Assembly: GCA_963737265.1 (NCBI GenBank)
Contig: CAVTRY010000013.1
Location: 384,001 to 448,000 of the forward strand
Reading direction: 5' to 3'
Source of the DNA: an uncultured delta proteobacterium
GTDB lineage: Bacteria; Myxococcota_A; Polyangia; Fen-1088
Length of the DNA stretch: 64,000 bases
Shown here: positions 1-64,000 of the stretch, one piece after another
How the letters are laid out: each line of letters begins with the position of its first letter
How positions within the stretch are numbered: the stretch's first letter is position 1
Position numbers and translations under genes: made by a program
The notes under the pieces: generated by a model
What the model was told of the DNA's origin: nothing
The model's input: the letters and a program-made list of their open reading frames with translations, nothing else
Databases searched by the model: none

Positions 1-1390
1 CGAGCGCGCCGATCAGCAAATGTCGGGGGGCGGCGGGAATCGTCATTGAATCCTCCCAGGAGCTGTCCGCGGTCCTGTGGTGAGGATGGAGGGGATAGCT
101 CGGCCCGAACCCGACGAGGAAGCTCCTTCCCGTGCTTCCGAGGGCGTAGTCCACCTGGGACCTGGCGAAAGCCCTGTAGACATCGACTCTCCCCTGGGTG
201 CAGAGCTTGCTGTCAGCCCAAACGCTGGCGAGAAACGCCGTCGCCATTGCGTATCTGAGCGGGCCCCACGAGGATAGCCACGCGAGTCCGGCGGGGGTGT
301 ATGCGATGCGGTTTCCTTGATAGCCGACAGTCCAGTAGTCGAGGTTCCGTTCCACCGACTCGCTGTAGAGGGACTTGCCGGTGATTCTTGCCAAGAGCAG
401 CTGGGCGCCGTAGTGAACGTCGTCCCAGCATTGGCCCCATGCATAGGCGATGGTCGAGGTCTGCTGCACGGTACCCCATTGGGGCACGTATTGTTCGGCC
501 TTGCTGAGGTAGGTCTTGTCGCCGGTCGCGAGGTACAGCCAAACCGCAGCCCACGAGAGATCGTCATAGAAGCCGCTCGAGGAGTAGTAGCCATTGGCTG
601 CCGTGTAGCCGGCGTCGCTTTTCGTGGTTTCCGCGAAGTCGTACAAGGACTCGGCGTGCGAGATACACTGGGCGGCGTACGCCGGATCTGAGCCCTTGAA
701 GACAGCCGCCGTCGCCGCAAGGGCGGCCGCTGTCTCGCCCAACACCGCCGATCCGCTGCTGCTCTTGGTCAGCTCGAACGACGGGCGCTTCATCTGCATG
801 ACCTCGGCCGGCCCCCACCATGCGTGGTCCAGCCCGGGATCGCCCACCTGGTAGTAGTAGACATTGGGACTCGGGTGACACTTCATGAGATAGTCGGCTG
901 CCCACTTGATGTTCTCCAGAATCCTGGGCAGCTCCCCGGTCTTGTCGTAGGCGCTCGGGTATTCGTAGACGCTCCAGGCCAGCATGGCCACCGAATACGC
1001 CATCGGCAGGTTGAACTTGACGTGGTCGCCCGCATCGTGCCATCCACCGGTGAGATCGACCCCGACGTCTGCACCGTCGTTCAGACCAGAATCTCCTCGC
1101 CAGTTGTTGCGCTGGCCGGACGGCAGTTTGCCCGAGCGCTGAAACTCGTAGAACATGATCGCCTTCTGCAACGCTTCGGCATAGGAGTACGGCCCAGCCG
1201 CCCCCGTGTCGCCTCGGCTGCCAGAGCCCCCTCCGCCAGCATCGGTGTCGGCACCAGCGCCGGCGGTCCCTCTGGAGCAGGCTGGGACGAGAGTCATGAC
1301 GGCCAGAACCGCGGCGCCGACTGAATGCAGGTGCCGTTGGGAGTTGGTTCTTGTCGATCGAAGGCGGACAGGATGGCAAAGCCTAGTCAT
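1..1390 (-). CDS. Glycoside hydrolase family 9 endoglucanase, putative lipoprotein (3' end runs off window)
   Basis: Absent from ORF track (no stop in window). Manual translation from ATG at 1390: signal/lipobox-like [11 protein letters not shown], then [58 protein letters not shown]; start and end segments are in the same frame. Confidence 0.92.
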
Positions 1391-1427
1391 CAAGGGCACA
1401 TTCTTACACTTTTTCTTGGACAGTTCT

Positions 1428-2582
1428 TCAGCGCTGGCAGACGCGCACGTAGTCGACGATGGTGGTCTGCGGGAAGGTCGTGGTACCGTCGGGACTGCCC
1501 GGCCAGGTGCCACCCACGGCGAAGTTGAGCAGGATGAAGAAGGGCCGGTCGAAGACCCAGGTGTTGCCGCTGCCGATGTCGGCGGGCGTCTTCGTCGAGT
1601 AGAGCGTACCGTCGACGTACCAGCGGATGACGTCGGTCTCCCACTCGATGGCGAAGACGTGGAAGTCGTCGGCGAACTTGCCGCTTCCGGGCAGGGTGAA
1701 GCTGGCCGTCGGACCCGCGGCGCCCGCATAGCCCGGGCCGTGCATGGTCCCGTGCACTATGTTCGGCTCCTTGCCGATGTTCTCCATGACGTCGATCTCG
1801 CCACACGCCGGCCATGGGCTGGTGCCGATGTCGTCGCCGAGCAGCCAGAAGGCGGGCCACACGCCCTGGCCGTAAGGGATCTTGATGCGCGACTCGATGT
1901 GGCCGTGGGTCCATGTCGACTTGCCCTGGGTCTTCAAGCGCGCCGAGGTATAGTTGAAGCCGCCGTAGCTCTCTTGCCTGGCGGTGATGACCAGGTTGCC
2001 GTTGCCGTCGAGCACGCCGTTCTGTGCGCGGTAGTACTCGAGCTCGGAATTGCCCCACCCGCCCGAGCCGTTGCCGGTCTCATAGACCCACTTGCTGCTG
2101 TCGGCATTCGCGCCGGCGGTGCCATCGAAATCGTCGCTCCACACGAGATTCCAGCCGGCCGGGCAAGGACCCGCGGTGCCGTCCGCATCCGGCGACGTGT
2201 CCGCGCCACGGGCAAGGTCGGCGTTCCCGCTACCGTCGTTGCCGATGCTCACATCGGGATCGGCATCCTGCGCACCGGTTCCGATCGCGCCGCCGGCACC
2301 AGCGAATCCGCCGGTGCCAGCGCTCGCGTCGCGGCCGGTGCTGCCGCCGCCGCCGGTCGCGCCGCCACCAGTTTTGCCGGCGGTGCCCTGGGTGCCTCCC
2401 GCGGCGATACTGCCGCCGCTTCCCACCGCGCCGCCCGTCGCCGACACGCCACCCGTGCCCGTTGCCCCGCTAGTCGCCGGCGCGCCGCCGGTTCCGGACG
2501 TGCCACCACCCTTGCTGCTGCCGCAAGCCAGAAGCATGAACACGAACCCGAGCCGCGCCATCGAGAGTCGCCGCATGTGCAT
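1428..2582 (-). CDS. GH16 beta-1,3-glucanase (laminarinase-like) lipoprotein with Gly/Thr/Ser linker
   Basis: Lipobox LLAC, long G/T/A linker, WSDDF, WPAFW, catalytic [19 protein letters not shown]. Confidence 0.92.
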
Positions 2583-2645
2583 ATTCAAGCAGAATGAGCA
2601 CAAAGCGTCGTGACTGGCAACCTCGCGCCAAACAACCCCAGCCAT

Positions 2646-3196
2646 TCATCGAGCGAGTCGGCCGACCGCGCTTTGTAGTGCTTGCTCGAAGGCGCGAAAG
2701 CTTGGCAGATCACGCAAAGAAACGAGATCGACGTTTGCGCCGAAGAACGCCTGAAAGTCGCGGAGTGTGCGAAGGTTGGCCCCCAGTTTCTTCAAGATGG
2801 TGTTCACTTCGGTCTTCGGGTCGGGGAGCATCTCCGGCTTAGGGGGAAGACTGGGGTCCTGCGACCCACCCAGCAATCGATTGAAGACTTTGCTGTCGCT
2901 GAGCATCCACGCCTGGTTGCACCCTCTCCACCAGTGCGCGAGCTTCATCGCCATTCGCGTCCCCGTGAATGGAATATCGTGCAATCGTTCCAGTGGTCGT
3001 GCACGGCAGAAGCGATGCGTTCGGCGCGATTCGAAGGAGCTGGAGGTGGTGCGTCGATAGGTACCGTGTCGGCAATCTCGGGAAGACTCGGTAGCACACG
3101 TGGCGCCAGCTCTTGGAGAAGGCGCGTGATGACGGGAACCAAGAACCTATAGTCGCTGGGGCCCTCGGCGTAGAGACCGGCTCGGATGTAGATCAT
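2646..3196 (-). pseudogene. DUF4276/TOPRIM-like protein, broken by a frameshift and an internal deletion
   Basis: Pieces in three frames: GLYAEGPSDYRFL..., IHGDANGD...VQPG, AWMLSD...LPDPK...LPSFRAFEQAL; ATG overlaps upstream TGA (ATGA). Confidence 0.65.
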
Positions 3197-3480
3197 GGCC
3201 GTTCATCCACCCTCGCCGTCTCCAGCAGTCGTTCTACCTCGCGACGAGAAGCGACGGTCGCTCCACGGTCAGTAGCCGTTTCACCCGCGACATGTCGCAT
3301 TCTTGTAAATCGTCGCACCGAGTCCTGTTCCGTTCGCGTGATCTTGTCTGCCAAGATGATCGCACTTGGCCGCTTGCCGAGAACGGACAGGACAACAGGC
3401 GAATGGGTGTTGAGAATGATCTGTGCCGGCAGCTCATCGGCGGGTTCCGTCTCGGCGACAAGCTTGCCGAGCAGCGCGGT
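3193..3480 (-). pseudogene. C-terminal remnant of an ABC/AAA_21-type ATPase
   Basis: Manual translation ...ELPAQIILNTHSPVVLSVL...EVERLLETARVDERP*; H-loop-like (N)THSP present, Walker A/B region absent. Confidence 0.6.
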
Positions 3481-3536
3481 CGATGCGCCTATACAACCAT
3501 GACGGCTGGGCTGATTCCCCCCCGCCTACTCCGCGG

Positions 3537-3556
3537 TTTGCTACCCGTTTGCTACC
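3537..3556. repeat. 9-bp direct repeat TTTGCTACC x2 (possible integrase arm-type site)
   Basis: TTTGCTACC-CG-TTTGCTACC about 80 bp beyond the tRNA-Pro 3' end. Confidence 0.4.
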
Positions 3557-3635
3557 TGAGGAGCCCAGGAACGACTGCTTGGCCTTGGTGTCGGTCGGGA
3601 AAACCTAGTCAAGTCGCCAACTTGTAGCGGTAGAT

Positions 3636-3711
3636 TGGTCGGGGCGGCCGGATTTGAACCGACGACATCCTGCTCCCAAAGCAGGCGCGCTACCAACTGC
3701 GCTACGCCCCG
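3636..3711 (-). tRNA. tRNA-Pro (TGG)
   Basis: Reverse complement CGGGGCGTAGCGCAGTTGGTAGCGCGCCTGCTTTGGGAGCAGGATGTCGTCGGTTCAAATCCGGCCGCCCCGACCA: cloverleaf, TTC T-loop, encoded CCA. Confidence 0.97.
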
Positions 3712-3794
3712 ATCTCCCGCCGGGACCGGCAAGAGGGCGCCGATACTAGCAGAATCGAATCGAGTTGCTCACCTGGTTGTCTTTTCTTGTCGCT

Positions 3795-4961
3795 TTAGAA
3801 GTTGGGGCTTCCGCGCAGGCGCCACGCGACCTGGACCATGGCGACCACCATGAGAGGGCCGGCGATAAGCAGGGCGTGTACGAGGGTGAGCTTGGGTAAC
3901 CCAAGAAGCGCGTAGATCAAGAAGGCGAGCACGAAGAAGTCGCGTCGTCCCAGGCTGTAGAGCGCGATGAGTGGATTGCCTTTGCCTTGGGACAAGCGGG
4001 CTTTCATGTTGCTGCGGCCAGTGATGCGCCAGCGCACTTTGATGATCTCGCCGCCCTCGCCCTGGCGTCGAATTTCGTTCAGGGCCACGGTGTCGTACAC
4101 CAGGTGCATCACCGACGCTGCCAGCCCGGCGCACAGAACCAAAGGCGAGCCGCCTGCGCGATAGAGCCCGACGCCGATGGCGGCGAAGATGACGACGTTG
4201 AGACCATCGTCGACGATGGTGTCCAGCCATTCGCCGACGGCGCTCTGCTGGAAGCGCACGCGGGCAAGCTCGCCGTCGCAACCGTCGAGGATCGACTGCA
4301 CATGGGCCAGGAAAAAGCCCCAGATCATGAGCGAGTAATTGCCGCTGGCGATCAGACCGGCGCCCACCAGGCCCACTGCCGCGGCGCCGATCGTGATGTG
4401 GTTGGGCGTGAGGGGCAAAAAGCAGAGAAGGTGTCGGGTAATGAAGAACGAAACGGGCTTGTTGAGGTAGCGGGCGACAAAGCCTAGATCGCCGCGCATC
4501 AGCTCGGCGAAGACGGCGCTCTCGGCGCGCTTGCGTGAGGCCTCGTCGACGACTTTCATGCCGCCTTCGAGCGAACGGTTCGAAGGACGAACTTCGTTGG
4601 CGCCGATCTCGAAAGCGGCAGCCTGCTCCCTGCGCAAGGCCGCGAGGTCGTCGGGCCTTGGCACCCGTCGCACCAGCACGGATGGTGGCAGATACTTGGG
4701 CAGCGGGCAGCTTCCGTCGGAGGCGATGGTGATTGAGTGACCCATGCGATCGAGTTGCTTGATCGATCGTTCCAGCACGGACAGGCCAGCCACGCGCATG
4801 GTGGCGCCCACGACTTCGGCAACCCCGGCGCGTAGGAGCACTGCTCGCTTGGACGACGGCGGCTCCGTGCTCTCGACTGGTTGCTCCGGGAAGGAAGTTT
4901 TTACTGTCACTGGGACGACTCGTACGGGGGCGAGTTTGCCCGAGGCTGGCACAAAGTGCAC
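3795..4961 (-). CDS. CDP-alcohol phosphatidyltransferase family protein with degenerate N-terminal nucleotidyltransferase-like region
   Basis: LTPNHIT and DGCDGELAR...GEWLDTIVD signature; N-terminal VAGLSVLER; start uncertain. Confidence 0.8.
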   Translation of the reverse strand: MHFVPASGKLAPVRVVPVTVKTSFPEQPVESTEPPSSKRAVLLRAGVAEVVGATMRVAGLSVLERSIKQLDRMGHSITIASDGSCPLPKYLPPSVLVRRVPRPDDLAALRREQAAAFEIGANEVRPSNRSLEGGMKVVDEASRKRAESAVFAELMRGDLGFVARYLNKPVSFFITRHLLCFLPLTPNHITIGAAAVGLVGAGLIASGNYSLMIWGFFLAHVQSILDGCDGELARVRFQQSAVGEWLDTIVDDGLNVVIFAAIGVGLYRAGGSPLVLCAGLAASVMHLVYDTVALNEIRRQGEGGEIIKVRWRITGRSNMKARLSQGKGNPLIALYSLGRRDFFVLAFLIYALLGLPKLTLVHALLIAGPLMVVAMVQVAWRLRGSPNF

Positions 4962-4981
4962 GAACTACGCGCAGTAAAAGG

Positions 4982-5644
4982 CTAGTCCTCCGGCAGGTGC
5001 AGCATATTGTCGGGCAGGCCCGACCACCACGTCGCCTGGAAGCCGGCGAGCAGGGCAAGGAAATGAATATTGCCGTCCGGCATGACGTGAAAATCGACGA
5101 CTGGAGTGATTGCCCAACCTCCGGTTCGCTTCTTCTTGAACGGGAAGAGATCGTAGCTGGCGCCAAGTAGGAGATAGGAACCGCCGCCCCCACGCAGGGA
5201 TGTGTCGATCGCCTTGCTGTCGCTCACCATGACGAAGCCGATGCCGAAGCCGGTGTGGACGGAAAGATCTCGCCACACGAGGCAGCTTCCTTCCAGGGTG
5301 AGCCCGCCGATGGAACCTTTGTCGGAGCCCTTCGCGATGCCATCGGGCCGGTACTCGACGAGCAGGCCCAGTCCGAGTCGGCGTGTGATCAGCTGGCCGA
5401 TGCGGAAGGTTGCAGTGTAGCCGCCATAGATGCCGCGATCTTTGCCTTGTTCGTTGAGCTGGGCCGCGACGCCGGACGCGCCAAATCCGATCCAGTATCC
5501 CTGGCGTGAGCGCGGTTCTTCGAGGATGGGATGGGTGTCGTCCGCTTCGTCGGCATGGGCTGCGCGAAGACCGGTTCCGAGCAAAGCGGTGGCAAGGACG
5601 CCGAGCCAAACAAGTCGAGACTCTTGCGACATGAGGCGCCTCAT
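4982..5644 (-). CDS. Secreted, probable small outer-membrane beta-barrel protein
   Basis: Signal peptide, alternating G/aromatic beta-strand pattern; TGATG overlap with the receptor gene. Confidence 0.6.
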   Translation of the reverse strand: MRRLMSQESRLVWLGVLATALLGTGLRAAHADEADDTHPILEEPRSRQGYWIGFGASGVAAQLNEQGKDRGIYGGYTATFRIGQLITRRLGLGLLVEYRPDGIAKGSDKGSIGGLTLEGSCLVWRDLSVHTGFGIGFVMVSDSKAIDTSLRGGGGSYLLLGASYDLFPFKKKRTGGWAITPVVDFHVMPDGNIHFLALLAGFQATWWSGLPDNMLHLPED

Positions 5645-8347
5645 CAGAGCTCCCCCCGCAGGCCGATGATGGGATAGATGGGAAAGCCAGTGCTGTACTG
5701 GGACTTTTGATAGTTGTAGTTGAATTCCGCCTGTTCAGGATTGGATCGGTCGGTCACGTTCTGAAGGTCCACATAGGCGTTGAAGATCCACTTGTTGTAG
5801 ATCCACTTCTTGTCGAGACGGATGTTCGAGCTGCGCGAACGCTGGCACTCGGGTGGAGTACTTGGCCCCGTAAATCGGCGAGTACGTGTCGGCCGAGGCA
5901 TTGTAGACAGAGCCAATCACGGGGGTCGTGGGATCGCCGCTCGTGTAGCGAAACCGGCCACCGATCTGCCAGTTGCGCGGTAGTTGGTAAGAGCCCAGAA
6001 CAGTGAGAATGTAGGGTTGATCGTATTCAAAGAGACGCCAGGCGGTGGAGCCCGAATCGAGGCGCTCGGAGCGCATCATGGTGAAAGCGATCCAGCCGAC
6101 GAATTTCTTAGTCAGCTCGTGCTTCGCGACGAACTCCAAACCATAGGCGCGACCCTTGCCGTTGTTGTCGTAGCGCGTGGCCGGATTGCCGCCATCGGCA
6201 AGAGCCGGTGTGGGACTGACCATGCTCTCGAGGTCTTTGTAGAACCCCGTGGCGTCCAGGGTGATGAACGAGCGCGGCTTCCACTCGACGCCAGCCGAAT
6301 AGTGAATGGCCCACTCGCACTTCAGGGCTGGATTGCCGAATACTTTATCCGTCTGGTCGATGCTGGGCGGCTGGTAGAAAAGACCTATGCCACCCTTAAG
6401 CGTCACCTGTTTGGTGAGATCGTAGCGCGTGGTAAAGCGCGGGGCGGCCGTAAATTGCGAGACCTGGGAGTAGTAGTCGAGGCGAATGCCGGGCAAAAGC
6501 AGCCACTGCGGAAGCGGCTTTAGCTCTAGTTCGGCGAAAACGCCGGGGGCGAAGTAGTTCGCACCGGAGATCTGTTCATGGAGGACATTGCCCAGATCGT
6601 TTACCGTGAAGGTCTGACCCTCCTGAGGCGGGGGCGGAACGTTGAACAGCCCGCTGATCCGTCCATACAAAAAGTCGATGCCGGTCATCAGGGCCAGTCT
6701 TTTCGACCATTCATAGCGGGCAGTGTCGCGGAGATTCGTCAGGTCGACGGTGTCGTCGAAAATGAAGTTGAAGAACTGGTTGTTGTTGGTGTCGCGTCCT
6801 TGGGAAAGTCGAATCGTGTTGGTGAACTGATCGCTGGGGATATATTTGTAGGTCGCAAGGACGCGATAGAAAGAAGTCGCCAATTGAAGCTGATTGCCGA
6901 CCACCTGCGTGCCGGCGACGCCAGGGTTCTTCAAGATGATTCTGAAAGCGTCGTCGGAACCGAAGACAAAGAGTCGAAGATCGTGGGCCGGAGCCGGGCG
7001 ATAGGTGGCCAGCAATTGATAGTCGTAGTAGCGGGGCAGCTGGATGGCATTGATGGGAGCATTCGCGGGCAGCACGGCATTGATGATGTAGTCGATGTAA
7101 CTCCGGCGTGCAGCGATGGCCACCGCTGCCTTATCTCCCAAAGGAGCCTCGAAATAGAAGCCGCCATCGAGCAAGTTGACGTCGATGTAACCGCCCGCCC
7201 TTTTGGGCTTGAGCTTCTTGGTGTCGACATCGATGAGGCCTGCGGTCGTGCCGCCGTAGTAAGGCGAAAAGTTGCCGGGATAGAACTCCAGGCTGTCGAT
7301 CATGCCGGTGGGCAGGACGCTGCGAATACCGCCAAAGTGGTAGACGTTGGGAATCGCAGTGCCGTCGACAAAGTAGAGCGTGTCGGTCGGGGCGGATCCG
7401 CGAATGATGATTTCACCCGATCCGGCGGCGGCGCGGGCCACCCCGGCGAAGTTCTGCACGACCGCCAGGGGGTCGCCCATGGCGCCGGGCAGTTTGTCGA
7501 TGACGGCGCTTTCGATGACCGTGCGGCTGACCTCTTTGCGCTCGCGCTTGGCCTCGACCACGACGTCGAAGGGATTGTACGAGCCGCGCTCGAGGTAGTA
7601 GGTGACCTGCGTGCGCTCGCCTTTGTTGATTTCCTCGCTGGTGCGAAAGGGATAGTACGCAGGCGGCTCGATGCGCACTTTCCAGGTGCCCGGCCCGAGG
7701 TCGAAGAAGTGGAATGTCCCCTTGGCGTCGGTGTGATCTTCGAAGCCGACTGTCGTTTCGCCTTCGCTTCGGTAGACCGTGACCAGGAAGCCCGAGAGCG
7801 GCAGGCGCGTTCCGCGTTCGACCAGCACGCCGGTAAAATTCTCGACCGGGACGGGCTTGGGCTTTTCCACCGCGACGACCTTCTCCGGTTCCGGCTTGGG
7901 CGGTAGCGGAGCCAGAAATTTGAAAGTGTAGATGATTTGAACCGCGGTCGGTTTGCCGGCGACCTCCGCGGGCTCGAAGCCGAGGTCGTAGGCCGCAGTC
8001 AGCGCCGCTTCTTCGAAGCCGAGCCCGGTCGGCGTCTTGGGTTCGAGGACGGCTGCGCCGACGACGGATCCCTTGTCGTCGAGATCGACGGCCAGCGTGA
8101 TCTGGAGGTCGCCCGCCTTGCCCACGGCTTCCTTGGGGTAGGCGACCTTGGCTTGCCGGACCAGCTTGGGCTGTTTGCTGAGCTGATCGGCGTCGATAGA
8201 TGAGGCGGCATTCTTTCCCGCGATTGAGCTCTCGCCCGCGCGCTCGGCGGCAGCCTTCGTGTCGTTGTTCTCGCTTTCTTCGGCCGCGTTGACCGAGGCG
8301 GCAAAAAGGACGATCAGCGCAAGGACTGCGAGGCGCGCCAGCCTCAC
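5644..8347 (-). CDS. TonB-dependent receptor with N-terminal TonB-C domain (myxobacterial type); +1 frameshift near 5826
   Basis: TonB-C segment (AYPKEA...FEPAEVAGKP), plug (IIIRGSAPTDT), barrel; C-terminal IRLDKKW...YPIIGLRGEL* lies in ORF 5644-5916; one extra A in CTC GA(A)C ATC. Confidence 0.88.
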
Positions 8348-9738
8348 GGCTTATCCTCCAGGGTAGCGACGCCCGATGTCCAAGCCACGCCGCCTCGGCT
8401 ATCGCGCACCACCACGATGATGCGCGCCGTGGAGGGTGGATAGTCGCTGGATAGGGGCAAGGTCCAGGTGTTGCTGAGGGCCTGTTGGAACAATGTCGTG
8501 TCGACCCCGCCGTCCGCTCCGGCGCCAGACTGATCGTTGAGGTCCGGAAGATAGCCGGTCCTGCGACCGCCCTGGCCGTTGCTACCAAGGTCGCCCGCCT
8601 CGATAAACCAGGCGAAGTTGAGGCGCTCGAATTGTAGCGTCCCAAGGAGGTTGCCGTTGCTGTCGTACACGTCATCGAGCATCCATGGTTGAGGCATGCG
8701 CTCCGAGGACGAGCTGGGCACGTCCAGTTGGATGGACACGTGCTGGTTGCGCAGAATGGGAACGGTGCCTCGGTCATCCAACTCCCAGCCGGCAATCGGG
8801 GCAGAGGGAGCACCCGCATCCTCTCCTGCCGTGCCGGCAGTTGCAGCGGGACCATCGGCCCAGGCTGCGCCTCCGTCATCGTCGGACGTCGCCTGGTCAA
8901 CCGGCGCGCCATCGGCCGCGGCTGCTCCACCGTCGCTGTCGGCCGGTGCTGCGTCAAAGGCAGCGCCGTCGGTTGGCGGAATTGGAGCCGCATCGTAAGA
9001 CGGTATTGCCCCGCTCGGAAGCGGCGATGTGACGAAGATGCCGTTCATGATCGGGTTCAAGTTTCCCGCAAGACCGTCTTGCGTGGGCAGGTGGACGGTG
9101 ACGAACGCGGCCAGCGGGCTGAAGCCAGCGGGAAGCAAGGCTGGGCACGAAGGAGTGACGACCAATCTGATCGTGATCTGGAAGCCGATGGGCTTGGTCT
9201 TCGCTGGTGGGGTTTGGGTGTTTTCTCCGCTCGGGCGATCGCACTGAAACGGCAACGACTGTCCGCCGCCGTCAGGTTCCGCCGGCGCGCCAGCCGTGGA
9301 GAAGAGGCCTAGGTCTCCTCGACACAGGCCGTAGAGGAGGGCGGCAGGAAAGGGATTGGTGAAGGTCGCGGTTTCGCCGGTGCTGAAATTTTCGAGAGGC
9401 GTGGCCGCGCCTGCGCCGAGCGCACCAAGCGCCTGATCCATGCTCGCTTGGTCGATGGGGCACACATAGTTGTTGCTGGCATCCAGTACGTAGGGCAGCG
9501 GGCACCACGACCACGCATAGGTCGTTGCACCTGCGTCCGGGCACGCGCCGCCGTCGCCGGTCACGGGCGGTTGATAGACCAGCGCGCGCAGGGTAGTCGA
9601 TGTGCCGACGGTGGGCTGCGGTGGTTCGGCCTGGACCGCCAGGATGCGCGGCTGGATAAGCAGGTCGGGCCTGTTGAAATCGCTGTTGCCACAGCCCAGA
9701 AGTGCCAGCGTACCGGCGAGGAATATAGTTTTTCGCAT
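8344..9738 (-). CDS. Cys-rich lipoprotein associated with the TonB receptor
   Basis: MRKTIFLAGTLALLGC lipobox; PRILAVQAEPP and VVVRDSRGG motifs; overlaps receptor start. Confidence 0.8.
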   Translation of the reverse strand: MRKTIFLAGTLALLGCGNSDFNRPDLLIQPRILAVQAEPPQPTVGTSTTLRALVYQPPVTGDGGACPDAGATTYAWSWCPLPYVLDASNNYVCPIDQASMDQALGALGAGAATPLENFSTGETATFTNPFPAALLYGLCRGDLGLFSTAGAPAEPDGGGQSLPFQCDRPSGENTQTPPAKTKPIGFQITIRLVVTPSCPALLPAGFSPLAAFVTVHLPTQDGLAGNLNPIMNGIFVTSPLPSGAIPSYDAAPIPPTDGAAFDAAPADSDGGAAAADGAPVDQATSDDDGGAAWADGPAATAGTAGEDAGAPSAPIAGWELDDRGTVPILRNQHVSIQLDVPSSSSERMPQPWMLDDVYDSNGNLLGTLQFERLNFAWFIEAGDLGSNGQGGRRTGYLPDLNDQSGAGADGGVDTTLFQQALSNTWTLPLSSDYPPSTARIIVVVRDSRGGVAWTSGVATLEDKP

Positions 9739-9740
9739 AG

Positions 9741-10706
9741 TCAGTCGTCCGTGATTCGGAATCGGTAGGAGTACTTTTTGGTCGACGGCATGGCTTCGCC
9801 GTTGCGTGTTGCCGGTTCCCATTCCTGGGCCAGGGCGGCCTTCTTGGCATTGTCGTTGAACTCAGGGTAGGGCGACTCGTGCAGGATTTTCACGTTGGTT
9901 ACCTTGCCGGTGGCGTCGATAAAGACCAGCACCTCGACGTCCGCCTCGATGCCCTGTGCCTTGAGCGTGGGCGGAAAATCGGGCTTCACCTGTTTTTTGT
10001 ACTTCGCTTCGGTGAAGGTCACGCCCTTGGACGGAACGCGCGTGGCGGCCTGGTTGGCCGTCGTCGGCATTTCGGTGCCGTTCACTGGCGCCGGTCGCTC
10101 CTTGGGTACATCGTCCTTCTTCGCCGCGACCTTGTCGGTCTCGCCCAGCCGAGTATTGCCCACGGCAAAGGCGGGACCCTCGCCGCTGCCTTCGCCCACG
10201 GTGGACTCGAAGTTGAGGCCCACGATGCGCGGCGGGGGCTTCTTGTCCGGCTCTTTGGGCGGCTCCTCGATTTTGGGCGCCGGCGGTGCCTTGGTCACCA
10301 CCACGCGCTCGGGCTCCCTCTTTGGCTCAGGTGCCTTCTCGGGCTCTGGCTCTTTCGGCGGCGCCTCGTGCTCGCGCATTTCGATGGCGAGCTGTTCGCG
10401 GATTTGCGCCTTGTGCGCGCCGAGCCTGCCCACGCCGAAGGCCATGATGACGAAGCCGACGTGCAAACCGAGCGACACCAGCAGCATGAAGATGCCGAGA
10501 GCGGCGCGCAGCCAGCCCGGCATACGGTGCTGTTCGCGGCGAGTGCGAAATTCGGCGTGAATCGGCACGCGCACGTGGGTCAGGGCGCGTGCGCGCGAAG
10601 CTTGGCGCCGCCGCAACCTTTTCTCGACGAAAGGATTGGTCCGGGCTGGGCGCGTGCTTCGGCCGGGCTCGGGACCAGGCTTGCGCGAAGATGGCTTGAA
10701 TTCCAT
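9741..10706 (-). CDS. tonB: Energy transducer TonB
   Basis: TM helix with SLGLH, Pro/Glu/Lys-rich spacer, C-terminal TonB domain (WEPATRNGE). Confidence 0.88.
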   Translation of the reverse strand: MEFKPSSRKPGPEPGRSTRPARTNPFVEKRLRRRQASRARALTHVRVPIHAEFRTRREQHRMPGWLRAALGIFMLLVSLGLHVGFVIMAFGVGRLGAHKAQIREQLAIEMREHEAPPKEPEPEKAPEPKREPERVVVTKAPPAPKIEEPPKEPDKKPPPRIVGLNFESTVGEGSGEGPAFAVGNTRLGETDKVAAKKDDVPKERPAPVNGTEMPTTANQAATRVPSKGVTFTEAKYKKQVKPDFPPTLKAQGIEADVEVLVFIDATGKVTNVKILHESPYPEFNDNAKKAALAQEWEPATRNGEAMPSTKKYSYRFRITDD

Positions 10707-10721
10707 GACGAAGCAACTGGA

Positions 10722-11150
10722 CTAAGGAGCGTTTGGCGCTGCCTGGCGTTCGACGTCGAGAGCGAAGGCTGAGACGCCGTTGCGTTTGACGAGGTCGATC
10801 AAATCGACGACGTGGCCGTATTCGACGCCCTTGTCGGCCGCGATGACGGCCTGCAGTTTAGGGTTGGTGGCGCTCTCGCGTTTGACGAAAATTCCGATCT
10901 GTTCCGTCGTGGACGCCGCGCCGTTTAGCATCAGGCTGCCGTCCTTGTTGCACACGATGTTGACCGTGCTCTCGACGCGGGCGCCGCCGGTCGCGGCCTT
11001 GGGCAGGTTCACCACCAGGCTGGCGCGTACGATGGCGATCGAGGTCAGCATGAAGATGATGAGCAAGACGAGCACGATGTCGACGAACGGGATGATGTTG
11101 ATGCTGGCGAGCGGCCCTTCGTCCTCGCCGTTGCCGTTTTGTGCAGCCAT
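10722..11150 (-). CDS. exbD: Biopolymer transport protein ExbD
   Basis: INIIPFVDIVLVLLIIFM, IAADKGVEYG; start at MAAQNG. Confidence 0.92.
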   Translation of the reverse strand: MAAQNGNGEDEGPLASINIIPFVDIVLVLLIIFMLTSIAIVRASLVVNLPKAATGGARVESTVNIVCNKDGSLMLNGAASTTEQIGIFVKRESATNPKLQAVIAADKGVEYGHVVDLIDLVKRNGVSAFALDVERQAAPNAP

Positions 11151-11167
11151 GGTCGCGTCGCACCTAG

Positions 11168-11821
11168 CTAGGGGTTCTTGCCGGCGGACTTGAGCTCGGC
11201 CATGAGGACGCGCGACAGGGCCTCGGTGTTGGTCACCGAGTCTTTGACCATGCCCTTGAAGACGTTGTAGGCCACCACCGCCGGGATGGCCACGAGCAGG
11301 CCGACGGCTGTCGCGACCAAGGCCTCGGCGATGCCGGCCATGACGCCGGAGCTGGCATTGGCGATGTCTTTCGACATTTCCTTGAACGAGCGCACGATGC
11401 CGAGCACGGTGCCGAACAGGCCAATGTAGGGCGAGTTCGAAGCCAGCGTGGCAAGGATCGACAAGCGGCGCTCGTACTCGGCCTTGCCGCGGCTCATGGC
11501 GCCTGAAATCAAATCCTCGACCGACTCCGGGCCCTTTTCGTAGCCGCGCAGACCCGCGAGCGTGACGTTGGTTTCGAGGCTGTCGTACTTGGCGAGGAGC
11601 TTGGCCGCGGCGTCGAAATCGCCCTTGTCGAGCAGCTTGGAAAAGTCGTCCCGAACGGCCTCGAAATCGATCTTGCGCCGTCGGTAGAAGAACGAACGTT
11701 CGACCATCACGCCGACCGACAGCAGGGACAGCAGCAGTAGCAGGTAGATGACCCACTCGGAACGAAACACGGGCAGGGCGAGCAGACTTTGGACCAGACC
11801 TTGGGCAGCATTCGTATTCAT
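11168..11821 (-). CDS. exbB: ExbB/TolQ/MotA proton channel protein
   Basis: PYIGLFGTVLGI, GIAEALVATAVGLLVAIPA. Confidence 0.93.
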   Translation of the reverse strand: MNTNAAQGLVQSLLALPVFRSEWVIYLLLLLSLLSVGVMVERSFFYRRRKIDFEAVRDDFSKLLDKGDFDAAAKLLAKYDSLETNVTLAGLRGYEKGPESVEDLISGAMSRGKAEYERRLSILATLASNSPYIGLFGTVLGIVRSFKEMSKDIANASSGVMAGIAEALVATAVGLLVAIPAVVAYNVFKGMVKDSVTNTEALSRVLMAELKSAGKNP

Positions 11822-11924
11822 GACTTGTTCCTAAATAACACCGGAGCGACAGATTTTTGTCACCCCCCGCGTGGCGGCGGGTGTGATTCTTGTAGCGAAG
11901 CCACCACGCGGCGGCAAGCGAAGA

Positions 11925-12620
11925 CTACTTGGCCGACGGGCCGCCGCCGACCAGCCCGTTCATCTTCGCCGGGTCGAACGGCTTGGCCTTCTTGGTGATG
12001 GCCGCCTTCGCGCCCTTGCCCACGCCTGACAATTCCATGGTGGCCGCCGGAATTTGCATCGCGGATGGGGCGCCTTTTTCTACATCGGGCGTGGTACGCA
12101 CCTTGACGAGGCCGAGCGGCAGGACGGTCTCGTTGACCCAGACGTCGACGGTGCCCATGGCGTTCTTGTCGCGGAAATGGGACGTTTGAAAGGTTCCAGC
12201 CGGGACCTTGACCTCTTCCTTGCCGACCAGGGATTTGGGATCGGGGCGCTGGAACTTCTGCGCCGGCGTTTCGGTGGGCGCGATCATCGGCGCGTCGTCG
12301 CCAAATTGAATGACCATCGGCTTTCCCGGCTTGGCGTCGCTGGTGGGATCCGCGGCCAGCACCATGCGGAGCACGACCGGTTTGGCGACCGGCCCGCCCC
12401 GGGTGCTCATCTCCAGCGTGTTCGACTTGGCATCGCGGGCCACCAGCGCCCAGCGCGACGTCAGCGACATGCTTCCCATGCTCATGGCGTACTCGGCCCA
12501 GGACCCAATCTCGACCTTCTTGAGATCCACGACGAGCGGCATGGCCGCCGGTGCGCCCTGGGCTCTGGCGAATGAAGGTACCAACAGGGTAGCGAGCACA
12601 AGCGACGAAAGAAAGCGCAT
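11925..12620 (-). CDS. Hypothetical secreted protein
   Basis: Signal peptide, protein-like composition (EEVKVPAGTF), GGAG RBS. Confidence 0.75.
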   Translation of the reverse strand: MRFLSSLVLATLLVPSFARAQGAPAAMPLVVDLKKVEIGSWAEYAMSMGSMSLTSRWALVARDAKSNTLEMSTRGGPVAKPVVLRMVLAADPTSDAKPGKPMVIQFGDDAPMIAPTETPAQKFQRPDPKSLVGKEEVKVPAGTFQTSHFRDKNAMGTVDVWVNETVLPLGLVKVRTTPDVEKGAPSAMQIPAATMELSGVGKGAKAAITKKAKPFDPAKMNGLVGGGPSAK

Positions 12621-12706
12621 GGGAACTCCTTGGCGCCCCTTCTACCCCAAGGCGGCGCCGCTGGCTTTGCCAAACTGCTACGACTTCCCGTTCGCCTCCA
12701 GCAAGG

Positions 12707-13159
12707 TCAGAGGCCGCCGCTGCCCCCTGGGGCCAGGTAGCCGGGGCACGCAGCCTCGAAAGCCTGGCAGGAAGCTGGGCTTGCCGTGAGATCGGTGGTG
12801 GTGCCACCGGTGCTCGAACTCGACAGCTCCGCCAGGGTGATCGCATTGCAGCCGGGGATGGCGTCAAGCAACTCATTGAGCGCGACAAGGGAATCCGTCG
12901 CGCACGCCGAGTATTGTGCGACTGTGGCCGTGCAGGCAGCAGGTATGGTATCGCAGGTTTGGGTGGTTGAACTGGCGGGGGCTGCCATGCACTGGTTGTA
13001 GGCGGACGTGCATGCGGCCCGCGCCGCTGCGTCGCTGGTCGAACCGGCGAAGGCGGCGGCCATCGTCGCAGCCATCTTGCACATGTCTGCCTTGGACACG
13101 GCCTTTAGCACGTATGCGTCAGTGTCGTTGCACAGTTGTGTGGTCTCGGCCGCCGTCAA
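12707..13159 (-). CDS. Cys-rich secreted-type protein, apparently lacking its N-terminus
   Basis: Eight spaced Cys in a T/A/S-rich sequence; in-frame TAG about 20 codons upstream, no signal peptide. Confidence 0.55.
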   Translation of the reverse strand: MTAAETTQLCNDTDAYVLKAVSKADMCKMAATMAAAFAGSTSDAAARAACTSAYNQCMAAPASSTTQTCDTIPAACTATVAQYSACATDSLVALNELLDAIPGCNAITLAELSSSSTGGTTTDLTASPASCQAFEAACPGYLAPGGSGGL

Positions 13160-13291
13160 GGTATTAAGGGGCTTGGTTCGGTTGGTGCGCGTCGCCTTGA
13201 CAGCGACCGGGACCGGGGTCTAGCTTGGCGTGGTTCTGACAAAACTCGCTCGCGCCAGAGCCGCCATCGCGGGTGTCGGGCCGTTTCGGTC

Positions 13292-14272
13292 ATGAAGATT
13301 GCGCTCACGTATGCGATTTTGTTCGTGCTGCTTGTCGGCGCGACGTGCGTGGCCCTGGTCGTGGGTCACGGCAGCCTGGCCGACCCGACACTGCGAGCCA
13401 CGCTGCTCGAACTGCGTGCGACCCGCGTCGCGGCCGCCTTGTTGGCGGGGGCGGCGTTAGCCGTTGGCGGTTCGGTGGTCCAGGGCGTGTTCCGCAACCC
13501 GCTCGTCAGCCCGTCGATCCTCGGCACCACCGCGGGCGCTAGTCTGGGCGGTCAGCTCGCCTTGCTCGCGCTTGCCTGGGGCTCAGCCGGTACTGCGATT
13601 CCACCCGAGCTCGTCATGCCCGTCGGTTGTCTAGCCGGCGCCGGCCTGTCGCTCGCCATCGTGCTGCTGTTCTGCCGCGAGCGCACCGGCACACTGATGC
13701 TGATCCTGACCGGCTTCATCCTCTCTTCGCTGTTTCTGGCCATCGGGGGCTTCGTGACCAGTCTGGCCCAGGATCAGTGGGACCTGAGTCGCGCCGTGGT
13801 GGCCTTCACTTTAGGAGGCGTGGGCGGCACCAGTCTGCGCCAGGTCGTGGCGGCTCTGCCCCTCGTGCTCGTGGGCCTCGGGGCTTGCTGGGCCTGGAGC
13901 GGCACCCTCGACGTCCTGCTCTCCGGCGAGGACGAGGCACGCACGCTCGGCGTCGAGGTCGGGCAGGCCCGCCGCTGGACAGTCGTGTGGGTCGCCGTGG
14001 TCACCTCGGCAGCCATCGCCGTGGGCGGCAACGTCGCCTTCGTCGGCCTGGTGGTTCCGCACGTCTTGCGCCCCATCGTGGGCGTGCGCCACCGCCGATT
14101 GATTCCGGCGGCCGCGCTTCTCGGCGGAACCTTCTTGGTCGGGTGCGATGTCATCGCCCGCGTGGTTCCGAGCCGCACCGAGCTTCCGCTTGGCGTGATC
14201 ACCGGCATCATCGGCGCGCCAGTCTTTCTTTTCCTGCTGGCCCGATCCTACCGCGAGGTCGAGCATGGCTAA
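13292..14272 (+). CDS. FecCD/BtuC-family ABC permease
   Basis: QGVFRNPLVSPSILG, GEDEARTLGV, AFVGLVVPH, ELPLGVITGIIGAP. Confidence 0.92.
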   Translation: MKIALTYAILFVLLVGATCVALVVGHGSLADPTLRATLLELRATRVAAALLAGAALAVGGSVVQGVFRNPLVSPSILGTTAGASLGGQLALLALAWGSAGTAIPPELVMPVGCLAGAGLSLAIVLLFCRERTGTLMLILTGFILSSLFLAIGGFVTSLAQDQWDLSRAVVAFTLGGVGGTSLRQVVAALPLVLVGLGACWAWSGTLDVLLSGEDEARTLGVEVGQARRWTVVWVAVVTSAAIAVGGNVAFVGLVVPHVLRPIVGVRHRRLIPAAALLGGTFLVGCDVIARVVPSRTELPLGVITGIIGAPVFLFLLARSYREVEHG

Positions 14273-15044
14273 TGTGCCTCTCCTGCAGGCCTGCAACCTG
14301 ACCGTCGTCCACGGCCAGCGCAAGCTGCTCGACGACATCTCCGTCTCGCTCGACGCTGGCCAGATCCTTGCGCTGGTCGGCCCCAACGGCGCCGGCAAGA
14401 GCACGCTGATGAAGGCGTTGGCCGGCATCCTTTCGCCCCAGCAGGGCGAGATTTTCTTCGACGGTCAATCGCACGAGGCGCTTCCGCAGCGCGAGCGAGC
14501 TCGCCGCCTGGCCTACGTTCCCCAACACTCGGCCCTCGATGCACCCATGCCGGCCCGTGAAGTCGTGGCCCAGGGCCGCTTCCTTCATCGCGATCGTTGG
14601 GGGCGATCGTCCCCTGACGATGAAGGCGCCATTACCTCGGCGTTTGAAGCCACCGGCGCGCTGCACTTGGCAGATCGGCTTTTCACGCGCCTGTCCTACG
14701 GTGAGCGCCGGCTGGTTCTGCTCGCGCGCGCCCTGGCCACCGGCGCGCGCATTCTTCTGCTCGATGAACCGACGGCCGCGCTCGATGTCGCCCACGCGCT
14801 GTCGCTGCTGCACGTCCTGTGCGATCTGGCGGATCGTGGCCACGCCTTGATCGTGGCCCTGCACCAGCTCGACGAGGTCGCGGAGTTTTGCACCCAGGTG
14901 CTGCTCTTGCGCCAAGGCCGCGTCGTCCGCGCCGGCTCGGTCACGGATGTGATCGCCGCCGCGCCGGTGCGCGAAGTGTTCGGCGTCGATCTGATCCCTG
15001 GCGCCCATTTCGGCTACCGCATCGCCGGCGAGGGCAAGCCATGA
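14265..15044 (+). CDS. Iron-complex/cobalamin ABC ATP-binding protein
   Basis: GPNGAGKST, LSYGE, LLLDEPT. Confidence 0.93.
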   Translation: MANVPLLQACNLTVVHGQRKLLDDISVSLDAGQILALVGPNGAGKSTLMKALAGILSPQQGEIFFDGQSHEALPQRERARRLAYVPQHSALDAPMPAREVVAQGRFLHRDRWGRSSPDDEGAITSAFEATGALHLADRLFTRLSYGERRLVLLARALATGARILLLDEPTAALDVAHALSLLHVLCDLADRGHALIVALHQLDEVAEFCTQVLLLRQGRVVRAGSVTDVIAAAPVREVFGVDLIPGAHFGYRIAGEGKP

Positions 15045-16018
15045 ATCGCGTGGCGGTGGTGAATCTCTCGGCCTTCCTGCTCGCTCTCACGGGCACGCTG
15101 GCGCTCGCCTGGCCGCATTCGGATGCAACCGGTGGCAGGACCGTGTTGCGCGGGCACGCGAGTGGCGCGGCCCCGGCGCGAATTTCTCTCGGCAACGGCG
15201 CCTTCGCGGTGGCCGATGCTTCCCGCCACCTGGTTCCCCTGCGACGGTACCAGCGCATCGTCTCGACCAACCTCGTGACCGACCGCTTGCTGGTTGAGCT
15301 GTGCGAGCCCGCGCGCATTCGCGCCGTCACCACCGCGTCGGCCGAGCGCAAACGCGACGGTTACCGTTACCGAGGCTTGCCTACCGTGGACGGCTTCGGC
15401 CCCGTGGAGGCGATTTTGGCGTTGCAGCCCGATCTCGTGCTGACCAACAGCTTTGGTGCGCCCGCAAGCAGCGATCGATTGCGATCCGCAGGCGTGGAAG
15501 TCTTCGACCTCGGCGAGCTGCGCGGCACCGACAGTTTATCCAGGGTCGCGTGGAACCTCGGCGAGCTTCTCGGCGCACCCGAGCGTGCCCAGCGATTCGT
15601 GCAAAGCTTCTCCACTCGTATGCACAACGTGAGCGCGCGCATGGGTGCTCGCAAGCCCGTGCGCGCGATGTTCCTGTCCACGCTTGGCCCCGACCTGCAG
15701 GGCGGCACGCGCGGCACGTCGTATCACGACATCCTAGCTGCCGCCGGGCTCGACGACATCGCGGCCGAGCAGTACCGCGACTGGCCCGCCTATTCGGCCG
15801 AACAGGTGCTTGCCCTTGCGCCCGACATTTTTGTCACGCGCGAAGGCTTCGCCGCCGGGATCTGCAAATACCCCGGAATGGACCACGTGCCAGCCTGTCG
15901 CGGGAAGGGCCGCATCGTCGAGCTGCCCGGCGAGCTGCTCGACGAGCCCGGCATCGCCATGCTCGAGGCGGCAGAAGATCTGTTCGCACTGGTGTACGGC
16001 CCGTACGGCCCGCCGTAG
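15041..16018 (+). CDS. Periplasmic binding protein (BtuF/FecB type)
   Basis: RIVSTNLVTD, EAILALQPDLV, EQVLALAPD; start ATGA overlap. Confidence 0.88.
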   Translation: MNRVAVVNLSAFLLALTGTLALAWPHSDATGGRTVLRGHASGAAPARISLGNGAFAVADASRHLVPLRRYQRIVSTNLVTDRLLVELCEPARIRAVTTASAERKRDGYRYRGLPTVDGFGPVEAILALQPDLVLTNSFGAPASSDRLRSAGVEVFDLGELRGTDSLSRVAWNLGELLGAPERAQRFVQSFSTRMHNVSARMGARKPVRAMFLSTLGPDLQGGTRGTSYHDILAAAGLDDIAAEQYRDWPAYSAEQVLALAPDIFVTREGFAAGICKYPGMDHVPACRGKGRIVELPGELLDEPGIAMLEAAEDLFALVYGPYGPP

Positions 16019-16032
16019 TTGCGCTTCGGCCG

Positions 16033-16452
16033 TCACAGCTTCGTTTCGGTCAGCTCCAAGATGCGCGCGAATTCCTCCGCCGTCACCGGGCTAACGCTGA
16101 GCCGCGGCCGCCGTAGCAAGGCCATCGCGGCGAGCTTCTTTTCGGCCTTGAGCGCGCCCAGGTCGACGGGCTTGGCCACCGCCTTGACCGGAGCCAGATC
16201 GACCACCGACCAGTCTCCCTCCTTCGCCGTGGGATCGGCGTACGCCTCCTTGACCACCTTGGCGACCCCGACAATCTCCTTGCCTTCGCCCGAGTGGTAG
16301 TAGAAGACGAGGTCGCCGCTCTTCATCGCGCGCAAATTGTTGCGAGCGGCGAAGTTGCGCACGCCCTCCCAGCGCGTGCGCCCATCCTTCACCAGCTGCC
16401 GCCACGAATACGTGGAGGGTTCGCTCTTCACCAACCAATGATTCGCCGTCAT
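16033..16452 (-). CDS. EVE domain protein
   Basis: WLVKSEP, WEGVRNFAARNNL, RLSVSPV. Confidence 0.92.
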   Translation of the reverse strand: MTANHWLVKSEPSTYSWRQLVKDGRTRWEGVRNFAARNNLRAMKSGDLVFYYHSGEGKEIVGVAKVVKEAYADPTAKEGDWSVVDLAPVKAVAKPVDLGALKAEKKLAAMALLRRPRLSVSPVTAEEFARILELTETKL

Positions 16453-16495
16453 GGTCGACGAATTCTACCCGATTCCCCGCCAACGCCAGCCGACC

Positions 16496-16940
16496 CTACC
16501 GCTTCGGCGGTTGAGCGCCGCCCTTGCCGCCACCCTTGCCGAAGCGTTTCCAGACCACGGAGTCGAGTGCGTAGCGGCCGCAACCCAGGAGCAGAATGGT
16601 CAGGCTGGCGGCGAAGTAGAGCATCCACACCTCGCGCTCGCGCCAGGATGTGCCGTGCAGGCCGGAAAAAAGGCTCAGCGCGACGACGAAGGAAAGCACG
16701 AAGGCAGCGGCGCGGCCCACGAGCCCGGTGGCCAGCAATATGCCGCCGACGAATTCGCCGGCGATGGCCAGGATGAGCGAATATTTGTGGCCCATGCCGA
16801 GTGGGTCGGGAAAGGCGCCGACCTGCGAGCTGTAGTGGTGCAGCCTTGTCCCAGCCGTGCAGGCAGGCGACGTTGACGCCCACCACGGCACGCAGCACTA
16901 GTAAGGCGAAGTTGGAAGGTAGTTCCCTGCTGATTGCCAC
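16496..16940 (-). CDS. DoxX family membrane protein; +1 frameshift near 16845
   Basis: FALLVLRAVVG...HGWDK in one frame, FPDPLGMG...GEFVGG...GCGRYALD in another; one extra G. Confidence 0.8.
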
Positions 16941-17218
16941 GGCCGAAGAGTGGCACGATCGCCCCTCGACCCCCAAAAAATCTGTCGTTTGAGGCAGCCA
17001 GCGGCGGTGCTGGCAGCGGGGGAAACGGGCCTGTGTCGCGGCGGTCTTCGCGCGACGCTCAGCATTCGACTGAACGGAGGCACTCATGCACGTCGCCAAC
17101 CCACTTGAGCCGCCCAAGAACTGTTCCCTATCAGCCGATGCTGATGGGCGAATGGCCGGCGTGCTAGCATGGCGACCGCTTCACAGGTCAAAGAAAACTT
17201 CAGCAACGAAGGAAGCCC

Positions 17219-17446
17219 ATGAAACGCCTCTTTATCACGTCGGTCGTAAGCTTGGTCGCTGGCCTCATTCTCGGCCTCGTTGCTGGCCGGCGGCTGCCGC
17301 CGTCAGGCGAGCAAGTTGAGAGCTACCTCAACAACCTGAGCGTCGGCGAGTTTTCGAATTTCGCCAAGCGTGTGAATGCCCAGTTGGGTTTCCATGCCTT
17401 CCCGGAGCGCCTCCTGCCCGGGACCGCCGCCGAGCCCAGCAAGTAG
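17219..17446 (+). CDS. Small hypothetical membrane protein
   Basis: 75 aa, one TM helix, AAGGA RBS. Confidence 0.6.
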   Translation: MKRLFITSVVSLVAGLILGLVAGRRLPPSGEQVESYLNNLSVGEFSNFAKRVNAQLGFHAFPERLLPGTAAEPSK

Positions 17447-17451
17447 CAGCT

Positions 17452-18456
17452 TCAGCTCCGCGGTCCCGGCTGATCGCCGCCGACCGCGGCAATGGTTTCT
17501 TCCACCGTGGGCAGCGCCGAGCGCGCGCCGATACTGCGACACACGAGGCCGGCGGCAGCGTTGGCAAACGGGACGGCTCGCTCAAGCGGCCAGCCATGCA
17601 TGTGCGCGAACGCGAACGCGCCCGCGAACGCGTCGCCCGCGCCCGAGGTGTCGGCGACGAAAATGTCGAGGGCTTCCTGCTCGACCAGCTTCGTGCCTTC
17701 GAGTCCGACCGCGCCGGATTCGCCCATGGTCAGCAGGGCGATGCGCGGGCCGAGATTGAGGATCTCGCGCAGGCTGTCGCCCAGGTTGTCCGCGGGCGCG
17801 AGCTCGTGGGCGAAGCGCTCGGAGCCGATGACGATATCAGACAGCGAAAGAAGCTCGCCCATGCCACCGGAAAGCTGGCTGGCATTGAGCAGAACCTGGA
17901 TGCCTTTGTCGCGGGCCTTTTCGGCGACGGCGGCCTGCAAGGCGGGCTGGGTTCCGTCGATGACCAGCATGGCGGCGCCGTCAAGCAGGTGCGCGGGCAG
18001 GTCGCGCGGAGTCAGCGGCGTCACGTTGCCGCGCGAGCGCAGGATTTTTCGCCGTCGGGTGAGCTCGTCGATTTGCAGCACCGACACCGGCGACACCTTG
18101 TCCTTCTCGATGGAAAGCATCGAGGTGTCGATGTGGAGGTTCTGCATGCTGCGCAGAATGAAGTGGCCGTGTTCGTCGTCGCCGATACGGCCGAAGAAGC
18201 GCGTGTTGGATCCCATTACCGCCAGCGTCGCCACCATGTTCGACGCCGACCCGCCGGCCTGCATGCTGAAAACCGGAGCGTCGACGAGGCGTTCGTCAAT
18301 GCGCGGGGACAGGAACAGCAAATCGACGGTTGCGAGACCGACGCCGACGACGACGCCCCGAGGCTGCGCCGGCCGGGCCTTCGCGGTTTTCTTTTCCGTT
18401 GTCCTAGCCCTGCTTTTGACACGGGCTGGTTTGCGAACAACTCGTCGTTTCGTCAC
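17452..18456 (-). CDS. PfkB/ribokinase-family carbohydrate kinase
   Basis: GGSASN, GRIGDD, DTSGAGDAFAGAF. Confidence 0.92.
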   Translation of the reverse strand: MTKRRVVRKPARVKSRARTTEKKTAKARPAQPRGVVVGVGLATVDLLFLSPRIDERLVDAPVFSMQAGGSASNMVATLAVMGSNTRFFGRIGDDEHGHFILRSMQNLHIDTSMLSIEKDKVSPVSVLQIDELTRRRKILRSRGNVTPLTPRDLPAHLLDGAAMLVIDGTQPALQAAVAEKARDKGIQVLLNASQLSGGMGELLSLSDIVIGSERFAHELAPADNLGDSLREILNLGPRIALLTMGESGAVGLEGTKLVEQEALDIFVADTSGAGDAFAGAFAFAHMHGWPLERAVPFANAAAGLVCRSIGARSALPTVEETIAAVGGDQPGPRS

Positions 18457-18521
18457 GGCCTTATGGTACCGCAGTTTATGTTTTTTCTACATCTTCCGGT
18501 CTGGCCGATTTGGCCGATCAT

Positions 18522-18734
18522 CTAGGAGCCTGCCGCGGTAACCCGGACCGAGCGCGGCGGAGCGCAGCCGGGCCGGATATGAGGCGCGACGAGGGCGCGC
18601 CTTGCGGGGAGGGGCAGGGCGGGTGGTGGGTCCCTCGGGCGAATACTCGACGTATTCAACCGACGAGCAACGAAGCAGACGGCCCGGCTCCGCCCGCCAC
18701 GCGACATGGAGTGGTTACCGCGACAGGCTCCTAG
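18522..18734. mobile_element. MITE (213 bp including both CTAG) with 22-bp terminal inverted repeats
   Basis: CTAGGAGCCTGCCGCGGTAACC ... GGTTACCGCGACAGGCTCCTAG (1 mismatch); core shared with 30211-30418. Confidence 0.85.
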
Positions 18735-21700
18735 TGGCTGATCCCGGCAACAGCGGCCGGCCGAGGGCTTGCTGAGCCACAACATAGCGTTCCAGCGCAG
18801 CCACGGCTTTGGCGCAGTTGGCGTTGGCGAAGTACGAGCGGCCGAGGTAGTAGAGCAATTCGGGCCGCAGCTTGGCGAACTCGGCGTCATCGGCCAGGGG
18901 TTTCAGCTCGTCGATGGCATCGCCGTAAAACTCCGCCTTGTAGTCGAGAAACCCGGTGAGCAGCGAGAAGTCCTTGCCGAGCTTCCCGCCCCAGGTTTGC
19001 TCGGGCCAGTCCTCGACGATCTTGAACGCGCTGGCGTATTTGTTCTTTTCGACCGAGGCCACGATTTGCCCGTATTCCTCGTGCACGCGCGTCGCCACGT
19101 CGGGCGCCAGGCTGGGCGGCACAACCGGCGGCGCAAGACCATCGGACGGGGCCAACGGCACCTCCGGATCGCGATCTTCGCGCGTCGCCACCAAGTCCAG
19201 CAGCAAGCGGGCGTGGGCGACGTCGGGGGTGTCGCCGGCGGCCTCGGCGCGCTTTTGCCAAAGCTTCGCCTCGCGCGCTTTGCCGTGGGCGAGCAGGCTG
19301 CGCGCCAGGTGGGCCATGTCGGATGCACGGGTTTCGCCGTCGTAGCCTTCTACGAGTCCGGTGAGGTGGCCGTACGGCCACATCGGCCCGTAAACCTTGG
19401 CCAGGTAGGGATCGTAGGCCTGGTAGCGCAGAAGGTCGCGCGGGGCTGCGAATTCGATGAGGGCGTTGTCGTCCGTGTTGAGCTGCGCGCCCGCGGTGAA
19501 CGAATGCAGCTCTTCCGGGCCGAGCAGGAGAAATGCAGGAATGTCGTGCGGCGAATTGAACCCCGCGCGTTTTGCCTCGGCTGCGGTCAGCGGGTTTTCG
19601 AAGGCGCGCGCGATTTTGTGGATGTCGAGCTCGATGGGTTTCCGACTGGCGATGAGAATCGTATCCGACGACAGATCCTCGGCGGCGAACACCATCACGT
19701 AGGGAAATTCGTCGGCCAGGGTGCGGTAGATGGCCTTAATGTTCCACGGCGCCATCTCGTAAAGCTGCGCCCACTGGCAGAAGATGCCGTCCTCGGCCAG
19801 ACGTGACTTGACCGATTGGAAATACTCGCGCGTGAAGAGGTTGGACACGCCGGTAATCCACGGGTTGGATGGCTGGCTGATGATGATGTCGTAGAGGTCG
19901 CGGCGCTGGCTGAGAAAGTTGCGACCGTCGCCGGCGATGGCCCGGACATGCGGGTTCTCCGTCGGGCGGTGGTTTACGTCATCGAAGAAGTGCGCGGCGG
20001 CGTAGATGGCGGGTTCCAGCTCGACGACTTCCAGACTGGCGATGGGGTATTGGGTGGTGGCGCCGGCGGTGACGCCCGAGCCGTAGCCGATGAGCGCGAC
20101 CTTGGGCGCATGGTCGTTGTTGTAGAGCAGGAGCGGCAAGAGGCCGACGCTGATCTGGGTCGGCATGTCGGCGTCGTTCGAGGCGTCGACCTTGCCGTTG
20201 TTCTTCATCGAGAAGACCTTGCCCCATTGATCGACCGATACCGTCGTGGCGATGCCGTCCTTGTAATAAACCAGCTTCGGCGTCTGCCACTTCTTCTTCT
20301 GGTGGCGCCGCTCGACCATGTCGATGTAGTCGCGCGCCATGGAAATGCGGAAAAATCCGATGGAAAAGTTGGTCAGGTTCCAGCGCGGCAGCGCCAGCGC
20401 GGCGCAGGCCATGGCAAGGGCGGTCGCCATGCCGAGAATTCGGCGCGCGCGGGGCAGGGCGGGTGCCACGGCGAAAAGCAGAAAGGCCAGCGCGAGGTCG
20501 ACTACGGCGGCGAGATAGATTCCGCGCTGCAGGCCGAGCCCCGGCAAGATGAAGAACCCGGAGAAGAATGATCCGACAATGGCGCCCACGGTATTGAGGG
20601 CGTAGGCGGAGCCGACGTCGCGGCCCACGGTCGCGAGATCGCCGGTCACCACGCGAACCGTGAGCGGGAAAATGCCGCCCATGAGAAAGGTCGAGGGCAG
20701 CACGGTCAGACAGGCGAGGGCGAATTGACAGGTCAGCACCGCATCCGCGCTCACCAAGGTGGACGACAACAGGTAGGTGAACACGAAGGGCAGGCGGTCG
20801 GTGATGATGTAGGACAGCCCGATGCAGGCCACGATGCCGAGGTGGGTAAGCGCCAGCCCGCGCACCGGATTGCGCAAGCGGCCGACCAGACGGCCGAACA
20901 CCGCCGAGCCACTTCCGAGGCCAATGAGAAACGCCAGCAAGATGATGGTGAAGGAGAAAATCGACGAACCGATGATCACGGCCAGGGCGCGCGTCCACAG
21001 CACCTGCAGGGTCATGGCCGTCGCGCCCGACACCGCGAAGGCGAACAAGACCGCGCGACGGGCCGCCGGCGAAATTCGCGCGATGGCAGGGGTGGACGCC
21101 GGTAGCCCTTCCGCCGCCGCGGCAAGCTCGTCGAGGGTTTCGCCCACGGCGCCGGCGGACTTTTTAGGGGCCAGCCGACGTGCGACCAAGATGGCGACGG
21201 CCAGCGATATGTCGAAGCTGGCCGCCACCCGATTGGTGCTGCGCACGCCCACCATGGGCAAAAAGATGAAGCCGGCCAGGAACGTCCCGGCCACCGCGCC
21301 AAACAGGTTCACCGCGTAAAGCGTCCCCAAGCGCAGGCTTACGCGACCGAGCTCGAACGGCCGCGACACGAAATAGCGGGCCAGAATCGGCAGCGTGGCC
21401 CCCATCAGCGTCGTCGGCACGATGAGCAGGCCCGCCGACGCAAAGAAGCGCAGGATGGAAAGCAGGGTGTAGCGGTCGCCGAAGGTCGACCACAGCCACT
21501 GGTTGAGCGCCGGGTAGTAGCCGATGATCCACGGCACCGAAAGCGCGTAGATGCCGATGGCGGCCTCGGCCATGGCGTAGGCGCGCACGGGATCCTTGAG
21601 TCGGTCGCTGAATTTGCCCGCCAGATAGGAGCCGAGGCCGAGCCCTCCCATGTAGGCGGTCAGCACGGTCGACACGGCCAGGGCCGTCGAGCCGAAGACC

Positions 21701-21786
21701 AGGGTCAACATGCGCGTCCAGAGCAGCTCGAGAATCAGGCCCGAAGCTCCGGAAAGAAAGAAGCAGGAAAGCACGACGGATGGCAT
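18715..21786 (-). CDS. Fused membrane (MFS-like)/spermidine synthase-like protein with TPR-like C-terminus
   Basis: FFLSGASGLILELLWTR, LYAVNLFGAVAG repeats, IGYGSGVT, VVELEP, DGRNFL, DIIISQPSNPW. Confidence 0.9.
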   Translation of the reverse strand: MPSVVLSCFFLSGASGLILELLWTRMLTLVFGSTALAVSTVLTAYMGGLGLGSYLAGKFSDRLKDPVRAYAMAEAAIGIYALSVPWIIGYYPALNQWLWSTFGDRYTLLSILRFFASAGLLIVPTTLMGATLPILARYFVSRPFELGRVSLRLGTLYAVNLFGAVAGTFLAGFIFLPMVGVRSTNRVAASFDISLAVAILVARRLAPKKSAGAVGETLDELAAAAEGLPASTPAIARISPAARRAVLFAFAVSGATAMTLQVLWTRALAVIIGSSIFSFTIILLAFLIGLGSGSAVFGRLVGRLRNPVRGLALTHLGIVACIGLSYIITDRLPFVFTYLLSSTLVSADAVLTCQFALACLTVLPSTFLMGGIFPLTVRVVTGDLATVGRDVGSAYALNTVGAIVGSFFSGFFILPGLGLQRGIYLAAVVDLALAFLLFAVAPALPRARRILGMATALAMACAALALPRWNLTNFSIGFFRISMARDYIDMVERRHQKKKWQTPKLVYYKDGIATTVSVDQWGKVFSMKNNGKVDASNDADMPTQISVGLLPLLLYNNDHAPKVALIGYGSGVTAGATTQYPIASLEVVELEPAIYAAAHFFDDVNHRPTENPHVRAIAGDGRNFLSQRRDLYDIIISQPSNPWITGVSNLFTREYFQSVKSRLAEDGIFCQWAQLYEMAPWNIKAIYRTLADEFPYVMVFAAEDLSSDTILIASRKPIELDIHKIARAFENPLTAAEAKRAGFNSPHDIPAFLLLGPEELHSFTAGAQLNTDDNALIEFAAPRDLLRYQAYDPYLAKVYGPMWPYGHLTGLVEGYDGETRASDMAHLARSLLAHGKAREAKLWQKRAEAAGDTPDVAHARLLLDLVATREDRDPEVPLAPSDGLAPPVVPPSLAPDVATRVHEEYGQIVASVEKNKYASAFKIVEDWPEQTWGGKLGKDFSLLTGFLDYKAEFYGDAIDELKPLADDAEFAKLRPELLYYLGRSYFANANCAKAVAALERYVVAQQALGRPLLPGSATRSLSR

Positions 21787-21862
21787 GACCTGGGGCGTGC
21801 TTCTAACACGAGCGCAGTTGTTCCCGGCGACGGCGCATGCTTGATGCTATAGTCGTCTGCCG

Positions 21863-22600
21863 ATGCGCTACGGCATCCTTTCCGACACACACGCGAACAT
21901 CGAGGCATTGGAGGCGGTACTCAAGGCCTATGGATCCGAACGCGTGGATAAATTCATCTGCCTCGGGGACACCGTCGGCTATGGCGCCAGCCCCAACGAA
22001 GCGTGCAAGCTCATGCGCGCGACGGCGGCGCAAACCGTGCTCGGCAACCACGACGCCGCCGTGGCCGGCCGCATGGACTATTCCTACTACTATCACGCCG
22101 CCCGCTTCGCCCTCGACAAGCACGCCCAGATGCTCGAACCCGAAAACATGGCGTGGTTGAAGTCGCTGCCCTACGAATTTCGCGAGAATGGCGTGCTCTT
22201 CTGCCACGGCTCGCCCATCAGCGTGGAGGAATTCGACTACATCTTCGCGCGCGACCAAGCGGCCCAGTGCCTTGGCATCTGGGAACGTCTACCGCAGCTC
22301 ACGCTGATCGGGCATTCGCACCTGTGCAAGGCGTTCGCCATCAACCCCCAGCACCAGGGCTCGCAGGAAGTCGTGACCCAGCGGTTCCAGTTGCGCGACG
22401 GATGGAAGTACATCATCAGCGTCGGGTCGGTCGGCCAGCCACGCGATTTCGACCCGCGCGCCAGCTACACGCTCTACGATACGGACAGCAAGACCTTCGA
22501 ATTCAAACGCGTCGAGTACGATACCAAGGCCTCGGCGGGCAAGATCCTGGCGTCCGACCTGGAGCCGAACTTCGGGACGCGCCTGTTCCTGGGAATCTGA
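21863..22600 (+). CDS. Metallophosphoesterase (calcineurin-like)
   Basis: SDTHAN, LGDTVGYG, GNHD, HGSP, GHSH, GSVGQPRD. Confidence 0.92.
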   Translation: MRYGILSDTHANIEALEAVLKAYGSERVDKFICLGDTVGYGASPNEACKLMRATAAQTVLGNHDAAVAGRMDYSYYYHAARFALDKHAQMLEPENMAWLKSLPYEFRENGVLFCHGSPISVEEFDYIFARDQAAQCLGIWERLPQLTLIGHSHLCKAFAINPQHQGSQEVVTQRFQLRDGWKYIISVGSVGQPRDFDPRASYTLYDTDSKTFEFKRVEYDTKASAGKILASDLEPNFGTRLFLGI

Positions 22601-22604
22601 GAAG

Positions 22605-24032
22605 TTACGGTTTCGGTGCGGTGACGTCGGTCCCGGTGGCGCGAGTGAGGGCCGCGGCAGCGATGTTGTAGTCGTAGGTGCTTTGCAAGAAGCGAACGCG
22701 GGCCTGGAAGAAGGCAATGAGCGCGTCGGAAAAGTCCTTGGCCTCGCTCACCCCGACCGCGATGTTCTGGGCGACGGCGGCAATCCACTGCCGGCCGGCC
22801 TTTTCGCCCTTTTGCATGACCTTGGTGCGCTTGCCCGCTTCCATCAGCTCGGTGTGCGCCTTTTCGACCTCGAAGGCGATTCCGCCCAGGGCCTCACGAC
22901 GCCTCTGCTCGGCTTCCCGGGCCTCGGCGTGCAGCTTGGCGGCATGCGCGTTCTTCACGCCGAGGTCGAGCGGCATGTGGAATCCAGCCGCGATGCCGGC
23001 GCCCAGCGAGTGAAAAGGGTCGTTCAGATACGCGTTCTGGGGCGTGTCGACGCTGCTGGCATAGGCGTATGCCGCGGTTCCGATGAGCACGATGTCCGGG
23101 TACTGCCGCCGCGACTCCAATTCGGCCAAGGCAAGCTTGGCCGCCACCATGTGGTCGAGCGCCTTGACCTCCGGCCTCGACTCATGGGCCTGGTCTTCGT
23201 ACTGCTGCAAGGAACGTTCGGTCACGGTCACGGTTTCCAGCCGATCCGCGTCCACGTCGAGGTCGGTGGGTGCCTCCGGTCCGATGAGCGCGCGTAGGCC
23301 GCTGCGCGCCAGATCCGCCCCGCGTTGCGCCTCCAGGATTCTTCCGTCGATGTCGGCGCGCATGGTGCGCAGGCGCAGGCGGTCGGTGACGGACGCGTCT
23401 CCGGTTCCTTCCGCCAGCTCGTCCTCGATCTTCTTCTGCGCTTGGTCCAAGTAGTTGCTGGCTTCGTTGAGCGTGGACAGAATTTCCGTCGCCAGCTTGG
23501 CGCCCCAGTACGCCTTGCGCACGTTGAGCTCGAGATCCGCCACCATTCCGAACTGCCGGCTTTGCGAAGCCTTCACGCCCGATTCGGCGGCGGCCACTCC
23601 GGCGGAGAGCTTGCCGAAGGTGTAAATGGGCTGCACCAACTTTAGCTCGGTGCGGGTGAAAATACCGGCCGGCGTGATGGCGTTGAGGAAACCCGACGAA
23701 TTGGTCCCGATGGATTGCGTTTGCACGCAGTTCTGCTCACCGGTGAGGAGCCTCCCTTCAGAATCTTTTGCCGCCGTCTCGCCAGTGCAGGAGATGCGCG
23801 GCGCTTGGGCAAAAAGCGAGTTGAGCTCGCCCGTGGGCATCCAGCTCCGCTTCGCCTCGAGCAGCTGGGCTTCGATGCCGGCCGTGGCTTGCTCGCCCGC
23901 GGCCAGGCCGGGATTTCCCTTTCTCGCCAGATCGAGAATCTCGTCGAGCTTGTACGGTTTCGCCTGCGCCCAATCGGGCTGGCACAATCCAAACACTAGG
24001 AATGCGGTGGCAGCTAGCTGTTGCTTCATCAT
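22605..24032 (-). CDS. TolC-family outer membrane efflux protein
   Basis: Signal peptide, QPIYTFGK, coiled-coil repeats, YNIAAAALTRATG end. Confidence 0.85.
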   Translation of the reverse strand: MMKQQLAATAFLVFGLCQPDWAQAKPYKLDEILDLARKGNPGLAAGEQATAGIEAQLLEAKRSWMPTGELNSLFAQAPRISCTGETAAKDSEGRLLTGEQNCVQTQSIGTNSSGFLNAITPAGIFTRTELKLVQPIYTFGKLSAGVAAAESGVKASQSRQFGMVADLELNVRKAYWGAKLATEILSTLNEASNYLDQAQKKIEDELAEGTGDASVTDRLRLRTMRADIDGRILEAQRGADLARSGLRALIGPEAPTDLDVDADRLETVTVTERSLQQYEDQAHESRPEVKALDHMVAAKLALAELESRRQYPDIVLIGTAAYAYASSVDTPQNAYLNDPFHSLGAGIAAGFHMPLDLGVKNAHAAKLHAEAREAEQRRREALGGIAFEVEKAHTELMEAGKRTKVMQKGEKAGRQWIAAVAQNIAVGVSEAKDFSDALIAFFQARVRFLQSTYDYNIAAAALTRATGTDVTAPKP

Positions 24033-24094
24033 GGTGAGTCGCAGGGTGTTTCGCGTTTGACCCAGAGGGAGTCACATGATACCGCAAACCAACG

Positions 24095-24616
24095 ATGAAA
24101 AGCCCGGTGGAGAATAGGCACACGGTGGCCGCGTCGCGGGTCGAGACGGCCCAGGCCGTGCTGCCGGGACATACGAATACCATGGGCACGCTGTTCGGCG
24201 GCCTTCTGATGCAATGGATCGACGTGGCGGCGGCGATTTCGGCCTCGCGCCATGCCCGCGGCCCGGTGGTGACCGCGTCCATGGACCGACTGCATTTTCT
24301 GCGGCCGGTGCGCCTCGAAGAATTCGTGATCGTTCGCGCCGAGGTCAGCTTCACGGCGCGCACGTCGCTGGAGGTCGAGGTGGATGTGCTGTCGGAAAAT
24401 ACCTGGACCGGCGAACGCGCCGCGACCACCCACGCACTGCTGACCTTCGTCGCCGTCGACGAACAAGGGCAGCCGCGCCCCGTGCCCAAGCTGCATCTCG
24501 AAACCGCCTCCGAACGGCGGCGTTTCAAGCAGGCCGCCGCTCGCCGGGCAGTCCGCCTGCGGGAACGCGCGGATCTCGAACGCAGTCGCGCGCATCGAAG
24601 GAGCAACCATGTCTGA
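24095..24616 (+). CDS. Acyl-CoA thioesterase (hotdog fold, YciA-like)
   Basis: NTMGTLFGG, WIDVAA, VTASMD, TFVAVD. Confidence 0.92.
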   Translation: MKSPVENRHTVAASRVETAQAVLPGHTNTMGTLFGGLLMQWIDVAAAISASRHARGPVVTASMDRLHFLRPVRLEEFVIVRAEVSFTARTSLEVEVDVLSENTWTGERAATTHALLTFVAVDEQGQPRPVPKLHLETASERRRFKQAAARRAVRLRERADLERSRAHRRSNHV

Positions 24617-25595
24617 CCATTCTGAATTGCAGGCGATGCGCGCATCGGCTGTGCTGGCCGGCGGCGCCGGTCACGACGTTCTCCGCGCCACCGGCAACGA
24701 CCGGGTGAGCTTCCTGCACCGGATCACGTCCGGCAAGGTCGCCGGGACGGAGCCGGGCCAGGGCTGCCGTACGCTGTTGCTCGACGTGCGTGGACGCGTC
24801 CTGGCTAGCCTGCTGGTGTTCGTGCGCGGCAAGAGTGTCCGCCTCATAGCCCCCGGCGGGCAGGGCGCGGACGTCGTGGCCGGCCTTTCCAAGTACGCCA
24901 TCATGGATGACTTCCAGATCGTCCTCGAACCTGAGCTGGCCACGCTGGCCGTGCTGGGCCCGCAGGCAGCTCGCGCGCTAGCCGACGTGGGCGTGTCCAC
25001 GCCTTTGTCGCTGCTCGAGGCACCGCTTTACGCTCACACGGAAGTCGCCAGCGAGTCGTACGGCCCGCTTTGGATCGCGCACGGGCGCGTCAGCGGGGCG
25101 GATGGTTTGTGCGTGGTCGCCGGCAAGGTCGCGCGCGACGCCTTGGCCCAGGCGCTGCTGGATCGAGGCATGCCCCGGCTGTCGCAGGAGCTCGCCGAAG
25201 CCCTGCGCATTGTCGCGATGGAACCTAAGCCAGGAAACGAAATCACGCCGGACCGATTTCCTGTCGAGATCGGCCTCGGCGCGGCCATCGACCACAACAA
25301 GGGCTGCTACGTCGGCCAGGAAACCATCGTGCGCATGCGCGACCGCGGAATCATCCGCAAGCGGCTGGTGCTGTTGCGCTTGGCTGGTGAAACGACGCCC
25401 GATCCCTGCGACAAGCTGGTGGCGCAAGCTCAGCCCGTCGGCCAGATCACCAGCGTCGGTTGCCTACCCGGCGATAAGCCCGTGGCACTCGCCATCCTGG
25501 CCGCGGCGATACCCGTTGGAGCCACGGTCCAGATTCAACATGCGGATGCGCCGCTGGACGCCGACGTTGGCGCGGAATCGCCCCCCTGGGGCTAG
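24609..25595 (+). CDS. ygfZ: YgfZ/GcvT-family folate-binding protein
   Basis: KGCYVGQE signature. Confidence 0.88.
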   Translation: MSDHSELQAMRASAVLAGGAGHDVLRATGNDRVSFLHRITSGKVAGTEPGQGCRTLLLDVRGRVLASLLVFVRGKSVRLIAPGGQGADVVAGLSKYAIMDDFQIVLEPELATLAVLGPQAARALADVGVSTPLSLLEAPLYAHTEVASESYGPLWIAHGRVSGADGLCVVAGKVARDALAQALLDRGMPRLSQELAEALRIVAMEPKPGNEITPDRFPVEIGLGAAIDHNKGCYVGQETIVRMRDRGIIRKRLVLLRLAGETTPDPCDKLVAQAQPVGQITSVGCLPGDKPVALAILAAAIPVGATVQIQHADAPLDADVGAESPPWG

Positions 25596-25640
25596 AAACG
25601 GGTTGACTCCCGTCGTGAATTTTCGCGTTCCGGAATCTAG
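25592..25640. repeat. Partial copy of the left end of the 30211 MITE
   Basis: CTAG...TTGACTCCCGTCGTGAA (17 bp identical to the 30211 element's left end), followed by another CTAG at 25637. Confidence 0.55.
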
Positions 25641-26077
25641 TTCCGTCAGTCGTCCAGTTTCCGTGTCGTGCGGCTCTTGCGCGCAAACCAACCGACCATA
25701 GCCACGAGCGCGAAAAGAATGGCCGGTGATGTCGATCGGTCGTTCAAACGAGCCGTAGTCAGGCGGCATGCGCACCCTCCTGAAGTACTATTTGCGGAGC
25801 TGGTCACGCCGCCGATTTCGGTGGTGCCGCCGGTCCCGGTCGCGCTGTTCGTGCCGCCGGAGCCCAGCTTGCCAGCGCTTTAGGTCGTGCCGATAGGTTG
25901 AGAGAAGATCGACGTGTACGTGACTGTAGTTGACGTAATGTTTTTATCAGGCATTGAAAGCAAAGTGGCGCTCGAATGGACCATCGCCACTATGTCGACG
26001 ATTTCCTCGCGGACTGGCAACTTTTCCCAGCCAGTAGTGTTAAGATACCCTTGGCTTTCATCCATGGGAGCGAATTA

Positions 26078-27523
26078 ATGAAGCGGAACGCGATTTCTGT
26101 TTTCGGTATGGGAGTACTTCTGACGTTTGGACTGCTCGCACCCGGTTGCGGAAGCAGCTTCGGTGGAAGCCCAGGTTCAGGCGGTGTCACCAGCACGGGC
26201 GGCAATTTCCTCTCGGGAGGAAGCACCAGCGCAGGCGGCAGCGGGAGCGGCGGTACGGTCGGATTGGGCGGCGTAAGTGGCAGCGGTGGCACATTGTCGT
26301 CAGGCGGTGTCGGCTCGGGCGGTACAACGGCCAGAGGCGGCAGCACGGGGAGCGGTGGAACATCGACTGGTGGCGTGGCAAGTGGCGGCACGATTGGCAG
26401 TGGCGGCACGATTGGCAGTGGCGGCACGATTGGCAGTGGCGGCACGATTGGCAGTGGCGGCTCGGTTGCATCAGGCGGGACCACGGCCAGGGGCGGGGCC
26501 AGTGGCGGTGCGGGCGGGGCAGCCGGAAGCCCCGGCACAGGTGGTTCGACGGTCGCCAGCGGCGGCTCGACGGCGACCGGTGGCTCGGGCGGTGTTTCGG
26601 TCGTGCAATGTGGCCTTCCGGCAATCGGCAGTGGCAACGTGGCAAAGCCAGCCGGAGCTGCAGGCAATCTCAAGGTCATCAATTGGGCTGGATTCCAAGG
26701 CGCCGTCAGTTACACCTTCGACGACGCCAACCAGACGCAAATTGACAATTACCCCACGCTCAATGGGCTTGGCGCTCACATGACATTCTACCTGATCACG
26801 AGCAAGAGCACGATGTCGAGCAGCGTTTGGCCGCAAGCGGTGAAAGACGGACACGAACTGGGCAACCACAGCCAAACTCACCCACAGATCGCCACCGCCG
26901 CTGAAATCGATGGGGCCACGGCATTTATCGAACAGCACTTTGGCGTAACGCCCTACACCATGGCCGCGCCATACGGTGACCCGAGCTACGAGCCATTTGC
27001 AAAGACACGGTTCCTCATCAATCGTGGCGTCAGCAATGCGCTAATCATGCCCAACGACAACACCGACCCATGGAATTTGTCTTGTTACATTCCGCCGGCT
27101 GGAGCACTCGCGAGCGCCTTCAACGCGCAAATCGATTCGGCGCAATCGGGCGGTGGGTGGCGGGTGGTCCTGGTCCACGGCTTCACCGGTGGAACCGATG
27201 GCGCCTATCAACCGGTCGCCATCGCGGAATTCGCGTCGGGCGTTACGCACGCCAAGTCTCTCGGCAACATGTGGCTCGACAGTGTCGAGAACGTGGGTTC
27301 TTATTGGGTTGCACAAAAGCTGATTTCGTCGACCGTCGCAAGCACATCGGGCAGCGACAAGACGTGGACCTGGACGCTCCCCAGTAACTTCCCTCCGGGA
27401 AAATGCGTCCGTGTCACCGTCGACGGAGGCACCCTCAAGCAGGGCGGCGCCACGCTTACCTGGAGCCCCAACGGTTACTACGAGGTCTCCCTGGATTCGG
27501 GCGCGCTCACCTTGTCGCCCTGA
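26078..27523 (+). CDS. Polysaccharide deacetylase (CE4/NodB-like) lipoprotein with Gly/Ser/Thr linker
   Basis: Lipobox LAPGC, SYTFDD, GHELGNHSQTH; linker has an 18-bp tandem repeat (SGGTIG x4). Confidence 0.85.
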   Translation: MKRNAISVFGMGVLLTFGLLAPGCGSSFGGSPGSGGVTSTGGNFLSGGSTSAGGSGSGGTVGLGGVSGSGGTLSSGGVGSGGTTARGGSTGSGGTSTGGVASGGTIGSGGTIGSGGTIGSGGTIGSGGSVASGGTTARGGASGGAGGAAGSPGTGGSTVASGGSTATGGSGGVSVVQCGLPAIGSGNVAKPAGAAGNLKVINWAGFQGAVSYTFDDANQTQIDNYPTLNGLGAHMTFYLITSKSTMSSSVWPQAVKDGHELGNHSQTHPQIATAAEIDGATAFIEQHFGVTPYTMAAPYGDPSYEPFAKTRFLINRGVSNALIMPNDNTDPWNLSCYIPPAGALASAFNAQIDSAQSGGGWRVVLVHGFTGGTDGAYQPVAIAEFASGVTHAKSLGNMWLDSVENVGSYWVAQKLISSTVASTSGSDKTWTWTLPSNFPPGKCVRVTVDGGTLKQGGATLTWSPNGYYEVSLDSGALTLSP

Positions 27524-27623
27524 CCTGAAACTACCTCAAGAGCGAGTGCCTCGAACGGATGGTGCCACTGCGCGAAGGGCATTTGCGACGGAAATTTCGG
27601 AATACATGGCTCACCACCGCTGT

Positions 27624-28189
27624 GGGTGCCTCCCTGAAACAGGGGCCCCAGCCGGGGGCTCGGTGAGGTAGCAACTTCTGGCGGAGTGCCGCCGAAAACG
27701 CAGATATGGAACAGCGAGGAACGGAGAAACAGAGACAGGATGACTTTACTGGGCAAATTATCGCCGCCTGCATCGAAGTCCACCGTCACCTCGGTCCCGG
27801 GCTGCTTGAGTCGGCCTACGAGCACTGCCTGGCGCGCGAGCTAGGCCTGCGTGGATTTCGCACGCAACGTCAGGTCGCGATTTCTCTGCAGTACAAAGGC
27901 ATTGACCTCGACTGCGGCTATCGCCTCGACCTCATGGTGGAAGGCCGTTTGGTCGTCGAAGTCAAGGCGGTAGAGCAGTTGCTTCCTGTCCACTTGGCAC
28001 AGTCATTACCTATCTCATGCCGGTGGGCCTGCTCGTCAATTTCCACGTCCCCGTACTTCGCGAGGGTCTCCGCCGCCTCGTCAACCCAACCCGTGATTCC
28101 TCTGGTCCTCCGTTCCTCCCTGTTTTTCCCTCCGATCCCACCTGCGCGGGGCGAGGTGAAGCCACAGCCCCCATTTCAGGGAAGCACCC
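27624..28189. mobile_element. 566-bp element with terminal inverted repeats and a 9-bp target-site duplication, carrying a GxxExxY gene
   Basis: Left GGGTGCCTCCCTGAAACAGGGG; right (reverse complement) GGGTGCTTCCCTGAAATGGGGG; CACCGCTGT at 27615-27623 and 28190-28198. Confidence 0.88.
27706..28095 (+). pseudogene. GxxExxY protein (PD-(D/E)XK nuclease-like), frameshift and small deletion near 28003-28017
   Basis: IEVHRHLGPGLLESAY, YRLDLMVE, VVEVKAV, then GLLVNF...GLRRLVN in another frame. Confidence 0.85.
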
Positions 28190-28281
28190 CACCGCTGTTG
28201 CGCGCTTCCCTTTCTCAACCGTGATCGCTACACTGTTGATCCGATCGCGACAGTCGACTTTACGAGACAAGGAGAACGACC

Positions 28282-29752
28282 ATGACGTACTCATCGCTGA
28301 CCAGAGCGTGCGCTGCATGCATGGGTGTGCTCGGCATGCTCGCCTGGCTTGACGGCTGCGATGGCGGTGGAGGCACGGCGGGCGCGGGCGGCGCGACGGG
28401 AACCGGCGGTACATCGAGCACCGGCGGAACCTCGGGCACGGGTAGCACATCGAGCACCGGCGGAACCTCGGGCACGGGTGGCACATCGAGCGCCGGCGGA
28501 ACCTCGAGCGCGGGTGGCACATCGAGCACCGGCGGGGCGGGTGCGGGCGGCTCGTCGGGCGGAGGCAGAACCTCGTCGAGCACGGGCGGCGCATCGGCCG
28601 CGGGCGGCACATTCGCGGCCGGTGGGACGTTCGAGCACGGGGGGAACGTCGGGTACGGGCGGCGTGTCGAACACGGGCGGCTCTTCGGCACCGCGTGACG
28701 GCGGCGCCAACCCGGATAGCTCTCCCGCCCCGGATGGCAGGCCCGACACGGGCGAGGGCGGGCCGGCCAGCGTCCGGCTGCAGGGACGTTTCGACATGAC
28801 GGACGCCACGCGGCCGTCCTTCGGCTGGTCTGGTAGTGCGATGATCGCGCGCTTCCAGGGCACCGGCGCCAACTTGCGCATCGACGGCAGCCCCAACCAG
28901 TTCGCGGTGGTCGTGGACGGCACGCTGGTTTCGCAAGTTCTCAAGGTCGTGAGCGGCACCACGCAATACACACTGGCGAGCGGCCTTTCCTCGGGCGTAC
29001 ACGACGTGGTGGTTTGGCGTCGCACCGAGGGCAACCAGGGCGAGAACCGCTTCCTTGGCCTCGACGTCGTGGGCGGGCAACTGCAAGCCCCTCCGGCGCA
29101 AGTCGATCGCCGCATCGAGATCTATGGCGACTCGATCACCGCAGGCTATGGAATGGATGGGGCCGGGCCGAACTGTGCTTTTACGCCCGACACGGAAGAC
29201 CACTACTTGACCTACGGCGCGCTGACGGCGCGCACGCTGGGCGCCGATCTCCACACCATCGCGTGGTCGGGCATCGGGATGTACCGAAACTACGGCGTCA
29301 GCGGCGCATCGCCCGATGCCATGCCGTCGGTGTACGCACGCACCCTGCCCACGCAGTCGGGCAGCGTGTGGGACTTCACCATCTGGCAACCGCATGCGGT
29401 GGTCATCAATCTGGGAACCAACGACGCCTCGACCAATGGAGATCCCGGCACGCCCTACGAGACCGCCTACCTGAGCTTCGTGCGCAACCTGCGCCAGAAA
29501 TACCCGAACACCTTTTTCGTGCTCACCATCGGACCCATGCTGGGCGGCAGCAGCCTCGCGGCCATCAGAGGGCACCTCCAAAATGTGATTTCGACCCGCG
29601 GCAGCGAGGGCGATACCAAGATGTCCTATCTTGAGTTCCCGGTGCAGGATGCGGCGGATGGTCTCGGTTGTGATTGGCACCCCAGCCCGACGACCAACGC
29701 CAAGATGGCAACCCTGCTCACCGCCGAACTCAAGACACGCCTAGGCTGGTAG
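28282..29752 (+). CDS. CE2-type SGNH/GDSL acetyl esterase with Gly/Thr linker, probable lipoprotein; +1 frameshift near 28630
   Basis: LDGC lipobox-like site, WSGS, RRTE, IEIYGDSITAGYG, INLGTND, DWHP; one extra T. Confidence 0.85.
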
Positions 29753-29774
29753 CAGCCGCCAACCCCGGAATCGG

Positions 29775-30097
29775 GTCTGCCGCCGCTGGTGGAAACCGAC
29801 TGTCCGCCGCTGCAGCAAGCGCATCCTCCGCTTCCTCCAGCGCCACGGCGTCATCGCCCTCGTCACCGCTCCCGGCGATGGCGAAGTCACCGTCGTCAGC
29901 GACGAGTCGATGGCCGAGCAAGACCCGCTGCCGGCCAAGCTTTTGGCCGCCGCCACCGCTGGCGAGGCGCCCGCGGGTCCCGCCAGCAAGCGTTAGCCCG
30001 TGCGCATCGTGCTCCACCCCGACGACCGCCCCGTCACCAAGGGCATCTTGTGCGCGCAGGCCCACGGCTTCAACCTGCAAGCCGCCACCCGGGTTGG
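29775..30097 (+). mobile_element. IS91-like (Y2/HUH) transposase internal fragment with in-frame stop
   Basis: RILRFLQRHG...AKLLAAATAG...*...LCAQAHGFNLQAAT resembles the CAxxxGFxLHA motif. Confidence 0.6.
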
Positions 30098-30125
30098 AGC
30101 ATGGTACTGTGAGAAAACACAAAAC

Positions 30126-30199
30126 GAAGAGCCGTATGCCTAAATTGGGCACGTACGGTTCTGTGAGGAGCGCCGGCCTAAAGCCGGTGTTTACTTGAT
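30126..30199 (+). ncRNA. Group II intron 3' remnant (domains V and VI)
   Basis: GAGCCGTATGCCTAAATTGGGCACGTACGGTTC hairpin with AGC triad; DVI stem CGCCGGC/GCCGGTG, A seven nt from the terminal AT. Confidence 0.82.
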
Positions 30200-30210
30200 G
30201 GTCAAGACAC

Positions 30211-30418
30211 CTAGAGCACCGAACGGTTTGACTCCCGTCGTGAAATCGCGCATTTGCGTCGCGTCCCTGCGTTGCTCGTCGGTCAAATACGTCGAGTATT
30301 CTCCCTCGGCACCCGCCACCCACCCCACCGTCCCCTCGCTTCGCTCGGCCTCGCCGCGCCTTGGGCCGCTCGCAACTGCGCAATTTCACTCGGTCCCTCA
30401 AACCGTTCGGTGCTCTAG
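30211..30418. mobile_element. MITE (208 bp including both CTAG) with perfect 21-bp terminal inverted repeats
   Basis: CTAGAGCACCGAACGGTTTGA ... TCAAACCGTTCGGTGCTCTAG. Confidence 0.88.
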
Positions 30419-30485
30419 GGAGCAAGGGGTTCTCGAACAGAAAATCCTCCTTCGAAAAGGGCCGTGCACACCGAAAGGAAGGGTC

Positions 30486-32437
30486 ATGAAGCGAGCAATG
30501 AGAAGCGCACTCCTGGCAATCGTGGTTCTTGGTTTCGCGGCAGCCGGTACCTCGTGCTCGAGCGATTCCGGCAGGTCCAACGGATCGGGCGGCGCGGGGA
30601 TCGGCGGTGCAGGGCGCGGAGGCGGAGGCCAGGGCGCGGGCGGTGCAAGCGCGGGGGCCGGCGGCGCTGCGATTGGGTTCGGTGGCACGACAGGGATCGG
30701 CGGCGCGACCGGCAACGGTGGCGCGACCGGCAACGGTGGCGCGACCGGCAACGGTGGCGCGACTGGCGGCGGTGGAGCGAAGGACGCGGGTGGCGCGGCG
30801 GGCACGGGTGGTGCGACCGGCAACGGTGGCGCGGCCGCCGGCGGCGGTGGTGCAAAGGACGCGGGGGGCGCGGCGGACGGTGCGGCCGTGGGGGGTGGCA
30901 GCGGGCAGCCAGCGGGAGGCGTCGCAGGTGGCAGCGGGGGAACGGGACCGAGCTCCGGCGGTGCGCTCGGAACGGCGGGCGCGTCCGGGAGCGGTGGCGC
31001 GTCCGCCGCGGGCGTCATCCAGAACGACGTATTCTGGAAGGATACGTCGGGTAACCCGATCTACTCGCAGAGCGGCACCGTTATCCAGGTGGGCGGCACT
31101 TACTATTGGTACGGCGACAAATACGCGGGGGCGGTCACGTACGCGGCGAACCCCACCGCAAAGAATTCGGGCACCACCTTCGAGGGGGTGACGTGTTACT
31201 CGTCAACCGACCTCGTCCACTGGAAATTCGAAAACATCGTCCTTCCGCAAAGCGCGGTTCCGAATTCCACCAATCAGGATTGGTTCGGCCGGATGGGCGT
31301 GGTCCACAACCTCAAGACCGGCAAATACGTGCTGGTCATCGCCTACGTTCAGTTGGGGGGGATCGCGCCCGGGAGCTGTTCGCGACGAGCAGCACGCCGA
31401 CCGGAAGCTTCACCTTCGATCACATCCAAGAGAACCTCGATGGCGTGGCGACCAACGAGCCGGGTGACCAGACGGTGTTTACCGACGACGACGGACAGGC
31501 GTACCTCATCCTTTCGAGCGCTAACGGGCGAGCGAATCTCTACGTGGTGCCGTTGCGCGCCGCGGACTTTTTGGCGACCGACTCGGCGACTCTCGTGTTC
31601 CATGGTCCCGGCCGTGAGGGCAACTGCATGTTCAAGTACAACGGCCGCTACTATTTCAACTCGTCCGATTTGCATGGCTGGAACGCTTCGCACACGTACA
31701 CGATTTCTGCGACCAACATCATGGGCCCGTACTCCGCCGAAACCGTCATGGCGAACACGGACGCGGACTTTTCGCATGTTACGCAGACAGGGTTCTTCAT
31801 CACCGTGCATGGGTCGCAGCAGACGACCGTGATCTTCGCCGGTGACAGGTGGAGCGATTTTGCGGGCAACGGGATCGGGTTCAACCAGTGGATGCCCCTC
31901 ACCTTCGCGGGCAGCGCGCCGCAGTTCCAGTCGCTCAGTCAATGGTCGCTCGATGCGCGGGCCGGCACCTGGAGCGTGGGTCCGGGAAACAACTACGCCC
32001 TCAACCCGTCGTTCGAGGCGGATCGGGTGGCAATGACCCAGCCGGCCGGCTGGACCACGAGCACCACGACCGGCGGCTCCCCTTACGCGAACGTCGGTGG
32101 CGGCCACACCGGCAGGTGGAAATGGCGCATGACCGACACCGGCACCTACCAGGCGACGATCGCGCAAACTGTGAACGGACTACCGAACGGGATGTACACG
32201 CTCTCCGCCTGGGTTCAAAGCAGCGGCGGGCAATCGGTCGCCCAGCTGTTCGCGCGCAACGGTGGCAGCGCCGGGCAGGACGCTGCCGTCAATGCTGCGA
32301 TCCCATCTTGGAAGCAGATCACCATCAACGACATCGCGGTCGCGAATGGGACCCTCCTGATCGGCATCGAGACCACCGCCAGCGCCAACCAGTGGGTTGA
32401 CCTCGACGACGTGTCGTTGGTGAAGACGTCCAACTAA
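30486..32437 (+). CDS. GH43 (exo-beta-1,3-galactanase-like) lipoprotein with C-terminal CBM-like domain; frameshift near 31370
   Basis: AGTSC lipobox, G-rich linker, WKDTSGNPI, YYWYG, CYSSTDLVHWKFE; second frame GDQTVFTDDDG, REGNC, SDLHGW, GDRW, NPSFE. Confidence 0.82.
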
Positions 32438-32473
32438 GTACGGCCCGTGCGCCGTCTGAATTCATCGACTTGC

Positions 32474-34078
32474 CTATCGCTTGCGGCGAACGCGCGGGCG
32501 ACGGATGGCGAAGACCAGCACGACCAAGAGGACCAGCCCGCCAAGATTGGAGCCGCCGGTGCGAGAGACGCCGCACCCGCAGCCGGCCTTGCCCGGCGAC
32601 GAGACGGGAGAGCCGTTACCAGCGCCGCCGGAGCCGTCTCCGCCGCCCGCGCCGCCGGAGCCGTCTCCGCCGCCCGCGCCGCCGGAACCCGCGAGGCGTG
32701 TGCCGCCGCTCCCCACGGTGGATGACATCGCGCCGCCTGTGCCGTCTGCTCCTCCCGAACCGAGGGGCTCGGTGCCTCCGCCGCCCGCGCCGCCGGAACC
32801 CGCGAGGCGTGTGCCGCCGCTCCCCACGGTGGACGATGTCGCGCCGCCCGTGCCGTTTGTGCCCCCCGAACCGAGGGGCCCGGTACCTCCGTCTTCGCCG
32901 CCCGCGCCACCGCCGCTGCCCGTCGCGATGGCAGAGCCGCCGGCGCCGGCCGCGCCTGCCCCGCCGGAGCCCGCACCGCCCGCCCCGCCAGTGGACCTGC
33001 CGCCGCTGCCGCTTGCACCGCCACTGGCAGCGCCCGCGACGCCGCCCTGCCCACTCTGCCCGCCCTGGCCACCCGACGTCGTTTGGTGGCAAGGTTTGAG
33101 CGGCGTCGTCGACATCGCTCCCACGAGCGGCCAGTTGTCGATCGACCACGTGAGCTCGTTCTCGCCCAAGATCGACGTTTCCGTCGGGTAGTAGTGGTAG
33201 GTGAAGCGCTGGGCGCCACAGTCGTCGTAAATCCCCATGTGGCCAGGTCCGTGGATATTGGCGATGCTGGCATAGAAGATGCGATTGCCGGCGTAAGGGC
33301 CGGTGATATTTCCCTGCGAGCGCGCCACGTAGATCGTATACGTGCTGGCGGTCCCGGCACAACAACCTCCCTCGTTCCAGAACAGGTAGTAATAGCCGTT
33401 GCGATAATACACGTACGACGCTTCCCGGCGCCCGGTCTCTAGAGCGTACCCGAGCACGGTCGGTGGCTTGTAGGCGCTGTCGGAAGCGAGAGGCAGCCCC
33501 GTGGTGTCGTCCAGGCGGGTGAGCCACAGCTGGGTGCGGGACTGGTCCTTGCCATATCCGCTGCCCCAAGAGAGCCAGAGATTGGCCGAGGGATCGACGA
33601 TGGGCGCCGGATCGATCGTCGCGAATTGATAGGTCGCGTCGAGGGTGGGGTTGTTCACCGCCACGCCTTCGTCGGTCAGCTTGAAATCGGGAGAGGTCGA
33701 GTCGAGCGTCGGTGTCGTGTAAAGCCCGATCACACACGGAGCATTGGGCAGCGATGCGCAGAACGAATAGTAGATGTAGTACTTGTTCCGGACAAAAAGG
33801 ATGTCCGGCGCCCAGATGCCGGCCGTGCCGGTAGGGGCATACTTGGTCGACCATGCGGGGATCGTCAGCTTGAGACCGGTGGCTGACCACACGAGGCCGT
33901 CGTTCGACGAGGCGCACGTGCCGCCCGTCGAGCAAAAATAGAACTTCCCGTTCGACTCGACGATGCGCGAAGGATCGTGGGTTGCGTTGGCGCCACTCGT
34001 CTGCGCGAACGCCGCACGGTGGGCGAGCAGGCCGAGCGAGAGGACCACCAAGCAGGCGGACAGACGTCGCGTCGTCAT
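32474..34078 (-). CDS. GH43 endo-arabinanase-like protein with Gly-rich linker and MYXO-CTERM-like sorting tail
   Basis: HDPS, WAPD, IDP, EAS, GPGH; C-terminal GCGC...LVLLVVLVFAIRRPRVRRKR; linker contains a roughly 111-bp duplication. Confidence 0.85.
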   Translation of the reverse strand: MTTRRLSACLVVLSLGLLAHRAAFAQTSGANATHDPSRIVESNGKFYFCSTGGTCASSNDGLVWSATGLKLTIPAWSTKYAPTGTAGIWAPDILFVRNKYYIYYSFCASLPNAPCVIGLYTTPTLDSTSPDFKLTDEGVAVNNPTLDATYQFATIDPAPIVDPSANLWLSWGSGYGKDQSRTQLWLTRLDDTTGLPLASDSAYKPPTVLGYALETGRREASYVYYRNGYYYLFWNEGGCCAGTASTYTIYVARSQGNITGPYAGNRIFYASIANIHGPGHMGIYDDCGAQRFTYHYYPTETSILGENELTWSIDNWPLVGAMSTTPLKPCHQTTSGGQGGQSGQGGVAGAASGGASGSGGRSTGGAGGAGSGGAGAAGAGGSAIATGSGGGAGGEDGGTGPLGSGGTNGTGGATSSTVGSGGTRLAGSGGAGGGGTEPLGSGGADGTGGAMSSTVGSGGTRLAGSGGAGGGDGSGGAGGGDGSGGAGNGSPVSSPGKAGCGCGVSRTGGSNLGGLVLLVVLVFAIRRPRVRRKR

Positions 34079-34259
34079 GGAAGCACAAAGGGGGTGGCGA
34101 ACGCATTTGTGGTGCATGGAGCGAGTCGTTTCAAGCGCCATTTTGCCCTAACCAAGTCGCATCTGTAAAGCGGCCCCTGACCAATTTTGGTCCTATCTTC
34201 AACGCGCGGGAAGCCTTTGAGGGTGTGAGACGCTCGGCTTGAGCTGTCGGTCGCCTCGA

Positions 34260-35312
34260 TCATACGCGCGCGGGCGACTCCAGCGGCAGGCGGATGTGAA
34301 AGGTCGTCCCTTTCCCGACCTCGGTGTCGAAGGCCACGGTGCCGCCGTGTTTGTCGACCACCACGCTACGGGCGATGGCCAGCCCCTGGCCGGTCCCCTT
34401 GCCCACCTCCTTGGTGGTGAAGAAGGGGTCGAAGACCCGCGCGCGGATCGCCTCGGGAATGCCGGCCCCCGTGTCGGAGATGGAGATGCGCACGAATGCG
34501 CCCTCGTGCCGGGTCTCGAGGCGGATGGTGCCCCGCGCCCCAGTCCCGTGGACCTTGGCCGCGATGGCGTGGGCGGCGTTCACGATGACGTTGAGGAAGA
34601 CCTGGTTAAGCTCGCTCACGTGGCAGAACACCTGCGGCAGCTCGCCGAGGTCGACCTCCGTCTCGGCCACATCCTTGTACTCGTTGCGGGCGATCGTGAG
34701 CGTGGCGGAGAGGGCGCGGTTCAGGTCGGCGTGGGCCTTCTCCTTCTGGTCGGGGTGCGCGAACTCCTTCATCGATTGGACCAGGATGGCCACGCGGTTC
34801 AGCCCTTCGAGCGAGCGCTCGAAGGCCCGGGGACCGTTCTCCAGCAGATAGTCGAGGTCGGCCTCCGCTTCGGCGCGCTCCAACTCCGCGAGGAGCTCCG
34901 AATCGACCGGACCGGCCGCGGCGGCGGTGCGCAGCTCGCGGTAGCGCCGCACCAGCGCCGGGAGGCTACCAAAGCCCTCACGCAAGAAGTGGACGTTGTC
35001 GCTCACGAACTGGATCGGGGTGTTGATCTCGTGGGCGATCCCCGCAGCCAGCCGGCCCACCGACTCCAGCTTACTTGCCTGCATCAGCTCCGACTGCGCC
35101 ACCTTGAGGTTCGTGAGCGCCTGTCGCAACTCCTGCCCCTCAGCTACCAGCAGCCGGGTCTTCTCCGCCACCACCCGCTCCAGGGCGATGTTCTGCTCCA
35201 GCACCGCGAAGGCCGAGTCGCCGCTGGCGACCTTGTCCTCCACTCGGCGCATCAGTGCGGCGATGGTCTTCTGGGCAGCGGCAAGCTGCTCCTCAAGCGT
35301 CAGGCGCTCCAT
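34260..35312 (-). CDS. Cytoplasmic sensor histidine kinase (FIST-associated)
   Basis: GRLAAGIAHEINTP, NQVFLNVIVNA, DPFFTTKEVGKGTGQGL. Confidence 0.92.
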   Translation of the reverse strand: MERLTLEEQLAAAQKTIAALMRRVEDKVASGDSAFAVLEQNIALERVVAEKTRLLVAEGQELRQALTNLKVAQSELMQASKLESVGRLAAGIAHEINTPIQFVSDNVHFLREGFGSLPALVRRYRELRTAAAAGPVDSELLAELERAEAEADLDYLLENGPRAFERSLEGLNRVAILVQSMKEFAHPDQKEKAHADLNRALSATLTIARNEYKDVAETEVDLGELPQVFCHVSELNQVFLNVIVNAAHAIAAKVHGTGARGTIRLETRHEGAFVRISISDTGAGIPEAIRARVFDPFFTTKEVGKGTGQGLAIARSVVVDKHGGTVAFDTEVGKGTTFHIRLPLESPARV

Positions 35313-36472
35313 GCCCGCTCCCCGAGCGCCACGCCCGCGAAGGTCTGGTTCATGTGTAGCGCGTTGTTTTGCTCTCCGTAGGTACTGAAGCCGAGGACCC
35401 GATGCGACGCCAGAAGCCCGCCTATCCGCGCGTCGAGGCCGCGGCGCTCCTGCTCCAGCCGACGGAGGACGCAATCGCAGCCGAGGATAAGCTGGGGCGG
35501 TCCGATGGCCCGCTCGACGGCGCGCAGGCCCTCCTCTAGCGGGGCCACCGGATCGAGAACCTCCCCCAGTGTCAGCACCAGCCCCTCCTCGATGGCACAG
35601 TAGAAGACCAGGCTGCCGTCCGGGTTCACGCGCTGGATGCTGCGCACGTGGTAGTCGGAGCCGAAGCGCAGCAGCAGGGGGTGCTGCGAGTAGATGCTGG
35701 CGTCGAGCCGAGCGACAGAGATGCCGAGGAGCCGGGCGTAGCCCCGGGCGGCGGGAAGCCCGTCGATCTCCCGCACCAACCGCCGAGCAGAGTCGGAAGC
35801 GGTGATCACCAGCTGGCGGCAGGTGGCGGCCACGTCGCGCACGACGAAGGTGCTGAACTCGACGGAGGTCTCGAAGAACGCGAAGACCGCCGCCCCAGAG
35901 AGAAATTCGCCGTCCCAGTAGATTGCGGTCCGCTCGAACCGGAGGTCGTCGCCGGCCAATCCGCCGACGATCGGCACGTCACCCAGCGACTGGTACAGCG
36001 CCGCGGCCAAGCCCTCCTCGCAGCCCGAGAGCCCGTCGACAAGGAGCAGGCCGAATGCATGGCGACCGCTCGGCGCGCGCTCAAGGTGGGACCGAATCTG
36101 CCCCCCCACCTCGGCCGCGCGCTGACGGCACTCCGAGACCGGCGTGACCAGGAAGGGACGGACGTCGATATCGCCCGCCAGGCTCGCCCCCACCAGCCCG
36201 CCTTGCTGGTAGCCGTCCGGCCCGATCTGGCCGGCGGTGGTGCAACCGATCACCGGGCAGGAGAACGCCTCGCGGAGTGCCCTGCCCAGCCGGTGCAAGT
36301 CGTAGGCGGGCGAGCAAAACAGCACCGCCGCGCGCATCTCGGGTTGGTCGATGGCCTCGCGGATCTGCTGCACGGCCAGCCGGGGGTCGGGCGAGAGCGA
36401 GGAGCCCCGCCGCGCGGTAAGGCGCGGCACTTCGTCCCGGCGGCTCGCCTGCGGGTCGCGGCTGGGGGTCAA
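35300..36472 (-). CDS. FIST-domain protein (NosP-like)
   Basis: GCTTAGQI, LLVDGLS, GGLAGDD, DCVLRR, GFSTYGEQ, HMNQT. Confidence 0.88.
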   Translation of the reverse strand: MTPSRDPQASRRDEVPRLTARRGSSLSPDPRLAVQQIREAIDQPEMRAAVLFCSPAYDLHRLGRALREAFSCPVIGCTTAGQIGPDGYQQGGLVGASLAGDIDVRPFLVTPVSECRQRAAEVGGQIRSHLERAPSGRHAFGLLLVDGLSGCEEGLAAALYQSLGDVPIVGGLAGDDLRFERTAIYWDGEFLSGAAVFAFFETSVEFSTFVVRDVAATCRQLVITASDSARRLVREIDGLPAARGYARLLGISVARLDASIYSQHPLLLRFGSDYHVRSIQRVNPDGSLVFYCAIEEGLVLTLGEVLDPVAPLEEGLRAVERAIGPPQLILGCDCVLRRLEQERRGLDARIGGLLASHRVLGFSTYGEQNNALHMNQTFAGVALGERAWSA

Positions 36473-37920
36473 GAGGCTCCCGACAGTGGCAGGTTGGCAA
36501 TCGGATCGGAAACGCCGGTGGCCACCGATTCCGGAAGCGTGGCCGGGATATGGACGTAGAAGGTCGTGCCTTTACCTATCTCTGTTTCGAAGGTGATCTT
36601 GCCACCATGTTGTTCCACCACCACGGAGTGCGCCAAGGCAAGCCCTTGCCCGGTGCCTTTGCCCACCCCTTTCGTCGTGAAGAAGGGATCGAAAATCTTG
36701 CTTTGCGCCGCCAGCGGTATGCCGGTGCCGGTGTCGCCGATGGCGACCACAACGTGGTTCTCCTCCAGATGCGTCCGCACCCTAATCGTGCCCCGCTGGC
36801 CGGATTTTCCGACCACGTCGGCGATGGCGTGCGCAGCATTCACAAGAAGGTTGAGGAACACTTGGTTGAGGTCACTCAGGAAACATGACACGGCTGGAAT
36901 GTCGCCATACTCGGTTTCAACCTTGGCGACGTACTTGAGCTCGTTCGTGGCCACGGTGAGCGTGTTGCGCAGGGCCGAATTGATGTCGGCGGAGGATCGC
37001 TCGCCGCGATCGGGGTGAGCGAAGGCTTTCATCGACTGCACAATCCGGGCGACGCGGCCGACCCCATCGATGGTGGAGGCGATCGAGGTCGGTACGTTCT
37101 GGCGGATGTACTCCAGATCCGCGGTCTCCTCGTCATGCCTCTGCTGAGCGATATCCTCTTGCGAAAGTGGAGCGGTGGCTGCCTTTTCGCACAGCGACCG
37201 GTAGGTGCCACAGAGCGTAATCAGTTGTTCGAACGCACCTGAGAGGAAACTCACGTTGTCCCCGACGAACTGGATTGGAGTATTGATCTCGTGTGCGATA
37301 CCGGCCGCCAATCGGCCGACCGACTCGAGTTTTTGCGAATGCCGGAGCTCCACCTCGAGCCTTTTTTGCTCGGTCACATCCTCAAGCAAGGTGACGATCA
37401 TCTTGGTCCGCCCCTGGGGGTCGAGCACGGCGGTTGCCTGAATATCCGCAAGAAGGGGCTGCGCGCGTTTGGTGACGAGCCGGTGATGGTTTCGGCTCAT
37501 CGTAATACGGGCCGAGGCCAGGTCGGCCACTCTCGCTCTGACTGACTCGGCTTCGTCCCTATCGACAAATTCGCTTACATGTTTACCGACGACCTCTTCG
37601 CTCGGGAATCCGAGCATATCCACCAACGCCTGGTTCGTTTCAAGGATAATGCCTTCTGTGTTGGTGATGGCCGTCCCCCTTGGCGTCGCCTTGAAAATGC
37701 TCGCGAACTTGTCGCGTTCTTCCACGAGCTTGGCGGTGAGATCCTTCATTTCGCGCGAAGACACCTCGATGGAATGCTCGACGAGATAGCGCTCGCGATC
37801 CATCGCGAAATAGACCGAGCTGACCCAGCCCAGCAGCTCTTGCCAATTCTCCGTCGAGGGCGAGGTCGTGGCGTCGAGCCCCAACCGGCGAAGCTGCCTG
37901 CCGAGATGCTGGTGCAGCAC
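36469..37920 (-). CDS. PAS-domain sensor histidine kinase
   Basis: N-terminal RQLRRLG...SSREM segment, PAS, HEINTP H-box, G1/F/G2 boxes. Confidence 0.92.
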   Translation of the reverse strand: MLHQHLGRQLRRLGLDATTSPSTENWQELLGWVSSVYFAMDRERYLVEHSIEVSSREMKDLTAKLVEERDKFASIFKATPRGTAITNTEGIILETNQALVDMLGFPSEEVVGKHVSEFVDRDEAESVRARVADLASARITMSRNHHRLVTKRAQPLLADIQATAVLDPQGRTKMIVTLLEDVTEQKRLEVELRHSQKLESVGRLAAGIAHEINTPIQFVGDNVSFLSGAFEQLITLCGTYRSLCEKAATAPLSQEDIAQQRHDEETADLEYIRQNVPTSIASTIDGVGRVARIVQSMKAFAHPDRGERSSADINSALRNTLTVATNELKYVAKVETEYGDIPAVSCFLSDLNQVFLNLLVNAAHAIADVVGKSGQRGTIRVRTHLEENHVVVAIGDTGTGIPLAAQSKIFDPFFTTKGVGKGTGQGLALAHSVVVEQHGGKITFETEIGKGTTFYVHIPATLPESVATGVSDPIANLPLSGAS

Positions 37921-37923
37921 GAC

Positions 37924-39057
37924 TCAATCCTCCGAGATGGTTGTCAACGTCATGGTTTGGTTGTGCAACTCACAGCGGCCGGTTCCGTAGGGGGATATCT
38001 CTCCATAGGAATAGAAACCGATAAGGTGGCTCTTCTCCGGCAAAACCTCATGCACGGCTTCCACTTCCTCTTCGGCTCGATCGCCAAGGACCAACCTTCG
38101 TCCAACGCAGCTGATGGCGATGGCGAGAAGCTCCGATGTGCTGTCCTTCCTCGCCAATCGTGCGGCTTCTCCGGCCCCGTCCACCAGTCGGTCGAAGTTG
38201 GCCCGCATGAACCTGACCAGGCTGCCTTGGGGCATGTCGCCGGCAAAGGTCATGGATTCCGCCTTCTCGTCGATGGACAAGATGGTGCGGACCAGCTTGG
38301 CATCGCTGCCCTCTTCGCGGCGAAGGTCGAGCGGAAAGAGCAAGGCGTTGGATGGAAGGCCAGCGGCAAGATCGCCGAGGTAGAGCTTGTAGAGTCCGAG
38401 GGCCGACTTGCCGTCTATCTCGTAGAGGACATTTCCCGCCGAGCGGGTGATGAGGCGCTCGGGGCCGAACACGTCCCAGCCCCCTTTGGAGCCGTGGCCG
38501 ATGGCCACGCGTTCGCCGTAGAACCCAAGCGCGGAAATCCAACCGCTCTCACGATGCCGACCATTGAGAACCCAGGTTTTCGCGAAACGGTCGCCGTCGC
38601 CGGCAAGACCACCCGTGACGACCGTGTTCTCGGGAAGTACCGCATTGAGCCCTTGCACGAGTTCGCTTCCGTTCACGCAAAGTCCATCGGAGATCACCAG
38701 AACCCCGCGCAAGTCTGGCGCGTTTAGCTTGCGCGCAATCATTTGCCCGGCTTCGTTTGAATCCGCGACCGCGTGGACGGGGACCGATGTCGACCTGAGC
38801 TTCGTTCCATCGAACCGACAGACCGCGACGGCGATGCTGTGGTCATGGATGGATTTATCGAGAATCTCACCGGCCGTGGAGCAGCCGACGAGATGAGCGC
38901 GCGGATAGGCGGCCGACAATTCGCCGAGGCGGGGCGCGCAGGTTTCGTCCCCGGGACAGCCGAATGCCAGCACCAACGTCGACTCGGAATCGAGGTCGGG
39001 GAAAACGGGCACGGACCATCCCCGGTTTGGTTGAAAAGAAAAGGTTTCTATTTGCAT
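37924..39057 (-). CDS. FIST-domain signal transduction protein
   Basis: GCSTAGEI, SDGLCVNG, GGLAGDG, SCVGRR, GFYSYGEI, LHNQT. Confidence 0.92.
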   Translation of the reverse strand: MQIETFSFQPNRGWSVPVFPDLDSESTLVLAFGCPGDETCAPRLGELSAAYPRAHLVGCSTAGEILDKSIHDHSIAVAVCRFDGTKLRSTSVPVHAVADSNEAGQMIARKLNAPDLRGVLVISDGLCVNGSELVQGLNAVLPENTVVTGGLAGDGDRFAKTWVLNGRHRESGWISALGFYGERVAIGHGSKGGWDVFGPERLITRSAGNVLYEIDGKSALGLYKLYLGDLAAGLPSNALLFPLDLRREEGSDAKLVRTILSIDEKAESMTFAGDMPQGSLVRFMRANFDRLVDGAGEAARLARKDSTSELLAIAISCVGRRLVLGDRAEEEVEAVHEVLPEKSHLIGFYSYGEISPYGTGRCELHNQTMTLTTISED

Positions 39058-39073
39058 GCTGAGTCTCGCATCG

Positions 39074-40234
39074 CTAAGTCTTGCTTGAGGGATCTGCCGG
39101 AACGAAGACAGTGAGTGGCTCGCGCACAGTGCCCTTGGGCAAGTTGCGGAGTCGGTGCAGAAGCCCCAGGGTCACTTCCTGGCCGCGGGCAACGAGGAGT
39201 AGGCCAGTCGTAGAGCTGACCCCTTGGGCCAAAAACATCCCAGGACGAACGCCCGCCAGCCCCACTTCGCACAGACCGCGCGGTGGGGCATCGGTCTTGA
39301 GACGAATGAAGGCATCCAGAAGCTTGGGGTCGTAGCGGCCTTTGCGCGCCCGCAAGGTTCCCATGGCCATCTCGGGCTCGCAGCCCGAGGCTTCGAGAAT
39401 GTCATGATCTCCGACGATCTTGAGCACGCGCGCACCGAGGGGGATCGCTTCTCCTTTGGCCGCGCCGGCCGGACTGCCCGTGCCATCGAAATTGCTCGCC
39501 TCGCTCTGTAGGATCGCACGCACTGCTTCGAGCCGGGGAATGCTGTCGAGCAGTTGCACCGCGAGGGCGGGCAGGTGCTGGACGAGCTCTGCCTCCTCGT
39601 TGCTCAGCGGCTTTCCGTAGTAGAGCTTCTCGTGGGTACTGGGAGGCAGAGTGATGCAGCCGATCTGCGAGAGCATCGCCGCCACTTCGATCTGCCAGGA
39701 GACGGGCAACCCCAGAGCCGCGACCAACTCAGTCGACTGTTGCTTGAGGCGAATGGCGCGACCGAACGCCAACGGATTGGTGAGAGAAAGGATGTCGGTG
39801 AGTGCCTTGATGCTGCCGCGCAGGGTCTGTTCGAGCAATACACGCTCGGCGGTGATCAAACGATGTTGCTCGGCAGCCGCTTGGATAGCGACCAGAAGCG
39901 TCGGTGCATTGCAGGGCTTGGTGAGAAAGCGGAAAATCTGGCCGTGGTTCACCGCCGCGATGGCCGATTCGATGTCGGCTTGTCCGGTAAGCAAGAGCCG
40001 CACCGAATCTGGGGACTTCTCCCTGACTCGGCTTAAGAAAACGGCGCCATCCATCTCCGGCATGCGCATGTCGGAAACGACGATCGCAGGGGAATCGTTG
40101 CCCTCGACGATGGCAAGCCCAGCCAAACCGTTGGCGGCGGTCGACATCCGGAAATGCCGCCGCAAGTTGAGAACGAGCCCTTCGAGCACTTTGGGCTCGT
40201 CGTCCACGCACAAGACATGAATTTGGTCGCCCAT
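39074..40234 (-). CDS. Response regulator with HD/HD-GYP-like output domain (degenerate motif)
   Basis: REC (VDDEP, SDMRMP, FLTKPC); LSQIG in place of HD; FDGTG...GEAIPLGARVL. Confidence 0.88.
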   Translation of the reverse strand: MGDQIHVLCVDDEPKVLEGLVLNLRRHFRMSTAANGLAGLAIVEGNDSPAIVVSDMRMPEMDGAVFLSRVREKSPDSVRLLLTGQADIESAIAAVNHGQIFRFLTKPCNAPTLLVAIQAAAEQHRLITAERVLLEQTLRGSIKALTDILSLTNPLAFGRAIRLKQQSTELVAALGLPVSWQIEVAAMLSQIGCITLPPSTHEKLYYGKPLSNEEAELVQHLPALAVQLLDSIPRLEAVRAILQSEASNFDGTGSPAGAAKGEAIPLGARVLKIVGDHDILEASGCEPEMAMGTLRARKGRYDPKLLDAFIRLKTDAPPRGLCEVGLAGVRPGMFLAQGVSSTTGLLLVARGQEVTLGLLHRLRNLPKGTVREPLTVFVPADPSSKT

Positions 40235-40250
40235 TGTGTCTCCAACCCGG

Positions 40251-41435
40251 CTATCCGGCAGTCTTCCCGGCGAGTCGCCTGGCCATCGTGCGCATGCGCT
40301 CGACCTCATTCTTGTCGATGCCTATGCGCCCGAGATAGTCGAGGTCCATTCCCTCGGATTCTGAGCTCAACTCCCCGATCTGCTCCCCGGCCAAGTGGTG
40401 GGCGACGTAGAGCCGGTCTACCAGCTCGAAACTCGCATGCGGGATGAGTTGAGGATCGCGATGGTAGGCCACCGCTTCCGTGATCGGGTGGGGCAAACCC
40501 CACAGGCCGAGCAAGTAGGCGCCGAGGAGGGCCCGGTCGACTGGTGGCGGTGTGGCAGTGGTCTTTTCCGGAGCTTGGACCGCCACGAGCCACCCAACCT
40601 CGTGCAAAACGCCAGCGAGGAATGACTCTTCCGCTTTGTTCTGGTCTCGAGAGTCGATCCGTCTCGCAATCTGGCCAGCCAAGAGCGAGTGGTCCTGCAA
40701 AGCATTGAGCTCGCCTCCCGAAAGCCCACATGATCGCGAAGCCGAGGAGAATGCCTCGAGGGTCATGGCCAGGTTTTTGATAGTGAGGGTCCCGATGTAG
40801 GTGACGGCCTCGTTGAGTGAAGTGATCTTGCGCGGCAAGCCGAAAAAGGCGGAGTTGACGAGCTGGAGGATCTTGGCGCAGACGCCCACGTCGCGCTCGA
40901 TGATCCTGGCCACGTCGTTCACGGTGCAATTGGGTCTAATGAGTGCCTCGTTGAGCGCGACATAGGTCTTCGGCGCGGCCGGCAGCATGTCGACCCGTCC
41001 AGCCGCCGCTCGCAATTCTTCGCTATTCAGCATCGAATTGAGACGGCATGCCCGGTCTACAATCCTCTTGAGGGAATCGGGGTCGCAGGGCTTGGACAAG
41101 AACATGTGCGCTATGAAGACCGACTTCAACACGGTCTCCTGCTCCGTTTGGCCGGTGAGGATCATGCGCACCGCCTTGGGTTGGAGACGTTTGACCTCGC
41201 TGAGCAGTGTCGCCCCATCCATTTGCGGCATGCGCATGTCGCTGACCACCACGTCGAAAGGTTGGTCCGCGAGCTTGGCCAGCGCCGCCTCAGGCCCCAA
41301 GGCGAAGACCATTTCCCACTGATGTCGCTGGGACCGCAACACGTTGCGGAGCCCAGATAGAACATTCGGCTCGTCATCGACGAAGAGGATGCGCTTCAAG
41401 GCCGTGGTCTCCGGCTTGGAACTCGTGTCCGACAT
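40251..41435 (-). CDS. Response regulator with HDOD domain
   Basis: REC plus AKILQLVNSAFFG, AGVLHEVG, LWGLP. Confidence 0.9.
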   Translation of the reverse strand: MSDTSSKPETTALKRILFVDDEPNVLSGLRNVLRSQRHQWEMVFALGPEAALAKLADQPFDVVVSDMRMPQMDGATLLSEVKRLQPKAVRMILTGQTEQETVLKSVFIAHMFLSKPCDPDSLKRIVDRACRLNSMLNSEELRAAAGRVDMLPAAPKTYVALNEALIRPNCTVNDVARIIERDVGVCAKILQLVNSAFFGLPRKITSLNEAVTYIGTLTIKNLAMTLEAFSSASRSCGLSGGELNALQDHSLLAGQIARRIDSRDQNKAEESFLAGVLHEVGWLVAVQAPEKTTATPPPVDRALLGAYLLGLWGLPHPITEAVAYHRDPQLIPHASFELVDRLYVAHHLAGEQIGELSSESEGMDLDYLGRIGIDKNEVERMRTMARRLAGKTAG

Positions 41436-41540
41436 GCTTTTGGGGCTTCCATCCTTACCGTTGGCGAAGAAGGTCGCCACCAGCTCAGGCGCAAAGATCA
41501 TCGGCGGGGATCGGATCGATCTTGATGCCGCCTTGGGCAC

Positions 41541-42434
41541 CTACTTCGCGGTCCAAGGACTTACTCGATTCCTGCCTGCCGATTTGGAAGCATAAAGGGC
41601 CTTGTCTGCGCGGAGCAGGATCTCTTCGACGCTGACCCGTTCCGCTCCGTCGAACGCAGCGACGCCAAGGCTGATAGTCAGTCCAGGACCGATTTTTCCC
41701 TGTGGAAGATAAAGCCCTTCGACTGCTTTTCGGACGCGTTCGCAGACCGTTGCCGCGCCATCGTCGGGTGTGTCAGGAAGAAGCAGCGCCAGTTCTTCGC
41801 CGCCGTAGCGGAAGATCTCGTCGGAGCTGCGACAAGCCCGGCGAATGACGTCGCTCACTGCTCGCAGGGCCTCGTCGCCAGCCACGTGGCCGTAACTGTC
41901 GTTGTAGCATTTGAAGTGGTCTACGTCCGCGATAGCCAGGGAATACGGCCGCCCATGTCGCAACGCCAGGCTGTGATTCCGAAGGAGCGCTTTGTCGAAC
42001 GCCCGCCGATTGCCGATGCCGAGCAAGTGGTCTTCCAGCGCCAGCGCCTGCGCGGCCGCCTGGAACGTATACTGAGCGGATGCGCTCGCCATTGCTTCTT
42101 CAAGCTCGCCATCGGGGCAGGGCTTGAATAGCATCTTGAAGATTCCGCCGGAGTTGATCGCTGCGGCTGCCACCTGCATGTCTCCGTGCCCGGTCAGCAT
42201 CACCCGCACCAGGTGAGGAAATTCGTCTCGGACTCGAGACAGGACTTCGATGCCATCCATGTCTGGCATCCGGAAATCGCAGACGATGACAGAGAAGCCA
42301 GAGTCTTCGGCCAACTTTTTGAGCGCCTGTGGGCCGCCCTGCGCCACTTCCACGTCGTAGTTGCCGTGAAGTCTGCGCCTGATTCCTTGCAGCAGGTCAG
42401 GGTCGTCGTCGACGATGAGCACGCGCGGATGCAT
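41541..42434 (-). CDS. REC-GGDEF diguanylate cyclase
   Basis: REC; DVDHFKCYND, RSSD (RxxD I-site), RYGGEEL, ADKALY. Confidence 0.92.
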   Translation of the reverse strand: MHPRVLIVDDDPDLLQGIRRRLHGNYDVEVAQGGPQALKKLAEDSGFSVIVCDFRMPDMDGIEVLSRVRDEFPHLVRVMLTGHGDMQVAAAAINSGGIFKMLFKPCPDGELEEAMASASAQYTFQAAAQALALEDHLLGIGNRRAFDKALLRNHSLALRHGRPYSLAIADVDHFKCYNDSYGHVAGDEALRAVSDVIRRACRSSDEIFRYGGEELALLLPDTPDDGAATVCERVRKAVEGLYLPQGKIGPGLTISLGVAAFDGAERVSVEEILLRADKALYASKSAGRNRVSPWTAK

Positions 42435-42449
42435 GGTGTTCTTGGGGGG

Positions 42450-42647
42450 CTACTCGATCGAATCCGGGGCGAGGTTGATCGGCATCCCGACAATTTGGCT
42501 GGATAGGCTTCCGGATGCGGAGCATTCGCAGACGTTGTCGCGTTCGATGATGCTTGGGACTAGGTTTTTCCTGGACTTGCTGGAGAGAAGGCTGCGTATG
42601 CGAAGCTTCCAGCTTGTGTACGCTTGGATGGCCTCCTTGGGACTCAT
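42450..42647 (-). pseudogene. Truncated CZB (chemoreceptor zinc-binding)-like domain
   Basis: EAIQAYTSWKLRIR...RDNVCE resembles the CZB N-half (first His replaced by Tyr); similarity ends after the Cys. Confidence 0.5.
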
Positions 42648-42884
42648 CGTGGAAGATCTATCGACCAATAATGGAAAGACCTGAAGAAGTGTCCAGAAAT
42701 CGAAGCGGACGAGGCGAGGAAGACAGTGCCCAACCATCCGCGAGAACACGATGCCCACTGCCACGGAGGAGGCGTATCACCCTGTCGAGTAGCCCGGGCC
42801 AGTCGGAAACGGCGGACACAGCCAAGGGGCGTCCTGCACACCCCCGCGCCGATCCCCGACCCGACTGCCGATCATGATGGCGGA

Positions 42885-43238
42885 TCAGGATCCGGCCGGA
42901 TCGCGCACCATGATGAGCAGCATCTTGAACTTGGTTGTCGCGTTCAGGGCGTGCGGGATCCCGGCGGGCAAGAGCACCGTCTGTCCACCGTGCGCAGGAA
43001 CTTTCTTGCCGCCGATGACCAGTTCTACCCCGCCGTCCAAGACTTGCACGATGGAGTCGAAAGGGGCCGTGTGCTCGGACAGCGCTTGACCCGCATCGAA
43101 GGCGAAAACAGTGACCGTGCCACCGTTCTTCTTCACCAGCGTGCGGCTGACCACGGAACCGTCTTGGTACGCAACCAGGGCAGCTAGTTCGACGGGCTGT
43201 GCGGCGGGCAATCCAGTTGGTACTTGTTCGAGACTCAT
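42885..43238 (-). CDS. Cupin domain protein
   Basis: GSVVSRTL, FAFDAGQALSEHTAP, PAGIPHAL, FKMLL; GAGG RBS. Confidence 0.9.
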   Translation of the reverse strand: MSLEQVPTGLPAAQPVELAALVAYQDGSVVSRTLVKKNGGTVTVFAFDAGQALSEHTAPFDSIVQVLDGGVELVIGGKKVPAHGGQTVLLPAGIPHALNATTKFKMLLIMVRDPAGS

Positions 43239-43673
43239 GGTCACCTCGGGTTGGGGGTTCATTCGTTGGTCGTTCGGGCCAAAGGCCGGGGCGGACCCAC
43301 AGGCGGACCCACAGGCAGGTTGTACCTCGCCGTCGCCGCTCGCGCCCCCGGGCATCGATCGGGGCAGTTTCCACCCTAGCTTACTACTGTTCGATTTGTT
43401 CGCTGCACGCAAGGACTCTTTCGGCCTCCGCGTCAAATCGTTGCTGGCGAGGCGCGTGCCCGTGGTCGAGCTGATCGACGACAAACGCCTACGCATCGTG
43501 GACCGGAACGTACTCAAAGTCTGAGCGAATAGGGTTCAACACCAGGTACACCCCCTCATTCATTCTCCTGCCGAGACAACCTGGCACACAACGTAAGCCT
43601 TGACGAAAACGCCAACTTTGGGGTTGAAAATCACTCCCGGATGAGTCCTATTTGTGCGTACCTCGTTTAGGCG

Positions 43674-43760
43674 AGTCCGGGGCGCTGGGCTGAGATCGGG
43701 ACAGGAGCCGTCCCGGAAGCCTTCGAACCTGATGCGTTTCGCACCGCCGTAGGGAAAACG
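43674..43760 (+). promoter_or_regulatory. TPP (THI-box) riboswitch
   Basis: GGGG..GCTGAGA...GAACCTGAT...ACC.CGTAGGGA directly upstream of thiS. Confidence 0.9.
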
Positions 43761-43915
43761 GGTCTCGCCGCAAGAGCGGAGGGAGCCAAGGCCCAACGGT
43801 CGGTTCGGCCGCAGAAAGGCATCTCACGCATGCGGCTCTCTTTCCAGACTCACGCTTCCAATCATCCACTGCCTCCACTGCCCGGTGGCGCTGGCCTTGC
43901 CAGGGTGACTGGGCC

Positions 43916-44140
43916 ATGACTTCTGCTCCTCCAACCATGGTCGTTCACGTCAACGATGCATGCCGCATGGTCGCGAGCGGCGCACTACTCTCTACCTTGC
44001 TTGAGGAAATGGCGCTAAGCGATCAGCAAGGTTTGGCGGTGGCTGTCAATGCCGTGGTGGTTCCGCGGATGAGGTGGCCTCACCGAACCCTGCAAGAGAA
44101 CGATCAGGTAATTATCATCCGGGCGAGTCAGGGCGGATGA
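43916..44140 (+). CDS. thiS: Sulfur carrier protein ThiS
   Basis: [12 protein letters not shown]-terminal QGG; start may be 43937. Confidence 0.9.
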
Positions 44141-45282
44141 AGGTGGTTTCACCAATGACCACACCGCTGACGATCGCTGGCGTCCATTTCGATTCACGCT
44201 TGTTTCTTGGAACCGGGAAATTTGGCTCGGGGCCACGCATGCGCGAAAGCCTGGCCGCCTCGGGCACCCAGCTCGTAACGGTGGCCTTGCGCCGGGTTCG
44301 CACCGACGGCGCGCCCGACGATCTGCTCGATCATCTCGAAACCGATCGCTACCGTCTGCCGCTTTACCTTTCCAATGCCTGCGCCAACATCTGCACGTAC
44401 TGTGGATTCAGCGCGCACAACCGCATCGAACGCCTCGTGCTCGATGACCAAGCGATTCTTGCCGAGTCGGCCGTGCTGGCCAAGATGGGCATGCAGCATC
44501 TGCTCCTTCTCACCGGCGAAAGCCCGCGCGTTGGCCCGGACGATCTCGTGCGCGTCCTGCGCCTGTTGCGCGCGCGTTTCGCCAGCCTGTCTTTCGATGT
44601 GCAACCGTTCGGCATCGATGAGTACCTTCGTTTCGGCAAGGAGGGGATGAACGCGGTCGTGGTCTACCAAGAGACCTACGACCCCGTTGCCTACGCTCGC
44701 CATCACCTGCGCGGTCCCAAAGCAAACATGGTCTACCGATTGGAAACCCCCGACCGTTTGGGCCTGGCGGGGGTCAAGAAGATAGGCCTCGGCGCACTCT
44801 ATGGACTCTCGGATTGGCGGGCCGAGGCTTGGTTCGTCGGTCTTCACCTGCGCTATCTGGAGGAGAACTACTGGCGTTCGCGCACGAGTATTTCATTTCC
44901 ACGTTTGCGACCGCACCAGGGCGATGATGCCATGGCGCTGTCGGCATTCGGCGAGCGCGATCTGGTACAGGCGATCTGCGCTTTCCGAATGCTCAGTCAA
45001 GAGGTTGAATTGTCGCTTTCCACCCGTGAAAGCGCGCGTTTTCGCAACCATGTCTTGCGCCTCGGCATCACCGCGATGAGCGCCGGTTCGCGCACCAACC
45101 CGGGTGGGTACACGCACGGCCAGGCGTCGCTCGAACAATTCTCGATCGATGATTCGCGCAGCCCCGCCGAGGTCGCAGCCTTCCTGCGCGCACAGGGTTA
45201 CGAGCCGATTTGGAAGGACTGGGATGGAACCTATGACGGGCAGGTCGTGCAACGAAGAGAGCGCGAGGCGCCTGCATGTTGA
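44137..45282 (+). CDS. thiH: In-frame chimera: ThiG N-terminus fused to N-truncated ThiH radical SAM
   Basis: [10 protein letters not shown]...VTVALRR (ThiG) joined at about 44356 to [17 protein letters not shown]...YQETY...[11 protein letters not shown]...WKDWD (ThiH). Confidence 0.85.
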
Positions 45283-46368
45283 CGGCCGAGGAACTGCGCC
45301 GCTATCGGCGCCACCTGTCCCTGCCCGGGTTCGGCCTGCCGGCGCAAGAACGATTGAAAGAGGGCAAAGTGCTGGTGATAGGCGCGGGCGGCCTCGGTTG
45401 TCCGGCCTTGCTCTATCTCGCGGCGGCTGGGGTCGGGCGGATTGTGGTCGTGGACCCGGACCGGGTCGAAGGCAGCAATTTGCAGCGGCAGGTGCTTTAT
45501 TCCGAGGAAGACATCGGCAAACCCAAGGCAGGGGTTTGTGCCGAAAGGTTGTCTGCGCTGAATTCGTTCATCGATGTGGTCGCCGTCGAGGAGCGTTTTC
45601 GACGTGAGAATGCCCTTGAGCTGGTTGGCGCCTGCGATGTGGTCGTCGATGGCTCCGATAATTTCGCCACCCGCTACCTAGTCAACGATGCGTGTGTGAT
45701 GACGGATCGCCCGTTCGTCTACGGCGCGGTCCAAGGCTTCGAGGGTCAATTGAGTGTTTTCAATTGGCGTGGCGGACCAACCTATCGCTGCCTATTCCCG
45801 TTGCCTCCACCGGCCGAGCTAGCGCCGAATTGCGCGGAGGCCGGCGTGCTGGGGATCTTACCGGGCATGGTTGGAACCTGGCAGGCTTGCGAGGCAATCA
45901 AGGTTCTGGCCGGCGTAGGCGAGCCCTTGTCCGGTAAGCTGCTCTTGTGGAATGCGCTGACGATGAACCTGCAAACGGTGAGGTTGGCCGCGGATCCGAA
46001 GAGTCGGCCGATTCGGGAGCTGAACTGCAGACACAGTATCGGTGGAGTGCGCGAGCGTGGGCCAGGAGATCGATGTTGCGGAGTTGCGGTCCATGCTTGG
46101 CGCGGGCCTGGTACAACTCATCGATGTGCGCGAGGACTGGGAAAGAGCCGAGGACGCGATCCTCCCGTCTCATCACATTCCACTCGGCCGGCTGGACCAG
46201 CCCCGTGCCGGCGATTGGGTCGAGGAAGTGAGAATCGACCTGCCCACCGTCGTGTACTGTGCAGCCGGTGTTCGGAGTTTGCGCGCCGTCGCCATCCTGC
46301 GCGAGCGATTCGGTTTTCGCGCGGCGAGAAGTCTGCGCGGCGGCATGCACGCCTGGCGGGCGAGCTGA
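45276..46368 (+). CDS. ThiF/MoeB adenylyltransferase with C-terminal rhodanese domain; +1 frameshift near 46023
   Basis: [33 protein letters not shown]; rhodanese LIDVRE...[10 protein letters not shown] in ORF 46042-46368. Confidence 0.85.
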
Positions 46369-46374
46369 CGACCC

Positions 46375-48123
46375 TCACACCGAAACAGTTGGCTCCAGGG
46401 ACTCCTTCAGTATCGCGATAGCTCGAGGCAGCGATCCATCCATCTCGACTTCCACCACGCGCGGCCAGTTGTGCGCGCGGGCGATTTCCGCGAGCGCGGA
46501 GCCCATGCACCACAGTGTGTTTCCGTGGATGGGACCATGCTCTGCTCTTTCACGATCGAGAGTGTCGAGGTCACGAGCTGTCTGCACGATCCAACCGGAG
46601 AGCGGCGCGGAGCCGAGCACCAGACGCGCCGCCGCGGTCAGCGGAGCGGGCACCAAGAGGACCTCCGCACTGGCACCTTGAAGCGCCTCGCTGAGTGCCG
46701 ATGAAGGCGCGAAAAGTCCGAAGCGTGCGCCACGAAGCGGTCCTTGGGCAGAGGAATCGAGCACCTCCGCGTGCGCCACGACCTGGCCGATCACGAAGAT
46801 TGCAGGTGATCGAATCCCGCTGGACTCAGCCACCTTGGCAATATCTTTCACCAGAGCGCGCACCGAGCGTTGGCGTGGAAGGGTTCCCTGCTCGATAACC
46901 GCGGCAGGTGTCGAGCTGCTCATCCCCGCAGCCATCAGGGCGGCACTGACTTCGGCCAAGGTGCTCACCCCCATGTAGCCAACCAAGGTTGCGTGCGTAT
47001 CCTGGGCCAGAAGATCCCAGCGCACCCGCGGTGTGCCGCCTTCATGCGCGGTGAAGAAGGTCAGGCGAACCGCCTCGCCCCGATAGGTTACAGGGATGCC
47101 CGCCGCCGCAGGGACGGCGATGCCCGCGGTCACGCCTGGAACGACCTCGCAAGCAATGCCCTCCTGCCCAAGTGCGAGAGCTTCCTCGCCACCGCGCGCG
47201 AAGACGAAGGGATCGCCGCCTTTGAGCCGCACCACACGCTTGCCCGCGCGAGCGAGCCGCAACAACAATGCGTTGATCTGCTCCTGTGGCACCGGGTGCC
47301 GACCCGTTTCCTTGCCGACATTGTGGAGCTCGACGTCGTCCGGGAGATCGAGCGGAATCGCTGGGATCGCGAGCCGGTCGAAGACGACGGCGTCGGCGGA
47401 TCGCAAACGGTCCAAGCCCTGAACCGTGAGCAGTCCAGGGTTCCCCGGACCCGCGCCGACGAGTGAGACGCTGCCCACGCAACCTGGAACGCTCTTGCCC
47501 TCGGGGGACGACCACGTCATCTCCTCCCGCTCGGTAGGGATCCTGACTGCCAGAGCGTGTTCGTCCACGGTGTGTGTGAAAAACCGATCATAGCTTTCAT
47601 CCGCGGTGGCGCGCGAAAGACCTTGGGCTTGCACGCGCCGGCGAAAACGCCTGGCCGCCGCAATCCAGTCCGACCACAGCGGGCCGATTCTGCGTTCGAA
47701 CAACGCGCGCAGCCGGCTCACGGCGAAGGGCGCCCCTCCGCCAGATGCGATGCTGAGCTGAAGATCCCCGCGCTGAACGACCGCCGGCAAGTAGAAATCG
47801 CATAAATCGGGCACGTCTGCGACATTGACCCAAATGCCCCGCTGTCTCCCAGCCTTGGCGACCCGGCCGTCAACCTCGCGATCGCCAGTGGCGACCAAGA
47901 CAATTTGGCAATCCGTCACATCGGAATCATCAAAGCGCCGTTCCAGCAGCGTGATCTTCCCCTCGGCGGCGAGCCGCACGATAGGCGGTATCGCATGGGG
48001 CGCAACCACTGTCACCGCCGCGCCTTCTGAGAGAAGGCGTAGCAGTTTTCGGTACGCGATTTCGCCAGCCCCCACCAGGAGACAGCGGCGGCCACGCAGG
48101 TCGAGCATGACTGGGTACATCAA
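46375..48123 (-). CDS. cysG: Siroheme synthase (precorrin-2 dehydrogenase/chelatase + uroporphyrinogen-III methyltransferase) with extra C-terminal segment
   Basis: YPVMLDL, VNVADVPDLCDF, LVGAGPG, RLKGGDPFVFARGGEE. Confidence 0.9.
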   Translation of the reverse strand: MMYPVMLDLRGRRCLLVGAGEIAYRKLLRLLSEGAAVTVVAPHAIPPIVRLAAEGKITLLERRFDDSDVTDCQIVLVATGDREVDGRVAKAGRQRGIWVNVADVPDLCDFYLPAVVQRGDLQLSIASGGGAPFAVSRLRALFERRIGPLWSDWIAAARRFRRRVQAQGLSRATADESYDRFFTHTVDEHALAVRIPTEREEMTWSSPEGKSVPGCVGSVSLVGAGPGNPGLLTVQGLDRLRSADAVVFDRLAIPAIPLDLPDDVELHNVGKETGRHPVPQEQINALLLRLARAGKRVVRLKGGDPFVFARGGEEALALGQEGIACEVVPGVTAGIAVPAAAGIPVTYRGEAVRLTFFTAHEGGTPRVRWDLLAQDTHATLVGYMGVSTLAEVSAALMAAGMSSSTPAAVIEQGTLPRQRSVRALVKDIAKVAESSGIRSPAIFVIGQVVAHAEVLDSSAQGPLRGARFGLFAPSSALSEALQGASAEVLLVPAPLTAAARLVLGSAPLSGWIVQTARDLDTLDRERAEHGPIHGNTLWCMGSALAEIARAHNWPRVVEVEMDGSLPRAIAILKESLEPTVSV

Positions 48124-48230
48124 TCCCTCATTCTGGCACTCGTGGCTTGAAAGGCACGCGGGTCCGAATCCTCACACCATGGGCGATCGAAAACGATTCG
48201 ACCATGGTTGCCGAGCGCCACTTTGGCTTC

Positions 48231-51083
48231 TCAGGCAACTGAGGAGACGACTGCGATAGGCGATTCAGTTCGAAGCGGCTGCCCCTTCAGTTCAGCCGCT
48301 GGCGGAAGCTCGACCAGCACGTCCTCGCCGTCGATCCTAACCGGAAATGTCTCGATTTTCGCGAGGTCGCCCGTCAGACACTCGCCGCTGCGAAGATCGA
48401 ACGTGTTCTTGTGCAGTGGGCATGCCACCTTGGGCTTGCCGGTGACGTCGCCAAGAATTCCCCGAGCGAGAACCATCTGCTGCTTGTGGGGGCAAAGGTT
48501 TTCGCTGGCGTACCATTCTCCCCGCGTGGCGAAGTTGAAGATGGCTATTTCGGTTTCGCCATAGCGGGCGGCGATTCCCCCGTCGCGCGGCACCTCGGAA
48601 ACCCTGGCCAGGCGAACCCACGTTCGCTGCGCGGACTGACGCGCCAGCGGCCAACCGGCTTTCCGCGCGTACTGCTGAAATTGGGCGCGGCGCTCGGGAT
48701 CGCGAAGCACGCCCGCCCATTCGCACTCGTAGGTGTCGACCAGGTATTGCAGGGCGCGTTCGAGCTCCGCGGCGATGCCGAGCGCATCTTCGACGATGAT
48801 CTCGCGCAGGCGCTCGATGCCGCCTTCCATCTTGTCGAGCCAAACCGCGGTGCGCGTCAGCCGATCCGCGGTACGAATGTAGAACATGATGAAGCGGTCG
48901 AGGTAGCGCACGGCGGTCTCGCCGTCGACGTCCTTGGCAAGAATATCGGCGTGGCGGGGGTGCGAGCCACCGTTGCCACAAACATAGATATTCCAGCCCT
49001 TCTCGGTGGCAATGAGGCCGAAATCCTTGCCCTGCGCCTCGGCGCACTCGCGAATGCAACCGCTCACCGCGCTCTTGAGCTTATGAGGCGCACGAATGCC
49101 CTTGTAGCGCTCTTCGAGGCGAATCGCCATGGCGGTGGAATCCTGCACGCCGAAACGGCACCAAGTCGTTCCCACGCAGCTCTTCACCGTGCGCAGTGCC
49201 TTGCCGTAGGCGTGACCGCTTTCGAAGCCCGCCTTGACCAATTCTTCCCAAATGCTGGGCAGGTCTTCGAGGTGCGCGCCCAGTAGATCCACGCGCTGGC
49301 CGCCGGTGATCTTGGTGTAAAGACCGTACTTGCGCGCGACCTGTCCGAGCACAATCAACTTCTCGGCGGTGATTTCGCCGCCGGCAACACGCGGGATGAC
49401 CGAATAGGTTCCGTTGCGCTGAATGTTCGCCAAAAAGCGGTCGTTGGTGTCTTGCAGCGGACGATGCTCTTGCTTGAGCACCGGCTCGTTGAAAAGGCTG
49501 GCCAAAATCGAAGCGACCGTCGGCTTGCATACTTCGCAGCCATTGCCCTGGCCATGCTCGGCAATGAGCTGATCGAAGGTGCGAATGCGTTTGGCCGCGA
49601 CAATCTGAAAGAGATCCTGCCTCGTATAGGCAAAATGCTCGCACAAACGCGGCCGCACCGCCTTGCCCAAGGCCTTGAGCTCGGCCCCGAGTAAGTCGTT
49701 CACCACCGGCAGGCAGCCGCCGCATCCGGTGCCCGCGCGCGTGTGCAGCTTGAGCAGATCCACGGTGATGCAATCGGCATCGCGCACGCAGGTGCGGATG
49801 CGTCCGGCGGAAACGCTGTTGCATGAGCAAACCGGCGCGTCGTCCGGCAAAACGAAGTTCTTGACCGCCGCTCCTCCCGGCGTCATGCCCAATTCGTCGA
49901 GCCCGTCGGAAAGCATGGCTTGCGAGCGCGAGAGATACTGCAGCCGGCCGTAATCCTTGGCATCGCCCACCAGGATGCCGCCGAGGAGGCGTTTGCTTTC
50001 GGTGTCCACCACCAGTTTCTTGTAGGTGCGCCGGATTTGGTCTTCGAACGAAAGCACCCGCGTCGTGGGCCCGGTGACAAACGGATCACCGAAGGATGCG
50101 ACGTCGGTGCCCATCAGCTTGAGTTTGGCGGACAGATCCCCGCCGACGAAGGTCGCTTGTTCGCCGGCGATCGACTTGGCCAAGGCATCCGCCATCTCGT
50201 AGCCGGGCGCCACCAGGCCGTAAATCATGCCTTGATGAAGCGCCACCTCGCCGATGGCGAAGATGCGCGGATCGCTCGTGCGCAGGTCATCGTCCACCAC
50301 CACGCCTCCACGCGGCCCCACGTCAAGCGCGGCTCTGCGCGCAAGCTCGTCGCGCGGGCGGATGCCGGCCGAGATGATGACGATGTCGACCTCGACGACT
50401 TCGCCATCGGACAATTCGACACCGCACACGGATTCTTCGCCCACGAAACGCGAGATGCGACGATCGATGTGGACAATCACGCCGAGATCGCGAATCGACT
50501 GTTCGAGCAAGGCCGAGGCCGCGGCGTCGAGTTGGCGCGGCATGAGGCGGGTGGCCACTTCCACCACATGGGTTTCGAGGCCGCAATCCTGGACGGCTCG
50601 CGCGGCCTCAAGCCCCAGTAATCCACCACCGATGACGGCCGCTCGGCGCTTGCCAGCGGCGTGCGCGATGATGGATTCGAGATCCTCGATGGTGCGGTAG
50701 ACGAACACGCCCTTCTTGTCGACGCCCGGGACCGGCGGAACGAACGGCGCCGATCCGGTGGCGAGCACCAGCCAGTCGTAGCCGTGGGATTCGCCGTTCG
50801 CGGTCGCGACCTGGCGAGATGTTCGGTCTATATCGACCACCGTTGCCCCGGTGAGAAGCCGGATGTCGCGCTCCGCGTACCAGGCCGTGGTGCCGATCGC
50901 CAGCTTGTCGGCCGAGCGGTCCTTGAAATATTCGGTCAGATGAACGCGGTCGTAGGCCGGTCGCGGCTCTTCGCCGAGCACGGTCACGTGAAAGGCATGG
51001 CTGCGGTCGTACTCCACCAGCTTCTCGCAGAAGCGGTGGCCGACCATTCCGTTACCGACCACGACGAGCGCGCCGGAAGTCAT
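48231..51083 (-). CDS. nirB: NAD(P)H nitrite reductase large subunit fused to Rieske small subunit (NirB-NirD)
   Basis: GNGMVG, GGGLLGLE, BFD Cys clusters, KSCVGTTWC, SGCIREC; C-terminal WVRLA...CPHK...VACPLHK. Confidence 0.93.
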   Translation of the reverse strand: MTSGALVVVGNGMVGHRFCEKLVEYDRSHAFHVTVLGEEPRPAYDRVHLTEYFKDRSADKLAIGTTAWYAERDIRLLTGATVVDIDRTSRQVATANGESHGYDWLVLATGSAPFVPPVPGVDKKGVFVYRTIEDLESIIAHAAGKRRAAVIGGGLLGLEAARAVQDCGLETHVVEVATRLMPRQLDAAASALLEQSIRDLGVIVHIDRRISRFVGEESVCGVELSDGEVVEVDIVIISAGIRPRDELARRAALDVGPRGGVVVDDDLRTSDPRIFAIGEVALHQGMIYGLVAPGYEMADALAKSIAGEQATFVGGDLSAKLKLMGTDVASFGDPFVTGPTTRVLSFEDQIRRTYKKLVVDTESKRLLGGILVGDAKDYGRLQYLSRSQAMLSDGLDELGMTPGGAAVKNFVLPDDAPVCSCNSVSAGRIRTCVRDADCITVDLLKLHTRAGTGCGGCLPVVNDLLGAELKALGKAVRPRLCEHFAYTRQDLFQIVAAKRIRTFDQLIAEHGQGNGCEVCKPTVASILASLFNEPVLKQEHRPLQDTNDRFLANIQRNGTYSVIPRVAGGEITAEKLIVLGQVARKYGLYTKITGGQRVDLLGAHLEDLPSIWEELVKAGFESGHAYGKALRTVKSCVGTTWCRFGVQDSTAMAIRLEERYKGIRAPHKLKSAVSGCIRECAEAQGKDFGLIATEKGWNIYVCGNGGSHPRHADILAKDVDGETAVRYLDRFIMFYIRTADRLTRTAVWLDKMEGGIERLREIIVEDALGIAAELERALQYLVDTYECEWAGVLRDPERRAQFQQYARKAGWPLARQSAQRTWVRLARVSEVPRDGGIAARYGETEIAIFNFATRGEWYASENLCPHKQQMVLARGILGDVTGKPKVACPLHKNTFDLRSGECLTGDLAKIETFPVRIDGEDVLVELPPAAELKGQPLRTESPIAVVSSVA

Positions 51084-51472
51084 ACCTTCTCCAGCGAGCC
51101 GCTCGCATCCGCGGCCGACCGATTGTAAAGGTTGAGCGCTTCCATGGCCTGGCGGCGCACGTACCTTGCCGTCTCGTCGCCTTCATCGGCGTCCTGACAG
51201 CGGCTGAGGATGAGAACCAGCGCGTCGCGCGCCAGGCGCAGCTCGTGCACAAGCCACATCACGTCGGCGAAGCATTCGTGCTTGGGGCTGCGGTAGGTTC
51301 GCTCCAGGTCGCGCAGTCGCCACTCCATTTTGTTGCCACGGTTCGCGGCCTTCCCATCGCCGTAACAGTCGGGACAGCTGACCGCCCCATGCTCGGCCAC
51401 GATCTCACCCGTACCATAACAAGTATCGCAGCCGCTAGTCTCATCCGGCGCGGTCCCTCGTCGTTCGCTCAT
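51080..51472 (-). CDS. Hypothetical protein with DnaJ-type zinc-finger motifs
   Basis: CDTCYGTG and CPDCYGDG; ATGA overlap with nirB. Confidence 0.7.
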   Translation of the reverse strand: MSERRGTAPDETSGCDTCYGTGEIVAEHGAVSCPDCYGDGKAANRGNKMEWRLRDLERTYRSPKHECFADVMWLVHELRLARDALVLILSRCQDADEGDETARYVRRQAMEALNLYNRSAADASGSLEKV

Positions 51473-51684
51473 CGTTCACCTGCTAACACGAACCAGCTAC
51501 CACGTCCCATGTTTCGCAACTGTTTCCTGGCCGATAATCTTCGGTACAAATCGGGGACTTCGTTGGTCGCATTGCCTTTTCGAAACTGCGCACTGCAAAC
51601 TCCAGACCGCCGCTACACCGACGCGAAATTACCCACATGAAACCTGCCCGACATAGAAAACCGGATACGTTTCATCCTGTATTT

Positions 51685-51740
51685 CAACCCCTGTGTTGCA
51701 ACCCCTGTGTTGCAACCCCTGTATTGCAACCCCTGTATTG
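51685..51740. repeat. 14-bp tandem repeat CAACCCCTGT(G/A)TTG x4
   Basis: Four contiguous copies ending 18 bp before the narK-like ATG. Confidence 0.9.
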
Positions 51741-51758
51741 CGCCCAAGGAGAAGATCG

Positions 51759-52991
51759 ATGAACCTCGCTTCGTTTCGAAAAACGGGGAACTGGAAAAGC
51801 CTCCTGTCGGGCTTTCTCTACTTCGACGTGAGCTTTATGATCTGGGTGTTGTGCGGCGCGGTCGCCTTGTACATCTCCGCCGATTTCAAGTTGAACGACT
51901 CGCAGAAGGCGCTGATGGTTTCGATACCGACCTTGGGCGGCGCCCTGCTTCGCATCCCGATGGGAATCCTGGCCGACCACATCGGTTGCCGAAAGACGGG
52001 TCTGCTCGGCATGGCAATCACCTTCGTGCCGCTTTTGTGGGCATGCTTCGCCGGCACCAGCTTCCACCAGGCGCTGGGCTTCGGGCTTCTTCTCGGCATC
52101 GCGGGAGCGAGCTTCGGCGTCGCCTTGCCGCTGGCCAGCCGCTGGTACCCGCCCAAGTACCAGGGCGTTGCCATGGGCATTGCCGGCGCGGGAAACAGCG
52201 GCACGGCGTTGTCGACCTTCTTCGCCCCGCATATCGCCGAGCGCTTTGGTTGGCACGCCGTCTTCGGCGTCGCGATGGTTCCCCTGGCGCTGGTGTTCGT
52301 CGCCTACTTTGTCATGGCCAAGGATGCGCCCAATCGCCCGCCGGCCAAGAAGGTCTCCGAATACCTCGCCATTTTCAGTCAGATCGACATCGCCTGGTTT
52401 TCGCTTCTCTACGCCATCACGTTTGGCGGATTCGTGGGCCTGTCGACCTACCTCGGCATCGTGTTCAACGACATCTATGGCGTCAAGGCCGTGGCGGGCG
52501 GACTCACCAAGGTCCAGGTTGGCTATTTGGTGACGGCGACCGTTATTGCCGGGAGCTTCTTCCGCCCTGTTGGCGGCTGGATCGCCGACAAAATCGGCGG
52601 CATGCGTTTGCTCACCGGCCTTTACGCCACCGTTGCCGCGTGCGCCTTCTTAGTGTCGACGATGCCGCGTTCGTTCCTGCTCATGTTGGCCATCGCCGGC
52701 GTGATGATGGCTTGCCTCGGCATGGGCAACGGCGCTGTCTTTCAGCTGGTGCCCCAGCGCTTCACGAAGGAAATCGGCGTTGCCACGGGTATCATCGGCG
52801 CGGCCGGAGGGTTTGGCGGGTTCGCGCTTACCAACTTCGTGCTCGGTCCGCTCAAACACAGCACAGGCACCCATGTCGCCGGTTTCTTAACGGTCGCGTT
52901 CCTGGTGCTTTCGGTGCTGGGAGTCTTCACGGTCGTCAGCGTCCGCTGGCGCCGCGGCTGGGCCGCACAGACCGAGGCGGTCAGATTCTAG
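51759..52991 (+). CDS. narK: NarK/NasA-family nitrate/nitrite MFS transporter
   Basis: GIAGASF, GIAGAGNSG, TFGGFVG, RPVGGWIAD, GMGNGAVFQLVP. Confidence 0.93.
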   Translation: MNLASFRKTGNWKSLLSGFLYFDVSFMIWVLCGAVALYISADFKLNDSQKALMVSIPTLGGALLRIPMGILADHIGCRKTGLLGMAITFVPLLWACFAGTSFHQALGFGLLLGIAGASFGVALPLASRWYPPKYQGVAMGIAGAGNSGTALSTFFAPHIAERFGWHAVFGVAMVPLALVFVAYFVMAKDAPNRPPAKKVSEYLAIFSQIDIAWFSLLYAITFGGFVGLSTYLGIVFNDIYGVKAVAGGLTKVQVGYLVTATVIAGSFFRPVGGWIADKIGGMRLLTGLYATVAACAFLVSTMPRSFLLMLAIAGVMMACLGMGNGAVFQLVPQRFTKEIGVATGIIGAAGGFGGFALTNFVLGPLKHSTGTHVAGFLTVAFLVLSVLGVFTVVSVRWRRGWAAQTEAVRF

Positions 52992-52998
52992 AAGACGC

Positions 52999-55900
52999 AT
53001 GCGCATAGCCACCACGACCCAAACACACTCTACAACCTGCTGTTACTGTGGCGTCGGCTGCGGCGTGCTCATTCGCAAGGATCGGTCCGGATCCATCGTC
53101 CTCGAAGGCGATCCGGACCATCCCGTCAATCGCGGCAAGCTGTGCGCCAAGGGGCTCAATCTGCACCACACGGTCGCGGACAGATCCGATCGTCTGTTGC
53201 ATCCCGAGATGCGCGATGCGCGCCACGGGCCCCTTCGGCAGGTCGGCTGGGACGAAGCGCTGAATCGCATGGCCGCGGCATTTCGTTCGACCATGCAAAA
53301 ACATGGATCCGATTCGGTTGCGCTGTACGTGTCGGGGCAGTGCCTGACCGAGGAGTATTACTTAGCCAACAAGATCGCGAAAGGATTCCTCGGGACTAAC
53401 AACATCGACACCAATTCCCGCCTATGCATGAGTTCGGCGGTGGCCGGCTATCGCCTGGCGCTGGGCGAGGACAGCGTGCCGTGTTCCTATGAAGACTTGG
53501 ATCTGGCCGATCTGTATTTTGTCGCGGGCGCGAACCCGGCTTGGTGCCATCCGATTATTTTCCGACGCATGGAAGAACGTCTGCGGCGCGAATCCAAGAG
53601 CGCGCGCATGATCGTCGTCGATCCGCGCCGTACCCAGAGCGCGGCCATGGCCGACCTGCACCTGCAAATTCAGCCTGGCACCGATATCACGCTTTTTCAC
53701 GCCATTGCACGCCGGCTGGTCGAGCGAGGTTGCGTGGACCACGATTTCGTGCGCGACCACACCGAAGGCTTCGACGAGCTATGCACCCGCGTCTTCGCAC
53801 GGACGCTATGCGACGCCGCGGCGATTTGTCGGATAGAAAGCGCTGCCATCGAAACCGCGGCCGAGTGGATTGGCGAGTCGCGGGGTTTCGTCTCGATGTG
53901 GGCGATGGGGCTCAACCAGAGCATGGTGGGTGTGAACAAGAATCTCGCTCTCATCAACTTGCACCTGGTGACGGGAAAGATCGGCAAGCGCGGCCACGGC
54001 CCTCTCAGCCTGACCGGCCAACCCAACGCCATGGGCGGCCGGGAGGTCGGCGGATTGGCCAACCTGATGAGCGCCCATCGCGACATGAAGAACCCCGCCC
54101 ATCGCGAAGAAATCGCCAGGTTTTGGGGCGTGCCAAGCGTTCCAGAAAGTCCGGGGCTTTCGGCGGGCGAGATGATGGATGCTCTGCTCGATGGCAGGCT
54201 GAAGGCCATTTGGATCATCTGCACCAACCCGCTCGTGAGTTGGCCCGACCTCCGCCGAGCGCAGCGTGCGCTCGAAACGGCAGAATTCGTGGCGGTGCAG
54301 GACATCTCGAATCGCTCCGATACCCTACGCTTCGCCGACGTGGTGTTGCCGGCCGCTGGTTGGCTGGAAAAGGAAGGGACCATGACCAACTCCGAGCGGC
54401 GGATTTCCTATCTGTCGCGGGTCATGGCACCGCCCGGAGAGGCCCTTCCCGACGCAGAGATTCTCCTTCGCTTTGCCCACAAAATGGGCTGGCGCGAACG
54501 ATTCGACTACGCCAGCATGGCCGACGTCTATCGCGAACACGCAGCCCTTACGCAAGGCACGTCCATCGACATCAGCGGACTCGATTACCAACGGTTGAAG
54601 ACTGGCGGCTCCGTGCAGTGGCCGGTTCCGCACGCCGATCATCCGGGCACGCCCCGGCTCTTTACCGACAGCCGCTTTTACCGCCCGAGCCAGCGCGCCA
54701 AGATCCACGGCGTGTCGGATGCCAACACCTCCGAGTCGCCGAGTCGAAATTTTCCTCTCATCCTTACCACCGGCCGAATCCGCGATCAGTGGCACACCAT
54801 GACCCGGTCGGGAAAGGTCGCCAAACTGCGCAGTCACGATCCCCAGGCTCGCCTCGATATCCACCCTCAAGACGCCAGCGCGCGTGACATTGGCGAAGGG
54901 AATCTCGTGGTCGCGCGCAGCGCGCGCGGCGAGGTGCGGGTGCGCGCGCGGCTGACCAACGATGTGAAGATGGGTGTGGTGTTCCTGCCCATGCACTGGG
55001 GCCGCATTCTCGATTGCGACGACGTGCGCGCCAACAACCTCACCGAAGCACGGTGGGATCCCATCTCGAAAGAACCCGATCTGAAGTTCACTGCCGTCGA
55101 GGTCCAGCGGCTGTGCCCTCCTCGGCGAAAGATTCTGGTGGTCGGCGCAGGCGCCGCAGCGTTGGCCTTCGTGCGCGCCTACCGGCGCGACAATCGGACC
55201 GACACGATGGTGGTCTTCAGCAAGGAAGAGCTTCCCTTCTACGATCGGGTGCGCCTGCCCGAGATCGTCGAAAGCAACGCCGACTGGCAATCGCTGGCCG
55301 TGCTCGGCGGGGAAGAAGCCGCGTCCCTTGACGTGCGAGTTTTGGGCAAACGCACCATCGTCGAGGTGGACCGTGCGCACAAGCGCGTTCTCGACTCCGT
55401 CGGCGACTGGCATGACTACGACACGCTCGTGCTCGCCACGGGAAGCCGCGCGGCGTGGCCCAAGGACACGCCCAAGCATCAGCGCGGTTTACACGCTTTG
55501 CGAAGCTACGCCGATGCCCAGGAAATTCTTCGCTCGGCGGAAACCGGGCGGATGGTGGTGATCGTCGGTGGTGGACTGGTCGGAATCGAGCTGGGCGCCG
55601 TGTTGCGCGCAAAAGGACTGCCGGTTCATATCATCCAGCGTTCGGCGCAGCTCATGAACAAACAGCTGGACGAAGTCGCGGCCGATATTTTGCGCGACGA
55701 CATGCTCAACCGAGACATCCGTATTCACTTTCTCGACCAAGTGGTGATGTGGAAGGGCGACGAATGGATCGACGAGGTGTCGCTGGCGTCGGGCGAAATC
55801 CTGCGCGACGTGACCCTGATTTACGCCATGGGCACGGTCCCCAACGTCGAGTTGGCGGGCGCGTGCGGCTTGCTGGTCAACCGCGGCGTCGTGGTCGACC

Positions 55901-56532
55901 ACGGCATGCGTTCGAGCGATTCGGACATTCTCGCGCTAGGGGAAGTCGCCGAATTCGAGGGAGAGCTACACGGAACCAGCGCCGCAGCCGAGGAACAGGC
56001 ACGGGCAGCCGCCGCTTTTCTAGCCGGCGATGTCCAGGCCGGGTACACCGGATCGATGGCGCAGAATCTTCTCAAAGTGTCTGGCCTGCCGGTGGTGAGC
56101 CTCGGCGTTGCAAAACCGCCCGCGGACGATCTCGGTTACGAAGAGATCGTTTTCCTGGACCGCACGGCACGCGTCTACAAGAAATGCGTGATTCGCAATG
56201 ATCGGTTGGTCGGCGCCCTGCTCGTCGGCGACAACAGCGATTTCGTCGTGCTGCGGGATCTCATTCGCAGTGGGGAAGAGCTCGGAGCCCGCCGGCAAAC
56301 GCTGCTGCGTGGATCTTCGGGACGGTCGCCGCACGCCGGCGGCAAGGTCGTCTGTAGCTGCACTTCGGTCGACGAGGGCACGATTGGCCGTGCCTGCGAC
56401 AGCGGGGCGCAGACGCTTCAAAAACTCATGGACGCCACCAGCGCCGGTACGGGATGTGGCAGTTGCCGACCCGAGCTTGTTTCCATTCTCAACTTGCGCA
56501 CCGGCACGCAAGTCCCGGAGCAGGCTTCGTGA
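52999..56532 (+). CDS. Assimilatory nitrate reductase catalytic subunit fused to FAD/NAD(P)H oxidoreductase and BFD [2Fe-2S] domains
   Basis: CCYCGVGCG, NNIDTNSRLCM, GQPNAMGGRE, TTGRIRDQWHTMTR; then VGAGAA, GGGLVGIE, VCSC...GTGCGSC. Confidence 0.92.
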   Translation: MRIATTTQTHSTTCCYCGVGCGVLIRKDRSGSIVLEGDPDHPVNRGKLCAKGLNLHHTVADRSDRLLHPEMRDARHGPLRQVGWDEALNRMAAAFRSTMQKHGSDSVALYVSGQCLTEEYYLANKIAKGFLGTNNIDTNSRLCMSSAVAGYRLALGEDSVPCSYEDLDLADLYFVAGANPAWCHPIIFRRMEERLRRESKSARMIVVDPRRTQSAAMADLHLQIQPGTDITLFHAIARRLVERGCVDHDFVRDHTEGFDELCTRVFARTLCDAAAICRIESAAIETAAEWIGESRGFVSMWAMGLNQSMVGVNKNLALINLHLVTGKIGKRGHGPLSLTGQPNAMGGREVGGLANLMSAHRDMKNPAHREEIARFWGVPSVPESPGLSAGEMMDALLDGRLKAIWIICTNPLVSWPDLRRAQRALETAEFVAVQDISNRSDTLRFADVVLPAAGWLEKEGTMTNSERRISYLSRVMAPPGEALPDAEILLRFAHKMGWRERFDYASMADVYREHAALTQGTSIDISGLDYQRLKTGGSVQWPVPHADHPGTPRLFTDSRFYRPSQRAKIHGVSDANTSESPSRNFPLILTTGRIRDQWHTMTRSGKVAKLRSHDPQARLDIHPQDASARDIGEGNLVVARSARGEVRVRARLTNDVKMGVVFLPMHWGRILDCDDVRANNLTEARWDPISKEPDLKFTAVEVQRLCPPRRKILVVGAGAAALAFVRAYRRDNRTDTMVVFSKEELPFYDRVRLPEIVESNADWQSLAVLGGEEAASLDVRVLGKRTIVEVDRAHKRVLDSVGDWHDYDTLVLATGSRAAWPKDTPKHQRGLHALRSYADAQEILRSAETGRMVVIVGGGLVGIELGAVLRAKGLPVHIIQRSAQLMNKQLDEVAADILRDDMLNRDIRIHFLDQVVMWKGDEWIDEVSLASGEILRDVTLIYAMGTVPNVELAGACGLLVNRGVVVDHGMRSSDSDILALGEVAEFEGELHGTSAAAEEQARAAAAFLAGDVQAGYTGSMAQNLLKVSGLPVVSLGVAKPPADDLGYEEIVFLDRTARVYKKCVIRNDRLVGALLVGDNSDFVVLRDLIRSGEELGARRQTLLRGSSGRSPHAGGKVVCSCTSVDEGTIGRACDSGAQTLQKLMDATSAGTGCGSCRPELVSILNLRTGTQVPEQAS

Positions 56533-57578
56533 TTTCGCTCGAACCGCAGCAAGCGCCCGTGCCAGAGGCGCGACCCGCCATTCTTGACACCCGCGACCGG
56601 CCGCTGCGCGACATCCGAATCTCCCTGACCGACCGTTGCAATCTTCGCTGCACCTACTGCATGCCCAAGGAAAAATTCGGCCCGGATCGCAAGTTTCTAC
56701 TGGCGGACGACCTACTGACCTTCGAGGAAATCGCGGTCCTAGTGCAAAATCTGGCCGAGCTCGGCGTGCGCAAGGTCAAGCTGACCGGCGGCGAGCCGCT
56801 CACTCGCCCCTCTCTCGCGCGCCTCGTTCGCATGCTGCGCGAGGCGACGCCCGAGGTCGAAGTCAACCTCATCACCAACGGCATTCTGCTGGCGGACGAA
56901 GCCGCGCGGCTCAAGGGCGCTGGCCTGGATCGCATCACGGTCAGCCTCGATACTCTCGATCCTGAGCGATTCGCCGTCATCAGCGACCGTGGTCGTCAGC
57001 TTGACAAAGTCTTGGCTGGTATCGACGCCGCCCAGCAGGCAGGCTTTCGCCCGCTGAAGATCAACATGGTGGTCATCCGCGGCGTTAACGACGATGAGGT
57101 CGAAGCGATGGCCGCGCGTTTTCACCACCCCGATACGATGGTCCGCTTCATCGAATACATGGACGTGGGTACGCTCAACGGCTGGCGGCGGACCGATGTG
57201 GTGCCCGCGGCAGAAATCCTGGCGCGCTTGCGAAAGCGTGCGGATCTCGCGCCGGTCGATGCCGCGTACCGAGGAGAAACCGCGAAGCGCTACCGCTACA
57301 CGGATGGCTCGGGCGAGATCGGATTCATCGCCAGCGTATCGCAGCCTTTCTGTGGCGATTGCAGCAGACTGCGGCTGTCGGCCGACGGAAAGCTCTTCAC
57401 GTGTTTGTTTTCCAAGCAGGGCTTCGATATCAAGGATGTCCTGCGTGCAAATGATGGTACTTACCGCGTGCGCGACGCTCTCATCGATCTGTGGCAAGGT
57501 CGACGCGACCAATATTCGGTCGAACGCACGAACGTACCGGCGCGTGAAAAGATCGAAATGTTCTATATTGGAGGTTGA
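56529..57578 (+). CDS. moaA: GTP 3',8-cyclase
   Basis: SLTDRCNLRCTYCMP, FCGDCSRLR, C-terminal IGG. Confidence 0.95.
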   Translation: MISLEPQQAPVPEARPAILDTRDRPLRDIRISLTDRCNLRCTYCMPKEKFGPDRKFLLADDLLTFEEIAVLVQNLAELGVRKVKLTGGEPLTRPSLARLVRMLREATPEVEVNLITNGILLADEAARLKGAGLDRITVSLDTLDPERFAVISDRGRQLDKVLAGIDAAQQAGFRPLKINMVVIRGVNDDEVEAMAARFHHPDTMVRFIEYMDVGTLNGWRRTDVVPAAEILARLRKRADLAPVDAAYRGETAKRYRYTDGSGEIGFIASVSQPFCGDCSRLRLSADGKLFTCLFSKQGFDIKDVLRANDGTYRVRDALIDLWQGRRDQYSVERTNVPAREKIEMFYIGG

Positions 57579-57579
57579 T

Positions 57580-58086
57580 TTGGCAGACGGAATATCCGCT
57601 CTTAGTCACGTCGACCCGTCCGGCAAGGAGCGCATGGTCGACGTCTCGGACAAGGCCGCCACGCCGAGGACCGCGGTCGCTCGCGCCGAGATCTGGTTTC
57701 CGCCCGATGCCGCGGCAAAGCTGGGACTCGACGGCACCGCGACCGTGGACGACGTGCAAGGGCCGAAGGGATCCGTGTTCCACACTGCCCGTATCGCGGG
57801 CGTGATGGCCGCCAAGCGCACCCACGAGCTCATTCCGCTGTGCCATCCCTTGCCGCTCGACCATGTGACCGTCGATGTGCGCGCGGCCGGCCCGGGCGTG
57901 GTCGAAATCATCGCGAGCTGTCGTGCCGACCACCGCACCGGCGTCGAGATGGAAGCCCTCACCGCCGCTAGCGTGGCGGCGCTTACCGTCTACGACATGT
58001 GCAAGGCCCTGTCGCACGCCATCGAGATCCGCTCCGTGGTCCTTCTGGCCAAGTCCGGCGGTCGGAGCGACTATGCACGACCGTGA
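57580..58086 (+). CDS. moaC: Cyclic pyranopterin monophosphate synthase
   Basis: MVDVSDK, LIPLCHPL, TGVEMEALT, YDMCKA. Confidence 0.95.
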   Translation: MADGISALSHVDPSGKERMVDVSDKAATPRTAVARAEIWFPPDAAAKLGLDGTATVDDVQGPKGSVFHTARIAGVMAAKRTHELIPLCHPLPLDHVTVDVRAAGPGVVEIIASCRADHRTGVEMEALTAASVAALTVYDMCKALSHAIEIRSVVLLAKSGGRSDYARP

Positions 58087-59248
58087 CGGTCATAGTGAAG
58101 GTCGCCAACGTCGCGGATGGCGATTTAACCCCTTCGAGATCGCGGTGTGCGGCTACAAGAACAGCGGCAAGACCACGCTGCTGGAAGGCGTGGCCAGAAT
58201 TCTTTCGCGCGATTTGCGTCTCGCCTATCTCAAGCACGACGCTCATCATTTCGACATGGATCGTCCGGGCAAGGACACCGATCGCATGCGCGGTGCGGGC
58301 GTGGAAAGCGTGGTCATCGCCGGCAGCTCTGGTTTCGGGCATCTGGTCGACCACTGCGATGCCGAGCAACTTTCGCCCTATGCGCTGCTCGTGGCCGATG
58401 CGGTCTTGGTCGAAGGATTCAAAGCCAGCGGTCTTCCCCGCGTCATGCTTCTCGATGAAGACCTGGCCATCCTCGACGATGCGGCCTGGACCGAGTCGCC
58501 GCCGGTGGCGGTCGCCCATCCGTGGCGTCCTGGCAGCATCAATGAGCTTCGAGCGCGCACGTCCACACAAACCAGCTTCGGCGACCTTCCCTGGTTCGAC
58601 CGCAACGACGTTGCCGCCATCGCAGCATTCATTCGCCAATTCTGGTCGACCCTGAGCGCGTCGCCGCGCGGTCTGCTGCTGACGGGCGGCCATTCCACGC
58701 GCATGGGTCAGGACAAGGCGTTGGTCGACTATCATGGCTGCACGCAGATCGAGTACGGCGTCCGCCTGCTGGCGCGTTTCTGTTCGGAGGCGTGGGTGTC
58801 TTGCCGCGCGGACCAGGGGGCCGACGCGACCCGAACCGCCCATCCAGTCCTGTTCGACCGATTTCTCGACATGGGTCCGACGGGCGGCATCCTCACCGCT
58901 TTGGCACGTGGCCTGTGTGAAGGACAAGCATGGTTGGTGTTGGCCTGCGATCTGCCGCGCGTGAATGCGGATGTACTCGGTCGGCTTTTGGCCGCCCGCA
59001 ACCCGTTTCGCTTCGCCACCGCCTTTCGCGGCACGGACGGATTCCCTGAACCCCTGTGCGCCATCTGGGAGCCCAAGGCCTATCCGCGCCTGCTGCAATT
59101 TCTCGGCGTGGGACACGAGTGCCCGCGCAAATGCCTGATCAATTCGCCCGTCAGCCTCGTCGACGCAGCCACGTCAAACGCCCTCGACAACGGCAACGAC
59201 CCGCGCGATTTTCGCAGGATTCGCGATGATCTCCACGCTCGAAGCTGA
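58073..59248 (+). CDS. MobB-MobA fusion (Mo-bis-MGD synthesis)
   Basis: GYKNSGKTT, KHDAH, D.PGKD, LVEGFK; then LLTGGHSTRMGQDKA, LACDLP, EPLCAIW. Confidence 0.88.
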   Translation: MHDRDGHSEGRQRRGWRFNPFEIAVCGYKNSGKTTLLEGVARILSRDLRLAYLKHDAHHFDMDRPGKDTDRMRGAGVESVVIAGSSGFGHLVDHCDAEQLSPYALLVADAVLVEGFKASGLPRVMLLDEDLAILDDAAWTESPPVAVAHPWRPGSINELRARTSTQTSFGDLPWFDRNDVAAIAAFIRQFWSTLSASPRGLLLTGGHSTRMGQDKALVDYHGCTQIEYGVRLLARFCSEAWVSCRADQGADATRTAHPVLFDRFLDMGPTGGILTALARGLCEGQAWLVLACDLPRVNADVLGRLLAARNPFRFATAFRGTDGFPEPLCAIWEPKAYPRLLQFLGVGHECPRKCLINSPVSLVDAATSNALDNGNDPRDFRRIRDDLHARS

Positions 59249-60479
59249 TCGGCTGATCGACCAAACCTTCGCCGCGCATGCGCGCTCGGGCGCTTGCGCG
59301 GAAACGCCGGTCGCCTTGTCGATCGGCCGCATCCTCGGCAAGGACATCGTCGCCGACCGCGATCATCCACCGTTCAACCGCGTCGCCATGGATGGCATCG
59401 CCGTCGTACTCGACGACAACAGCGCTGACCATGGCGAAAGACAAAACTTCCACCTCAACGGCCGTCTGCCTCCGGGCGTGGCCGAGCCCGAAGGCCGCGC
59501 CCGCTCCGAATCCGGCAACGCCATCGAGGTCATGACCGGGGCAGCGCTACCGCATCCCTGGAACGCGGTCATTCCGTGGGAGGATCTAGACGTTGGCGCC
59601 GACGACAAACACCGCTCGTTGCGAGCCGGCGCCCGACTCTCGCGCGGTATGAACGTCCACTCCCGCGCCAGCGACTATCGCCAAGGCGATTTGCTGGTGG
59701 CCGCGGGAACCCGAATCGCGGCACCTCACGTTCACATCCTCGCCAGCGTTGGATGCGGCCGAGTTCCCGTGCTTGCCCTTCCCCGCATTACGCTCGTCGC
59801 CACCGGCGACGAACTGGTCGCCGTGGACGCGATGCCGCTGCCGCACCAGATCCGCATGTCGAACATGGTGGCGCTGGAGGCGTGCCTACACGGAACGGGA
59901 TTGGCAGCCGCCCGGGTGATGCACTTGCCGGATCGTGCGGAGCCGTTGCGCGCAGGTCTGGCCGACGCGCTGGCCACGAGCGATATTGTGCTGGTCAGCG
60001 GCGGCGTCTCGAAGGGAAGCAAGGACTTCGTACCGGCGTTGCTTCAGTCCTTGGGTTGCGACCGCGTCTTTCACGGGGTCGCTCACAAGCCGGGCAAGCC
60101 GATATGGTTCGGCACCTGGCCTGAAGGGGTCATCGTCTTCGGGTTGCCGGGAAATCCGGTGTCGTCCCTCGTCTGCTTTGTGCGCTACGTGTTGCCGCGA
60201 CTACGCCGTTGGGGCGAGACACGCGGAGCCGACGACGCTCTTTCCGGCAGCCTAACACTGCCGCTGGCCGAACACGCCGACGTGCGACCCCAATGGACAT
60301 TGTTCTTGCCCGGCCTCGTCGAGACCCGCTCCGATGGAACTGCGGCGGTGGCAATCCGCAAAAGCCAAGGCTCTGGAAATTTCGCGGGGCTGCTTCCATC
60401 CGACGGCATCGCCGAGCTTCCCCCTGGAAACACCGCCATGCATGCAGGAGCGCCGGTACGCTTTTTTCCTTGGCCGTAG
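59226..60479 (+). CDS. moeA: Molybdopterin molybdenumtransferase
   Basis: PPFNRVAMDG, TGDEL, SGGVSKG, KPGKP, GLPGNP. Confidence 0.93.
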   Translation: MISTLEADRLIDQTFAAHARSGACAETPVALSIGRILGKDIVADRDHPPFNRVAMDGIAVVLDDNSADHGERQNFHLNGRLPPGVAEPEGRARSESGNAIEVMTGAALPHPWNAVIPWEDLDVGADDKHRSLRAGARLSRGMNVHSRASDYRQGDLLVAAGTRIAAPHVHILASVGCGRVPVLALPRITLVATGDELVAVDAMPLPHQIRMSNMVALEACLHGTGLAAARVMHLPDRAEPLRAGLADALATSDIVLVSGGVSKGSKDFVPALLQSLGCDRVFHGVAHKPGKPIWFGTWPEGVIVFGLPGNPVSSLVCFVRYVLPRLRRWGETRGADDALSGSLTLPLAEHADVRPQWTLFLPGLVETRSDGTAAVAIRKSQGSGNFAGLLPSDGIAELPPGNTAMHAGAPVRFFPWP

Positions 60480-60491
60480 CGACAAGACACC

Positions 60492-60731
60492 ATGCAAATT
60501 CGTATCAGCTACTACGCAATCTTGCGCGAACAGCGCGGACTCGATGGGGAAACCGTGCGGACTGAAACCTCGGATTTGCGGCAACTTTTCCGTGATCTAG
60601 AACGTGCCTGGGCATTTTCACTCACGGAAAAACATGTTCGCCCAGCCGTGAACGACGAGTTCTGCGACTGGAGCCGTCCCCTGGTGGACGGCGACCACGT
60701 GGTATTCATTCCCCCTGTGGCTGGCGGGTAA
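60492..60731 (+). CDS. moaD: Molybdopterin synthase sulfur carrier
   Basis: AVNDEF, FIPPVAGG. Confidence 0.93.
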   Translation: MQIRISYYAILREQRGLDGETVRTETSDLRQLFRDLERAWAFSLTEKHVRPAVNDEFCDWSRPLVDGDHVVFIPPVAGG

Positions 60732-60737
60732 CCAGCC

Positions 60738-61160
60738 ATGTCCTCCCCCCTGTTTGCGTTGTCCAATCAGAGGCTGGATGACGGGCCTCCGTTCGCGATC
60801 GCCAGGCACGTGGGCGCTATCGTGGGCTTTGTAGGTATCGTGCGCGACAACAACGAAGGCAAGTCGGTCGCGCGACTCGAATACTCGGCCTATCAAGCGC
60901 TTGCCGAACGCGAGGGTACGCGCATCGTCCGCGAAGCGATTGAACGGTTCGATTTGATCGCCGCAGCTTGCCGCCATCGCGTCGGCGCGCTGGAGCTTGG
61001 CGAGGTTGCCGTGCGAGTGTGGGCCGCGGCTGCCCATCGGGGCGCGGCCTTTTCTGCCTGCGAATTCATCATCGATGAGATCAAGGAACGCGTTCCTATC
61101 TGGAAACGGGAAACCTATCGCGATGGCGAGCAGGAATGGGTGAGCTGCCACCATCCCTGA
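60738..61160 (+). CDS. moaE: Molybdopterin synthase catalytic subunit
   Basis: FVGIVRD, LEYSAY, HRVG, IDEIKERVPIWKRE. Confidence 0.94.
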   Translation: MSSPLFALSNQRLDDGPPFAIARHVGAIVGFVGIVRDNNEGKSVARLEYSAYQALAEREGTRIVREAIERFDLIAAACRHRVGALELGEVAVRVWAAAAHRGAAFSACEFIIDEIKERVPIWKRETYRDGEQEWVSCHHP

Positions 61161-61161
61161 G

Positions 61162-61377
61162 CGAAGAGAGCGGCTTCCCGACACGACCAACCGCAATGCC
61201 GCCAACACCACGAGCAAGCTTTTCGACAAGTCGGACTTCGCCGACGGGAACTTGTTCGTCGATGCCACCCAATCCATCCGCTTCGGCTTGGAATACGCCT
61301 GGTTCCGCCAGACCTACTTCGACGGCACGAAGGGAACCAACAACCGCGTGCAGTTCTCAGGCTTCTACATTTTCTAG
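61162..61377 (+). pseudogene. Orphan C-terminal fragment of an outer-membrane beta-barrel
   Basis: ...FADGNLFVDATQSIRFGLEYAWFRQTYFDGTKGTNNRVQFSGFYIF*; terminal aromatic signature, no start. Confidence 0.55.
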
Positions 61378-61492
61378 CTTTCTGCATGCTTGATTCGCCA
61401 CCACCAGGATGAGCAGACCTAGAGCAAATCTTCGCCGGGGGCGCGCCGGGGGCGCGCCGGGCGCGCGCCTCGCTGCGAAACGTGTCTCCGGG

Positions 61493-63100
61493 CTATGTCG
61501 AGAGGCATGAATTCTCGTCGCCTTGGGACGGTCGGCTTTGGATCGCGTCGCCCAAGGGTAGCCTTACGACAAAAGTTGTTCCTTTTCCTTCGCTCGAGTC
61601 GAAATGCACGCTCCCGCCATGCAGGCGAACAACAGCAGAATGGACTTGTGCCAATCCCTGGCCACCGCCCTGACCCACTGGGCGTGTCGTGAAGAAGGGG
61701 TCGAACACTCTGCCGCGAATGGTCTCGGGGATACCGACGCCATCATCCACAACCCGTATTTCCACCACATTGTCAAGGGACTTGTGGAGCGTTTCTACGG
61801 TAATTTGTCCCTTTCTTCCCGAGCCGCCTACCTTTTCCGCAATGGCTTGGGCGGCATTGATGACCAGGTTAAGTACCACTTGTGCGATTTCACCGGCAAT
61901 GCAAGGAACAAGTGGCAAATCGGGGGCGAGCCGCATCGATACGTCGGCGAACCCGCTCCACGAACGTGTCGCCACGATGGTCGCGTTCTCCACGATGGAA
62001 GTCAGATCCACAAGCGCGCGCGATTGCCGCCCGACGTTCTCGAAGGTCTTCATCGCATGGACGATGCGCGCTATGTGTTCCAGGCCGTCGAGCCCTCTGA
62101 CGAGGGCACACTCAAGCGACTCGTGCAAGTAGGGGAGGTCGATATCCTCCTCCTGTCGGTGGATGGCTGCCACCGCCTCTGCGGACAATTGTCTTCCCAC
62201 ATCCAGAAGCTTGTGGAAGTCGTCGATCAAGGACAACAGCGATGGGATTGCATCGCGAGCGAACTTAAGGTTGTCGCCAATGTACTGCAACGGCGTATTG
62301 ATCTCGTGGGCGAGGCCGGCCGCCAACTGGCCGATCGCTTCGAGCTTTCGGCCGCGAGCCAGTTGCTCTTCGATGCCTTTTTCTCGGGTCACGTCCCGGA
62401 CAATACAAACTGCCTCGTCAACTCCGCTGCGCACGATGCGAATATCGTAGTCTCTGGGATCCGCCGCTTTATCGTACAGCCGGCAAGGCATCTGCACCGC
62501 CTCGTCCCGCTGCCCCGCAGTCTCGATGCATTCCATGACCCGGCTGCCGATGTCCGAGGCTCGGATGGCATCGAAGAGACTGTGGGAGAGGTTTCCATGC
62601 CCCGGGGAGGCGCTTCCCAACCTGTTCCCTTCTTTGACAGCGAGGAGGGTGCCATCCAACCGTACGCGCAAAATCGTGTCTGGGATCGCCTCGATCAACG
62701 CCCGCACCTGCGACTCGGCGCGCACCCGCTCATCGATATCCGCGAAGACAACGACCATGCGACTGGGCTGGCCATGGGCGTCTCTTCGAGCTGATCCGCG
62801 CATCTGTATCCAACGCCAGCCTAGGGTCCGATGGCGCATTCGGACTGTCTGAGAGAAAGGCCATGCCTCTTCCAGGTGATCGGCGATGGCCCTTTCCACT
62901 GCTGGGCGCTCGTCTGCGTGAATCAATTCCCGCCAGGTACTCGATGTAAGAACAAAGTCGGCTTCATCCCATCCGAGCAGGAAGCGCCAACGTTCGTTGT
63001 AGTGGGTACGATTACCCACAAGGTCCCAATCGACGACGCCGTCGTTGGTGGCCTCGTACAACAGGTCCAACAGATCTGCCTTTTCTTCGGGGATACCCAT
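61493..63100 (-). CDS. PAS-PAS sensor histidine kinase
   Basis: DGVVDWD PAS, GQLAAGLAHEINTP, DPFFTT. Confidence 0.9.
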   Translation of the reverse strand: MGIPEEKADLLDLLYEATNDGVVDWDLVGNRTHYNERWRFLLGWDEADFVLTSSTWRELIHADERPAVERAIADHLEEAWPFSQTVRMRHRTLGWRWIQMRGSARRDAHGQPSRMVVVFADIDERVRAESQVRALIEAIPDTILRVRLDGTLLAVKEGNRLGSASPGHGNLSHSLFDAIRASDIGSRVMECIETAGQRDEAVQMPCRLYDKAADPRDYDIRIVRSGVDEAVCIVRDVTREKGIEEQLARGRKLEAIGQLAAGLAHEINTPLQYIGDNLKFARDAIPSLLSLIDDFHKLLDVGRQLSAEAVAAIHRQEEDIDLPYLHESLECALVRGLDGLEHIARIVHAMKTFENVGRQSRALVDLTSIVENATIVATRSWSGFADVSMRLAPDLPLVPCIAGEIAQVVLNLVINAAQAIAEKVGGSGRKGQITVETLHKSLDNVVEIRVVDDGVGIPETIRGRVFDPFFTTRPVGQGGGQGLAQVHSAVVRLHGGSVHFDSSEGKGTTFVVRLPLGDAIQSRPSQGDENSCLST

Positions 63101-63487
63101 CTACACACCGGCTCCATCACCGTTCGTGCCTATGGCATGGCCTGTCGCATGGAGCGCGTTCACTGGCCAGTCAACCTTTCTCTGCTCAACGACCGCTAGC
63201 GCCAGAACGCCTCGGCGGCCTCGCTCTCGGACAGCGGAGGCCCGAATCTCTGATTATGTTGGGTGATCTCAGCGAGGAGCCCACCGGCGACAGTGTCGCG
63301 CGTCTTGCCTGGTGTTGTCAATGTGAAAGCGAGGCCTGGCGAGGCATGGGCGAGGCATGTGAAAACGAGGCATTCCGGATGAGATGACGCGCCCACATCT
63401 CAAGCTGCAGAGCGTACCGGTCGATAGAAAATGACGCCTGCTCCGACGGAAATGACCTCGATACGCAGCCAGAAAAGAGGAGACCAC

Positions 63488-64000
63488 GTGCCCGCTCAAC
63501 CTCTGTCCGGGGCAGTTCTCCGCCAGTCCATGTCCGCCAGGGTGGCCTTGACGGTTTCGGCTGCAGCGGCCGTCATCTTTCTGTTGGGTACTTTTCTTGC
63601 CTACTGGGGCAGCGAGGCGCCCTTTACGCAACGATTCGAAGCCGACTTGATCGCGCAGACGAATCTGGTTAGAGACGTCGTGGGCCGGTTCGACAACAAC
63701 AGCAAGAATTCGGCTACCCAGCTTATCGGTTTTCTCAAGGCCATGTTTCCGTCCGCCATCGCGGTGGAGCCGGGCAAGACCGTGAAGGTGGGTTCTGAGG
63801 TCACGCCCGTGCTCAAGTCCGGCGCGGTCGTGGTGAACAACAACTTCGCGCAGGTGGACGAGTTTACGCGCCGGAGCGGCGACAAGTCGGTGGCAACCAT
63901 ATTTGCCCGCCAGGACGACGAGTTTATCCGCATCAGCACATCGCTGAAGAAAGAAGACGGCGGCCGGGCAGTAGGCACGCGGCTCGACCACAGCCACCCG
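63488..64000 (+). CDS. Membrane sensor with Cache_3-Cache_2-like domain, probably a methyl-accepting chemotaxis protein (runs off window)
   Basis: Manual translation: TM helix, then NNNFAQVDEF...VATIFAR...FIRISTSLKKEDGGRAVGTRL; GAGG RBS before GTG. Confidence 0.82.
   Translation, partial: MPAQPLSGAVLRQSMSARVALTVSAAAAVIFLLGTFLAYWGSEAPFTQRFEADLIAQTNLVRDVVGRFDNNSKNSATQLIGFLKAMFPSAIAVEPGKTVKVGSEVTPVLKSGAVVVNNNFAQVDEFTRRSGDKSVATIFARQDDEFIRISTSLKKEDGGRAVGTRLDHSHP

Follow-up and report, generated by a model that had tools for sequence, protein, structure and literature searches.

A gene-carrying MITE with ISKra4-type ends and a GxxExxY cargo gene in an uncultured delta proteobacterium

In the genome of an uncultured delta proteobacterium, a GxxExxY gene is carried to most of its positions by a transposon that encodes no transposase, that is, by a non-autonomous element of the mobile insertion cassette (gene-carrying MITE) kind. 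Our reading of the whole, to which we assign a probability of roughly 85%, is that these elements form a young, ~39-copy family of non-autonomous ISKra4-type transposons that is moved in trans, with the GxxExxY gene as cargo. In the mechanism that we propose, an ISKra4-family transposase (a prokaryotic Mutator-like DDE enzyme) acting in trans would bind the 22-nt ends of the element and move it, making a 9-bp staggered cut that would be repaired into the flanking duplication. The enzyme would favor sites that precede the −35 box of a sigma-70-type promoter by 16 bp, the right end of the element usually facing the promoter, and it would most likely be supplied by a single 2,120-bp insertion sequence on another contig (C20:66979-69098). 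The cargo, a putative PD-(D/E)XK gene of the GxxExxY type with inverted arms of its own, would be an older cassette that is passive in the jumping. Observed directly, and described below, are the copies with their ends and duplications, the decay of the gene, an unoccupied site, the target motif and the insertion sequence with matching ends.

The copy in the window and its family

The window, a stretch of 64,000 nt that corresponds to positions 384001-448000 of source contig C13, holds one copy of the element, located between two genes, one for a polysaccharide deacetylase (25976-27523) and one, with its start at 28282, for a CE2/GDSL esterase (Table 1). The initial annotation of this sequence had described 22-bp terminal inverted repeats with an exact 9-bp target-site duplication, a 25-bp imperfect inner inverted repeat around the GxxExxY region and the absence of a transposase, and all of this was recovered: the outer inverted repeat extends over 23 nt with 87% complementarity (27624-27646 / 28167-28189), the inner one over 25 nt with 88%, and the sole family match inside the element is to PF13366 / TIGR04256. 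When one element was folded as RNA over its whole length, the outer and inner repeats paired (z = −4.3), as is the case for any inverted repeat. The family assignment of the gene also stood (the window ORF matches PF13366 with E 4.5e-29 over profile positions 2-89 of 117), but the gene is not intact. Relative to the family consensus, the gene lacks 1 nt (behind 28001) and 12 nt (behind 28017), and its frame is lost after residue 99 because of these deletions; the identical two gaps appear when the window copy is aligned to metagenome contigs. The shorter lesion is a deletion at consensus position 379 that other copies share, and the 12-nt deletion is private to this copy. With 4 substitutions and 13 missing bases relative to the consensus, the window copy is a dead, decayed member of its family.

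Table 1. Features of the element copy and its surroundings, in window coordinates
Feature	Position	Strand	Remark
Left copy of 9-bp target-site duplication, CACCGCTGT	27615..27623	.	seen in sequence
Right copy of 9-bp target-site duplication, CACCGCTGT	28190..28198	.	exact duplicate
Element, window copy, non-autonomous ISKra4-type (mobile insertion cassette)	27624..28189	+	566 bp vs 579-bp consensus
Left terminal inverted repeat, GGGTGCCTCCCTGAAACAGGGG	27624..27645	+	1 mismatch vs family form
Right terminal inverted repeat, GGGTGCTTCCCTGAAATGGGGG (minus-strand reading)	28168..28189	-	
Inner GxxExxY cassette, extent approximate	27664..28146	+	consensus ~41-536; part common to relatives without outer ends
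GxxExxY / PF13366 nuclease pseudogene	27706..28085	+	profile match and frame comparison
Inner inverted repeat, left arm	27710..27734	+	ACAGAGA-like words; encodes N-terminal tail EQRGTEKQR
Inner inverted repeat, right arm	28100..28124	+	pairs with 27710..27734
Weak promoter-like pair TTCCCT-N17-TACACT	28206..28234	+	starts 16 bp beyond right end of element; upstream of esterase gene

The source genome (6.55 Mb in 25 contigs, completeness 99.49, estimated contamination 7.6%, 63% G+C) holds ~39 element sites. A blastn search with the element against its own genome returned 44 alignments, 31 of them full-length and 13 partial, the latter distributed over 8 further loci at which the element is partial or interrupted. 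Among the 31 full-length copies, similarity stops exactly at GGGTGC...GCACCC, that is, at the terminal inverted repeats, and their majority consensus is 579 bp long. As 27 of the 31 copies differ from this consensus by 0-9 substitutions, they argue for a recent burst; the other four make up an older subfamily that is marked by a 10-nt deletion and 20-25 differences. Perfect 9-bp duplications, in 28 distinct sequences, flank 29 of the 31 full-length copies, and of the remaining two, one has a duplication offset by 1 base and one a duplication with 2 mismatches. Four interrupted copies can be followed from end to end (two with perfect duplications, one with 2 mismatches and one with none), which brings the perfect duplications to 31 of 35 end-to-end copies. 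A tandem head-to-tail dimer (C17:62354-63520) has a single duplication common to both units. Other elements have landed inside members of the family: an IS4-family element, flanked by 11-bp duplications, interrupts two copies, a 189-bp MITE interrupts one and a ~117-bp repeat another.

An unoccupied site is present in the same genome. In silico excision of the copy at C14:364642-365220 leaves one CCGGGACTG, and the rejoined flanks match C7:311660-311894 over 235 nt with 99.6% identity. The C7 site, which has a single CCGGGACTG, is paralogous within the genome and not an allele in a relative. Given the copy family, a chance origin of the repeats and the duplication is excluded. Further copies with different duplications and an empty site were among the checks proposed in the initial annotation; the former are thus plentiful, and the latter is borne out by the paralogous C7 site and not in relatives. 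For an empty-site allele, 2.2 kb around the window insertion was searched in 12 other genomes of the genus and none was found; the window neighbor genes occur in these 12 genomes with 66-77% identity, on separate contigs. Two short matches to window positions 27536-27615, considered as a possible orthologous site, turned out to be a transposase-gene fossil.

Outside the source genome, no element with such ends was found in the 30 relatives searched, and a search for the outer end in 185,579 species genomes gave one exact match only, a solo end in a metagenome-assembled genome of the same family with no partner end within 1.5 kb at ≤3 mismatches. Insertion polymorphism between genomes, on which movement of the element could be followed, is therefore lacking. 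Element contigs, mostly of the undeleted consensus form and with other flanks, were found in four soil-metagenome runs from one study. None of these contigs joins across the window insertion site, so that they are uninformative on polymorphism, and no RNA runs with the element were listed, which is uninformative on expression.

The GxxExxY gene and its hairpin-armed cassette

The reading frame of the GxxExxY gene is intact in 13 of the 31 full-length copies; it is held open by two compensating frameshifts in one copy, lost within the last residues of the domain in two and disrupted in 15. No copy has a stop codon within the element, and the ORF runs on past the right end into the flank. The lesions are recurrent: 8 copies lack 1 nt at consensus position 379, 5 lack 1 nt at position 470 (3 copies have both deletions), 3 have lost the start codon and 3 have a 1-nt insertion at position 366, and these same lesions are found at different loci with different duplications. 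The variants are also mosaic: copies with the position-379 deletion, with C488T, with both and with neither are all present. Lesions may be shared in this way either because dead copies kept transposing or through gene conversion between copies, and the latter could explain some of them; under transposition and conversion alike, the recurrent lesions imply that the gene is not needed in cis. That only 13 of 31 genes are intact and that the same lesions occur at different sites therefore identify the nuclease gene as cargo. Distinct substitutions in the domain among the copies (13 synonymous versus 21 non-synonymous) are near neutral.

An intact copy of the protein scores 140.8 bits against TIGR04256 (cut-off 35) and 138.9 bits against PF13366. 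In an alignment of 25 sequences, G29, G31, Y37, D74, E84, Y102 and F116 show no variation, and at least 90% conservation is seen for E34 and K86; as judged from this alignment, the conserved residues would constitute the GxxExxY motif and a D...ExK triad. A structure model of the intact protein (mean pLDDT 93.6) was compared with solved structures by Foldseek, and the best matches were Cas4, lambda exonuclease, Hjc resolvases and splicing endonucleases, all of them weak (E at least 4.5e-3, TM 0.41-0.49); a sequence search of the PDB gave no solved relative at E up to 1. The model thus suggests that the GxxExxY protein likely has a nuclease fold. In a PD-(D/E)XK survey (PMC3424549), GxxExxY/PF13366 is entered with the function “Unknown” and with “multiple transfers.”

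Forty-three TIGR04256 matches are present in the genome, and all but one lie inside element copies. The remaining one, at C22:198320-198790, is a gene for 156 aa with a comM-like gene on one side and recA on the other, and it is bracketed by an inverted repeat of its own (33 nt, 94%) that is built of CACAGAG-type words with a 9-nt period and whose arms encode the tails TTECTEGAEDGEE and SVSSASSVPSVV. Among the 13 genomes of the genus, 12 are informative for the comM-recA spacer; the cassette is present in 7, a remnant is found in 2, and it is absent from 3, one of which retains 14 nt similar to the beginning of the left arm. The frame is open in all 7 genomes that hold the cassette, pairwise dN/dS is 0.12-0.49 at dS 0.4-1.9, and nucleotide identity across the genus is 75-80%; on these comparisons, the recA-upstream cassette appears to be old, sedentary and under purifying selection.

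Relatives of the element gene without ISKra4-type ends were found in two other genomes, G005 and G009, where they match the consensus from position 41, 44 or 47 to 514-523. The G005 relative (consensus 41-514) is 88% identical to the window copy and 91% to the consensus, the corresponding range for G009 is 78-82%, and dN/dS between the element gene and its relatives across species is 0.17-0.39. In addition, a ~180-bp form from which the core of the ORF is deleted (consensus 67/80-180 joined to 455-536) was found at 13 loci in G003, G004 and G009; at 12 of these loci (G003, G004), it lies inside a different repeated shell with other ends, the 13th being the locus in G009.

In the phylum more widely, the family is present in 26 of 200 other genomes, with no more than 7 matches per genome versus 43 here. 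A survey of inverted repeats around GxxExxY homologs, as had been advised in the initial annotation, revealed an enrichment: in 12 of 23 full-length phylum homologs, arms across the ORF (25-45 nt, with phased 8-9-nt words) scored above all 200 shuffles, and in 11 of the 23, no arms were detected by this ungapped test. Controls with displaced windows were likewise exceeded in 12 of the 23; two of the high scorers (L049 and L059) stayed below these controls because of extra arms nearby. The inner repeat belongs to a cassette that is older than the outer element, and, as part of the best explanation as a whole, this cassette very probably has no part in the jumping of the outer element. Rfam searches with the stand-alone locus (L005) and the tandem dimer (L004) returned three chance-level matches of the microRNA/Xist type, far under the gathering scores, and a literature search turned up no published description of hairpin-armed GxxExxY cassettes.

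Transposase, target sites and origin of the nested structure

To find candidate sources of a transposase, the genome was searched with the 22-nt end of the element at ≤4 mismatches. The 76 hits comprise the element copies, one singleton with 4 mismatches and one pair of ends 2,120 bp apart (C20:66979-69098). This pair delimits a single-copy insertion sequence with the ends GGGTGCCTAACCGAAACGGGGG and GGGTGCCTACCTAAACCGGGGG and the 9-bp duplication GGAAAGCGG; its ends are identical to those of the element at 19/22 (left) and 17/22 (right) positions, and the similarity does not continue beyond the terminal ~23 nt. Its 466-aa ORF matches the ISKra4 family transposase profile NF033572 (E 3.6e-76, 256.9 bits versus a cut-off of 205) and covers positions 24-422 of the 422 in the profile; a 141-aa ORF without a family match is also present in this insertion sequence, which has no GxxExxY gene. 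Fifteen ISKra4-type matches are present in the genome, and among the 7 of these 15 that were checked, an element-like end (≤8 mismatches, within 1.5 kb) was found only at C20. A second ISKra4-like insertion sequence, 1,782 bp long, is present in 10 copies with 99.7-100% mutual identity; its first bases are GGGTG, and 7 of the 10 copies are flanked by perfect 9-bp duplications. As a GGGTG end and a 9-bp duplication occur in both resident ISKra4-type elements, they are traits of such elements in this genome, and ISfinder likewise gives 9-bp repeats and GGG ends for ISKra4.

The autonomous insertion sequence with the same ends that the initial annotation had suggested looking for is therefore matched by the one on C20 in its 9-bp duplication, but in its ends only to the extent of 19/22 and 17/22. 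The annotation had also taken the duplication to point to an IS256-like DDE family; this did not hold, and an IS256-type helper was rejected, the only element with matching ends being ISKra4-type (NF033572). According to PMC3942029, IS256 and ISKra4 transposases are both prokaryotic Mutator-like. The IS4-family element (~1.43 kb, 438-aa transposase) was also discarded as a helper, as it has its own ends (CATAGGCATTAACCC...) and 11-bp duplications and is a later insertion.

The insertion sites carry a signature of their own. In 6 of 31 copies, position 17 as counted outward from the right end is the first base of a TTGACA-like hexamer (≤1 mismatch), against a genome background of 0.0028 per position (binomial P 3e-10); with ≤2 mismatches, the counts are 11/31 on the right (P 4e-10) and 4/31 on the left (P 0.01), and behind several of these hexamers there is a TAnnnT hexamer at a spacing of 17 nt (by eye). 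At the single site of the C20 insertion sequence, TCGACA is found at position 17 as counted from the left end (by eye). In 16 of the 31 copies, there is no −35-like hexamer (≤2 mismatches) at position 17 on either side. For the window copy, the first hexamer at this position (TTCCCT) has 3/6 matches, and a consensus promoter scan made no call on the window pair. Guerillot et al. (2014; PMC3942029) report that promoter detection around elements with p-MULT 3 transposases peaks at a distance of 16 bp from the right repeat and that 13 elements of the ISKra4 group have a comparable but less pronounced signal on both sides. The target signature is independent of the end similarity and is a second pointer to the same transposase group.

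From its sequence, the C20 insertion sequence appears to be the most likely source of the transposase, and we infer the identity of the driving enzyme from end similarity, duplication length and target signature. Because its ends differ from those of the element at 3 (left) and 5 (right) of 22 positions, cross-recognition by its transposase is plausible only, and its single copy, compared with ~39 copies of the cassette, speaks against it as the driver; the true driver may be lost or sit in a gap of the 25-contig assembly. It is nevertheless unlikely, in our view, that a transposase other than that on C20, whether from the 10-copy 1,782-bp ISKra4-type element or from a lost or unassembled one, moves the cassette. 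The partial match of the C20 ends would allow for this, as would an assembly in 25 contigs with 7.6% contamination, and the 10-copy element looks active from the near identity of its copies and shares the GGGTG start and the 9-bp duplications; against it, this element has merely the first 5 end bases in common with the cassette and scores 177.9 bits, under the ISKra4 cut-off of 205, and the only good end match (≤8 mismatches, among the 7 of 15 ISKra4-type matches checked) is at C20. We consider it highly improbable that the GxxExxY nuclease itself moves the element, which would then be autonomous, or that the transposase requires it as a partner. TnsA plays such a part for TnsB in Tn7, the D...ExK residues D74, E84 and K86 are kept in the intact protein, the structure is modeled with high pLDDT and has PD-(D/E)XK nucleases as its best solved look-alikes, dN/dS between species (0.17-0.39) shows purifying selection on the gene, and the few intact copies could act in trans. 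Such a role is, however, difficult to reconcile with a gene that is damaged in 18 of 31 copies by lesions that recur at different sites, with ends, a 9-bp duplication and a 16-bp promoter spacing that are all traits of ISKra4-type DDE elements, with the occurrence of the gene elsewhere without such ends, and at one site across the genus, and with the lack of a GxxExxY gene in the C20 insertion sequence.

Two routes by which the cassette may have entered the shell, passive capture and active invasion, would fit the same structure. Capture might have proceeded, for example, by the cassette becoming a passenger of an ISKra4 element that then lost its transposase gene; four ISKra4 elements with extra genes are reported in PMC3942029. 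Alternatively, the hairpin-armed cassette would itself be mobile and would have invaded an empty ~83-bp ISKra4-type MITE, the composite then spreading, which is possible but rather doubtful. The cassette does exist without the outer ends in G005 and G009 and as the stand-alone form upstream of recA, arms surround 12 of 23 phylum homologs, the comM-recA spacer varies among the 12 informative genomes (7 present, 3 absent, 2 remnants), and the ORF-deleted form in a different shell (12 of 13 loci, G003/G004) suggests repeated association with small mobile shells. On the other hand, no empty shell was found, all 76 end hits being accounted for by the element copies, the C20 insertion sequence and one singleton, and the species-level genome collection adds a single solo end; the cassette-shell junctions show no duplication or insertion signature (consensus, by eye); the stand-alone form has diverged in syntenic position throughout the genus (75-80% nt identity, dS 0.4-1.9) and looks sedentary; and passive capture would give this structure, too. 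Of the two alternatives put forward in the initial annotation, a non-autonomous transposon dispersing GxxExxY as cargo is hence the reading best supported by the copies, the duplications and the empty site, and the other, an inner cassette that inserted into a MITE, is right in treating the inner unit as a separate, older cassette, but the MITE copies without it that the annotation had advised looking for were not found. The suggestion that the structure is evidence for how the family moves applies to one route of spread within a genome and not to a movement of the cassette's own.

Known systems and significance

As a transposon carrying cargo and moved in trans, the element resembles known mobile insertion cassettes. 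In PMC3913671 (citing Chen et al., 1999; De Palmenaer et al., 2004), these are represented by MIC231 of Bacillus cereus, which is mobilized in trans by the IS231A transposase, and by qnrD-bearing mic elements. Compared with what is described there, the element likewise has insertion-sequence-type ends around a non-transposase gene, a target-site duplication, no internal transposase and a related autonomous insertion sequence in the same genome. Unlike MIC231, as it is presented in that source, its ends are ISKra4-type and not IS231/IS4-type, and it differs from the mobile insertion cassettes covered there in its far higher copy number (~39), in its preference for landing 16 bp upstream of promoters and in its cargo, a repeat-bounded nuclease cassette in place of an ordinary metabolic or resistance gene. 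Like both resident ISKra4-type elements, it starts with GGGTG and makes 9-bp duplications, and with the ISKra4-group (p-MULT 4) insertion sequences of PMC3942029 it shares the −35-like box at 16 bp, but it has no transposase gene, and its −35 signal is one-sided (11 right versus 4 left), whereas ISKra4-group elements with near-perfect repeats are reported there to show it on both sides. A literature search on ISKra4 and MITEs found no ISKra4-derived gene-carrying MITE.

The cassette recalls REP/REPIN sequences with their RAYT in that short hairpin-forming repeats are tied to a single small enzyme gene. In contrast to these, there is no HUH/Y1 transposase, and the element was multiplied by a DDE transposon with 9-bp duplications; REPINs are not known to make 9-bp duplications. 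The outer element is hence of a known kind, a mobile insertion cassette, and the unusual part is the hairpin-armed nuclease cargo. The proposal in the initial annotation that this is a candidate for an undescribed system must be narrowed in the same sense, as it does not apply to the outer element but retains its force for the cargo cassette, for which no published account was found.

GxxExxY is a widespread nuclease family without known function, and the element provides a clean, datable case of its multiplication by an ordinary DDE transposon and not by the nuclease. Within one genome, the family shows two behaviors, with one cassette fixed and selected upstream of recA throughout a genus and another that multiplied to ~39 copies once it was placed between ISKra4-type ends. 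High GxxExxY copy numbers may therefore reflect hitch-hiking, which should be borne in mind in annotation. We can suggest only tentatively, and with more doubt than belief, that the cassette is an undescribed selfish element with an insertion mechanism of its own that rides on another mobile element; if true, the ~39 copies (13 of them intact) would be a natural experiment on a mobile element riding on a mobile element and would offer a handle on the substrate of the nuclease, for which the cassette's own arms would be the obvious candidate. Finally, a derivative without a transposase has here inherited the targeting of promoter-proximal sites that is known from publications on ISKra4-group insertion sequences, and such targeting could put many small elements directly upstream of host promoters.

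Insertion site and downstream gene of the window element

The GxxExxY-carrying element of the window, a non-autonomous transposon flanked by 9-bp duplications, has inserted into a fossil of ∼80 nt, the remnant of the 3′ end of a putative integrase-type transposase gene. The fossil translates as KSECLERMVPLREGHLR, followed by EYMAHHRC in a different frame, and by reading of its motif the transposase would be rve-like; in the genome of one relative, G002, a 179-aa version of this gene is present with its frame open. On the 3′ side of the element lies an esterase gene (window positions 28282–29752) that is apparently divided over two frames, which overlap within a repeat of 18-nt period at 28355–28500. 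The split may reflect a frameshift, or it may be an assembly error within the repeat.

Positions of the features described in this section and those that follow (C-numbers, contigs of the source genome G000; L-numbers, extracted loci; G003 and G004, genomes of relatives)
Feature	Source	Position
Putative transposase-gene fossil	Window	27536–27623 and 28199–∼28260, on either side of the element
Esterase, lipoprotein-like signal and Gly/Thr/Ser linker	Window	frame of 28282–28698
Esterase, CE2/GDSL body	Window	frame of 28325–29752
Candidate helper ISKra4 element	G000	C20:66979–69098 (L001 480–2599)
1,782-bp ISKra4-like insertion sequence	G000	C2:48037–49818 and 9 further loci
IS4-family insertions within GxxExxY element copies	G000	C23:162589–164018 (L002); C20:14672–16099 (L003)
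189-bp MITE, AGGGCCAACGC...GCGATGGCCCT	G000	C13:548131–548319 and about 20 other loci
GC-rich ∼117-bp repeat	G000	C20:7509–7626
Mini-cassette-in-shell loci	G003 and G004	L009, L016–L023, L026–L028

Other mobile elements of the source genome

In the candidate helper, the single-copy ISKra4-family insertion sequence on C20, a second ORF of 141 aa (ORF2, L001:2037–2459) is located 3′ of the transposase ORF, with zero matches in Pfam or NCBIfam. The genome also holds a 1,782-bp ISKra4-like insertion sequence with ends GGGTGGGTTGCACGGGCCCGGG, present in 10 copies at 99.7–100% identity, 7 of them with perfect 9-bp duplications.

Several copies of the GxxExxY element are themselves interrupted. Two carry an IS4-family element (∼1.43 kb, ends CATAGGCATTAACCC..., encoding a DDE_Tnp_1 transposase of 438 aa), which made 11-bp duplications; one contains a 189-bp MITE that is found in about 20 near-identical copies in the genome; and one is the site of a GC-rich ∼117-bp repeat with a terminal GGGTTCCC-type palindrome, weaker relatives of which occur elsewhere, including one at window positions 30305–30355 (C13:414305–414355).

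Cassette material in relatives and around recA

In G003 and G004, the ORF-deleted mini-cassette (∼180 bp) is enclosed by a different repeated shell, with conserved flanks of about 70–100 nt and ends like GGAACCCTnnnAGGGCACCCCTTTCAAGGTG; inspection of these loci by eye revealed no clear target duplication.

In the source genome, where the stand-alone GxxExxY cassette lies between a comM-like gene and recA, a 115-nt piece about 1 kb beyond the recA start (C22:199962–200076) resembles that cassette's 3′ end and its right arm, at 83% identity. Because of this second piece, recA may be bracketed on either side by GxxExxY cassette material.
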